A stretch of 64,000 bases of DNA from Bacillus subtilis subsp. subtilis str. 168 (GCF_000009045.1 NC_000964.3:1860001-1924000), one strand, 5' to 3'; counted from the first letter of the stretch, positions 1-64,000 are shown. Program-made: numbers and translations. Notes: generated by a model not told the origin, from the letters alone.

Positions 1-13
1 ATGAAAGTGGCTG

Positions 14-370
14 TCAGCTGTGCTGGATATCAATTGTATATACTGCACGATCTGTTACGACCTTCAATCCTTCGTTTTCTTGGTGAATATGAAGCTCACC
101 TAATAAAGGAATCTCATAGGCATTTTGCGGAAGCGGTACGTTTCCGTCCTCAGTGAATGTTGTTCCTTCGCCTTCTAAAACAAGCTCTTCTTTCGCAACA
201 TAATCATCAGGATGATTCGTACTGCGTATAGCCACTTTTTGAAGGTGGAGAACAATCTGATCCAAGTCTGATATCTCTTCATCATGGGTCAATTCACCTT
301 TTCTAATATCAAGCGTCTGGCCGACTTTTGATTCCAGCCATTGAGAAAGCTGTGTATTCGTGTGTGCCAT
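14..370 (-). CDS. ymzB: General stress protein YmzB (118 aa)
   Basis: ORF 14..418 trimmed to the ATG at 370 (MAHTNTQ), which follows an AAAGGAGG RBS; SigB-like promoter upstream. Confidence 0.8.
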   Translation of the reverse strand: MAHTNTQLSQWLESKVGQTLDIRKGELTHDEEISDLDQIVLHLQKVAIRSTNHPDDYVAKEELVLEGEGTTFTEDGNVPLPQNAYEIPLLGELHIHQENEGLKVVTDRAVYTIDIQHS

Positions 371-401
371 CAATATTCCTCCTTTTGATCTACACGATAC
401 T

Positions 402-427
402 ATTCCCAATTGCTGCATCTTTTACAC
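402..427 (-). promoter_or_regulatory. SigB-type promoter
   Basis: Minus strand reads GTGTAA-N14-GGGAAT, close to the SigB consensus GTTTAA-N12-14-GGGWAW. Confidence 0.6.
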
Positions 428-448
428 GGGAAAGAGCCGCCCCACTCT

Positions 449-1273
449 TTATGTATGAAACAGTTCGCTGTTGAGTGCCTTGATATAGCGTACGGCAGAA
501 CGCTGGACCGATTCGTCGGCATTTTCTTTGACAACTTTAGAGAAAGCATTGTAAAGCCGGTTGAATTGAAGCGGTTTTACTTTGGCTGCTATTTCTTCAA
601 CTTTGGAGGCGGGAAGGGGAATGAGATTTGGGTAGCTGTACATAAAGCTGACCCAGTTTCGATCCGCCGCAACCGTAATGATATCTCCGGTCAATAGACA
701 GCCTTTCCCTTCATTGCCCTTGCTCCAATGCAAAACAGCACCGCCTTTAAAATGTCCGCCCAGTCGGTAAAGGTCCAGTCCCGGCTTCATATTGAGCGTT
801 TCCCCTGACCAGAAGTGAATGTGATTGCTTGGCCTTGTCACCCATTCTTTATCATCCTCATGGATATAGATCGGCGCCTGAAACGCTTCAGCCCACTCAA
901 CCTGAGTAGAGTAATAATGTGGATGAGACAAGGCGATGGCTTGAATACCGCCTAATTCGTTGATTTGGTCAATTGTCTTTTGGTCAAGATATGTCATGCA
1001 ATCCCACAGCACATTGAAGCCCTTATGCTGAATAAGATGGGCTGTTTGTCCAATCGCAAACTCTGGTTCAGTTTTGATGCTGTAAAGATGCTCTTCTTCC
1101 TTTTTAAGGATGTTTTGAAGGTTTCCTTTCTCACGCATGTCTTCAAGGGTTGTCCAAGTTTGTCCATCGGGATGAATATACTGTCTTTCATCCTCGCAAA
1201 TCAGACACGAGTTGGGCGGATCTACAGTCTGTGCATGTTGCACACCGCATGTATTGCAGATATAATATGGCAC
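449..1273 (-). CDS. ymaE: Metallo-beta-lactamase-fold hydrolase with N-terminal Cys cluster
   Basis: CxxC/CxxC N-terminus; SHPHYY, GGHF and TGD motifs; probable GTG start at 1273 after GAAGGAAG. Confidence 0.8.
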   Translation of the reverse strand: MPYYICNTCGVQHAQTVDPPNSCLICEDERQYIHPDGQTWTTLEDMREKGNLQNILKKEEEHLYSIKTEPEFAIGQTAHLIQHKGFNVLWDCMTYLDQKTIDQINELGGIQAIALSHPHYYSTQVEWAEAFQAPIYIHEDDKEWVTRPSNHIHFWSGETLNMKPGLDLYRLGGHFKGGAVLHWSKGNEGKGCLLTGDIITVAADRNWVSFMYSYPNLIPLPASKVEEIAAKVKPLQFNRLYNAFSKVVKENADESVQRSAVRYIKALNSELFHT

Positions 1274-1383
1274 TTTCTTCACTTCCTTCATCTATTTTCC
1301 ATTATTTTACCTTATGATTATGAATATTCAAACGAAAAAACCGGCAGTTCTGCTGAGAGAGAATTGCCGGCTTTTGATGATGT

Positions 1384-2712
1384 TTATTGGCCGGGAACGG
1401 AATTTTCTGCGTTGACAGCGCCCGCTCCGTAGATATTCGGATCTTCATCTTTCCATTTGTCCGTGCCGTTTTTCAAAAGCTCTTTTACTTCATCAGGGGT
1501 AAGATCCGGGTTTTGCTGAAGAATTAAAGCTGCGATTCCTGCGCAAATCGGTGTTGCCATCGAGGTTCCTGACATTGTAAAGTACTGAGACCCTACACGG
1601 CTTGACTTTTGGAGCTTATCAATATAAGAATTCGGAGAGCGAAGGGAAATAATATTAACACCCGGCGCTAAAATATCGGGCTTTTCTTTCCCGTATACTG
1701 TCGGGCCGCGGCTTGAGAAGGAAGCGACAGTATCATCATCGCTGCTTGCAGTATTGTTATCGTCAAGCGCACCTACTGTAATCACCTTTTCGCTCACGCC
1801 CGGGCTTGCAATGGTCTGCGAATCAGGGCCTGAGTTTCCGGCAGCGACACAGACGACAATCCCTGCGCTCCACGCTTCCTCAACCGCTCTGACTAACGGA
1901 TCTTCCTGTTCATGATCATATCTAAGGGCATCGCCCCCGAGCGACATGCTCATAATATCAATCGGTTCATCGGGGTTGTCCTCATTGTATTGAATACACC
2001 ACTCAACACCCTCTATAATATCTGCTAACGTTCCTGAACCCTGCTTGTTTAATACCTTTACGCCGATGAGATTGGCTTCCGGTGCAGGTCCGCGGTATTG
2101 ACCGGAAGAGGATGCACCGCTGCTTGCGACATCACCTGCACAGTGTGTGCCATGACCATTATCATCGTACGGCTCTGTTTTTTGATTGACCATGTCCGCG
2201 AATCCGATAATTCTTCCTTCTAGATCAGGATGCGGGTAGATTCCTGTATCGACAACAGCGACAGTAACACCTTTTCCTGTCAGGGTTTGCCCGTTTCTGA
2301 CGACTTCCTTCGCATGGCTTGCTTCGGTTGCCGTGTCTAAAAGCGCTTTGACTTCGCGGTTTAAATACACTTTACGGATATTGCTGCATTCAGAGAGAAG
2401 GGAATGTAATGCTGAAGGAGTAACCTCGGCGCTGCAGCAGTTGATTTTGTTGAAGCGGCTTTTTAGCTTGCTGCGTTTTTCTTTTTGCAGCACCTCTCCA
2501 GCCATTTGAAAGCCGGTCTCGTGACAGCCTTCCTCAAATTCGATAATGACTGACATTTTTTTTCTGTTTTGCAATTTGGTTTCGAAAAATTTATGCAAGA
2601 AGCAAGGAGTCCATTTGAAGGGCTTGTAAAGTTGCAATACGGTTTCCCGTAACGGCCAATCTAGCTTGTGAGCATTTGCTCTCACCATTTGTACCATAGA
2701 GTACCCAAACAT
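1384..2712 (-). CDS. aprX: Intracellular subtilisin-family (S8) serine protease AprX
   Basis: Catalytic motifs VVDTG, NGHGTHCAG and SGTSMATP. Confidence 0.97.
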   Translation of the reverse strand: MFGYSMVQMVRANAHKLDWPLRETVLQLYKPFKWTPCFLHKFFETKLQNRKKMSVIIEFEEGCHETGFQMAGEVLQKEKRSKLKSRFNKINCCSAEVTPSALHSLLSECSNIRKVYLNREVKALLDTATEASHAKEVVRNGQTLTGKGVTVAVVDTGIYPHPDLEGRIIGFADMVNQKTEPYDDNGHGTHCAGDVASSGASSSGQYRGPAPEANLIGVKVLNKQGSGTLADIIEGVEWCIQYNEDNPDEPIDIMSMSLGGDALRYDHEQEDPLVRAVEEAWSAGIVVCVAAGNSGPDSQTIASPGVSEKVITVGALDDNNTASSDDDTVASFSSRGPTVYGKEKPDILAPGVNIISLRSPNSYIDKLQKSSRVGSQYFTMSGTSMATPICAGIAALILQQNPDLTPDEVKELLKNGTDKWKDEDPNIYGAGAVNAENSVPGQ

Positions 2713-2870
2713 GTATTTTCCTCCTATTATAAGGTTCTCTGTATACTCTATGAACAGATGATAGGTTTGGTAAGTTTGTTTGTCCTCTGTAAGAGACAGA
2801 CAAGAGTTTGTTTTTCTGAATCTTTCGCATTAGATACGATAGATTCAGAAGCTGAGGAAATCATTGGGGA

Positions 2871-2900
2871 TTGAAAAAGAACGTTTGTTCGTATTATAAT
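2871..2900 (+). promoter_or_regulatory. SigA promoter with a LexA (SOS) box between -35 and -10
   Basis: TTGAAA (2871-2876), AGAACGTTTGTTCG (2878-2891), TATAAT (2895-2900). Confidence 0.8.
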
Positions 2901-2936
2901 GTGATCATATCAAACTGGGAAGGGGAGAGCAACCGT

Positions 2937-3168
2937 ATGAATTTCTACTTGCACCGATCTTTGGAAAGCCAAATGCCAATCAGCATTATATATGAAGAAA
3001 GACGGAACGATTAGTAAAAGAACGATTATTGTGAGACAGAAAAGCAAAACGAAAATCAAAGCATTTTGTTTTTCGAAACAACAGATCAGAACATTTTTAT
3101 TGGACTCTATCCTCTCCTGTGATTTTGTGAGAACAAATAAGCAAAATCTCTATTCTGCAGGCCGGTAA
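2937..3168 (+). pseudogene. Frameshifted small WYL-like protein (about 77 aa if repaired)
   Basis: RBS plus ATG 2937 stops at 3014. The +1 frame continues MKKDGTISKRTIIV...IKAFCFSKQQIRTFLLDSILS to TAA 3168. The break lies in an AT dinucleotide run. Confidence 0.75.
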
Positions 3169-3447
3169 CAGCTGTCCGTCTCAGCAACCGGGCAGCCTGT
3201 TACTAAAACCCTCCTTAAACCTATATACATTTATTTGCCAAGTGAGGTTGTTCCTACCTTTTTTGTCTTTCCTCTCAACCTTTTTTCACTCTTATTTGAA
3301 ATGAACCGCTAATAACCGTGACAATCAATTGATTTTTTGAAACCGGGAACTTTTTCACTGATGATATTGTGTATACAATGGTAAGATAAAACCTATTGGC
3401 TAAACCTCATATAATGAACCGCGCCATTCTTATGAAAGGAGTTAAAC

Positions 3448-4155
3448 ATGAGAAGATTTTTACTAAATGTCATATTAGTCTTAGCCATTGTCTTGTTCTT
3501 GAGATATGTTCATTACTCATTGGAACCAGAACCATCAAATCAGCCAGATACATATTCAAATTTCAGCAGCTTGGCAGAGAATGAGAGCCCAGCCGATTAC
3601 GATATTTCATATAATGAGAAAAAAGGAAGCAAAGTCTTAATTATGTCTCCGCATGGCGGAAGAATTGAAGGCGGAGTAAGTGAGCTTGTGCGTTATTTCA
3701 ATAATGAATACTCTACATACCTATTTGAAGGGTTGAAGTCCCATGATAACCAAACACTGCACATTACAAGCACCAACTTTGATGAGCCATTGGCAAAAAA
3801 GAAAATCAAGGAGCATCAATATGTGGTGGCTTTTCACGGATATAAAGGAGAGAACAAGAATACCCTTGTAGGGGGAACAGACCGAAAGCGGGCGAAAATG
3901 ATTGTGAGAGCCCTTGAGCGGAGAGGGTTTTCCGCTGAGTTAGCGTCGTCTAAAAGCGGTCTTGCTGGATTGAATGCCGAAAACATTAATAACCAAGGGG
4001 AAACGGGGCTAAGTATCCAGCTGGAAATCAGCCGTGAGCAGAGAGAAGCATTTTTTGATGATTTTTATTATAAAAATAGAAAATACACAAAGAACAGTGA
4101 ATTTTATGCTTATGTCAGTGCGATCAAAGGTGTCCTGGAAAAAGAGTATTCGTAA
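3448..4155 (+). CDS. ymaC: Phage-related poly-gamma-glutamate hydrolase (PghP-like)
   Basis: N-terminal membrane anchor; PHGGRIEGG, LHITSTNFDEP and FHG motifs; paralog of the 55221 gene. Confidence 0.88.
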   Translation: MRRFLLNVILVLAIVLFLRYVHYSLEPEPSNQPDTYSNFSSLAENESPADYDISYNEKKGSKVLIMSPHGGRIEGGVSELVRYFNNEYSTYLFEGLKSHDNQTLHITSTNFDEPLAKKKIKEHQYVVAFHGYKGENKNTLVGGTDRKRAKMIVRALERRGFSAELASSKSGLAGLNAENINNQGETGLSIQLEISREQREAFFDDFYYKNRKYTKNSEFYAYVSAIKGVLEKEYS

Positions 4156-4224
4156 CAAGCAGATCAGAAGACAAAATAAGAGAAGATCAGTAGACTGAAA
4201 TAGGATAAAAAAGGAGGCAAAACA

Positions 4225-4677
4225 ATGGCAGATCATCATTTTTATTTAAAAGCGAACTGGCCGGGTAACCGTAATGATGTCGGTACGATCGAAAGCGGAA
4301 ACCTGATCACATCGATTTCCATTCCTAAAGAAATGGATGGCCCGGGAGAAGGGACCAACCCAGATGAAATGCTTCTCGGGGCGGCAGCGACCTGTTACAT
4401 TATTACACTTGCAGCGATGATGGAGAGAAGCGGGCTGGAAAAAGAAGACTTACAGATGGAGTCAGAAGGCATTGTCAACGTTACAAAAGGAGTCTTTACA
4501 TACAAAAAGATCATTCACCGTCCCTCTGTCGTGCTTAAACATGATGCTTCACAAGACGACGTCGCATTGGCGCACAAACTTTGTAAAAAAGCGGAGTCGT
4601 CATGCATGATTTCGCGTGCAATTCAAGGAAATGTCGAGCTGCAGCTTGAAGCCTCTGTGAAACTGGGTGGAGAATAA
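4225..4677 (+). CDS. ymaD: OsmC/Ohr-family peroxiredoxin-like protein
   Basis: GTNPDEMLLGAAATC motif and second Cys in SCMIS. Confidence 0.88.
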   Translation: MADHHFYLKANWPGNRNDVGTIESGNLITSISIPKEMDGPGEGTNPDEMLLGAAATCYIITLAAMMERSGLEKEDLQMESEGIVNVTKGVFTYKKIIHRPSVVLKHDASQDDVALAHKLCKKAESSCMISRAIQGNVELQLEASVKLGGE

Positions 4678-4680
4678 AGA

Positions 4681-4712
4681 AAACAGACGGTCACTCACAG
4701 GCCGTCTGTTTT
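4681..4712. terminator. Bidirectional intrinsic terminator
   Basis: AAACAGACGG...CCGTCTGTTTT inverted repeat between convergent genes. Confidence 0.75.
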
Positions 4713-5044
4713 TTATCTTCAGCGTGGGCTTTCGATTGATTTAGCACGACCACGCCTGCAATGACAAGCGTGAGACCGAATACACCTTTTAAACTGATGG
4801 TTTCGCCAAAAAGCAAAAACCCGACAATTGCTGTAAGCGCGGTACCAACGCCCGACCATGTTGCATACGCGCTTGATAAGTCAATTGTTTTTAAAGAAAA
4901 GCTTAGAAACGTAAAAGCAGAAAGAAATCCGACTATGACTCCGGCAATGGGCCAGGCTTGTGTAAATCCTTCTGAAAGCTTCAACATCGTGCTCCCAAAC
5001 ACTTCAGATACAATGGCGAGAGCCAAATAAAGCAATCCTCTCAT
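4691..5044 (-). CDS. ebrB: SMR multidrug efflux subunit EbrB (117 aa)
   Basis: Four TM helices and conserved Glu (VSEVFG); ATG 5044 after AAGGAG. Confidence 0.93.
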   Translation of the reverse strand: MRGLLYLALAIVSEVFGSTMLKLSEGFTQAWPIAGVIVGFLSAFTFLSFSLKTIDLSSAYATWSGVGTALTAIVGFLLFGETISLKGVFGLTLVIAGVVVLNQSKAHAEDKKQTACE

Positions 5045-5057
5045 CTTCATCACTCCT

Positions 5058-5375
5058 TTACGGCCAATTAAGTAACACGACCCCTGATAGTAATAAAAGA
5101 ATCCCGATAAGCCCTTTGGCATTCAGATCTTCCTTGAACCATTTTACTCCGATCACTGTCGTCAGCACCGTGCCTGCCCCGCTCCAAGTCGCATAGGAGA
5201 GGCTCAGGGGAATATGGTTTAAAGTCAGGGACAGCATATAAAAGGCGAGGGAATAGCCAATAACGACCAAAGCACTTGGCTTCCACTTTTTGAAGCCATC
5301 AGATACTTTCAGCATGGCTGCTCCTATCGATTCCGAACATATGGCAATCGTGAGGAATATATATCCTATCAACAT
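5058..5375 (-). CDS. ebrA: SMR multidrug efflux subunit EbrA
   Basis: SMR motif CSESIG and YATWSG; paired with ebrB. Confidence 0.93.
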   Translation of the reverse strand: MLIGYIFLTIAICSESIGAAMLKVSDGFKKWKPSALVVIGYSLAFYMLSLTLNHIPLSLSYATWSGAGTVLTTVIGVKWFKEDLNAKGLIGILLLLSGVVLLNWP

Positions 5376-5511
5376 CATGAATTCTCCTCACTATATTTTT
5401 AGATTAGAAAAAAAACTTCAGCTAGAAAAATATTAGTGTATGCCTATGTATGAGTCAAGAGATTCATTTTCACACACTTAAAAAGACCCCTTTTTAAGGG
5501 GTCTTTTGCGT

Positions 5512-5787
5512 TTAATAATAAAAAGGGAACGGGGCATACGGATAATAGGGGTATCCGCCATACAAATAAGGATTAAATAAAGCGCTTCCTATAAGCCCGC
5601 CTGCAAGGCCGCCGATAAACGGTCCTCCAAAAAATCCGAATGGCCGGCCAAACCCATAACCAAATCCGGGTCTTCCAAACCCGTAACCGAACCCGAACGG
5701 TCTTCCAAACCCAAATGGTCTCCCGAATCCGAACGGCCTTCCAAATATTCTTGTATCTTCAGGGCTGAAATGCTCTAACTCGTTCAT
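5512..5787 (-). CDS. ymaG: Gly/Phe/Pro/Tyr-rich spore coat protein YmaG (91 aa)
   Basis: ATG 5787 after AGGAGG; FGRPFG repeats and a Tyr/Pro-rich tail. Confidence 0.85.
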   Translation of the reverse strand: MNELEHFSPEDTRIFGRPFGFGRPFGFGRPFGFGYGFGRPGFGYGFGRPFGFFGGPFIGGLAGGLIGSALFNPYLYGGYPYYPYAPFPFYY

Positions 5788-5875
5788 GTTTTCTTTCCTC
5801 CTGTAATAAAGTGTAGATGATGCAGTGTATTCACCCTGCCCGGATTTGATTGGGCGAATCGAGGAAAAGGAGGAT

Positions 5876-6289
5876 GTGAACACATTGGGCCTGTATCAGT
5901 CTGACTGGTCAAAAGCACCGCCCCACGCACATGCTTATCATGTCAAAACAACGAGAGAACAGGGCCATTATCATCTCATCGAAGGGTTTACTCAGCCGGC
6001 AAACGGATCAAATACCGATCAGCATACACATTACTATACAGGGATCACTTCATTTGAAAACGGCCATTTTCATCGGTATTACGGAATCTCAGGACCGGCG
6101 ATTCCCTTAGCAGATGGCACACATTATCATGAAATCGAAGAAACGACGTATCTGGCCTATAACGAGCCGATTGAGATCCAGTACGGAGGGGTTGTGTACG
6201 ATCCCGGAGATGACAGAAGAAAAACGCATCGTCATACCCTGAAAGGAAAGACAAGGGAAATTGTCGGCAATGAGCCGCTCGGCTGGTAG
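5876..6289 (+). CDS. ymaF: His-rich YmaF family protein (137 aa)
   Basis: GTG start after AAGGAGG; six HxH motifs. Confidence 0.82.
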   Translation: MNTLGLYQSDWSKAPPHAHAYHVKTTREQGHYHLIEGFTQPANGSNTDQHTHYYTGITSFENGHFHRYYGISGPAIPLADGTHYHEIEETTYLAYNEPIEIQYGGVVYDPGDDRRKTHRHTLKGKTREIVGNEPLGW

Positions 6290-6388
6290 AAGGATGTTTA
6301 CCGATGCAAAAAAAGGGCAAAATGGATAGGTGGTTGTCCATGTTGAATGCTATAATGGGGGGAGATTTATAAAAGAGAGTGATACATA

Positions 6389-7333
6389 TTGAATAATACG
6401 AAGCAGCCCGTTGTCATTTTAGTCGGACCGACGGCAGTGGGGAAAACCAATTTAAGTATTCAGCTAGCCAAATCCTTAAACGCGGAAATTATCAGCGGAG
6501 ATTCGATGCAGATTTATAAAGGGATGGATATTGGAACAGCTAAAATTACCGAACAGGAGATGGAGGGAGTGCCCCATCATCTGATTGACATTTTAGATCC
6601 CCAAGACTCTTTCTCTACTGCCGATTATCAAAGCTTAGTAAGAAATAAAATCAGCGAGATTGCAAATAGAGGAAAGCTTCCGATGATTGTCGGCGGTACA
6701 GGGCTTTATATACAATCTGTGCTTTACGATTATACATTTACGGAAGAGGCAAATGATCCCGTGTTTCGAGAGAGCATGCAAATGGCTGCTGAGCGGGAAG
6801 GCGCTGACTTTCTTCATGCCAAACTTGCTGCAGCAGATCCCGAGGCAGCAGCTGCGATTCATCCGAATAATACAAGAAGAGTCATTCGCGCACTGGAAAT
6901 TTTACATACGTCCGGAAAAACGATGTCCCAGCATTTGAAGGAACAAAAACGAGAACTTCTGTACAATGCAGTGTTAATTGGCCTGACAATGGATAGAGAC
7001 ACGCTTTACGAAAGAATTAATCAGCGGGTCGATTTGATGATGCAGTCAGGCCTTCTTCCGGAAGTGAAACGCTTATACGACAAGAACGTGAGAGACTGTC
7101 AATCAATACAGGCGATAGGCTATAAAGAGCTGTATGCATATTTTGACGGTTTTGTGACACTTTCCGATGCTGTCGAACAGCTAAAGCAGAACTCGAGGCG
7201 GTATGCGAAACGCCAGCTGACGTGGTTTCGCAACAAAATGCAGGTCACATGGTTCGATATGACACCGCCTGTTGATATGGAGCTGAAAAAAAAGGAAATT
7301 TTCACACATATAGCAGGAAAACTCGAACTTTAA
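6389..7333 (+). CDS. miaA: tRNA dimethylallyltransferase
   Basis: GPTAVGKT P-loop, DSMQIY, VGGTGLY and YAKRQLTW. Confidence 0.98.
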
Positions 7334-7372
7334 TCGAAACTGTATGATATAGAGAATCAAGGAGGACGAAAC

Positions 7373-7594
7373 ATGAAACCGATTAATATTCAGGATCAGT
7401 TTTTGAATCAAATCCGGAAAGAAAATACGTATGTCACTGTTTTTTTGCTGAACGGCTTTCAGTTGCGGGGCCAGGTGAAAGGCTTTGATAACTTTACCGT
7501 ATTGTTGGAATCGGAAGGTAAGCAGCAGCTTATATATAAACATGCGATCTCAACGTTTGCGCCGCAAAAAAACGTCCAGCTTGAACTCGAATAG
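7373..7594 (+). CDS. hfq: RNA chaperone Hfq
   Basis: Sm1 motif and YKHAIST. Confidence 0.98.
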
Positions 7595-7789
7595 ATCAAA
7601 AAATGCCATGTCAAGACATGAGGAAAGGCTGTCGGGGGTTCCCGGCGGCCATTTTTAACATGAATCCACTTTTGCTCCAAGCTTTTTGTGTAAGCTGACC
7701 ATGCCAAGGCACGGTCTTTTTTTATGAGAACAACATACGGAAGTAAAAATGGTATATTATGTATAAAATGAATTTGGGAGTGATCGATC

Positions 7790-8062
7790 TTGTTTGAAAG
7801 TGAAGCAGAACTGAGACGAATCAGGATTGCACTTGTATGGATAGCTGTCTTTTTACTGTTCGGGGCGTGCGGGAATCAAGATACCATTATTGAAACAGAC
7901 AACGGCAATTCAGACTATGAAACGCCTCAGCCCACCTCGTTTCCACTTGAACATAACCATTTTGGCGTTATGGAGGACGGCTATATCAAAATTTATGAGT
8001 ATAATGAGTCCCGCAATGAGGTAAAGCTGAAGAAAGAATACGCGGATGATGAGCTTGAATAA
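7790..8062 (+). CDS. ymzC: Putative lipoprotein YmzC
   Basis: Hydrophobic signal ending in a lipobox-like FGAC; GGGAG RBS. Confidence 0.78.
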   Translation: MFESEAELRRIRIALVWIAVFLLFGACGNQDTIIETDNGNSDYETPQPTSFPLEHNHFGVMEDGYIKIYEYNESRNEVKLKKEYADDELE

Positions 8063-8143
8063 AATTCACAAGCATTCGAATTTACAAAGCGGATGCCAGC
8101 CGCTAAACTAAATACAGACACAGATCAAACAGAGGGTGAAAAC

Positions 8144-8374
8144 ATGAAGCATAAAGTGATCGTGAATCATTGGGAAGAAATTTGCGAAGATGATTCTTGC
8201 TATGAATACGGAACAAGTATCATTGTGAACGGAAAAGAATTAATCAGAGAAGCGTCAATTATCACTGCTTTGAAGGCGGTTTTAGAAGAGATCGGCGCGG
8301 ATGTTGAAATAGAAGAAACAGTAGAGAGCGAAAAATGCTGTGATAGCTTAAGAAAAAAAAATCTAGACTACTAA
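8144..8374 (+). CDS. ymzA: Small acidic hypothetical protein YmzA (76 aa)
   Basis: ATG 8144 after GAGGGTG. Confidence 0.75.
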   Translation: MKHKVIVNHWEEICEDDSCYEYGTSIIVNGKELIREASIITALKAVLEEIGADVEIEETVESEKCCDSLRKKNLDY

Positions 8375-8524
8375 GCAGTTTTTTTTCATGTTATGATATA
8401 CATCGGCTAAAAACGACACCCCGAGTAGGACGAGAGATGATTCTCGTTCTGCTCTCTTTTTTGGGCCCTAATGAGTCTGCCCGTTTGCCTGATTTGATCA
8501 AAATATGAATTTTTCATAAAAACG

Positions 8525-8573
8525 AATCTATATATTGTGTTTTTGCTAGAGGGTAGTATACTATATATAGTGT
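8525..8573. promoter_or_regulatory. Tandem NrdR boxes
   Basis: AATCTATATATTGTGT (8525-8540) and ATACTATATATAGTGT (8558-8573) upstream of nrdI match acaCwAtATaTwGtgt. Confidence 0.75.
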
Positions 8574-8613
8574 TAGTGATGAGAGATTCATATTTTTTGA
8601 TAGGTCGTGATAA

Positions 8614-11071
<2,458 letters not shown>

Positions 11072-11088
11072 TTAAAGGAGAGTTTATA

Positions 11089-12078
11089 GTGACAAAAATT
11101 TATGACGCAGCAAACTGGTCAAAGCATGAAGACGATTTTACCCAAATGTTCTATAACCAAAACGTGAAACAGTTCTGGCTTCCGGAAGAGATTGCTTTAA
11201 ACGGCGATCTCCTCACATGGAAGTACCTCGGAAAAAATGAGCAGGACACTTATATGAAGGTACTGGCCGGACTTACGCTTCTTGACACAGAGCAGGGGAA
11301 TACGGGGATGCCGATCGTGGCTGAACACGTAGATGGCCACCAGCGGAAAGCGGTGCTGAACTTTATGGCGATGATGGAGAACGCTGTCCATGCGAAGTCG
11401 TACTCTAATATTTTCATGACCCTTGCACCGACTGAAACGATCAATGAAGTATTTGAATGGGTTAAACAAAATAAATATTTGCAGAAAAAAGCGCAAATGA
11501 TTGTCGGGCTTTACAAAGCCATTCAAAAAGATGATGAAATTTCACTGTTCAAAGCCATGGTTGCTTCCGTCTATCTGGAAAGCTTCCTTTTCTACAGCGG
11601 TTTCTATTATCCGTTATATTTCTACGGACAAGGAAAACTGATGCAAAGCGGTGAGATCATTAACCTGATCCTTCGTGACGAAGCGATTCACGGCGTGTAT
11701 GTCGGTCTCCTTGCTCAGGAAATTTATAATAAACAGACAGAAGAGAAAAAAGCAGAGCTTCGTGAATTTGCGATCGACCTCCTGAATCAGTTATATGAAA
11801 ATGAGCTTGAGTATACAGAGGACTTGTACGATCAAGTCGGGCTCTCACATGATGTAAAGAAATTCATCCGCTATAATGCGAATAAAGCGCTGATGAACCT
11901 TGGATTTGATCCATACTTCGAAGAGGAAGACATTAATCCGATCGTTTTAAACGGATTAAACACAAAAACAAAATCGCATGACTTCTTCTCTATGAAGGGG
12001 AATGGCTATAAAAAAGCGACAGTTGAGCCGCTCAAAGATGATGACTTTTATTTTGAAGATGAAAAAGAGCAGATATAA
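11089..12078 (+). CDS. nrdF: Ribonucleotide reductase class Ib beta subunit
   Basis: [15 protein letters not shown] and DEAIH dimetal ligands; GTG start after AAGGAG. Confidence 0.98.
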
Positions 12079-12127
12079 TATCTGCTCTTTTCGGCTTGAA
12101 GGTTCAAATGAGGAGGACGCAGTACCC

Positions 12128-12748
12128 ATGGGAAAAATGGACGAAATGATTTTAGTTGCCCCGCGCGATGATGTGTTTAAAAAAGAAAGCTTAACCTTCC
12201 AGGGCGTGTACAGTGAAGATAGCAGAGTAGCAGAAATCATGGCTCAGATTGAAGCGGCCTATCGTGAAATGAGAAGAGGGGACGCAGAAGAAGATCCGCG
12301 TTTCAAGCAGCCGATACCTTATGTCGTCATTAAGCGTGAAGATGAAGTTTTTCTTTACGAGCGGCTGGCTGGCGGCGGTGAATCACGTCTGCACAACAAG
12401 CTTTCTCTCGGTTTTGGCGGCCATATGAACGCCATCGAAGGGGCAGCTTCATTTGCTGAAGTCTTAAAGCTGAACACAGACCGTGAGCTTGAGGAAGAAC
12501 TGCAAATAAATGAAGAAGATAAACAGGCGATTGTCACACTGGGATTGATCAATGATGATGAAAACAGTGTTGGCAAAGTGCATATCGGTATTCTTTCTGC
12601 GCTTCAATTAAAGCCTGGCGCACAAGTGGAAGTGAAGGAGAAAGAACAAATTGCGGGTAAATGGATGAAAGTTTCTGAATTAAAACAGGATGATATCTAC
12701 AACCGTCTGGAAACATGGTCACAGTTTGTTGTTGATATTCTTGAATAA
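12128..12748 (+). CDS. ymaB: Nudix-fold hydrolase
   Basis: GGH...RELEEEL Nudix-like box; ATG after GAGGAGG. Confidence 0.85.
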   Translation: MGKMDEMILVAPRDDVFKKESLTFQGVYSEDSRVAEIMAQIEAAYREMRRGDAEEDPRFKQPIPYVVIKREDEVFLYERLAGGGESRLHNKLSLGFGGHMNAIEGAASFAEVLKLNTDRELEEELQINEEDKQAIVTLGLINDDENSVGKVHIGILSALQLKPGAQVEVKEKEQIAGKWMKVSELKQDDIYNRLETWSQFVVDILE

Positions 12749-12788
12749 AAAAACCCGGTTTCTCGCGATGAGGAGCCGGGTTTTTTTA
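12748..12788. terminator. Bidirectional terminator between ymaB and cwlC
   Basis: AAAAAACCCGG...CCGGGTTTTTT. Confidence 0.8.
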
Positions 12789-12811
12789 TGAGACGCTCGT
12801 CCCCGTCTCGG

Positions 12812-13579
12812 CTATGATTCTAGGATCACAATAGCGTCAAAGCCGGCATTTTTCGCTCTGGCAGCGAGGGTGTCTGCATTGTCTTTGGATGAAAATGCGC
12901 CAATCTGCACTTTGTATAATCCGTCCTTTAAAAGGACAATCGAGTCAAAACCTTTGGCTTCGGCATTACTTGCGAGCGAGTCGGCATTCGCTTTGACTTT
13001 AAATGCGCCGATTTGAACCTTATATAACCCTGAGCTGGAAGTCTTTTTAAGGTTAAAGGCTTGCTCCAGCCCGTTTGCATGTCCTCTCGCTAAGCTTTGA
13101 ATAAAACTGCTCGTTTTCAGCTTATTTGCATCGGAAACGGTATCAATGAAGCCGTTCTCGGTCAAGAGGGCAGGCATTGCCGACTCCCTTAGGACGTGGA
13201 AGTTCGCTGTTTTTTTGCCGCGATCGGCAAAGTCGACAGCTTGTATCACTTCAGAGTGAATTGTCGATTGATAAGTCGTCGTCGGGGCTCCTACATCTGG
13301 ATAAATATAGCTTTCAAAACCTGTGCCTCCCCCGGAATTAACGTGAATGGACAAAAAGAAATCTGCTCCCCAGTTATTTGCGGCATTTGTCCGGTCGTTT
13401 AAGCTGACATATTGGTCGCTTGTCCGGCTCAGCAGCAGAGAAACGCCTTCATATTCATTAGTTAATATCGTACGTAAGGCTAAAGCGATTTGCAGGGTTA
13501 ACGTTTTCTCCTGAAGGCCATTACCTGTTGCGCCTGGATCAGACCCGCCATGGCCAGGATCAATAAAAATTTTAACCAT
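12812..13579 (-). CDS. cwlC: Mother-cell N-acetylmuramoyl-L-alanine amidase
   Basis: Amidase_3 motifs DPGHGG, E, SIH and ENGF, plus two YKVQIGAF SPOR repeats. Confidence 0.96.
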   Translation of the reverse strand: MVKIFIDPGHGGSDPGATGNGLQEKTLTLQIALALRTILTNEYEGVSLLLSRTSDQYVSLNDRTNAANNWGADFFLSIHVNSGGGTGFESYIYPDVGAPTTTYQSTIHSEVIQAVDFADRGKKTANFHVLRESAMPALLTENGFIDTVSDANKLKTSSFIQSLARGHANGLEQAFNLKKTSSSGLYKVQIGAFKVKANADSLASNAEAKGFDSIVLLKDGLYKVQIGAFSSKDNADTLAARAKNAGFDAIVILES

Positions 13580-13680
13580 TTTTCATCACCTCATTACAGG
13601 ATATGAAAAAACACGGCTTCTGCTTGTACGATTATCATTCAACTGAAAAATGAGGAAATAACCCTTTCACATCCAGAAAT

Positions 13681-14096
13681 TATTTCTCGGGAAAGCGCAC
13701 AATTCAACATGAAGCGACAACAGATACGGTCCGACATGAAATCTGTGCATACGCCATATGTTTGTATGTACTATGGGTTCGGTTAACCTGCACTGATTCC
13801 TGCTGGTTTTAAGCTTTGCGTTCATATTAAATCAAGCATTTAAAACGTAAATTGATGAGGAAAGCTCCTTTCATTAAAGACACCGCTTTATAAATCGAAA
13901 AAAAGAAAAACACTTCAGGTATCTTAGGGCGGGTAATACGTTTCGTACAAAAATCAGCCCGTTGTATGAAAAAGAAATAATGAGAAAGAAGCTCACTATA
14001 ATACTCTGACAAAATGATTAAAAACAAAATCTCATGGTTTGTCCACCCCATGTCCGTGAATACAATAAGAAATAAAGTATTTCTCGGGAAAGCGCA
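13681..14096. repeat. 19-bp exact direct repeat TATTTCTCGGGAAAGCGCA
   Basis: Copies at 13681-13699 and 14078-14096. Confidence 0.85.
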
Positions 14097-14202
14097 GGAT
14101 TCCTTATTGTTCCCGAAAAAAGCAATTGTTTCGACACATGATAGGCGTTTGTCACAATCGGCATCCGCTTGAATATCATATAGAGAGAACAGAGAGGTGA
14201 AG

Positions 14203-15171
14203 ATGTTGGAGCGCGCTGTGACTTATAAAAACAACGGACAGATCAACATTATTCTGAACGGGCAAAAGCAGGTGCTGACGAATGCTGAGGCAGAGGCGGA
14301 ATATCAGGCTGCATTGCAAAAAAACGAAGCAAAGCACGGCATTTTGAAGGAAATCGAAAAAGAGATGAGCGCATTAGTTGGGATGGAGGAAATGAAACGC
14401 AACATCAAGGAAATATACGCCTGGATTTTTGTGAACCAAAAACGCGCGGAGCAAGGCTTGAAGGTTGGAAAGCAAGCGCTGCACATGATGTTTAAAGGAA
14501 ATCCGGGAACGGGAAAAACGACGGTTGCACGGCTCATCGGCAAGCTGTTCTTTGAAATGAATGTCCTGTCAAAAGGCCACTTAATAGAAGCGGAGCGGGC
14601 TGACCTGGTCGGGGAGTATATCGGACACACCGCCCAAAAGACGAGAGATTTAATCAAAAAGTCATTAGGTGGCATTTTGTTTATAGACGAAGCCTACTCG
14701 CTGGCAAGAGGCGGCGAAAAGGACTTTGGGAAAGAAGCGATCGACACACTTGTAAAGCATATGGAAGACAAACAGCATGAGTTTATTTTGATACTCGCCG
14801 GATATTCACGGGAAATGGATCATTTTCTCTCGTTAAATCCCGGACTCCAATCAAGATTTCCCATCTCCATTGATTTTCCGGATTACTCTGTGACCCAGCT
14901 CATGGAGATTGCGAAACGAATGATCGATGAAAGGGAATACCAGCTCAGTCAAGAAGCGGAATGGAAATTGAAAGATTACTTAATGACAGTGAAAAGCACG
15001 ACAAGTCCCATTAAATTCAGCAATGGACGTTTTGTCAGAAATGTGATCGAAAAATCGATCAGAGCACAAGCCATGAGGCTTTTAATGGGAGACCAATACT
15101 TAAAAAGCGACTTGATGACCATCAAAAGCCAAGATCTTTCCATTAAAGAAGAAGCATCTGGATCTGCATAG
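14203..15171 (+). CDS. spoVK: Sporulation AAA+ ATPase SpoVK
   Basis: GNPGTGKT Walker A and FIDEAY Walker B. Confidence 0.96.
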   Translation: MLERAVTYKNNGQINIILNGQKQVLTNAEAEAEYQAALQKNEAKHGILKEIEKEMSALVGMEEMKRNIKEIYAWIFVNQKRAEQGLKVGKQALHMMFKGNPGTGKTTVARLIGKLFFEMNVLSKGHLIEAERADLVGEYIGHTAQKTRDLIKKSLGGILFIDEAYSLARGGEKDFGKEAIDTLVKHMEDKQHEFILILAGYSREMDHFLSLNPGLQSRFPISIDFPDYSVTQLMEIAKRMIDEREYQLSQEAEWKLKDYLMTVKSTTSPIKFSNGRFVRNVIEKSIRAQAMRLLMGDQYLKSDLMTIKSQDLSIKEEASGSA

Positions 15172-15303
15172 ACCTCTCAGTTTTTGAGAGGTCTGTTTTT
15201 TGCTCGTATTTCCGCTTTTCAAAGCAATCGATTTGTGGTATACACATGCAGGGTTTGGTATGATAATACTACTGCCCAATATGCAAAAGAAAGGAACATC
15301 CAT

Positions 15304-16566
15304 TTGAACGAACAAGAAACGATTCAGGAGAAAGCCATTTTAGTCGGATGTCAGCTGCCGCATATCACGGATGAGCATTTTGAAAATTCTATGGAAGAGC
15401 TAGCATCTCTGACGAAAACAGCAGACGGAAAAGTACTGACCAGCGTCACACAAAAACGGAACAGGGCTGACGCCGCTACATATATAGGAAAAGGGAAGGT
15501 AGAAGAGCTGAAGGCACTCGTGGAAGAGCTTGAAGCTGATCTCCTCATCTTTAATGATGAACTGTCGCCAAGTCAGCTGAAGTCATTGGCAACAGCAATT
15601 GAAGTGAAGATGATTGACCGCACGCAATTGATATTAGATATTTTTGCAAAGCGGGCGAGAACGAGAGAAGGCAAACTTCAAATTGAGCTGGCTCAGCTGC
15701 AATATGCACTGCCGCGTCTGACGGGACAAGGGATCAACCTTTCCCGGCAAGGCGGAGGAATTGGGGCAAGAGGTCCCGGGGAAACGAAACTGGAAACCGA
15801 CCGCCGCCATATCAGAAATCGCATTCATGAAATCAACACACAGCTTTCCACTGTCATTCGCCATAGAAGCCGATACCGTGAAAGAAGAAAGAAAAACGGT
15901 GTGCTTCAAATTGCGCTTGTCGGCTATACAAACGCAGGGAAATCAACATGGTTCAACCGCCTGACGAGTGCTGACAGCTATGAAGAAGACCTCCTGTTTG
16001 CCACGCTGGACCCGATGACCAGAAAAATGGTCCTGCCAAGCGGCTACAGTGTTCTTCTTTCAGATACAGTAGGATTTATTCAGGATCTTCCGACGACATT
16101 GATTGCTGCATTCCGCTCAACGCTTGAGGAAGTAAAAGAAGCGGATTTAATTCTGCATTTAATTGATTCTTCAAATGAGGATTATGCGGGACATGAAAAA
16201 ACAGTGCTTCGGCTGCTTGAGGAGCTTGAAGCAGATGATATCCCGATGCTGACGGCTTACAATAAACGTGATCAAAAACTGCCTGATTTTATACCGACCG
16301 CCGGAAGGGATCACATTATGGTCAGTGCGAAATTTGAGGACGACGCTGCAGCCTTTAAAGAAGCGATTCAGCGCTATTTGCGCCAAGAACTGTTAACGTC
16401 TTTTGAAGCACATGTGCCGGCAAGTGAAGGGAAGCTCCTTTCCAGAATCAAATCGGAAACGATGGTAGACCGCTTCTATTTTAATGAAGAAAATGAACAG
16501 TATGACATATCCGGCTATGTCCAAGAAGAGCAAAGTATCATCGGTGAATTAAAGAAGTATATGTAG
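15304..16566 (+). CDS. hflX: Ribosome-splitting GTPase HflX
   Basis: [12 protein letters not shown] and NKRD motifs; TTG start after AAAGGA. Confidence 0.96.
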
Positions 16567-16583
16567 GAAGGAAATATAAAGAC

Positions 16584-17849
16584 ATGTTTGACACATTAAC
16601 ACACGGAGAATTATTGAAGAAAACGGCAATGGAAGTGGAAGCGGACATTGCCGGCATTCATAAACAAATAGAAGAAATCAGCGAGCGAAATGAGTGGAGA
16701 GTGCTTCAAAGCTATAGAAAACACAAAGTAAGCGACACTCATTTCACGCCGTCTACTGGATACGGCTATGATGATATCGGAAGAGACACGCTTGAAAGCA
16801 TATATGCGGATGTGTTTGGCGGAGAAGCGGGGCTTGTAAGGCCGCAAATCATTTCAGGCACACATGCCATCTCAATTGCTTTGTTCGGTGTCCTCAGACC
16901 GGGGGACGAGCTCCTTTATATCACGGGCAAGCCGTATGATACGCTAGAGGAAATTGTGGGCGTCAGGGGTGGAGAAAACGCTGGTTCGTTAAAGGATTTT
17001 CAAATCGGCTATAATGCGGTTGATCTGACGAAAGACGGAAAGATAGACTATGATGCAGTCGCCGCTGCGATCAATCCGAAGACAAAAGTAATCGGCATTC
17101 AGCGCTCAAAAGGATATGCGAATCGCCCTTCTTTCTTAATTAGTGAAATAAAAGAAATGATCCGTTTTGTAAAAGAAATCAATGAAAATCTGATCGTCTT
17201 TGTGGACAACTGTTACGGAGAATTTGTGGAAGAGCTTGAGCCTTGCCATGTCGGAGCCGACCTGATGGCGGGATCTCTCATTAAAAATCCCGGCGGCGGC
17301 CTTGCGAAAACAGGCGGCTACCTCGTCGGAAAAGCGAAATGGATTGAAGCTTGCTCATACCGTATGACGTCACCCGGCATCGGCAGAGAAGCGGGGGCAT
17401 CTCTTTACTCGCTCCAAGAAATGTACCAAGGCTTCTTTTTGGCGCCTCACGTTGTGTCTCAAAGTTTAAAGGGAGCGGTGTTTACAGCGAGATTCCTTGA
17501 AAAACTCGGCTTCACTTCAAACCCGAAATGGGATGCGAAAAGAACGGATTTAATACAATCCGTTGAGTTTTCTGACAGAGAAAAGATGATTGCTTTTTGC
17601 CAGGCTATTCAATTTGCATCGCCAATCAATGCTCATGTGACGCCTTATCCAGCCTACATGCCTGGATACGAGGATGATGTCATTATGGCAGCAGGGACGT
17701 TTATTCAAGGAGCAAGCATCGAATTATCAGCTGATGGCCCTATCCGCCCGCCGTATGTAGCGTATGTTCAGGGAGGATTAACCTATTCGCATGTGAAGAA
17801 TGCCATATGCAGTGCAGTGGATTCATTGATGCAAAAGCAATTAATTTAA
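16584..17849 (+). CDS. ynbB: PLP-dependent Met-gamma-lyase-like (aluminium resistance family) protein
   Basis: SGTHAI, DNCYGE and GSLIKNPGGG (PLP Lys). Confidence 0.9.
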   Translation: MFDTLTHGELLKKTAMEVEADIAGIHKQIEEISERNEWRVLQSYRKHKVSDTHFTPSTGYGYDDIGRDTLESIYADVFGGEAGLVRPQIISGTHAISIALFGVLRPGDELLYITGKPYDTLEEIVGVRGGENAGSLKDFQIGYNAVDLTKDGKIDYDAVAAAINPKTKVIGIQRSKGYANRPSFLISEIKEMIRFVKEINENLIVFVDNCYGEFVEELEPCHVGADLMAGSLIKNPGGGLAKTGGYLVGKAKWIEACSYRMTSPGIGREAGASLYSLQEMYQGFFLAPHVVSQSLKGAVFTARFLEKLGFTSNPKWDAKRTDLIQSVEFSDREKMIAFCQAIQFASPINAHVTPYPAYMPGYEDDVIMAAGTFIQGASIELSADGPIRPPYVAYVQGGLTYSHVKNAICSAVDSLMQKQLI

Positions 17850-17876
17850 ATTTTTTAAAAATTTCTCTGGATTTGA

Positions 17877-17927
17877 TGTTAAGAATCCTTACATCGTATT
17901 GACACATAATATAACATCACCTATAAT
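17877..17927 (+). promoter_or_regulatory. glnRA SigA promoter with two GlnR/TnrA operators
   Basis: TGTTAAGAATCCTTACA (17877-17893), TGACACATAATATAACA (17900-17916), TTGACA-N17-TATAAT. Confidence 0.92.
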
Positions 17928-17958
17928 GAAACTAAGTTAAGAAAAGGAGGAAATTGAG

Positions 17959-18366
17959 ATGAGTGATAATATTCGCCGCTCAATGCCTTTATTTCCAATA
18001 GGAATTGTCATGCAGTTAACTGAGTTATCAGCAAGACAAATTCGATATTATGAGGAAAATGGACTGATATTTCCAGCCAGAAGTGAAGGAAATAGACGAT
18101 TATTTTCATTTCATGATGTAGATAAACTGTTAGAAATCAAGCACCTGATAGAACAAGGTGTAAACATGGCAGGAATTAAACAGATTCTGGCGAAAGCCGA
18201 AGCCGAGCCAGAACAAAAACAAAACGAGAAGACGAAAAAACCAATGAAACATGATCTGTCCGATGACGAACTGAGACAGCTCCTGAAAAACGAGCTCATG
18301 CAAGCCGGCCGTTTTCAAAGAGGGAATACATTCCGTCAAGGCGACATGTCCCGCTTCTTTCATTAA
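17959..18366 (+). CDS. glnR: MerR-family nitrogen regulator GlnR
   Basis: MerR HTH ([10 protein letters not shown]); directly upstream of glnA. Confidence 0.97.
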
Positions 18367-18424
18367 TCCGTTAGCAACTGTTTTGCTATATACATTTACC
18401 TTTTAAGAGGAGGAATTTTACCAA

Positions 18425-19759
18425 ATGGCAAAGTACACTAGAGAAGATATCGAAAAATTAGTAAAAGAAGAAAACGTGAAGTATATCCGCCTTCAATTTA
18501 CTGACATTCTTGGAACAATCAAGAATGTTGAGATTCCTGTAAGCCAGCTTGGAAAAGCGCTTGATAATAAAGTCATGTTTGACGGTTCTTCTATTGAGGG
18601 ATTCGTTCGTATCGAAGAGTCAGACATGTACCTGTATCCAGATCTAAATACATTTGTTATCTTCCCATGGACAGCTGAAAAAGGTAAAGTAGCACGTTTC
18701 ATCTGTGATATTTACAATCCGGATGGCACACCTTTTGAAGGTGACCCGCGAAACAACTTAAAACGGATTCTGAAAGAAATGGAAGACCTCGGCTTCAGTG
18801 ATTTTAACCTTGGGCCTGAGCCTGAATTCTTCTTATTCAAATTGGACGAAAAAGGCGAGCCGACGCTTGAACTAAACGACAAAGGCGGATATTTCGACTT
18901 AGCTCCAACTGATTTAGGAGAAAACTGCCGCCGCGATATCGTACTTGAGCTTGAAGAGATGGGCTTTGAAATCGAAGCGTCTCACCACGAAGTAGCACCT
19001 GGTCAGCACGAAATCGACTTTAAATATGCTGGAGCAGTCCGCTCTTGTGATGACATCCAAACATTTAAACTAGTTGTCAAAACAATTGCCCGTAAACACG
19101 GCCTGCATGCGACATTTATGCCAAAACCATTGTTCGGTGTAAACGGTTCAGGTATGCACTGCAATCTATCACTCTTCAAAAATGGTGTTAACGCATTCTT
19201 TGACGAAAACGCAGATCTTCAGTTAAGTGAAACAGCGAAGCACTTCATTGCAGGTATCGTGAAGCACGCAACAAGCTTTACAGCAGTAACAAACCCGACA
19301 GTAAACTCTTACAAACGTCTTGTTCCTGGCTATGAAGCACCTTGTTATGTAGCATGGAGCGCGCAAAACAGAAGCCCGCTTATCCGTATCCCGGCTTCTC
19401 GCGGCATCAGCACACGTGTTGAAGTACGCAGTGTAGACCCAGCTGCAAACCCATACCTTGCACTTAGCGTATTGCTTGCTGCAGGATTAGACGGAATCAA
19501 AAACAAACTGGAAGCGCCGGCTCCAATCGACCGCAACATCTATGTGATGAGCAAAGAAGAGCGCATGGAAAACGGAATCGTTGACCTTCCAGCAACACTT
19601 GCGGAAGCACTAGAAGAATTCAAATCAAACGAAGTCATGGTCAAAGCGCTGGGCGAGCACCTATTCGAACACTTCATCGAAGCAAAAGAAATCGAATGGG
19701 ATATGTTCCGCACGCAAGTACATCCTTGGGAACGCGAACAGTATATGTCTCAGTATTAA
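18425..19759 (+). CDS. glnA: Glutamine synthetase type I
   Basis: [23 protein letters not shown] and RSPLIRIP. Confidence 0.99.
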
Positions 19760-19765
19760 TATCTC

Positions 19766-19800
19766 AATCCCTTGGCACTAAAAGTGTCAGGGGATTTTTT
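19766..19800 (+). terminator. glnA terminator
   Basis: AATCCCTTGGCAC...GTGTCAGGGGATT hairpin plus T-tract. Confidence 0.8.
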
Positions 19801-19863
19801 ATGTTAATAGGTAATAAATTATGGAGCGGCACTGCTAAAAAGCAGGGTCACTTTTAGTCTATG

Positions 19864-19892
19864 TCACTAATAATTCTATGTACTAAATTTTT
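19864..19892 (+). other. RTP-binding replication terminator (Ter) site, one mismatch
   Basis: TCACTAATAATTCTATGTACTAAATTTTT versus the recalled consensus KMACTAANWNNWCTATGTACYAAATNTTC. Confidence 0.7.
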
Positions 19893-20086
19893 AATTAGGG
19901 AAATAATTCCACGCTTAAGGAAGCAATACGCATAAATAATTCGACAAATTCTGTGATAATTCCATTGTTCAATACTTCTACCAGCAATAATAAGATGAGT
20001 AAGGTAGATGTTTATCATTGACATCATAACCAAATGAATCCATAATTACGTTGAAATCTAAATCAATTTTCAAAAAGGAGATTTCT

Positions 20087-20377
20087 ATGAAAAAATTGAC
20101 TATCTTCTCCGGGGGATTAGGAGCGGTTTTTTCTGTACTGGCTCAACTGTTTGCGGTTATAGATGACTCTTACACTTTGGGGAATTTATGGTTTTTAGGT
20201 GCTTTGGCGGGAATTATAACCATGCTTGCTTCAATCCAGACAAATAATAAACCAGTCTTCAGCATATTATTAATTGCTAGTTCAGTAATAGGTCTACTTG
20301 GAACTGGTCTTGTATACATCATACCAACACTGTTCAATATAATAATAATTTATAAATTTTCAAAAGTAAGCCAATAA
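20087..20377 (+). CDS. ynxB: Small membrane protein
   Basis: ATG after AAAGGAG; 3-4 hydrophobic segments. Confidence 0.75.
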   Translation: MKKLTIFSGGLGAVFSVLAQLFAVIDDSYTLGNLWFLGALAGIITMLASIQTNNKPVFSILLIASSVIGLLGTGLVYIIPTLFNIIIIYKFSKVSQ

Positions 20378-20418
20378 GCCAATGGGAAAATTAAGGTTCT
20401 TTTTTTATTTAACATCCC

Positions 20419-20610
20419 TTTGACAAGGTCGGTGATAAATCGCAGAATGTTTATGCTTGCAACTAATCCACCAGCGGGGGCATCGGTGGGCATGATTATC
20501 TAACGCCATGTTTCTAGGATACCGGAATTGAAACATTTGCTGAGGCATTTCGTGAAGCTGATCACCAAATGACCATTTCCATAGAGGCACGTCTAAAGAA
20601 GCTATCATAG
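20419..20610 (+). pseudogene. Degenerate 3' gene fragment, WXG100-like C-terminus
   Basis: One frame with two internal stops ending ETFAEAFREADHQMTISIEARLKKLS*, abutting the RBS of the next gene. Confidence 0.4.
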
Positions 20611-20622
20611 GAGGACAATACT

Positions 20623-20967
20623 GTGTGGAAAGCTTTAAGTCAATTACTCAAGAAACAGAAAAATCAAAGTCCAAGCGATGAAGATTATATACAGATTCCA
20701 GAATTAGAAGTAAAAGTTTTGGGGATGCTTCACAGTATCAATATAGACCTGGTTAATGTAATAGCCCAAGCAGAAAAGTCTAAGGAGTTTATAGGACAAA
20801 TCGAAGGCATCTGGCATTCTATAGCAAATCAATTTTATTCACTCGCCCAAGGGTTTGAGAATGAGGATATCAATAAGCTTTCTGCGGATCTTGATCATGC
20901 TGCCGCCACTTGGGAAGCTGTTGCTAATAAAGCAAAAGAGTTTGTAACAAATTCATACCAAGGGTAA
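20623..20967 (+). CDS. ynzF: WXG100-like helical protein
   Basis: 114 aa helical hairpin with central GIWHSIANQFY; GTG after AGGAGG. Confidence 0.65.
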   Translation: MWKALSQLLKKQKNQSPSDEDYIQIPELEVKVLGMLHSINIDLVNVIAQAEKSKEFIGQIEGIWHSIANQFYSLAQGFENEDINKLSADLDHAAATWEAVANKAKEFVTNSYQG

Positions 20968-21097
20968 AAGAAAAATAAGGGCCTGAAAGGGCTCTTTTGC
21001 TTATAGTCATATTTCCCGTAAGTATTACTTTTTGGATTTAATAAATTTTAAAGCGTGTTTGTTTCACTGAATTCATAGTCAAAAGGGGAATGTTTTT

Positions 21098-21349
21098 ATG
21101 CTTGGAATCAACGTTGAAAAATCAAATGAAAACTTAATTATCAATTGGCAGCTATCCAAAATTGAAATTCCAATCAAAGAAATCAATGATGTATTTCTTG
21201 ATCCAAACTATGGGGGAGAGGAGAAAAGCGCAGTAAGGATTGGGTTTCCTTATGGCTCAACAGATAGGGTAGTAATTAAAACAGCACGTAACACTTACAT
21301 TTTGTTCACCACTAATCCTGCTTTAATTATGAGTAAAATTGTTTCTTAA
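21098..21349 (+). CDS. ynzG: SunI/YnzG-family protein (bacteriocin immunity-like)
   Basis: WQLSKIEIP and RIGFPYGSTDRVVIKT motifs; AAGGGG RBS. Confidence 0.72.
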   Translation: MLGINVEKSNENLIINWQLSKIEIPIKEINDVFLDPNYGGEEKSAVRIGFPYGSTDRVVIKTARNTYILFTTNPALIMSKIVS

Positions 21350-21460
21350 TAAACAGTTTATGTCCCTTTTAAATTTATCTATTAATGTTCTGTGTGGTAA
21401 AATTTAGTGAGATGATTTAAGGAGGAGGAGCATTTATGGAAGAAATAAAAGTTAGTTCAC

Positions 21461-21970
21461 ATGACACTAGATGGTATTAAGAAAGCAGTTTCTAAATATG
21501 GTACATTCCCTATGTTTCATCATGGAGGATATGTCATGGAAGATGCTACTTTTCATTTCAAAGATCCTGCTAGTCCTCAAGAAATTAGCGATATAGAACA
21601 GAAGCTAGGTGTTACTTTCCCTAATGACTATAAAGAGTTTTTGTTACAGCACAATGGGATGGAAATGTTTGATGGGATTGAAATACTTAGCTTAGAGGGA
21701 ATCATTGAATATAATGAGGTTCAAGATTTCCCAGAGGGATACGTTTTAATTGGATATCATTTTGATGGAAGATATGTCATAGACACAAACAAATCAAAAA
21801 ATGGATTAGGCTATATGCTATATCTAGACTCAATTGATGATATTGAAGATGCGATTAACTTAGATTCTAATTTCGAGATATGGTTTGATATGCTAGTGTC
21901 TTTAAATGGAACGAAATATTGGGAAGTAAATCCGAATCTCCAAGAGTATTATAAACTGGTTTCAGAATAA
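21461..21970 (+). CDS. ynaB: SMI1/KNR4 (SUKH) immunity-family protein, probably with an N-terminal frameshift
   Basis: PAS..EI..IEQKLGVTFPNDYKEFLLQHNG signature; strong RBS is in front of an out-of-frame ATG at 21436. Confidence 0.75.
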   Translation: MTLDGIKKAVSKYGTFPMFHHGGYVMEDATFHFKDPASPQEISDIEQKLGVTFPNDYKEFLLQHNGMEMFDGIEILSLEGIIEYNEVQDFPEGYVLIGYHFDGRYVIDTNKSKNGLGYMLYLDSIDDIEDAINLDSNFEIWFDMLVSLNGTKYWEVNPNLQEYYKLVSE

Positions 21971-22039
21971 CACTTCGGCAAAAGAAAAAATTATGACTAA
22001 TTTCAACAACCAAAGAAACTGCAATTTGAGGGAAGTATA

Positions 22040-22831
22040 ATGACAATTTACGAGCAAATTAAGGATGCTTTGAAAAATAAGATCAATGAGTTGGTTTCAC
22101 CTCAAGAAGTAAAGAAAACCCTTCAAGAAAAATACGGAACTAATCCGGATAGCATTATTTTATCAGATTATTGTTATAACCGGTATAATAAGGGGATTTC
22201 TTTTAATAAGCACCTCTTTGAATATATGAATAGAAGTTCTTACAAATACTTAGGTGAAAACTCTCTTTATACAGGACTTATTTTCAGAAAATCAAAAGGG
22301 GAAGATAAGGAAGTTATCGTAGGCGAATGGGTAAACGGTGTTAAATCACTCCGAGAAGCTTCTGTTACTAATAACCAAATAAATGATCAAGCCGAAATCA
22401 TTAGTAAAGAACAACTTGTAAACCTTTATAATGAATATAACCAAATCCTGAGATATGAAATGAATGTATTGAACTGTAAGCCTACAGAATTGAGGCATTT
22501 AATTGGCAGAATCGGTGAATTCATTTGTGCAATCCAAACCAACGGCACTCTGGCACGTCAAACTAATCAGCATGGATTTGATGTTGTGAGTGATGGCAGA
22601 CGGATTAGTGTAAAAACAACAGCTCAATCAAGTGGTTTTATTTCGATAAATAAAAATACATTTTATGATTTTGATGATTTTTTTGTAGTTCAATACGTAA
22701 ATGATGATTTTAAAGTTATTTTCTTCGGCTCAAAGGAAGAAGTGCAAAAAATAAGCAGAATTTATGGAAGCCAATACGAAGTTGAAATTTCACTTCTTAA
22801 AAAGCTTAATAAGGAATACCAATTAAATTAA
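22040..22831 (+). CDS. ynaC: Hypothetical protein with a C-terminal PD-(D/E)XK-like nuclease motif
   Basis: GRIGE...GFDVV...ISVKTT spacing. Confidence 0.7.
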   Translation: MTIYEQIKDALKNKINELVSPQEVKKTLQEKYGTNPDSIILSDYCYNRYNKGISFNKHLFEYMNRSSYKYLGENSLYTGLIFRKSKGEDKEVIVGEWVNGVKSLREASVTNNQINDQAEIISKEQLVNLYNEYNQILRYEMNVLNCKPTELRHLIGRIGEFICAIQTNGTLARQTNQHGFDVVSDGRRISVKTTAQSSGFISINKNTFYDFDDFFVVQYVNDDFKVIFFGSKEEVQKISRIYGSQYEVEISLLKKLNKEYQLN

Positions 22832-23165
22832 ACAATCTTGTTGGTAACAAACATCCTCTTACTTATTGTAAGAGGATGTTTGTTTAATTCTTACATATTT
22901 TATCTTTGCAATCTGGCTTACGAGTTGCATCCACAGTAAATGATCTTACTTCGTCTTTAGTTTTGTCATAAATTCCCCATATTACCCCTCAGAGAAGGAT
23001 AGGGGGATTATTTTGGAGAATCATATTCCATTGCTTGTTCACAGTCAGTAATCCTTGAGTTGTTCTAGCAAGAGGCAATATTGTTGAATAAGAATAGTTT
23101 TAAAGAGGTTATTGTTGTCTTCATATTGAAATAAAGATTAAGTATATTAGAGGGGAGTTGCTTTA

Positions 23166-23678
23166 ATGCACATAACAACAAAAAGGTTATTGATACGTGA
23201 ATTTGAATTCAAAGATTGGCAAGCAGTATATGAGTATACATCTGATAGTAATGTAATGAAGTATATACCTGAAGGGGTTTTTACTGAAGAAGATGCAAAG
23301 GCATTTGTAAATAAAAACAAAGGTGATAACGCTGAAAAATTCCCTGTCATACTAAGAGATGAAGACTGTCTTATAGGCCATATTGTTTTTTATAAGTATT
23401 TTGGTGAACATACATATGAAATTGGGTGGGTGTTTAATCCCAATTATCAAAATAAAGGGTATGCTTCTGAGGCAGCCCAAGCTATCTTGGAATATGGATT
23501 TAAAGAAATGAACTTACATAGGATTATAGCTACGTGTCAACCTGAGAATATTCCCTCATACCGAGTTATGAAGAAGATTGGAATGAGAAGAGAAGGCTTT
23601 TTTAAAAAATGTATTCCAAAAGGCAATGAATGGTGGGATGAATATTATTACGCTATTTTAGAGGAAGAGTGGAATTGA
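23166..23678 (+). CDS. ynaD: RimJ/RimL-type GNAT acetyltransferase
   Basis: TKRLLIR, EIGW, QNKGYASEA and N..S.RVMKKIG. Confidence 0.88.
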   Translation: MHITTKRLLIREFEFKDWQAVYEYTSDSNVMKYIPEGVFTEEDAKAFVNKNKGDNAEKFPVILRDEDCLIGHIVFYKYFGEHTYEIGWVFNPNYQNKGYASEAAQAILEYGFKEMNLHRIIATCQPENIPSYRVMKKIGMRREGFFKKCIPKGNEWWDEYYYAILEEEWN

Positions 23679-23853
23679 ACTTTATTGAGTGCGGCAATAC
23701 AAACAAATTATCACCCTCTACTTAGAACATATTAGTTAAATGAAGGTGATATATAAAGTGATATGACAGTGATTAAATGGGATTCAATGAGCTCCGGTGA
23801 ATTGTTTTTAGGTGAGTTCACTAAGGATGATACCTGATACGCAGCCATACCAT

Positions 23854-24084
23854 TCGAGCGTTAATCATTTTATAACTGATCTTTTCACTTTTGCCCACGG
23901 GGGAATAAGACCCTATTTAAGTTTGCCAGACGATTGTTTGATCCGTTGTTGATGATTGTCAGGATTTTTTGTGAAGGAATATCTTTATATAGTGGTTGAT
24001 TATTCCCTTCTGGTAAAAATTGATCTATGTTGAATTGCTTAACATGTCATTGAACTCAGAGAATAAAGTGAACCTGCCACAGAT
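23854..24084 (-). pseudogene. 5' remnant of an SRAP (YoqW/YedK/HMCES-like) gene
   Basis: Frames piece together to (I)CGRFTLFSEF-QFNIDQFLPEG-ILTIINNGSNNRL-GLIPPWAK-EKISYKMINAR; start codon reads ATC. Confidence 0.85.
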
Positions 24085-24237
24085 GTTCATTATCTTTTAG
24101 GGGGTTCCAAAAAGACCGTATTCCTATCGATCGCTCAGAGTGAAAATGGTATACTAAAGTTACAATCACAGGAAGGAATTACAATTTTTTTAGATCTACA
24201 TAAAATCATCTGATTAACCGAAAGTGAGAATGTGTGA

Positions 24238-24879
24238 ATGAATTTAATAGGGTATATTGAGGAAAGGTTTCAAAACCTCGAATTAATTCCTAGCATCTAT
24301 AATCAATGGGGCACAGGAATCCATTTTTGTCTTGGGGAAAATATCTATCAACTCAAAGCAAATGAAGAATTGAATTTAAAGATGTTTCGGATTGTATATG
24401 AACAAACCTCAATCATTTTTAATGAATTATTTGAACAAAATGATGACATATTCCTTGTGACGAATATGTATAAGCACAAAAAGAAAGAGAAATGTATAAG
24501 AAAATTAAAGGTGTATCAACCGTTTCTAAAATGTAAAAATCATTTGAATCAAATTATGGTGAAGACATATCCCTATCCTTTCGAAATCAATAAAGCTGAA
24601 GAATACGAGATGCAACAATTTTCCCTGTTATGCAAACCTCGAGACTTACGTGTAACTGAATTACTTAAAGCAGCCAGTAATGAGGATTTTCCACAAAAAC
24701 CGAAATTCGGAGGTTACTCTATTGATTACCCTGATGTTTTCTTTGTGAACATTACAAAAGACATTATTTTCTTTATCTATGATGACCGCGGATGCGAAGT
24801 CATAGCTCATGATTTCAAACGAATACGTCCACTTTATGAAAAATATCACGACTGGGTAGAAGAGTATAAGTGCATGTAA
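24238..24879 (+). CDS. ynaE: Conserved hypothetical protein (DUF3885-like)
   Basis: C-terminal IFFIYDDRGC...LYEKYHDW. Confidence 0.75.
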   Translation: MNLIGYIEERFQNLELIPSIYNQWGTGIHFCLGENIYQLKANEELNLKMFRIVYEQTSIIFNELFEQNDDIFLVTNMYKHKKKEKCIRKLKVYQPFLKCKNHLNQIMVKTYPYPFEINKAEEYEMQQFSLLCKPRDLRVTELLKAASNEDFPQKPKFGGYSIDYPDVFFVNITKDIIFFIYDDRGCEVIAHDFKRIRPLYEKYHDWVEEYKCM

Positions 24880-24967
24880 TACTTTTTTTAAAAACGATTT
24901 ATCAGGAAAGGCAGAATTAGATTATGAGGGCCTTACATACAAGATGTAAACGGTTATTGAAACTAAG

Positions 24968-25321
24968 ATGGTATTATGTGATGATGAGAGATCTGCATTT
25001 TTATTAGTACTTGATGAAAGATTAGTGGATTTTGATTCTCAAGGTGGAAACCATATTAGTGTTTATTTAGTTACTCACTTTGAGTTATCTGATCAATCGT
25101 ATAAAGATGTATTAAGCTTTAATGATGATCTTTTGGGTATGGAGCATAACTGTTCGTATGCAATGGATATTCTAAGCGTTAAAGAGGAACTTGATTTCGA
25201 TTTCCCATTTAATATGCTTGCAATAAAAAGCTATGTACAAGAATTAATAAAAATGTTAGGGATTGATATCACTCTGCCTGAAATGAAAGAAAGAGATTTT
25301 GACAAACTTTCTCAAAACTAA
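24968..25321 (+). CDS. ynaF: Acidic hypothetical protein, possibly 5'-truncated
   Basis: 117-aa ORF with no clear RBS; the frame continues upstream past TAA at 24947. Confidence 0.6.
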   Translation: MVLCDDERSAFLLVLDERLVDFDSQGGNHISVYLVTHFELSDQSYKDVLSFNDDLLGMEHNCSYAMDILSVKEELDFDFPFNMLAIKSYVQELIKMLGIDITLPEMKERDFDKLSQN

Positions 25322-25364
25322 ATAAAACTACTATTTTTAAAGAGAACGGAGACTTGCTTTCAAT

Positions 25365-25640
25365 ATGAATGTTAAAAAAGCTGCAGCTGTTTTTTCAATC
25401 ACTATTCCAATTATCTCAGCCATCTTAATTATTAATTTTTTTACAGGATTTATGTCAATTCCATGGCAAGGAATGCCGGTGTTTTTTCCATTATTACTTT
25501 CTCCTATAGGAATCATTTTAGCGTTCGTTTCAATAAAGACAAATAAACGGTGTGCTGTATATGGGATTGTCTTAAATGCAATTATGTTTCCATTTCCTTT
25601 TTTCTGGTTTATCGGAGGGGCTTTGTTATTTGGAGTTTAA
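25365..25640 (+). CDS. ynaG: Small membrane protein
   Basis: Three hydrophobic segments; CGGAG RBS. Confidence 0.7.
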   Translation: MNVKKAAAVFSITIPIISAILIINFFTGFMSIPWQGMPVFFPLLLSPIGIILAFVSIKTNKRCAVYGIVLNAIMFPFPFFWFIGGALLFGV

Positions 25641-25752
25641 AATCCATTAGGCATTACGCTTATACATTGGTATTTTCGAGCTTGTCAAAAGAAGGAATAA
25701 AAAAACTTCAGAATTGCTTGGCTTTACTTTATGTTGAAAGGGGTCGAGTAAG

Positions 25753-25917
25753 GTGGATAGGAAAAAGGATGAAATACAAAGAAAATATAGGGAACAAATG
25801 AGGGAGAAGAAAGAACGAGAAAAAGAAGATGGCAGTTCACATACTTTTGAAATTGTTGTTGTGCTAGCCATTATCATTTTGATGTTTTTCTTTAATTCAG
25901 TTTTCAAGGCTTTTTAG
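25753..25917 (+). CDS. ynzI: 54-aa protein with charged N-terminus and C-terminal TM helix
   Basis: AAAGGGG RBS, GTG 25753, TAG 25917; below the ORF-track cut-off. Confidence 0.7.
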   Translation: MDRKKDEIQRKYREQMREKKEREKEDGSSHTFEIVVVLAIIILMFFFNSVFKAF

Positions 25918-26056
25918 ATATTGTACAGATGACTTTCAGGATGTTTGAAAAAATAACCCTTTGAGATATATACCGCATGAAAGTATTGAAGGACTTATGA
26001 AAATTCAAGAGCCAGTTGAATCTTAATAATTAATCACCAAATAATGGGGATGTAAA

Positions 26057-26527
26057 ATGAAGTTGTATAATGAATTTATCAATATAGCTAAAACGTTTAA
26101 TAAAGAGTTAGACATAATTCCATTATTATATGGATCTTTAGGTCTTGAAAAGGTAACTGGGTTAGACTTTTCCCCAGAAGATATTGATCTCCTTATTCCT
26201 TTAATTTTTTTAGAGGAAAAGTGGGAAAAACTAAAAAAAGTGATGGAACTGCATGGATACAAAATGGTTGATTTACATGAGCATGAATTTAAGAAAACTA
26301 ATACAAAAATAGGCATTTCTTACATTGAGGATTTAAAACCATTTGCAGATGTAGACTATAATAACCTAGAGATTTTTGAAGATGGCGGAGCGAAATATCA
26401 TTTGCTAACGATTGATGATTACCTCAAGATTTATAAAAAGTCTTTATTAGATGGTTATAGAAGAAGGAAGAAGAATCATAAAGACCAAAGTAAAATTAAC
26501 ATATTGAATAAATTAATACGGAATTAA
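26057..26527 (+). CDS. ynaI: Putative nucleotidyltransferase-fold protein
   Basis: LYGS...DIDLL motif. Confidence 0.7.
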   Translation: MKLYNEFINIAKTFNKELDIIPLLYGSLGLEKVTGLDFSPEDIDLLIPLIFLEEKWEKLKKVMELHGYKMVDLHEHEFKKTNTKIGISYIEDLKPFADVDYNNLEIFEDGGAKYHLLTIDDYLKIYKKSLLDGYRRRKKNHKDQSKINILNKLIRN

Positions 26528-26603
26528 TTTCTGTATTCCCTTTTGTTTCCAGTCTCAATTAAAATTTTTAAGATTAAAATAAGTTTGAAGGAAAAATCAT
26601 AGT

Positions 26604-26927
26604 GTTTAACACAGCCATTAATCCTCAGACAGTCAAATAGCCATTTCTACTCCGGTTGAAAGCTTCTCTATTTTTGCTTCTTATTTATCTTTCCTGTATT
26701 GATATATGTATGTAGGGTTGGACTTATAACATAAACTATTCTGGCCATTCCGTTCTTTCAATTCATGACCGGGCTTGCCATCAGCATAAATCTAGGCTAA
26801 CAGTCTCCATACATCCTGTGATCACCTTTATCAAACTCTTAAATGCAACTTACCACTAACCAATTCTTTATTTCGCATAGATCATCTTTGTCATGTGTTT
26901 ACACAAGAATCTGTTTTGGACTGAGAC
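26604..26927 (-). pseudogene. Decayed thermonuclease (yncB/yokF-like) gene copy
   Basis: Collinear DNA similarity to 35384-35720; translates NKELVSGKL..EFDKGD..YG.LLA*..DGK...GCVK with stops and frameshifts. Confidence 0.85.
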
Positions 26928-27033
26928 ACTGAATATAACAAAACAGTCAAAAATCAATATTTAATTCATTCTGTTTAAACTTTCTGAAAAAGATGTTGAA
27001 AAAGTCGAAAGGATTTTATAATATTAAGTCAAG

Positions 27034-27058
27034 TTAGTTTGTTTGATCAACAAACTAA
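27034..27058. promoter_or_regulatory. XylR operator of xynPB
   Basis: TTAGTTTGTTTGATCAACAAACTAA palindrome. Confidence 0.92.
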
Positions 27059-27351
27059 TGAAATGAACTTTCATTATCCACAAGATAAGATCTTACTAAT
27101 ATGGATGGAAGGGGGATAAGAGGGTCGATTTAATGGAGCTAAACAATATAAGAAACGAAAGAATGAGGCTTTTATCCTTTTCCAGGTATATAAGGTATGA
27201 CGAAAAAAGATGAATTTTTTGCTTGCTGATCACCATATTTTTTTGCACTGTTTTGAAAGCGCTTTTATAAAAGTTTACTGACCGTAAATTCGAGAAATTG
27301 TTATACCGTTTCACACTGTTCCATATTAAAGGATCGAAAAGGGGAGAAATC

Positions 27352-28743
27352 ATGCTCAGTGAAAATGTAAAGAAGATTAGCATGGTTGAAAAAGTTGGAT
27401 ATGCGTCTGGAGATTTTGCTTGTAATTTAATTTATGCAACAGTGTCTACGTATCTTTTGTTCTTCTATACAGATGTTTTTGGTTTATCGGCAGCAGCAGC
27501 CGGTACTATGTTTTTAGTGGTTAGAATAATCGACGCTCTCGCTGATCCTTTTATCGGAACAATAGTTGACAGAACGAACAGCAGATTTGGACGCTTTAGA
27601 CCGTATCTTTTATTCGGAGCTTTTCCATTTGTCATACTGGCAATACTCTGTTTTACAACACCAGACTTTTCGGATATGGGGAAATTAATATATGCCTATA
27701 TAACCTATGTTGGCTTGTCGCTTACATACACAACGATAAACGTTCCATATGGCGCGTTAACTTCTGCAATGACTAGAAATAATCAAGAAGTTGTTAGTAT
27801 AACTTCTGTTCGCATGTTATTTGCGAATCTTGGGGGACTTGTCGTTGCATTTTTTGTTCCCTTACTGGCTGCTTATTTAAGCGATACTTCCGGCAACGAG
27901 TCTCTTGGCTGGCAACTAACCATGGGTATTTTGGGAATGATAGGCGGGTGCCTTTTAATCTTTTGTTTTAAAAGCACAAAAGAGCGGGTCACTCTTCAAA
28001 AATCCGAAGAGAAAATTAAATTTACGGATATATTTGAGCAGTTTCGTGTTAATCGTCCACTTGTTGTATTAAGTATTTTCTTTATTATTATTTTTGGAGT
28101 GAATTCCATCAGTAATTCGGTTGGCATTTACTACGTAACGTATAACTTAGAAAGAGAGGATTTGGTGAAGTGGTACGGTTTGATAGGAAGTTTACCCGCT
28201 TTGGTCATTTTACCGTTTATTCCAAGGCTTCATCAATTTTTGGGGAAAAAGAAATTACTAAACTATGCATTATTACTGAATATTATAGGCCTCTTAGCTT
28301 TACTGTTTGTTCCGCCAAGTAATGTTTACCTCATACTTGTCTGTCGATTAATCGCTGCTGCTGGAAGTCTCACTGCCGGGGGATATATGTGGGCGCTTAT
28401 TCCTGAAACAATTGAATATGGAGAGTACAGGACTGGGAAAAGAATGGGTGGGCTCATTTACGCTATAATCGGATTTTTCTTTAAGTTTGGTATGGCCTTA
28501 GGAGGAGTTGTTCCGGGTCTGGTTCTTGATAAGTTTGGATATGTAGCAAATCAGGCACAAACCCCGGCGGCCTTAATGGGGATTTTAATTACAACAACCA
28601 TTATTCCCGTGTTCTTGCTTGTTCTAGCTTTAATTGATATTAATTTCTATAACTTAGATGAGAAAAAATATAAAAACATGGTTCGAGAATTAGAGAATAG
28701 AGACAAAGTTTATTTGGATCATATTGATGATTTCAAGGCTTAA
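27352..28743 (+). CDS. xynP: GPH-family xyloside:cation symporter
   Basis: KVGYASGD, DRTNSRFGRFRPY and about 12 TM helices; ATG 27352 after AAGGGGAG. Confidence 0.93.
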   Translation: MLSENVKKISMVEKVGYASGDFACNLIYATVSTYLLFFYTDVFGLSAAAAGTMFLVVRIIDALADPFIGTIVDRTNSRFGRFRPYLLFGAFPFVILAILCFTTPDFSDMGKLIYAYITYVGLSLTYTTINVPYGALTSAMTRNNQEVVSITSVRMLFANLGGLVVAFFVPLLAAYLSDTSGNESLGWQLTMGILGMIGGCLLIFCFKSTKERVTLQKSEEKIKFTDIFEQFRVNRPLVVLSIFFIIIFGVNSISNSVGIYYVTYNLEREDLVKWYGLIGSLPALVILPFIPRLHQFLGKKKLLNYALLLNIIGLLALLFVPPSNVYLILVCRLIAAAGSLTAGGYMWALIPETIEYGEYRTGKRMGGLIYAIIGFFFKFGMALGGVVPGLVLDKFGYVANQAQTPAALMGILITTTIIPVFLLVLALIDINFYNLDEKKYKNMVRELENRDKVYLDHIDDFKA

Positions 28744-28773
28744 AAAAGAAAATAAACTGAGGAGGAGTCCCAA

Positions 28774-30375
28774 ATGAAGATTACCAATCCCGTACTTAAA
28801 GGATTCAATCCCGATCCAAGTATTTGTAGAGCAGGAGAGGATTATTATATCGCTGTATCTACATTTGAGTGGTTTCCGGGAGTCCAGATACACCACTCAA
28901 AAGATTTAGTAAATTGGCACTTAGTTGCACATCCATTACAGAGAGTTTCACAATTAGACATGAAAGGAAACCCAAATTCAGGTGGAGTTTGGGCACCATG
29001 TTTAAGCTATAGTGATGGGAAGTTTTGGCTGATCTATACGGATGTTAAGGTAGTAGATGGCGCATGGAAAGATTGTCACAATTATTTAGTTACTTGTGAA
29101 ACGATTAATGGTGATTGGAGTGAGCCGATTAAATTAAATAGCTCGGGGTTTGATGCTTCTTTGTTCCATGATACGGATGGAAAAAAGTATTTATTAAATA
29201 TGTTATGGGATCACCGTATTGATCGGCACTCATTTGGAGGAATTGTTATACAGGAATATTCTGATAAAGAGCAAAAATTAATCGGTAAACCAAAAGTTAT
29301 ATTTGAAGGAACTGATAGAAAACTGACAGAAGCTCCGCATCTTTATCATATCGGGAACTATTATTATTTATTAACTGCAGAAGGAGGAACACGGTACGAA
29401 CATGCTGCTACAATTGCTCGTTCTGCAAATATTGAGGGGCCATATGAAGTTCATCCCGATAATCCAATTTTAACGTCATGGCATGACCCAGGAAATCCAT
29501 TGCAAAAATGTGGTCATGCATCCATTGTTCAAACACATACAGATGAGTGGTATTTAGCTCATTTAACGGGACGTCCTATTCATCCTGACGATGATTCAAT
29601 TTTTCAGCAGAGAGGATACTGTCCTTTGGGCAGAGAAACAGCTATTCAAAAACTTTACTGGAAAGATGAATGGCCCTATGTAGTAGGTGGAAAAGAAGGA
29701 AGCTTGGAGGTAGATGCACCTTCTATACCCGAAACAATATTTGAAGCAACGTACCCGGAAGTTGATGAATTTGAGGATTCAACATTAAATATAAATTTTC
29801 AAACTTTAAGGATTCCATTCACGAATGAATTAGGTTCATTGACTCAAGCGCCAAATCATTTACGATTATTCGGTCATGAATCATTGACCTCGACATTTAC
29901 TCAGGCATTTGTAGCCAGACGCTGGCAAAGTCTCCATTTTGAAGCCGAAACTGCTGTTGAGTTTTATCCGGAAAATTTTCAACAAGCCGCTGGGTTGGTG
30001 AATTACTACAATACAGAGAACTGGACGGCTCTTCAAGTCACGCATGATGAAGAACTTGGGCGCATTCTTGAATTAACAATATGTGACAACTTTTCTTTTT
30101 CACAGCCATTAAATAATAAAATTGTTATTCCTCGTGAAGTAAAGTATGTATATTTAAGAGTAAATATTGAAAAGGACAAATATTATTATTTCTATTCTTT
30201 TAACAAAGAAGATTGGCACAAAATTGACATTGCACTGGAATCGAAAAAATTATCAGATGATTATATCCGTGGGGGAGGATTCTTCACAGGGGCCTTTGTA
30301 GGGATGCAATGCCAAGATACCAGTGGTAATCATATTCCGGCCGACTTTAGATATTTTCGTTATAAAGAAAAATAA
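28774..30375 (+). CDS. xynB: GH43 beta-xylosidase
   Basis: FNPDPSI, WAP, GFDASLF and TEAPHL motifs. Confidence 0.96.
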
Positions 30376-30511
30376 TTTGCACATGAAAAAGGAGATTTCT
30401 ATTTTAGAACTCCTTTTTCATATGAGAAGGTGCCATGTCACTATTGCTTCAGAAATACTCCTAGAATAAAAAAACTCATCTTTAAAGATGAGCTGTCCAT
30501 TCCATAAAAAA

Positions 30512-31666
30512 TTACATTGTAATCATGTCCAGAAAATGATCAATCACAATGGAGGACATTCCTAATGCCGGTGCATTCTGTCCTAAGGAAGATGGCAATA
30601 ATTCATAGCTATTGCCTAATTGGGAATAAACCCTTGATGATACTTCACTTCTCATTGAATTTAAAACCATAGGATGCGATTCAATTATGCTATTTCTTAA
30701 AATTACGGCTTGTGGGTTGAAAGTATTTAGAATATTGGTAAGGCCTATTCCTAAATAGAATCCAAAATTTTGTAATGCATTTAAGGTTCCGATATCATTC
30801 AGATGGGCGAGGTTTATGATATCTTGATAGGACAGTTTTTTCTCTTTGGTCTGAAGAGATTTTAATAAAGCCTTCTCTGAAGCATACAATTCCCAGCATC
30901 CTCGGTTTCCGCAACTGCATTTAGGACCATTAAAGTCTATTGTCATATGTCCCATTTCTCCAGAGAAGCCGCTTACTCCTCTATATAAATGATTGTTGAT
31001 AATAACACCGATCCCTATTCCTGTGCTGATACTTACGTAAATAATGTTATCGTGATTTTTTGCAGCTCCAAATACTTTTTCTCCATATGCGCCAGCATTT
31101 GCCTCATTTTCAATAAAAACAGGCACATTGTACTTCTCTTGTATCGAAGATTTTAAGTCAATATCTCTCCAGTTGGAGTTCGGAGTGAAAACAATTTTTT
31201 GATCTTTATCAATGAGTCCAGGCACGCAAATACCTATACCAATAAGCCCGTACGGAGATTGGGGCATTTGCGTAATAAAGTGATGAATCATATCAATCAA
31301 AATGTCTTTCGTTATTTCTGGAGAATTGGATTCCAAATGGCGGTATTGATCAAGAACGATTGTTCCTTCAAGGTCTGTTAAAATGCCATTAATATAATCC
31401 ACACCAACATCTATTCCAACGGAGTATCCTGCCTTTTTATTAAAAACAAGCATGACAGGTCTTCTTCCGCCACTTGATTGTCCTTGACCTATTTCAAATA
31501 CCATACTTTCTTTCATTAACGTGTTTACCTGTGATGAGACAGTTGATTTATTTAATCCAGTCATTTCAGATAATTTTGCTCTTGAAATAGGTGAATTTTT
31601 AAGGATTTCTTTTAATAATAACTTTTGATTTACTTTTTTGACAAAGGTTTGATCAGCGATATCCAC
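30512..31666 (-). CDS. xylR: ROK-family xylose repressor
   Basis: N-terminal HTH; ENEAN; GEMGH..CSCGNRGCWE; GTG start. Confidence 0.96.
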   Translation of the reverse strand: MDIADQTFVKKVNQKLLLKEILKNSPISRAKLSEMTGLNKSTVSSQVNTLMKESMVFEIGQGQSSGGRRPVMLVFNKKAGYSVGIDVGVDYINGILTDLEGTIVLDQYRHLESNSPEITKDILIDMIHHFITQMPQSPYGLIGIGICVPGLIDKDQKIVFTPNSNWRDIDLKSSIQEKYNVPVFIENEANAGAYGEKVFGAAKNHDNIIYVSISTGIGIGVIINNHLYRGVSGFSGEMGHMTIDFNGPKCSCGNRGCWELYASEKALLKSLQTKEKKLSYQDIINLAHLNDIGTLNALQNFGFYLGIGLTNILNTFNPQAVILRNSIIESHPMVLNSMRSEVSSRVYSQLGNSYELLPSSLGQNAPALGMSSIVIDHFLDMITM

Positions 31667-31771
31667 TTCATCCACTCCATTTGTTTAATCTTTAAATTAA
31701 GTATCAACATAGTACATAGCGAATCTTCCCTTTATTATATCTAATGTGTTCATAAAAAACTAAAAAAAATA

Positions 31772-31834
31772 TTGAAAATACTGACGAGGTTATATAAGAT
31801 GAAAATAAGTTAGTTTGTTTAAACAACAAACTAA
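31772..31834 (+). promoter_or_regulatory. xylA SigA promoter and XylR operator
   Basis: TTGAAA-N17-TAAGAT; TTAGTTTGTTTAAACAACAAACTAA (31810-31834). Confidence 0.93.
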
Positions 31835-31907
31835 TAGGTGATGTACTTACTATATGAAATAAAATGCATCTGTATTTGAATGAATTTATTTTTAAGGGGG
31901 AAATCAC

Positions 31908-33245
31908 ATGGCTCAATCTCATTCCAGTTCAATCAACTATTTTGGAAGCGCAAACAAAGTGGTTTACGAAGGGAAAGATTCGACTAATCCTTTAGCATTT
32001 AAATATTATAATCCTCAAGAAGTAATCGGCGGAAAAACGCTGAAAGAGCATTTGCGATTTTCTATTGCCTATTGGCATACATTTACTGCTGATGGTACAG
32101 ACGTTTTTGGAGCAGCTACGATGCAAAGACCATGGGATCACTATAAAGGCATGGATCTAGCGAAGATGAGAGTAGAAGCAGCATTTGAGATGTTTGAAAA
32201 ACTAGATGCACCATTCTTTGCTTTTCATGACCGGGATATTGCACCAGAAGGCAGTACGCTAAAAGAGACAAACCAAAATTTAGATATGATCATGGGCATG
32301 ATTAAAGATTACATGAGAAATAGCGGCGTTAAGCTATTATGGAATACAGCAAACATGTTTACGAATCCCCGTTTCGTCCATGGTGCCGCGACTTCTTGCA
32401 ATGCAGATGTGTTTGCGTATGCTGCAGCACAAGTGAAAAAAGGGTTAGAAACAGCAAAAGAGCTTGGCGCTGAGAACTATGTATTTTGGGGCGGCCGTGA
32501 AGGATATGAAACATTGTTAAATACCGATTTAAAATTTGAGCTTGATAATTTGGCTAGATTTATGCATATGGCAGTGGATTATGCGAAGGAAATCGGGTAC
32601 ACAGGGCAGTTTTTGATTGAGCCAAAACCAAAAGAGCCGACCACCCATCAATACGATACAGATGCAGCAACAACCATTGCCTTTTTGAAGCAATATGGCT
32701 TAGACAATCATTTTAAATTAAATCTTGAAGCCAATCATGCCACATTAGCCGGGCATACATTCGAACATGAATTACGCATGGCAAGAGTACATGGTCTGCT
32801 TGGCTCTGTTGACGCAAACCAGGGTCATCCTCTTTTAGGCTGGGACACGGATGAATTTCCGACGGATTTATATTCTACGACATTAGCAATGTACGAAATC
32901 CTGCAAAATGGCGGCCTTGGAAGCGGCGGATTAAACTTTGACGCGAAGGTCAGAAGATCTTCTTTCGAGCCTGATGATCTAATATATGCCCATATTGCAG
33001 GGATGGATGCATTTGCAAGAGGATTGAAAGTTGCCCACAAATTAATCGAAGATCGTGTGTTTGAAGATGTGATTCAACATCGTTACCGCAGCTTTACTGA
33101 AGGGATTGGTCTTGAAATTATAGAAGGAAGAGCTAATTTCCACACACTTGAGCAATATGCGCTAAATCATAAATCAATTAAAAACGAATCTGGAAGACAG
33201 GAGAAATTAAAAGCGATATTGAACCAATACATTTTAGAAGTATAA
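31908..33245 (+). CDS. xylA: Xylose isomerase (class II)
   Basis: [19 protein letters not shown] and NLEANHA. Confidence 0.98.
31943..31956 (+). promoter_or_regulatory. cre (CcpA) site inside xylA
   Basis: TGGAAGCGCAAACA. Confidence 0.8.
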
Positions 33246-33395
33246 CAGGATAAGCTCCAGATCCTGCTATCAATACCAAGTCACTGAATTACCCGTCATG
33301 ATTCCTTTCCTATTGCTTGTTGTTATGACGGGTAACTTCTATAATTAGGATTTATTTAGAGTGAATGGTTTTTTAAAAGGGCAAGGAGTGAAAAA

Positions 33396-43510: not shown

Positions 43511-44263
43511 TTATTTATTAACAGAGATCGTAACGTTATTTCCTGCAACTGAAACCTTTGCGAAATCCTGTGTATCTACCACAGGAGTGACGGCTTTATT
43601 GTCGATAGTGATGTTGTTAAAAGAGGTCGAAAAGGTTGCTTTGATCGCATCACGCTGGCTTTCATACGAAACAGCCGCGGTAGCAAGTGTTTTCCATTTT
43701 GAAATCGTGCCGATGTTGGTTCCTTGAATTTCTGTGATAATCCGTCCGGTGTAGCCGTCATTGTTCGTTCCCCAAAGGGTCATGCGCGTATTGCCGCTTA
43801 AATTTTTATAGATTGTCATTTGGACTGTGCTTCCAGGGCGGAAGCCTTTATTGTATGTGAATTTGTCTTTTCCTTCGATGTACGTTTCTTCATTTTTGGA
43901 CCCAACCTTCATGAGGGGCTTCCAGACGTTGTATTGTTTGCTGTACTGAAGCCCGATATCGGCTTCAGTTCCGCTTGTTGCCCTAAAGCCAGAATAAATA
44001 TAGGGAGTAGAGACCGAGTCGTTGTTTTTGACAGTTTCAGGAAGCACGATTTTAGCTGTAAAAACGGCGCCCGTACTGTTCAGGTAGACACGGCCGCCGA
44101 TTCCGTTAGGCAGCTCGGATGCTGCTTTTGCGACTTGAGCGTCTGCCGCGGGTAAACCTGGTATACCTGATGAAAGGGTTCCGAAAAGAACTGCTGTTCC
44201 TACTGCACCTGCAATCAATACTTTTTTCACCAAAATTCCCCCTTTTGATAGTGGTTTCGCCAT
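43511..44263 (-). CDS. yncM: Secreted YrpD/YncM-family protein
   Basis: Signal peptide; [15 protein letters not shown]; true start may be GTG 44230 after AAGGGGG. Confidence 0.8.
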
Positions 44264-44392
44264 TTATTATACCTTATTTTGGAACTGGATTTACGTATAT
44301 AAATCGACAAAATATTTCATTTTGAATGATGTAAGGTCGAAACGCTTCGCCAATCTGAAAGCTATATACCTTTATCAGAGGAAAGAATGAGA

Positions 44393-44749
44393 TCACATTC
44401 GTTTTAACCGATTTGAAATTTTCCTCAAAATAAAAGTACAAATGCTTAAAGAAACGATTATTAAAAGAATGCCCGCTATCGTTTCCAAGCCTGTAAAAAA
44501 GAGGTGACGTTTCATCAATGTCTGTCCTTGTAAAATGATAAAAGCACAGATACCGACTAAGAAAAGAAAACAAATACTTAGGATTGCTAACGCTTTACGT
44601 GAGTATGTTTTCATTTCATCTTTAAAATACAGCAATACGAAAATAAAGCAGATAACATTGGCTATTGTTCTAATCACCTCAAAGCTTTTCATGACAACTG
44701 ATATAAATAGACAAAGTAAAATGAGATAAAATACGATGTTTCTATACAA
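44393..44749 (-). CDS. Four-TM membrane protein
   Basis: TTG start after AAGGAGAGG; highly hydrophobic. Confidence 0.65.
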   Translation of the reverse strand: MYRNIVFYLILLCLFISVVMKSFEVIRTIANVICFIFVLLYFKDEMKTYSRKALAILSICFLFLVGICAFIILQGQTLMKRHLFFTGLETIAGILLIIVSLSICTFILRKISNRLKRM

Positions 44750-44832
44750 AAAACCTCTCCTTTTATGTAGGATCCTCAAAGAGTTTATAAAAGTTTCTTT
44801 GTAACTGCAATAAATTGAATGCGCTCACTTAT

Positions 44833-44861
44833 GAACTAACTAAACTATGTACTAAATATTC
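44833..44861 (+). other. RTP-binding replication terminator (Ter) site
   Basis: GAACTAACTAAACTATGTACTAAATATTC, exact match to the recalled consensus. Confidence 0.88.
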
Positions 44862-44994
44862 ACTATTCTTTTTCAGATTCAGTCACCAAGGTTTTCATAG
44901 AAAGGGAAGCTTCAGAAATATACATATAGTGCACAAACAAAAAAGACCCGGCAATAGCCGGGGGAAAGTAAAAACGAGGAGATGTTAATGGCGT

Positions 44995-45195
44995 TTAGTA
45001 GTGTTTTTTATGCTTTTTATACTCTACAACATAATCATAGTCTTTTTTATCGTGATCATAATATTTTTTATCATAGTCATCATATTTTTTGTCGTAATCA
45101 CAGTCATAATCTTTTTTATCATATTCGTAATACTTCTTATAATACGTTTTTTTGACCGTATAATACTCTTCTTTGTATTTTTTGTAATAACCCAT
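44995..45195 (-). CDS. cotC: Outer spore coat protein CotC (66 aa)
   Basis: ATG 45195 after AAGGAGG; MGYYKKYKEEYY... Confidence 0.95.
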   Translation of the reverse strand: MGYYKKYKEEYYTVKKTYYKKYYEYDKKDYDCDYDKKYDDYDKKYYDHDKKDYDYVVEYKKHKKHY

Positions 45196-45369
45196 ATATA
45201 CTCCTCCTTTATTTTTACTACGCTTTATTATACGGCGAGTAGATTTTGCGGCTTGGACAGTTAAAATCATAGAAGGAAAAAAGGGCTGTCCAAATGATAG
45301 AAAAAGACAGATGACACAAAAACAAATCAAAATAAAGAGCCGATTTTTCATCGGCCCAAACGATTTATC

Positions 45370-45558
45370 CTACATTTGTTTGTCTTCTTTGTTTTCTGAG
45401 TCATTTTTTCTGATATCCTGAGTCAGTCCGCTTGTTGCTTGTTTAAATTCTGATAAGGCTTTTCCTGCTGCACGGCCAAGCGCCGGCAGTTTATCAGGCC
45501 CAAATACTAAAAAACCCACAAACAAAATAACGAGTATTTTTGTGAAGCTTAATTCCAT
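45370..45558 (-). CDS. tatAC: Twin-arginine translocase TatA-family subunit
   Basis: LVFGPDKLP..G..AGKA..EFK. Confidence 0.92.
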   Translation of the reverse strand: MELSFTKILVILFVGFLVFGPDKLPALGRAAGKALSEFKQATSGLTQDIRKNDSENKEDKQM

Positions 45559-45808
45559 ATCCTTTTCCCCCTGATTGAAGTACAACCTTTTAAACAAATT
45601 ATAAGAGATAGCAGTACAAATGGGAATGCATTTATTTTGAACATTTTAAAACCAGCACAAAGACGGATTCATAAAACGGCTGCTGCTGAATATAATGTCC
45701 AATGCCACCTGCCTAAGAAGCAGGAGGCAGGCTGGATCAATTATGTAGCTCTGCCGGAAATGATACAAACGTAGCGGCTATCATTGACATAGAGGAGTGG
45801 TGTAGCTG

Positions 45809-46207
45809 ATGAGATTCACTAAGGTAGTTGGATTTTTGTCTGTTTTAGGGTTGGCTGCGGTTTTTCCATTAACGGCACAAGCAGAAAAAGCCGGAACTGC
45901 GGGGGCTGGAGAGTGGGATAAGTTGGGGACTTACACATATACTTACTCAAGTCCGACGGTATACTCGACCGGAGGAGATTTTAGAGTGTGCCTTTCAGGA
46001 AGCACTCCTTTTTCTGTTTCACTGCACTTATATGAGGATGATCCCGGTGACAATCCTGATGATTATGTAGGGGCAAACTATTTTTCACCCGGAGAATGCC
46101 ACACCTTTGGCAGTATTGGAAAATTTGTAGATGGGAGCAATAACAAGGCCGAGTTCTTTGTTACCGATTACTCTGGTAAATCTAAAACTGTTACGTTTTA
46201 TGATTGA
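45809..46207 (+). CDS. yndA: Secreted hypothetical protein
   Basis: Sec signal peptide with AQA cleavage site. Confidence 0.8.
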   Translation: MRFTKVVGFLSVLGLAAVFPLTAQAEKAGTAGAGEWDKLGTYTYTYSSPTVYSTGGDFRVCLSGSTPFSVSLHLYEDDPGDNPDDYVGANYFSPGECHTFGSIGKFVDGSNNKAEFFVTDYSGKSKTVTFYD

Positions 46208-46271
46208 TGGACTCAAATTGTGAAGTATAACCCTTGGAAAAAAACAAAAAAGAGAGATACCTCTCTCTTTT

Positions 46272-46706
46272 TTATTCTTCGACAGCCTTACGAAGCCGTT
46301 CATTTACAATGCCAGTCCAGCCGCCATCCATCTTACCGCGAACGACGGAGCTTTTCTCGTTTGCTTTGCCGATCACTTCATTCGGCTCTTTCCAGCCGCT
46401 GTGAATAAGGGTAAACCCTGTCTTTTCCCCCAAGTCTTCTAATTGAAAGGTAACGACCCATCCTTCTGTATCCCATTCAAAAGAAAGTTCAGTTGGAGCT
46501 TGAACAGCCAAAACTTTACAAGGGGACGGCCCAAACGGCGATTGTAAGTGAAATTCTTGTCCTTCTTTGAGCTGAAAGTCATTGGGCATAAACCACTTGG
46601 CAATGCCTTCTGAAGTAGAGACTGTCTCCCAGACTTTCTGAATGGGAGCCTCCAGAGTAATGCTTTTTGTAATATCCGGTAATGCATTTTCGTTGTTTTG
46701 AGCCAT
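46272..46706 (-). CDS. yndB: AHSA1/START-domain lipid/aromatic-binding protein
   Basis: [17 protein letters not shown] motif. Confidence 0.88.
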
Positions 46707-46879
46707 TTCGTTTACCTCTTGACATATGATGTTTTTTCAATTCAATCATATAATAACTAATAAGATCATGTCCATAGCGTGCATTATTTATGCTAGAGCT
46801 GCTGTTGAACAGCGTGTCAGTCGCCAGTCTGATCTGTGAATGGGAGAATTCTGCATGCGCGAAAAAGAGAGAGAGGTGT

Positions 46880-46975
46880 ATGTTGTCATTTCGTTCATTC
46901 TTGTTTGCAGCCGCAACTGTTATGTTTGAACTGGGATTCCTGTTCAGCCAATTTATTTTGCGATTTTTGTTTTAA
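46880..46975 (+). CDS. Candidate 31-aa hydrophobic peptide
   Basis: Purine-rich GAGAGAGGTG before ATG 46880; MLSFRSFLFAAATVMFELGFLFSQFILRFLF*. Confidence 0.4.
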   Translation: MLSFRSFLFAAATVMFELGFLFSQFILRFLF

Positions 46976-47012
46976 TAGTAAATGAGCCATTTTCTAAAAC
47001 AGGAGGTTTTTT

Positions 47013-47201
47013 ATGCTTGGAAAAATCAAAGCAGCCATTGATAATAGTCCAGGGAAGCCGGCCAGAATTTTAGTTAGTGAAAAAGCGTTTCAGCAATTAG
47101 AGGAAGAAATGCGCTTTGTTTACGTTTCCAAACCGAAAACGATAATGGGGATTCCTGTGGAAGTTTCAGATCAGGCAGAAAGCTTCAAGCTGGAATTTTA
47201 G
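47013..47201 (+). CDS. ynzB: Small hypothetical protein
   Basis: AGGAGG RBS; 62 aa. Confidence 0.78.
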   Translation: MLGKIKAAIDNSPGKPARILVSEKAFQQLEEEMRFVYVSKPKTIMGIPVEVSDQAESFKLEF

Positions 47202-47373
47202 TTTTCCCAGACTGCTAAAAGGCTCATTTTGTGTTAATTATGCAAAATGGTCAGGTTGATTTCTTTAAAAGCATGATGAAATGTTCATCATGCTTTTTTA
47301 TTGAGAAAAAAGACGAACATAAAAAATAGGTATACGGGAAAAATAATCCTATTAGAGAGAGGGGAACTGACAG

Positions 47374-47484
47374 ATGGATAACATGATATCAACACTTACT
47401 GACTGGAATGTGTGGTTTCAAGCGTTAGTAGTATTTCTCGTTCCATATGTAATCTATAAAGTGTTTACTTGGATTCATGTATAA
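47374..47484 (+). CDS. 36-aa single-TM peptide immediately upstream of yndD
   Basis: GAGAGGGG RBS; MDNMISTLTDWNVWFQALVVFLVPYVIYKVFTWIHV*. Confidence 0.6.
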   Translation: MDNMISTLTDWNVWFQALVVFLVPYVIYKVFTWIHV

Positions 47485-47493
47485 GAAGGTGCA

Positions 47494-49056
47494 ATGATGA
47501 GGTGGCGGAACAATCAGTACAAAACACAGAAGCAGCATAAATCAGATTATTCGACAGCTGAAAAGCAGGATCAGGATGTGTTAACCGGTAACATCGGATA
47601 CGACTTAGAACATGTAAAAAGAAAAATAGGACATAACGGGGACGTTCATTTCCGTGAGCTTGAAATCACTCAATTACATGTGAAAGCGGCATTGATCTTT
47701 GTTGAAGGACTGTCTGATCAGGACTTGATTAATAAAGGACTATCAGTGTTAGTCATGAATCAACCTAATCAGGTAAGCGATGAAATTTCTCAATCCGGCA
47801 AAGGTATTTTAACTTCGAAACAGATAAAAAATCAAATCGTATCAATCGGTGATGTCATAGATTCAGAGAAAATCAGTGATATCGTGTTGAATGTTTTCAT
47901 GGGTTCGACAGCGCTTCTCATCGATGGAATACCGCAGGCCTTTCTTCTGGGAACTGTAAAAAAACAAAATCGAAGTATCGAGGAGCCGCTTTCAGAAGCG
48001 CTTGTCAGAGGGCCGCGCACAGGCTTTACAGAAGAGTTGAGTACGAATACAGCTCTTTTGAGACAGCAAGGAAAAAATGATCAATTAACATTGCAGAGAT
48101 TTGAAGTAGGAACACGATTAAAAAAGGATTTAATTATCGCTTATATGAATGACATTGCAGATCCAAAAGTAGTCGAGGAAGTAAGAAAAAGAGTGAGAGG
48201 GATTGAGATCGATCATTTGCCGGAGTCAGGCTACGTTGAACAGTTAATTGAGGATAATTATTTGAGCCCGTTCCCGCAAGTACAGAGTACAGAACGTCCT
48301 GATCGCGTCATAAGCGGATTAATGGAAGGAAGAGTAGCTATTCTGCTTGACGGCACTCCGTTTGCTTTGATTGTTCCAGTCACTTTCAGCATGATGCTTC
48401 AATCGCCTGAAGATTATTATGAACGGTGGTTCCCGAGCTCGCTCATCAGATTGCTGAGGTTCATCGCAGCAATGATAACGTTATTCGCACCCGCTTTATA
48501 TATATCATTTATTTCTTTTCATCCTGGGTTAATTCCGACCAAGCTGGCGATTTCAATTTCCGGGACGCGCCAAGGTGTTCCGTTCCCATCTCTGATTGAA
48601 GCCTTATTTATGGAAGTCGCGATTGAAATTTTAAGAGAGGCGGGGCTTCGTTTGCCAAAACCAATTGGACCCGCAATAGGCATAGTTGGCGGATTAATCA
48701 TCGGGGAAGCAGCTGTGCAGGCGGGGATTGTCAGTCCAATCATGGTCATTGTTGTTGCGCTCACAGCAATTTCTTCATTTGCCATCCCGCATTATAGCAC
48801 AGGTATAGCACTTCGGATGCTTCGGTTTGGCGCGATGTTTTGTGCGGCGGTGTTTGGATTGTTTGGAGTCATTATGTATTATCTGCTGCTAAGCAGCCAT
48901 GTCGTAAAGCTAAAGAGCTTTGGTGTGCCATACGCAAGTCCGGCAGTGCCCTATCACTTAAAAGATTGGAAAGACTTTGTTATCAGAATGCCTCTTTTAG
49001 TCATGAAGCGCCGGCCTAAAATGATGAATACAGATAATACAAAACGGGTGAAGTGA
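47494..49056 (+). CDS. yndD: GerA-family germinant receptor A subunit
   Basis: EEP.SE..VRGPR.GF, TERPD and EILREAG.RLP. Confidence 0.93.
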
Positions 49057-49085
49057 TGAACTCGACAGGATGGTGATAAAGTCTC

Positions 49086-50177
49086 ATGTTCAGCCCAACC
49101 AGTAAAATCACAACCGCTCAGGCAACGATTATCATCATTAATTATATGCTTGCTGCCGGAGTTCTTACGCTCCCTCGGACAGTAACAGAACAAACACAAT
49201 CTCCTGATGGATGGATTTCAGTTTTATTAGGCGGGGTCCTAGCGGTAATAGCCGGGATGATTATAGCTAAATTAAGCCAGCAGTATCCTAAGGAGACCTT
49301 TTATGAATACTCCCGACATATTGTAGGAAAATGGCTCGGGCATCTGATCAGTATTGTTTTTATTACTTATTTTCTGGCACTCGGTGCATTTGAAGTCAGA
49401 GTCATGTCCGAAATCGTGGATTTTTTTCTCCTCGAAGGGACACCTTCTTGGGCCATCATTATGACAGTTCTTTGGATTGGGCTTTATTCAATTACACAAG
49501 GCCTAGATCCGATTGCACGGCTTTTTGAAATGATTTTTCCGATTACGGTCATCATCTTTTTAACGATAGCCCTCATGAGTTTAGGCATATTTGAGATCAA
49601 CAATTTGCGCCCTGTATTAGGTGATGGAATCATGCCGGTTCTTAGAGGTGTAAAGACAACGAACCTTTCATTTACATGTTCAGAAATTATGTTCATTTTA
49701 GTAGCATTTATGAAAAAGCCGAAAAATGCGGTGAAAGCAGTTGTGATCGGGACAGGCGTTGTGACCAGTTTTTATATGATTACGATGATTATGGTCATCG
49801 GTGCACTATCAGTTGAGGGAGTTGTGACGAGAACATGGCCGGGGCTTGACCTGATGAGAAGTTTTGAAATACCTGGTTTAATATTTGAACGGTTTGAATC
49901 ATTTCTGCTTGTGATTTGGATTATGCAGCTTTTTGCCACGTTTATTATCACTTTTTATGCAGCTTCCCTGGGAGTCTCACAAGTTTTTAAAAAGAAACCC
50001 CTTTCATGTATGTTTGGGCTGCTTCCTGTTATATATATCCTCTCTTGCATGCCGAAAAATGAAAATGACGTCTTTATATTGGGCGATACGGTCAGTCATA
50101 TCGCTTTGTATATATTTGGCGCTTTGCCGATTTTGCTGTTAGTCATTTCGAAATGGAGGAAAAGAGGTGAAAAGTAA
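49086..50177 (+). CDS. yndE: Germinant receptor B subunit (APC fold)
   Basis: GVLTLPR and FERFES; 10 TM helices. Confidence 0.92.
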   Translation: MFSPTSKITTAQATIIIINYMLAAGVLTLPRTVTEQTQSPDGWISVLLGGVLAVIAGMIIAKLSQQYPKETFYEYSRHIVGKWLGHLISIVFITYFLALGAFEVRVMSEIVDFFLLEGTPSWAIIMTVLWIGLYSITQGLDPIARLFEMIFPITVIIFLTIALMSLGIFEINNLRPVLGDGIMPVLRGVKTTNLSFTCSEIMFILVAFMKKPKNAVKAVVIGTGVVTSFYMITMIMVIGALSVEGVVTRTWPGLDLMRSFEIPGLIFERFESFLLVIWIMQLFATFIITFYAASLGVSQVFKKKPLSCMFGLLPVIYILSCMPKNENDVFILGDTVSHIALYIFGALPILLLVISKWRKRGEK

Positions 50178-51381
50178 ACTAAAACGTCAATTGCCTGCTA
50201 TGGTCATAGTATGTCTGCTGATGATTTGCGTAACAGGATGCTGGAGCAGTCGGGAAATAGAAGATCTGGGTCTCACATTCGCTATCGCAATTGATAAAGG
50301 AAAAGAAACGAACACTGAAAAAGAGTTAAAAGAAGAGGGCGGGAGCTATCCGAAAAAAGACAACATTACGCTGACCTATCAATTTGTTAATGAAAAAGCG
50401 GCAGGCGCGGGCACAAGCGGGGGAGGCGGTAGCGGACAAGGAGCGCAAAAAGCGTACATTAATATAAGTGAAACAGGGGATTCATTACAGCAGATCGGAA
50501 GTGAGGTTGCATTAAGACGGGACCGAGAAGTGTTTAGCCCGCATTTAAAAGTTGTTGTCATGAGTGAAGATGTGCTGCACACATTTCCTATCGACGAAAT
50601 GCTGGATCAATTTTTTCGTGATAATGAAATCAGGCTGAGCTGTCTTGTTTTATCTGCTAAAGGGGAAGCAAGAGACGCTCTCCAGCTGAAAGAGAACGGA
50701 GAAATTCCGGCATTTCGGCTGATTGGATTAGGTGAAAATGAACATAAAGTTTCCAGAATTCTTCCCCCTATGACACTCGCGAAACTAATTGGAAAACTGC
50801 ATTCTGGCAGCAGCTTTTTACTGCAAAATGTGGTTGCGGCGAATGGAGCGGTCAAGTATTCCGGAGCAGCTGTAATCAACGGAAAATCGAAAAAAATGAT
50901 AGGCACCTTAAATGAATATGAAACTGAGGGGATTACATGGATTAGAGGAGAAGGGAAAGGCGGAGTTGTCAAAAGTCATGATAAAAAGAGCCAACAGACG
51001 TTAGCGTACGATATCAATAAAATCAAAAGCAGAATTCAGCCAATCGTAAAAGGGAAAGATATTTCATTCCATGTCGATATTGAATCAGAAGGCGATTTGG
51101 TTGAAAACTGGAACACAAAAGAGGCGTTGGACACCCAGTTTATAGATCGTCTCGAAACGACTATTGAAAACGAGGTAAAGAAAATAGTTGGTCAGGTATT
51201 AAAAAAAATTCAGCATGATTATAAAGCAGATGTTGCGGGTTTTGATGAATCTTTTAGACTTACATATCCTCACTTATGGAAAAGGGTGAAAAATAACTGG
51301 GATGACACCTTCAGTAAAGCCGACATCACATACAGTGTGAACGTCACAATTACTCATTTCGGCACGGTTAAAACTCAGTAA
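50167..51381 (+). CDS. yndF: Germinant receptor C subunit lipoprotein
   Basis: VTGCW lipobox; D.AGF near the C-terminus. Confidence 0.92.
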   Translation: MKSKLKRQLPAMVIVCLLMICVTGCWSSREIEDLGLTFAIAIDKGKETNTEKELKEEGGSYPKKDNITLTYQFVNEKAAGAGTSGGGGSGQGAQKAYINISETGDSLQQIGSEVALRRDREVFSPHLKVVVMSEDVLHTFPIDEMLDQFFRDNEIRLSCLVLSAKGEARDALQLKENGEIPAFRLIGLGENEHKVSRILPPMTLAKLIGKLHSGSSFLLQNVVAANGAVKYSGAAVINGKSKKMIGTLNEYETEGITWIRGEGKGGVVKSHDKKSQQTLAYDINKIKSRIQPIVKGKDISFHVDIESEGDLVENWNTKEALDTQFIDRLETTIENEVKKIVGQVLKKIQHDYKADVAGFDESFRLTYPHLWKRVKNNWDDTFSKADITYSVNVTITHFGTVKTQ

Positions 51382-51527
51382 TGAATCCCAAGGAAGAGAA
51401 GGAAACCTCTCTTCTCTTTTTTATGCATTTATTAGGATAAAGATACTTTTTTTGGAGAGATATACACTTTTCAAATCGACCAATATGCTAATATAGGAAT
51501 TGCTTGAAATAGAAGGGAGAAGGGGCT

Positions 51528-52334
51528 GTGAGGCAGAAACCGATTTATGTAGAAATCGAAATGAAATCTGATCTGGATACACTCTGGGAATATACACAAA
51601 ACCCATCACTGCATAAGGAATGGGATCTCCGGTTTTCAAATATTACGTATTTGAATAGTCAGCCATGCGAAAAACAGAAGTTTCTTTACGAAACAAGGGT
51701 AGGCTTTGGATTAAAGGTGTCAGGTACAGGAGAAACCGTCGGTGTTTTCAACAAATGTTCATCTGAAAGGTCTTCTTCACTGGCTTTTGGCTCTGATCAT
51801 CCATTATCTCTGATTCGGCATGGAAGCGGCTACTGGAAGTATATACAGAGAGAAAATGGGAAAATGACGTTTTTAACACAGTACCAATACAAAACAGCCT
51901 ACGGACTGCTGGGAAGATGGATTGATCGTTTATTATTTCGGCCGCTGCTTGGCTGGGCGACTGCCTGGAGCTTTGATGCATTAAGGCTTTGGGTAGAGCA
52001 AAATAAACATCCGAAGCGCTTCATTCGATCTGCTATCATCTATGTGTTCATGTGTCTGTTTTTCAGCCTGTTTTGGTTCTATCAAGGCTTTGCAGGTGTT
52101 AAGACAAGCATATTGACAGGAACAGCGGAGATAGGCTTAGCTATTTTGTGGCTGCTTCCTTTAAAAAGAAAATGGATCATTCATGGTGTCCAGGCTTGTA
52201 TTTTTGCTGGGTTTGCTTGTCTAGGTTCCGAAATATTCATGTGGGTTCTATTGAGTGTGTTTTCCGCTGCAAGCGGCGCTCTTAGCCTGCAGCTCCCCAG
52301 TGCCAGGCGCACAAAACGAAAGAGAAAGAAGTGA
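51528..52334 (+). CDS. yndG: SRPBCC-like domain fused to a membrane domain
   Basis: LWEYTQNP.LH.EWDLRF N-terminus; hydrophobic C-terminus. Confidence 0.8.
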   Translation: MRQKPIYVEIEMKSDLDTLWEYTQNPSLHKEWDLRFSNITYLNSQPCEKQKFLYETRVGFGLKVSGTGETVGVFNKCSSERSSSLAFGSDHPLSLIRHGSGYWKYIQRENGKMTFLTQYQYKTAYGLLGRWIDRLLFRPLLGWATAWSFDALRLWVEQNKHPKRFIRSAIIYVFMCLFFSLFWFYQGFAGVKTSILTGTAEIGLAILWLLPLKRKWIIHGVQACIFAGFACLGSEIFMWVLLSVFSAASGALSLQLPSARRTKRKRKK

Positions 52335-52338
52335 CATT

Positions 52339-52956
52339 GTGAGTTCGATTTATGAAAAATCAATTATTAACTATCATTTGCTGCATCCCAAGCTGCAGAA
52401 ACGGTACCAATTAGACGGGTCTCATACATTCAGCGGGACGGGAACGATGTCAGAAATAAGCGGAGGCTCTTTTCTGGTTAGAATGCTGTTAAAGCTGGGT
52501 GTTTTTTTCAGATGCTTCTTTTCAGAAAGAGGCAAAGACATTCCATTTACAATACAAAATAGAACTTGTCTTTTGAAATCGCAACATACAGGAATAGAAT
52601 GGAATCGTACATTTTTCTTTAAAGGCAAAAAACGTTTCTTTGATGCGTTAATGATATATGACGAGAAAGAAAATAGAATACTTGATTTCTTCGGCAAACC
52701 TCATCTGCTGCTGTCTGTTTTGACGTTCGAGGCATCTCTTGACGGCTCTCTTACGATCACATCGGGAAAGCAATGGCTATTGATATGCGGAAAAAGAATC
52801 CCGCTGCCGAAATGGCTGACCGGTACATCCGAAGTTTGCGAAACGTTTGATGAAAAAAAGAATTGTTTCACCATTGAAGTGCATGTGCAAAATACAATTC
52901 TTGGCACTCTTTTCTTTTATAAGGGAACGTTTCAGGAGGAAGAGAGAGAATCATGA
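52339..52956 (+). CDS. yndH: DUF4166-like protein
   Basis: LHPKLQKRY and GTLFFYKG; GTG start. Confidence 0.78.
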   Translation: MSSIYEKSIINYHLLHPKLQKRYQLDGSHTFSGTGTMSEISGGSFLVRMLLKLGVFFRCFFSERGKDIPFTIQNRTCLLKSQHTGIEWNRTFFFKGKKRFFDALMIYDEKENRILDFFGKPHLLLSVLTFEASLDGSLTITSGKQWLLICGKRIPLPKWLTGTSEVCETFDEKKNCFTIEVHVQNTILGTLFFYKGTFQEEERES

Positions 52957-54593
52957 AACGAAATGGCATAGTCAGTGCGCTTTGTTTTATTGGATTTCTT
53001 GCAGCAGAAGCACCGGATATTTCAGTGGCAGAGGCACTCGTTTTGTTATCCATTCTATTTTTCGTGCCGGGAATTTTTCCTTTTGTTTTTCGTCAATCTC
53101 CGGTTCGTGCTGCTCAGTTTATGGAAAACGGGCTAATCCAGTGCTATCCTGTAGCCGCATTCTTTGCGGTGCTGGCTCTAGTGACGGAGGTTGGGGGTTT
53201 CGCACTTATCTGGTGGATGTACACAGTTTTTAATGCATTGTATGCGATCCTCCGCCTTTGGGAAACAAAGATACATAGAATCGAAGAGACATCAGTTTTG
53301 TTCGGTCTTATTTATTTGGCGGGAGGAGGATTTTGGTTTTTTGCTTATGCTGCCCATTTGCAGATCATGCAATTTGGCCCTCTCATCATTTTGCTGACTG
53401 CTGTCCACTTTCACTATTCTGCTTTTCTGATCCCGATCTTCAACGGTTTACTCGGCAGAACCATTAGAAAACATCGGATGTTGTACAGTTGGATAACATG
53501 GGTGATTTTGCTTTCGCCCCTTCTTATCGCACTGGGCATCACATATTCAAAAACACTTGATGTCATTGCGGTTAGCATTTATATGGCGGCGATTTATCTT
53601 CATGCATTTTTGGTGTTCACGGCAGCTTTTCGCACCAAGACGGGGACATTTCTTATTCGGCTTTCTTCCGCTGTTTTAATGATAACGATTGCTTTCTCGA
53701 TGATTTATTCATTTGGTGTCTTTCGGCAAGAAGTTACATTGACCATCAATCAGATGATTTGGATTCACGGTTTTGTCAACGCGTTTGGTGTTATCTTGCC
53801 CGCTCTCATAGGGTGGAGAATAGAGGATGCGAAACCTTTTGATGCAGACAGTGTAAAGACATTCAGCCGTATCTACGGAAAAAGAAAGATTGGAGAAGAA
53901 TTTTTAGCTAACATTCAAGCTGAAAATAACGCTCGGTACAGCGGACTTGTGGATGATATGGGCAGCCTGCGTTCAAAAGATTTTTCACCAGAAAAACTGG
54001 CGCCGCTCATTCTTTCGTTTTATGAACAAACCATCGAATACAATATTAAAGCAAAAGTAACATGGAGCACGTGGTTTCGGCCGCTTGCAATTATTTACGA
54101 ATGGTTCAGCAGAAGAATCGGCCAAATACATCTTTCGACGAACCCTGACTGGTATAGGATGTACAGCAAGATAAAAGGTGTTCATTCGAAAAAAGACGGA
54201 AGGGAAAGAGTACGTGCCTGGATTAGAACAAATGAAAAAAACGAAACCATTTTTACCGCTCTTTATTCAGTGTATCGTTCAAATGGAGAGGGGTATATGA
54301 ATATTTCTTTACCGCTTCCATTCAGCAGCATGACAGGTATTTTAAAACCATATCATCATCAGGAGAAGCTGGTTTTAACAAGCAGGCGGAGAAAAAGCAG
54401 AGCGGGGGATGAGGGGATTTATCTGCAAACAAGAGCGGGAACTTGTCCGCTTCCTTTATCTGAAACCTTTCTGATAGAAGCTGTACATGACAACAAATTA
54501 ACCGCTGTTCATCATATGTGGCTGTTTGGAATAAAATTTCTAACTGTTCATTACAGCATTACACATATTAACCAGCCTATTGAAAGAACCTAA
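52953..54593 (+). CDS. yndJ: YndJ-family membrane protein with soluble C-terminal domain
   Basis: LTAVHFHYSAF and IHGFVNAFG; ATGA overlap with yndH. Confidence 0.82.
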   Translation: MKRNGIVSALCFIGFLAAEAPDISVAEALVLLSILFFVPGIFPFVFRQSPVRAAQFMENGLIQCYPVAAFFAVLALVTEVGGFALIWWMYTVFNALYAILRLWETKIHRIEETSVLFGLIYLAGGGFWFFAYAAHLQIMQFGPLIILLTAVHFHYSAFLIPIFNGLLGRTIRKHRMLYSWITWVILLSPLLIALGITYSKTLDVIAVSIYMAAIYLHAFLVFTAAFRTKTGTFLIRLSSAVLMITIAFSMIYSFGVFRQEVTLTINQMIWIHGFVNAFGVILPALIGWRIEDAKPFDADSVKTFSRIYGKRKIGEEFLANIQAENNARYSGLVDDMGSLRSKDFSPEKLAPLILSFYEQTIEYNIKAKVTWSTWFRPLAIIYEWFSRRIGQIHLSTNPDWYRMYSKIKGVHSKKDGRERVRAWIRTNEKNETIFTALYSVYRSNGEGYMNISLPLPFSSMTGILKPYHHQEKLVLTSRRRKSRAGDEGIYLQTRAGTCPLPLSETFLIEAVHDNKLTAVHHMWLFGIKFLTVHYSITHINQPIERT

Positions 54594-54680
54594 CACAAAG
54601 AAGAAGCTTCGTCTGCCAGTTGTAATGAGATGAACTGTTTTAAAATTCTGCACCGCATCAAGACAGGAAAGGAAGGGTTT

Positions 54681-54995
54681 ATGGTGTTTTATATCAGTTT
54701 ATTTCTGATTCTTTGGCTGGCTGCTGGGTTTGCAGTGGGAATGAAACAAGTGTATGTCGATCAGCTGTTTGATAAAGCTGTGATCGAAAGACTGGAAAAA
54801 GAAGCGAATGATCATGGACATGCTGACCGGATGATCAAACAGCGCGTCCTTTATATTGCAGCAGTGACAGTAAGCGGGTTTATTTCTGTTTATTATGAAA
54901 TGAAAACAATCCCGCAAAGGCGAAACATAAGAAAAATTGAAAAAAACATCATGAAATTAAATCAAGCAAAAAAACGAAGAATGAAGAGAAAATAA
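54681..54995 (+). CDS. yndK: Small membrane protein
   Basis: ATG 54681 after AAGGAAGG (ORF track starts at 54630). Confidence 0.7.
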   Translation: MVFYISLFLILWLAAGFAVGMKQVYVDQLFDKAVIERLEKEANDHGHADRMIKQRVLYIAAVTVSGFISVYYEMKTIPQRRNIRKIEKNIMKLNQAKKRRMKRK

Positions 54996-55272
54996 AAAGT
55001 GCACAGGCCAAAGGGCAGGTGCATTTTTGTTTTGTATGGAAAATGGGGGAGGTGGTGCCAGCTTACTTTTCATAAATTCAAAAATGAGAAGAACAGCGCC
55101 CGGGCTAATGGTATATAATATTGTGAATTTAACAAAAATTTAACAAGGAGGACGAGAGAATTCGTGCTAAAGCCTCAAAGAGACCTACATTCTGTTGATT
55201 TGGACTTAGAGGCGGAGTAGATGAAACCGGCCAAAGTATCCCTGCTCCGCCGTTTGCTCCATTCCTTGAAGC
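54995..55272 (-). ncRNA. surA: Small RNA antisense to the yndL 5' end (probably SurA)
   Basis: Minus-strand TTGATG-N18-TACAAT with extended TG (-10 at 55279-55284) and terminator hairpin at 54995-55028 give about 280 nt; agrees with my recollection of SurA between yndK and yndL. Confidence 0.7.
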
Positions 55273-55979
55273 ATGTTGATTGTAACATAGCCAAACGTTT
55301 TCCATCAACTATTAAAATTGTAAAATTATTGATGATTTTTATGGTGTTTACTCCGATTTCTTCAATTTATGCTGAAGATGTATATCAGAATTTTGAGGAA
55401 TTAAAAAACAATGAAGATCCTTCTGATTATGGCGTTGTTACGAAAGAAACCGGAAGCCCTGTTCTTGTTTTAGCTATTCACGGAGGAGGTATTGAAGGCG
55501 GGACAAGTGAAGTAGCGAGAGAGCTCAGCAAAGAGTACTCGATGTATTTATTTGAAGGCTTAAAATCGGCAGGAAACTCAGTCCTGCACATTACGAGCAC
55601 ACACTTTGATGAACCTCGGGCCCTTAAAATGACGGGAAATCATGAATATGTCATTTCATTACACGGGTACGCAGAAGAAGATCAGCAGATCGAAGTCGGC
55701 GGTACAGATCGCGTAAGAGCGGCAGATTTAGTTGAGAAATTGCAGCATGCCGGTTTTCCTGCTGTATTGCTCAATATGGACCATCCGCATGCGGGCGTTA
55801 GTCCGAATAACATTGCAAATAAATCAAAAACAGGTTTAAGTATTCAGATAGAAATGAGCACAGGGTTTCGAAAGTCTTTGTTCGGCATCTTTTCTTTAAA
55901 AAGCAGAGCTGTTACTCAAAATGAGAGGTTTTATGAGTTTACAGAAGTGATGTTCCGTTTTCTCAAAAATAGCTACTGA
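55221..55979 (+). CDS. yndL: Phage-related poly-gamma-glutamate hydrolase (PghP-like)
   Basis: IHGGGIEGG, LHITSTHFDEP and SLHG; paralog of ymaC. Confidence 0.88.
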   Translation: MKPAKVSLLRRLLHSLKHVDCNIAKRFPSTIKIVKLLMIFMVFTPISSIYAEDVYQNFEELKNNEDPSDYGVVTKETGSPVLVLAIHGGGIEGGTSEVARELSKEYSMYLFEGLKSAGNSVLHITSTHFDEPRALKMTGNHEYVISLHGYAEEDQQIEVGGTDRVRAADLVEKLQHAGFPAVLLNMDHPHAGVSPNNIANKSKTGLSIQIEMSTGFRKSLFGIFSLKSRAVTQNERFYEFTEVMFRFLKNSY

Positions 55980-56005
55980 AAAATAGGAGGCGATAAGACA
56001 GCCTC

Positions 56006-56455
56006 CTATTCCTTATGCTTCTCTTTCGTTTCGGGAAACAGCTCGTCCGCGGCTTCCGTTTGATACTGCAACGTGTTATCTCTCGCTGACAGTTCATTTC
56101 GGAAATTTTCATCAAGCACATTTTTCAGTAAATACCGATGAAAAAAGTATTCAAAAACAGTAAGACAGGCAGCGGAAAGGAGAGCCGCTCCAAATGGTGA
56201 GAAATCGTTTCTTGTTTGGGTTAAAACAAATACCCAAAGAATAACGAATGAAAGGCCAAAGTCAGCCAATGAAGCTGTAATATTGTTTGTTCTGGGTAAG
56301 ACGAGCATGTCACCAGAAAGATAGGAAACAAAACCTAAGAAAAGTGCAATAAACATCACACTTAAAAAGGATGCGTGATAGACTCTGTCCAAAATCACAT
56401 ATAAAAGGGCGAGAGTGAAAGCAATCTTTGAAGCAAGCGCAATGATATGTTTCAT
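56006..56455 (-). CDS. yndM: YndM-family membrane protein
   Basis: SYLSGD.LVLP..NN..A..ADFG; probable ATG 56455 after AGGTGG. Confidence 0.78.
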   Translation of the reverse strand: MKHIIALASKIAFTLALLYVILDRVYHASFLSVMFIALFLGFVSYLSGDMLVLPRTNNITASLADFGLSFVILWVFVLTQTRNDFSPFGAALLSAACLTVFEYFFHRYLLKNVLDENFRNELSARDNTLQYQTEAADELFPETKEKHKE

Positions 56456-56662
56456 TTGACCACCTAAATTGTTATTTTTTGAAGAAAATTCTTGGGCGTA
56501 AACAAATGATAAATAATGCAATTCAAAACCATTCATAATGGTCATGTTACTATTTTAAACAGTCCGTTTTTGTTTACACTGGTATTTTTTTCAGCTGTAT
56601 GAAACTTTCTTATGAAAAAAGTCGTATATGTGGATGATCAGCTTTCAAGGGGGGAATGATTT

Positions 56663-57097
56663 GTGGAGATAAAAGGAATCAATCACTTGCTATTTTCAGT
56701 TTCGCATTTGGATACATCGATTGATTTTTATCAAAAAGTGTTTGGTGCAAAGCTTTTGGTAAAGGGAAGAACAACTGCATATTTTGATATGAACGGCATC
56801 TGGCTAGCGCTTAATGAAGAACCAGACATCCCGAGAAATGACATTAAGCTTTCTTATACCCATATTGCTTTTACAATTGAAGATCATGAATTTGAGGAGA
56901 TGTCAGCTAAATTAAAAAGACTTCATGTCAATATTCTGCCTGGCAGAGAACGAGATGAACGCGATCGAAAATCAATTTATTTTACCGACCCTGACGGCCA
57001 CAAATTTGAATTTCATACCGGAACCCTTCAAGACAGGCTTCGATATTACAAACAAGAAAAAACGCATATGCACTTTTATGATGAAACGGCCTTTTGA
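56663..57097 (+). CDS. fosB: Fosfomycin resistance bacillithiol-S-transferase
   Basis: VOC fold: [14 protein letters not shown] and [10 protein letters not shown]. Confidence 0.96.
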
Positions 57098-57295
57098 TAG
57101 CACAACCATATTTCATATAAGGTTAAATTTAAAGAAGGGTGTTGGTGGAGACTTTATGTTTGGGGAAGGTTTCTACCCGACTTGTTCAACGATGCCATAT
57201 CTTTTGAACTGCACAAGTGATTGGGTGAAGGTGAAATTGAAATACACATTACATTACATTTTATATGAAGAAAGCGAGCTGTTTTATCAAATGTT

Positions 57296-57324
57296 GAACT
57301 AATTAAACTATGTACTAAATTTTC
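57296..57324 (+). other. RTP-binding replication terminator (Ter) site
   Basis: GAACTAATTAAACTATGTACTAAATTTTC, exact match to the recalled consensus. Confidence 0.88.
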
Positions 57325-57504
57325 AGTATATTTCAATTGCTTTGCCCCTTAATAAATATAAAACCGCATCCTTCCACGACCTAAAAAATGAAACGTTTTT
57401 AAGAAGATGGCGTCTAATATTCTAAATGTTCATATTTTGATAAAAGTTTCCTAAAGGAAAGAAAATTTCTTGACTTCAACAATCTTTTGGTGGATAATTA
57501 TGGT

Positions 57505-57573
57505 GTAAACATGATGTTCTTTTTCCTCCTATTCGGGCTCGCACCCAAAAGTCAGGGCGAGCCTGCTTTTTTT
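57505..57573 (+). ncRNA. Candidate ~70-nt sRNA with anti-SD motif
   Basis: TTGACT-N17-GATAAT (57470-57498); TTTTTCCTCCT; GGCTCGC/GCGAGCC hairpin plus T7. Confidence 0.65.
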
Positions 57574-57581
57574 GAACAACA

Positions 57582-57611
57582 AACCCCCTCTCCGTAAAGG
57601 AAGAGGGGGTT
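57582..57611 (-). terminator. lexA terminator
   Basis: AACCCCCTCT...AGAGGGGGTT. Confidence 0.8.
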
Positions 57612-57638
57612 ATTTTATGCATCTGATAGATCAATAGA

Positions 57639-58256
57639 TTAATGGACGGTTCTGAACACGCCAATCACTTTCCCTAGAATGCTGACATTCTGCAAAATGA
57701 TAGGTTCCATCGTTGGGTTCTCAGGCTGCAAGCGAATGTGGGTATCCTCTTTATAGAATCGTTTTACAGTTGCTTCATCATCTTCTGTCATCGCAACTAC
57801 AATTTCCCCATTGTTCGCTGTGTTTTGCTGTTTAACGATGACATAGTCCTTATCGAGAATACCAGCATCTATCATACTGTCTCCCATAATCTCCAGCATA
57901 AATACATGCTCGTCTGGAGGAACCATGCGGTCAGGGAGCGGAAAATATTCTTCAATATTTTCTACTGCTGTAATAGGAGATCCCGCCGTGACTTTCCCGA
58001 TGACCGGTACATTAACGACCTGGCTTTGCGGAATGTCTACTTCTTCATCAAGAATTTCTATTGCTCTTGGTTTTGTCGGATCTCGTCTGATCAGCCCTTT
58101 TGTTTCCAAACGGGCCAAATGGCCGTGGACAGTAGAACTGGACGCAAGCCCGACAGCCTCTCCGATCTCTCTCACGGAAGGCGGATATCCTTTTGATTTA
58201 ACCTCTGCTTTAATAAAACGGAGGATATCAAGTTGCCTTTTTGATAGCTTCGTCAT
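57639..58256 (-). CDS. lexA: SOS repressor LexA
   Basis: [14 protein letters not shown] cleavage site, GDSM and VKR. Confidence 0.98.
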
Positions 58257-58314
58257 TTTTCGCACCTCAAAACGTCGATTTTAAGAAGATTATAGCATGA
58301 TTTTCCTTACAGTA

Positions 58315-58394
58315 CAAACATAGGTTCGAAAAAACAATTGACAGAAACGTTTGTTCGTATATACTGAAATTATAAAAATGCGAACAAACATTCC
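58315..58394. promoter_or_regulatory. Three SOS boxes and the divergent lexA/yneA promoters
   Basis: CAAACATAGGTTCG (58315), GAAACGTTTGTTCG (58344), CGAACAAACATTCC (58381); TTGACA at 58338. Confidence 0.9.
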
Positions 58395-58405
58395 TGTTGG
58401 AGGTT

Positions 58406-58723
58406 ATGATCATGAGTAAAGAATCTATTATTTTTGTCGGTCTGTTTACAGTGATTTTGAGCGCGGTTATCCTTATGCTGTCATATACAAGCAGCGGCCA
58501 AGAGCTTAATCAGTATGTTAAAATAGAAGTCCAGCAAGGCGACACACTCTGGTCAATTGCTGATCAGGTAGCCGATACAAAAAAGATAAACAAAAATGAT
58601 TTTATTGAATGGGTAGCTGATAAAAATCAACTTCAAACCTCTGATATCCAGCCGGGTGATGAGTTAGTGATCCCATTGAAAAAGAAGCATCAGGATGCAT
58701 ATGAATTAGCAACTGTAAGATAG
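58406..58723 (+). CDS. yneA: SOS cell-division inhibitor YneA
   Basis: TM segment plus LysM domain (VQQGDTLWSIA). Confidence 0.93.
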   Translation: MIMSKESIIFVGLFTVILSAVILMLSYTSSGQELNQYVKIEVQQGDTLWSIADQVADTKKINKNDFIEWVADKNQLQTSDIQPGDELVIPLKKKHQDAYELATVR

Positions 58724-59692
<969 letters not shown>

Positions 59693-59860
59693 TATAAGAG
59701 GAATACGGCAATATCGTATTCCTCTTTTGCATATACTATAATCAAAACTCTTATGTGACAAAATTCAACAAGTTTCTCTCAAATTTAAGCTGAAACAGTT
59801 GAGAAAAAGTCGTCAGACATTTATGATGTAAGGGTACAACACATAAGGAAGGGGATTTTT

Positions 59861-61864
59861 ATGGATACAATTGAAAAGAAATCAGTTGCTACCATTCGCA
59901 CACTGTCAATAGACGCTATTGAAAAAGCAAATTCTGGTCACCCAGGGATGCCGATGGGAGCCGCTCCAATGGCATACACGCTGTGGACAAAATTTATGAA
60001 CGTAAGTCCGGCAAACCCTGGCTGGTTTAACCGTGACCGTTTTGTTTTATCTGCTGGACACGGGTCAGCACTATTATACAGCATGCTTCATTTAAGCGGG
60101 TTTGATCTTAGTATTGAAGATCTTAAGGGATTCCGCCAGTGGGGCAGCAAAACACCAGGACATCCGGAATTCGGACATACTGCCGGTGTTGATGCTACAA
60201 CAGGTCCGCTTGGCCAAGGAATTGCCATGGCAGTCGGTATGGCAATTGCTGAACGCCATTTAGCGGAAACATACAACCGCGATTCATTTAACGTAGTCGA
60301 TCATTATACATACAGTATTTGCGGTGATGGTGATTTAATGGAAGGTATTTCTTCTGAAGCCGCTTCACTCGCAGGCCATCTTCAGCTTGGCCGTCTGATC
60401 GTACTATACGATTCTAATGACATCTCTCTTGATGGAGACCTCGACCGTTCATTCTCTGAAAACGTGAAACAGCGTTTTGAAGCAATGAATTGGGAAGTTC
60501 TTTATGTTGAGGATGGAAACAATATTGAAGAATTAACAGCGGCTATCGAAAAAGCACGCCAAAATGAAAAGAAACCTACATTAATTGAAGTGAAAACGAC
60601 AATCGGATTCGGTTCACCTAACCGTGCCGGTACATCCGGTGTTCACGGTGCGCCGCTTGGTAAAGAAGAAAGCAAATTAACAAAAGAAGCTTACGCGTGG
60701 ACATATGAAGAAGACTTCTACGTTCCGTCAGAAGTTTATGAGCATTTCGCTGTAGCTGTTAAAGAATCAGGTGAGAAAAAAGAACAAGAATGGAATGCTC
60801 AATTCGCTAAATATAAAGAAGTTTATCCTGAACTTGCTGAACAGCTTGAACTGGCAATCAAAGGAGAGCTTCCGAAGGACTGGGATCAAGAGGTTCCTGT
60901 GTATGAAAAAGGAAGCAGTTTGGCATCCCGTGCATCTTCCGGTGAAGTTCTCAACGGACTTGCGAAAAAAATTCCTTTCTTTGTCGGAGGTTCTGCTGAC
61001 CTAGCGGGATCGAACAAAACGACTATTAAAAATGCCGGTGATTTTACAGCGGTTGATTACTCAGGCAAAAACTTCTGGTTTGGTGTACGTGAATTTGCGA
61101 TGGGTGCGGCCTTAAACGGTATGGCGCTTCATGGCGGTCTTCGTGTATTCGGCGGAACTTTCTTTGTCTTCTCTGATTACCTGCGTCCTGCGATTCGCCT
61201 TGCAGCGTTAATGGGCCTTCCTGTGACATATGTCTTCACACATGACAGTATTGCGGTTGGTGAAGACGGTCCGACGCACGAGCCTGTTGAACAGCTTGCT
61301 TCACTCCGTGCGATGCCTAACCTTTCTTTGATCCGTCCAGCAGACGGCAATGAGACAGCAGCAGCATGGAAGCTTGCAGTGCAAAGCACTGACCACCCAA
61401 CAGCGCTAGTGCTTACACGTCAAAACCTTCCTACCATCGATCAAACATCTGAAGAAGCATTGGCAGGAGTAGAAAAAGGTGCATATGTCGTTTCTAAATC
61501 TAAAAACGAAACACCTGACGCTCTTCTCATCGCTTCCGGATCAGAGGTAGGTCTTGCAATTGAAGCGCAGGCTGAATTGGCAAAAGAAAATATCGATGTT
61601 TCTGTTGTCAGCATGCCTTCAATGGACCGTTTTGAGAAACAATCTGATGAATACAAAAACGAAGTCCTTCCTGCAGATGTGAAAAAACGTCTTGCAATTG
61701 AAATGGGCTCATCATTTGGATGGGGCAAATACACGGGGCTTGAAGGTGACGTTCTCGGCATAGACCGATTCGGTGCATCTGCTCCTGGTGAAACCATCAT
61801 TAACGAATACGGCTTCTCAGTTCCGAACGTAGTGAATCGAGTTAAGGCATTAATCAATAAGTAA
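59861..61864 (+). CDS. tkt: Transketolase
   Basis: [16 protein letters not shown] motif and EDGPTH. Confidence 0.99.
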
Positions 61865-62016
61865 GCTTTTGAAAGAGGATGAGTCAAATCATCCTCTTTT
61901 TCTTGTTTATCCGACAAAAATAGTATTGGCTGTTTAACAGTAATAGACAATTCTTTCTTTTCTTCTTTTGTATAATAGAGAGCAAATGAAATGCTGCTGG
62001 AAAAGGGGATGAAAAG

Positions 62017-62463
62017 ATGGAACGTCACTACTATACGTACCTGATCAAAGAGGAATTTGCCAATCACTATTTCGGCCGGGAATCGGTTATGTTTGAGCTG
62101 TTTCAAGACTATCATTGGACAAGCCTTGAAAAGCAGCAGTATGAAATGACAGAGAAACAGATTCAATATATTACACAACCAATCCCGATTTTACATATGC
62201 ATCAGCGGTTAAAAATGAATTTAAACAAGACGGATTACAGGCAGCTGGATTATATTTATAGAATAGCTTTGCCGAAAGCAAAAGGCCACGCGACGTTTAT
62301 GATGAAGGAGCACATGATAGAAATTGTGGCTTCGGGAGATTACGAGGCAGAAACGATATTCTTTGAAGTGTTAAGAAAAGTAAGCCCTTGCTTTTTAGCA
62401 ATGGATTTCAATTCGAAGCGTTACGGATGGCTAAATCCGGTGAAAGAAAGAAATTTTGTCTAA
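62017..62463 (+). CDS. sirA: Sporulation inhibitor of replication SirA
   Basis: Recognised sequence and position after tkt. Confidence 0.9.
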   Translation: MERHYYTYLIKEEFANHYFGRESVMFELFQDYHWTSLEKQQYEMTEKQIQYITQPIPILHMHQRLKMNLNKTDYRQLDYIYRIALPKAKGHATFMMKEHMIEIVASGDYEAETIFFEVLRKVSPCFLAMDFNSKRYGWLNPVKERNFV

Positions 62464-62548
62464 AACCGAAGAAAAAGAGATGTAAATGTTGTATAATAGC
62501 TTTTGGTTTAGTACACTTTAAACTAGACAACATGAAGGAGGAAATAAA

Positions 62549-62767
62549 ATGACTTTATGGGTTGGCATCCTAGTGGGCGTTGTTGCATTGCTCATAGGTG
62601 TTGCACTCGGGTTTTTTATTGCTCGTAAATATATGATGAGCTACCTGAAAAAGAATCCGCCTATTAATGAACAAATGTTACGCATGATGATGATGCAAAT
62701 GGGAATGAAACCTTCTCAAAAGAAAATCAATCAAATGATGAAAGCCATGAATAATCAAACGAAATAA
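62549..62767 (+). CDS. yneF: UPF0154 membrane protein
   Basis: TM helix plus [17 protein letters not shown]. Confidence 0.9.
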
Positions 62768-62840
62768 TACGTAAAGATTATGATATAGAGAAACATGGTT
62801 ATAAAATAAAAAACCCTTATACGGGTTTTTTATTTTGCAA

Positions 62841-63014
62841 TCATTCATCACCCGCTACTGCTCGAAGGCGCTGCTTTTGATATTGTATGAGAAGATGGTC
62901 AAGCTCCTGACTGAGCTCTATCGTAATATGAGATGTCATTCCGTTCGCCATGACAATTTGCAGCAGCTCTGCTCTTTTTTTTTCAATTTCTTTTAATAGA
63001 TGCTCTCTAATCAC
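62841..63014 (-). CDS. ynzD: Spo0E-like aspartyl-phosphate phosphatase
   Basis: SQELD motif; GTG start. Confidence 0.9.
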   Translation of the reverse strand: MIREHLLKEIEKKRAELLQIVMANGMTSHITIELSQELDHLLIQYQKQRLRAVAGDE

Positions 63015-63233
63015 AGGGATGTATCCTTTCATACATTAGATCTTCAAAGTGAATGTTTATATTATATCCATATTTATACTAATTTTCAAATGAGAAGGAG
63101 TATAATGTCTCAATGTCAAATTAAATTATATAAGTTTTTTCTGAAAATAGAAATCCTTCAAGTGAAAGTGTTAAAAAAATGAAATGATTTTGTCATAACT
63201 TGAAGGAATGTCAAATCATGAAGGGATGATGAC

Positions 63234-63941
63234 ATGGGAGACGTGAATTATTTTTTGACATTCGGAGCGGGGTTTTTATCCTTTATTTCGCCTTGCTGCC
63301 TGCCGCTTTACCCAGCTTTTTTGTCATATATTACAGGGGTCAGCATGGACGATGTAAAAACTGAAAAGCTGCTGCTGCAGAAAAGAAGCTTGTTTCATAC
63401 TTTGTGTTTTTTGCTTGGCTTTTCAGTCATTTTTATTGCTTTAGGCTATGGAACATCTTTTATTGGCAGCCTGTTTAGGGATTATCACGATGCGATTCGG
63501 CAAATTGGCGCGTTGCTTATTATTTTGTTCGGTTTCATTACACTCGGTGTGTTCCGGCCTGAGGCTATGATGAAAGAGCGGAGAATCCATTTTAAGCATA
63601 AACCAAGCGGGTTTTTAGGGTCGGTCTTAATCGGAATGGCATTTGCAGCTGGATGGACACCATGTACCGGTCCGATATTAGCTGCTGTTATCACACTTGC
63701 AGGCACCAATCCGGGCTCAGCGGTGCCATACATGATGTTATATGTACTCGGTTTTGCGGTACCGTTTCTTTTATTGTCTTTTTTTATCACAAAGCTGAAG
63801 TGGATAAGGAAGAACCAGCTTTTCATTATGAAAGCTGGTGGCGTTTTGATGATTGTGATTGGTGTGCTGTTATTCTTTAATTGGATGAGCCTGATCATTA
63901 TTTTGCTGTCAGATCTTTTTGGAGGCTTTACTGGTTTTTGA
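63234..63941 (+). CDS. ccdA: Membrane thiol-disulfide transfer protein CcdA
   Basis: FISPCCLP and GWTPCTGP. Confidence 0.96.
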
Positions 63942-64000
63942 CGGTAAATTACTTTCGTACTACTACTAATCCTTTTGTTTTTGGTACAATAAGACTATTA

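Follow-up and report, generated by a model that had tools for sequence, protein, structure and literature searches.

The locus studied here lies in a window of 64,000 nt from Bacillus subtilis subsp. subtilis str. 168 (NC_000964.3:1860001-1924000), the window being the whole stretch of DNA that was analysed. It consists of a small, split gene on the plus strand, located between the divergent protease gene aprX and the downstream hydrolase gene ymaC, along with its promoter and a candidate LexA operator. The features relevant to the argument, numbered from the first letter of the window, are:

1384..2712, minus strand: aprX, S8 serine protease, the divergent neighbour (Peptidase_S8, E 8.7e-62)
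2726..2760, minus strand: aprX-proximal promoter-like motifs, TTCATA-17-TATAAT and AC-N17-CATAGAGTA, from pattern reading
2871..2876, plus strand: -35 hexamer TTGAAA of the small WYL gene promoter, invariant in 10 B. subtilis-complex sequences
2878..2891, no strand assigned: putative LexA operator (Cheo box) AGAACGTTTGTTCG, inside the -35/-10 spacer, with GAAC/GTTC half-sites invariant in 9 species
2895..2900, plus strand: -10 hexamer TATAAT of the same promoter, from the promoter scan and cross-species alignment
2920..2927, plus strand: Shine-Dalgarno sequence AAGGGGAG, 9 nt 5' of the ATG at 2937, from sequence reading
2937..3014, plus strand: ORF piece 1, 25 aa; codons 1-19 give the native N-terminus MNFYLHRSLESQMPISIIY, the remainder is out of frame up to the TAG at 3012-3014
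2987..2993, no strand assigned: (TA)3T tract, site of the 2-nt loss; intact alleles carry (TA)4T
2992..3168, plus strand: ORF piece 2, 58 aa, covering residues 20-77 of the intact protein; its ATG has no Shine-Dalgarno sequence
3164..3204, plus strand: 15-bp stem-loop directly past the stop codon, kept across the B. subtilis complex and without a U-run
3448..4155, plus strand: ymaC/pghC, phage-type poly-gamma-glutamate hydrolase, the downstream neighbour (PF05908, E 2.9e-72)
57639..58265, minus strand: lexA, encoding the trans-acting repressor expected at the operator
58397..58723, plus strand: yneA, adjoining lexA, with the operator design of the small WYL gene

The first-pass annotation had placed a LexA box between the -35 and -10 elements of a promoter directed away from aprX, followed by a ribosome binding site and a split ORF. 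The box is indeed present at 2878-2891 in that arrangement, and the remaining elements were found as well (AAGGGGAG at 2920-2927, then the ATG at 2937 and pieces of 25 and 58 aa). We take this pseudogene locus to be the one named ymzE/1-ymzE/2 in the 168 annotation, which presumably already treats it as a split pseudogene. A 'ymzE/2 pseudogene' is named in the literature (PMC7317962) and ymaC (BSU17270) has been assigned to 'prophage-like element 5' (PMC4497714). The statement of one paper that ymzE lies beside hfq was set aside as probably a slip for another ymz gene. A terminator scan around the small gene returned no terminator-like site, and whether the stem-loop past the stop codon could act as one is uncertain because no U-run follows it. 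Rfam gave no match over 2600-3500.

The arrangement TTGAAA-18-TATAAT matches the sigma-A consensus at 11 of 12 positions and, lying on the plus strand, is the top promoter-like site between 2600 and 3500. Compared with CGAACN4GTTCG, AGAACGTTTGTTCG has a single mismatch at an outer position and an exact core. Boxes with one mismatch are expected 1.15 times in 64 kb and at least two occur in 32 of 100 shuffles; across the window such a box by itself is not significant. The significance of this one comes from its position and conservation. The exact core GAAC-N4-GTTC is found four times in the window against 0.79 expected, a count reached in 0/100 shuffles, and the other three occurrences (31354, 44188 and 48421) have no promoter context in the flanks read. 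In an alignment of nine species of the B. subtilis complex the -35 hexamer, both operator half-sites and the -10 hexamer stay constant while the flanks diverge.

DNA alignment with eight intact B. subtilis loci shows a single TA unit, exactly 2 nt, to be missing from the window: intact loci read CATTATATATATG and the window reads CATTATATATG, and three of the eight are otherwise identical to the window over 735 nt. Beyond codon 19 the reading frame is shifted, and translation ends after 25 residues, giving a product that lacks the entire barrel of the WYL fold described below. The 58-aa ORF retains most of that barrel without helix 1, strand 1 and the invariant Tyr19, and has no Shine-Dalgarno sequence. 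It had been predicted that one added AT unit would fuse the frames into a protein of about 77 aa, and the reconstruction proved identical to a natural intact allele, P0016.

In the collection searched, 2821 index blocks and no fewer than 1000 contigs carry this intact 77-aa allele. The broken allele, recognised by a called 58-aa piece, is found on 15 contigs, a lower bound because many annotators leave pseudogene pieces uncalled. Two loci fetched from these contigs match the window without a difference over 3177 nt, and one of the two comes from the 4,215,619-bp chromosome CP010052.1. An assembly or sequencing error in the reference would also produce a 2-nt gap, and some sequencing chemistries are prone to errors in dinucleotide runs; the 15 contigs, which come from separate assemblies, the two identical loci, the pseudogene named in the literature and the presumed split-pseudogene entry for 168 make that explanation hardly credible.

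The first-pass annotation had left the gene as either inactivated or switchable by slippage, and of these the former stood and the latter did not. The loss of precisely one dinucleotide repeat unit is the signature of replication slippage, which would suit a phase-variable contingency gene whose AT/TA run toggles it ON and OFF, with the window caught in the OFF state. Against this, the run is only three to four units long and reads (TA)4 in 17/17 intact B. subtilis-complex loci, eight from B. subtilis and nine from other species. The latter include B. stercoris, B. rugosus, B. inaquosorum, B. spizizenii (two strains), B. halotolerans, B. mojavensis and Bacillus sp. N13C7, which has (TA)4 with a point substitution beside the run. 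All 3 metagenome contigs retrieved with a pattern permitting any tract length also carry (TA)4, and the short tract is confined to contigs identical to the window. Other damaged alleles bear lesions outside repeats: P0014 has a frameshift further downstream (61 aa), P0006 an in-frame loss of two codons, and P0013 is a truncated B. tequilensis form. Since these lesions differ from one another and from that of the window, they fit sporadic decay and not a switch, and we regard phase variation as very improbable. The comparison indicates that the window copy is a fixed lineage pseudogene that arose by a one-off slippage deletion, because the run is so short and shows no length polymorphism outside one lineage.

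The absence of intact homologues from other Bacillus genomes would have counted against the first reading; they are in fact abundant. Intact copies are carried by other B. subtilis strains, by the remainder of the B. subtilis complex and by B. velezensis, where a syntenic 77-aa orthologue sits between aprX and ymaC. Pairwise dN/dS values among nine species are 0.07-0.25, with dS up to 0.9, which indicates that the gene is under purifying selection in the B. subtilis complex.

The pieces encoded in the window say little about the fold when compared with Pfam PF13280: the 58-aa piece scores E 0.18 and the 25-aa piece has no match, and even the intact B. subtilis protein scores 17.4 bits (range 15.5-17.9) against a gathering threshold of 21.8 (12-18 bits for pieces and intact protein together). 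With the pieces below threshold, the fold was therefore assigned via natural intact homologues. A profile search over 1.84 billion representatives returned at least 232 clusters at E<=1e-3, nearly all of them 60-100 aa long and aligned end to end. The HMM comparison proposed for the repaired protein thus gave a divided answer, in which the B. subtilis protein remains below threshold and 23 of 32 sampled family members do match PF13280 (best E 7.3e-7). Searched against the PDB, the family profile matched the C-terminal 70 residues of 8bnv (E 1.4e-8) and 8bns (2e-6), with further matches to CapW (7tb5), BrxR (7t8k) and PafBC, the whole range being 1.4e-8 to 0.07.

An AF2 model built on a 116-sequence alignment has a pLDDT of 91.4; a shallow alignment of 12 sequences gave 43, so that the deeper one was required. 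Its secondary structure comprises a helix at residues 2-11 and strands at 15-20, 26-36, 40-45, 50-55 and 59-64. The top 20 Foldseek matches in the PDB are all WYL domains (TMq up to 0.77, rmsd 1.4 A), several of them solved with ssDNA, and superposition on the WYL domains of BrxR, CapW, PafBC and DriD gives query-normalised TM values of 0.65-0.77, the best matches having TM 0.72-0.77 and an rmsd of 1.4-1.8 A. In the family alignment Y19 and R29 (116/116) are invariant and C45, R52 (113/116), F54 (115/116) and L60 nearly so. The conserved R and RxF positions align with those of the 8bnv WYL domain. At the position of the eponymous triad the family has A (104/116), Y/F (110/116) and C (114/116) instead of W-Y-L. 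The WYL/SH3-like fold to which the first reading had likened the sequence pattern is thus supported by structural neighbours and by profile matches at family level, and the model supports the view that the intact protein is a stand-alone WYL domain, with an N-terminal helix and a five-stranded Sm/SH3-like barrel. Neither the model nor Foldseek places an HTH or WCX in the 77 aa, which are the WYL domain alone.

The aprX gene is listed in the LexA regulon and described as SOS-induced (PMC8767453), a list in which the small WYL gene does not appear. The box could accordingly be the aprX operator, with its overlap of the plus-strand promoter secondary, or serve both divergent genes. A minus-strand promoter-like site, TTCCCA-17-TATAAT, running from 2921 to 2893 with 10 of 12 matches, overlaps the box, so that it could act in both directions. 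The -35 of this site, however, falls in the ribosome binding site of the WYL gene and lacks conservation between species, and the promoter-like motifs at 2726-2760 upstream of aprX, which four species share, are separated from the box by at least 118 bp. The assignment of aprX reportedly goes back to a 2005 SOS-regulon study.

Comparison across the family points elsewhere. At all the family loci that were read, a LexA-type operator with exact or near-exact core lies between -35 and -10, and Metabacillus alone has a degenerate half-site. Among these loci are members in unrelated contexts with no aprX nearby. The promoter of the B. pumilus/safensis member reads TTGAAAAAGAACGTTTGTTCGTTTATAAT, that of a prophage of the B. 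amyloliquefaciens group TTGAAAyAGAACAAAAGTTCGTATAA, that of B. thuringiensis phage BMBtp1 TTGACGAAACAGAACGATTGTTCTATAAT, and those of Domibacillus and Jeotgalibacillus AAAACGTTTGTTCT and AGAACGTATGTTCG, respectively. Virgibacillus phage Mimir87 has a box with one core mismatch, and two metagenome loci share the same -35/LexA-box/-10 layout. Conversely, no box, one mismatch allowed, is found in the intergenic region upstream of aprX in B. paralicheniformis and B. pumilus (222 and 576 nt, respectively), where the WYL neighbour is absent, and B. velezensis retains both the WYL gene and the box. Since aprX has no box where it has no WYL neighbour, the operator tracks the WYL gene and not aprX. In addition, yneA, a validated LexA target, has in its promoter the operator TTGACAgAAACGTTTGTTCGTATATA, nearly identical to the TTGAAAaAGAACGTTTGTTCGTATTATAAT of the small WYL gene and in the same layout, both within the window. 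These comparisons argue that the operator belongs to the small WYL gene and not, or at any rate less so, to aprX, as had been suggested from the window sequence. A box that is first of all the aprX operator, or a shared one, seems unlikely though far from negligible, and direct control of aprX through 2878-2891 is correspondingly doubtful.

Neighbourhoods were read at about 14 independent loci. A gene of 72-76 aa overlaps the stop of the WYL gene at two metagenome loci, in Domibacillus and in the prophage of the B. amyloliquefaciens group. Its product consists of a LexA DNA-binding domain only (PF01726, E 1.2e-19) and is 35% identical to the N-terminal part of the LexA encoded in the window. 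A natural fusion of this domain with the WYL protein is found in B. nakamurai (P0199, 146 aa), with the LexA DNA-binding domain (DBD) C-terminal to the WYL domain. Domibacillus has two WYL copies 5 kb apart. Downstream of the pair in the B. amyloliquefaciens-group prophage lies a large serine recombinase gene (508 aa) with a box of its own, AGAACTGACGTTCG. In phages BMBtp1 and Mimir87 the gene after the WYL gene is YolD-like (E 1.5e-9 and 9.2e-23), and in Domibacillus and one metagenome locus genes for YolD-like, YhjD-like and Y-family polymerase proteins are transcribed divergently. The B. subtilis-complex copies have no LexA-DBD, YolD or polymerase neighbour.

These associations bear on a further reading, by which the protein would not sense nucleic acids but serve Y-family translesion polymerases as a YolD-like, UmuD-analogous accessory subunit. 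YolD proteins belong to the WYL-like SH3 superfamily and have been proposed as the Gram-positive counterpart of UmuD (PMC6511836), family members adjoin YolD-like and Y-family polymerase genes, and one of 32 members weakly matches the YolD-like family PF08863 (E 0.0077), which the B. subtilis protein does not match. WYL, in contrast, is matched by 23 of the 32, the structural neighbours are ligand-binding WYL domains, and the B. subtilis-complex copy lies apart from any polymerase gene. A separate YolD-like gene moreover co-occurs in the same loci; the WYL protein is therefore no replacement for YolD, and we consider the YolD-like role quite improbable.

NCBIfam has no model for a WYL family of about 75 aa, and a literature search with terms for stand-alone WYL proteins returned no paper; in databases the members are named only 'hypothetical' or 'WYL domain-containing'. 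The Cheo-box promoter and the WYL fold are already known, and what we found no description of is a stand-alone WYL family with conserved LexA control and linkage to DBD-only LexA proteins.

Taken together, the best explanation of the locus is, with a probability of roughly 80%, that the window holds the 168-lineage allele of a small SOS-regulon gene, with a LexA operator and a stand-alone WYL product, that has become a fixed pseudogene here. LexA bound between -35 and -10 would occlude RNA polymerase, and DNA damage, through RecA-stimulated self-cleavage of LexA, would release transcription. If, as we presume, the ymzE name belongs to this locus, the 3.9-fold rise of 'ymzE/2, pseudogene' in competent cells (PMC7317962) fits recA-linked induction in the competent state. 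By analogy with the WYL domains of DriD, CapW, PafBC and Pif1, the intact small barrel may bind single-stranded nucleic acid produced by damage, so that nucleic-acid binding is a predicted property. The protein could then act on a DNA-binding or polymerase partner and modulate the SOS/translesion machinery or prophage switching. A DNA-binding protein is its probable partner, an expectation that comes from relatives overlapping or fused with a LexA-DBD-only gene or adjoining YolD/Y-family polymerase genes.

The same neighbourhoods allow us to speculate one step further, that the proteins of about 75 aa are SOS-induced ssDNA sensors, the detachable half of a split WYL regulator, and form with a DBD-only partner a non-cleavable, ssDNA-gated mimic of LexA. 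This elaboration is tentative and on balance unlikely. Were it true, the mimic would reset SOS promoters or time the expression of the prophage recombinase and late genes, and solo copies such as that of B. subtilis would have host LexA or the YolD/PolY mutasome as their direct target. Under the same supposition aprX would be no genuine LexA target, its published assignment reflecting the neighbouring mini-WYL promoter.

Under the preferred reading, that of a disrupted SOS-regulon gene, the window copy is a laboratory-lineage pseudogene, and studies based on 168 are therefore blind to this SOS gene. Reassigning a published LexA operator from aprX to the divergent gene would change how the statement of an 'SOS-induced protease' is read. 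The family so delineated is widespread and uncharacterised, with its LexA operator conserved in Bacillaceae and temperate phages, and it is repeatedly linked to LexA-DBD-only proteins, to YolD/Y-family polymerase operons and to a prophage recombinase. WYL domains have so far been known as ssDNA sensors of LexA-independent damage responses, DriD and PafBC standing outside the LexA circuit. A minimal WYL module within the LexA regulon suggests a testable link between LexA-dependent and LexA-independent damage logics, and SOS or prophage induction may be subject to a new level of control. Since undomesticated B. subtilis carries intact alleles, the idea lends itself readily to genetic tests.

Among known systems, yneA, which Kawai et al. 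are said to have described in 2003 as a LexA-repressed cell-division inhibitor, shares the promoter design and a nearly identical operator with the mini-WYL gene, although the gene products are unrelated. YolD, YqjX and YozL (PF08863) resemble mini-WYL in being small, LexA-controlled SH3-like barrels often encoded in the same loci; at about 100-135 aa against about 75 aa they form a distinct family that co-occurs with mini-WYL and does not substitute for it. As WYL-like barrels and proposed UmuD analogues (PMC6511836), the YolD proteins are nonetheless close relatives in fold. Phage GIL01 encodes a truncated LexA homologue, gp6, and a small LexA co-repressor, gp7, and its DBD-only LexA homologue activates late genes (PMC6182141). 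These two proteins are Bacillus-phage precedents for DBD-only LexA proteins and for tiny proteins that tune LexA-controlled switches. Many mini-WYL partners are DBD-only LexA homologues as in GIL01, although the window locus has no such partner; descriptions of GIL01 mention no WYL protein, nor is gp7 reported to have a WYL fold.

The best match at sequence level is the C-terminal WYL domain of 8bnv and 8bns (E 1.4e-8, profile positions 4-65, including the N-terminal helix). We take these chains, of 510-517 aa and labelled 'AAA family ATPase', to be thermophilic bacterial Pif1 helicases. There the WYL domain is an appendage of the helicase, whereas mini-WYL stands alone. DriD (Caulobacter), PafBC (actinobacteria), CapW and BrxR have their WYL fold in common with the mini-WYL model, and their conserved Arg, aromatic and hydrophobic positions align with it. 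DriD, CapW and PafBC are reported to sense ssDNA in connection with DNA damage (PMC9186387, PMC10853764; PDB titles). The WYL transcription factors are proteins of 270-660 aa with the order HTH-WYL-WCX and act independently of LexA or in parallel to it. Mini-WYL, in contrast, is a bare domain of about 75 aa whose gene carries a LexA operator and is predicted to be repressed through it, and its triad is A-[YF]-C with a nearly invariant Cys, unlike that of the transcription factors. Where a DNA-binding partner is present, it is a separate, downstream LexA-type winged helix, so that in comparison with HTH-WYL-WCX the order is reversed and the architecture split over two genes.

Upstream of aprX, the minus-strand gene divergent from the mini-WYL gene, GTTCATAnnGTA is common to four species, with AC lying 17 nt before it (window 2726-2760, minus strand; fetched loci L031, L032 and L033). 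This conservation suggests that aprX has a promoter of its own, distant from the LexA box. On one possible reading the motif is a -10 element of the mother-cell sporulation type (CATAnnnTA); alternatively, it could form part of a sigma-A-like TTCATA-17-TAnAAT promoter whose start would fall inside the RBS.

At the other end of the mini-WYL gene, a hairpin directly follows the stop codon:

3164-3204: 15-bp stem-loop, directly 3′ of the mini-WYL stop codon

This structure is kept across the B. subtilis complex and no U-run follows it, whereas the equivalent place in B. velezensis holds a canonical GC hairpin with a T9 terminator. In B. subtilis, transcription may read through into ymaC-ymaD.

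Within the family alignment (A5, 116 sequences), a nearly invariant cysteine (114/116) takes the place of the "L" in the WYL triad. The C-terminal residue is Ala or Ser in 60 of the 116 proteins, often as ...YA or ...GA, and may be part of a signal for degradation or processing. Four homologues from other strains or species (P0014, P0006, P0013 and P0039) carry independent lesions of the gene: the frame is shifted at a later point, two codons are lost in frame, or the protein is truncated. These lesions suggest that the gene is dispensable under some conditions. Literature searches under ymzE, the name we take to belong to the pseudogene in the window, need caution given the "hfq-ymzE" intergenic region named in PMC4410918. 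That adjacency does not fit the locus, where hfq lies several genes downstream, and is probably a naming slip.

Many relatives pair a WYL gene with a LexA-DBD-only gene (encoding the LexA DNA-binding domain alone), as in these loci:

L025-L028, 4001-6115: WYL gene + LexA-DBD-only operon, then a recombinase (B. amyloliquefaciens-group prophage)
L034, 3169-5442 and 9511-10225: WYL + LexA-DBD-only pair, present twice (Domibacillus enclensis)

In the prophage, a LexA box precedes the operon, and the 508-aa large serine recombinase directly after it has a separate box, AGAACTGACGTTCG. The segment sits at one end of the prophage, adjoining holin/amidase, rap-phr and LXG toxin genes, an arrangement that hints at SOS-wired control of excision. 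The two Domibacillus pairs lie 5 kb apart, each with a weak YolD-like gene divergent from it and one also beside a Y-family polymerase (IMS/IMS_C); a third paralogue is found at another location in that genome. In B. nakamurai, the 146-aa protein P0199 joins the mini-WYL protein to the LexA-DBD-only protein, and the adjacent accessions P0195/P0197 are entered alongside it. This natural fusion ties the two families together in Rosetta-stone fashion, or it may be an artefact of read-through or annotation where stop and start overlap.

Further LexA-type sequences occur in the window itself:

31354-31365, 44188-44199, 48421-48432: three extra exact GAAC-N4-GTTC cores
57639-59692: lexA (minus), yneA, yneB and a 77-aa ynzC-like ORF (plus)
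58315-58328: CAAACATAGGTTCG, in the lexA-yneA intergenic region

Promoter-like context is absent from the printed flanks of the three extra cores. In the lexA-yneA intergenic region, the yneA promoter reads TTGACAgAAACGTTTGTTCGTATATA, and its operator is nearly identical to that of the mini-WYL gene.
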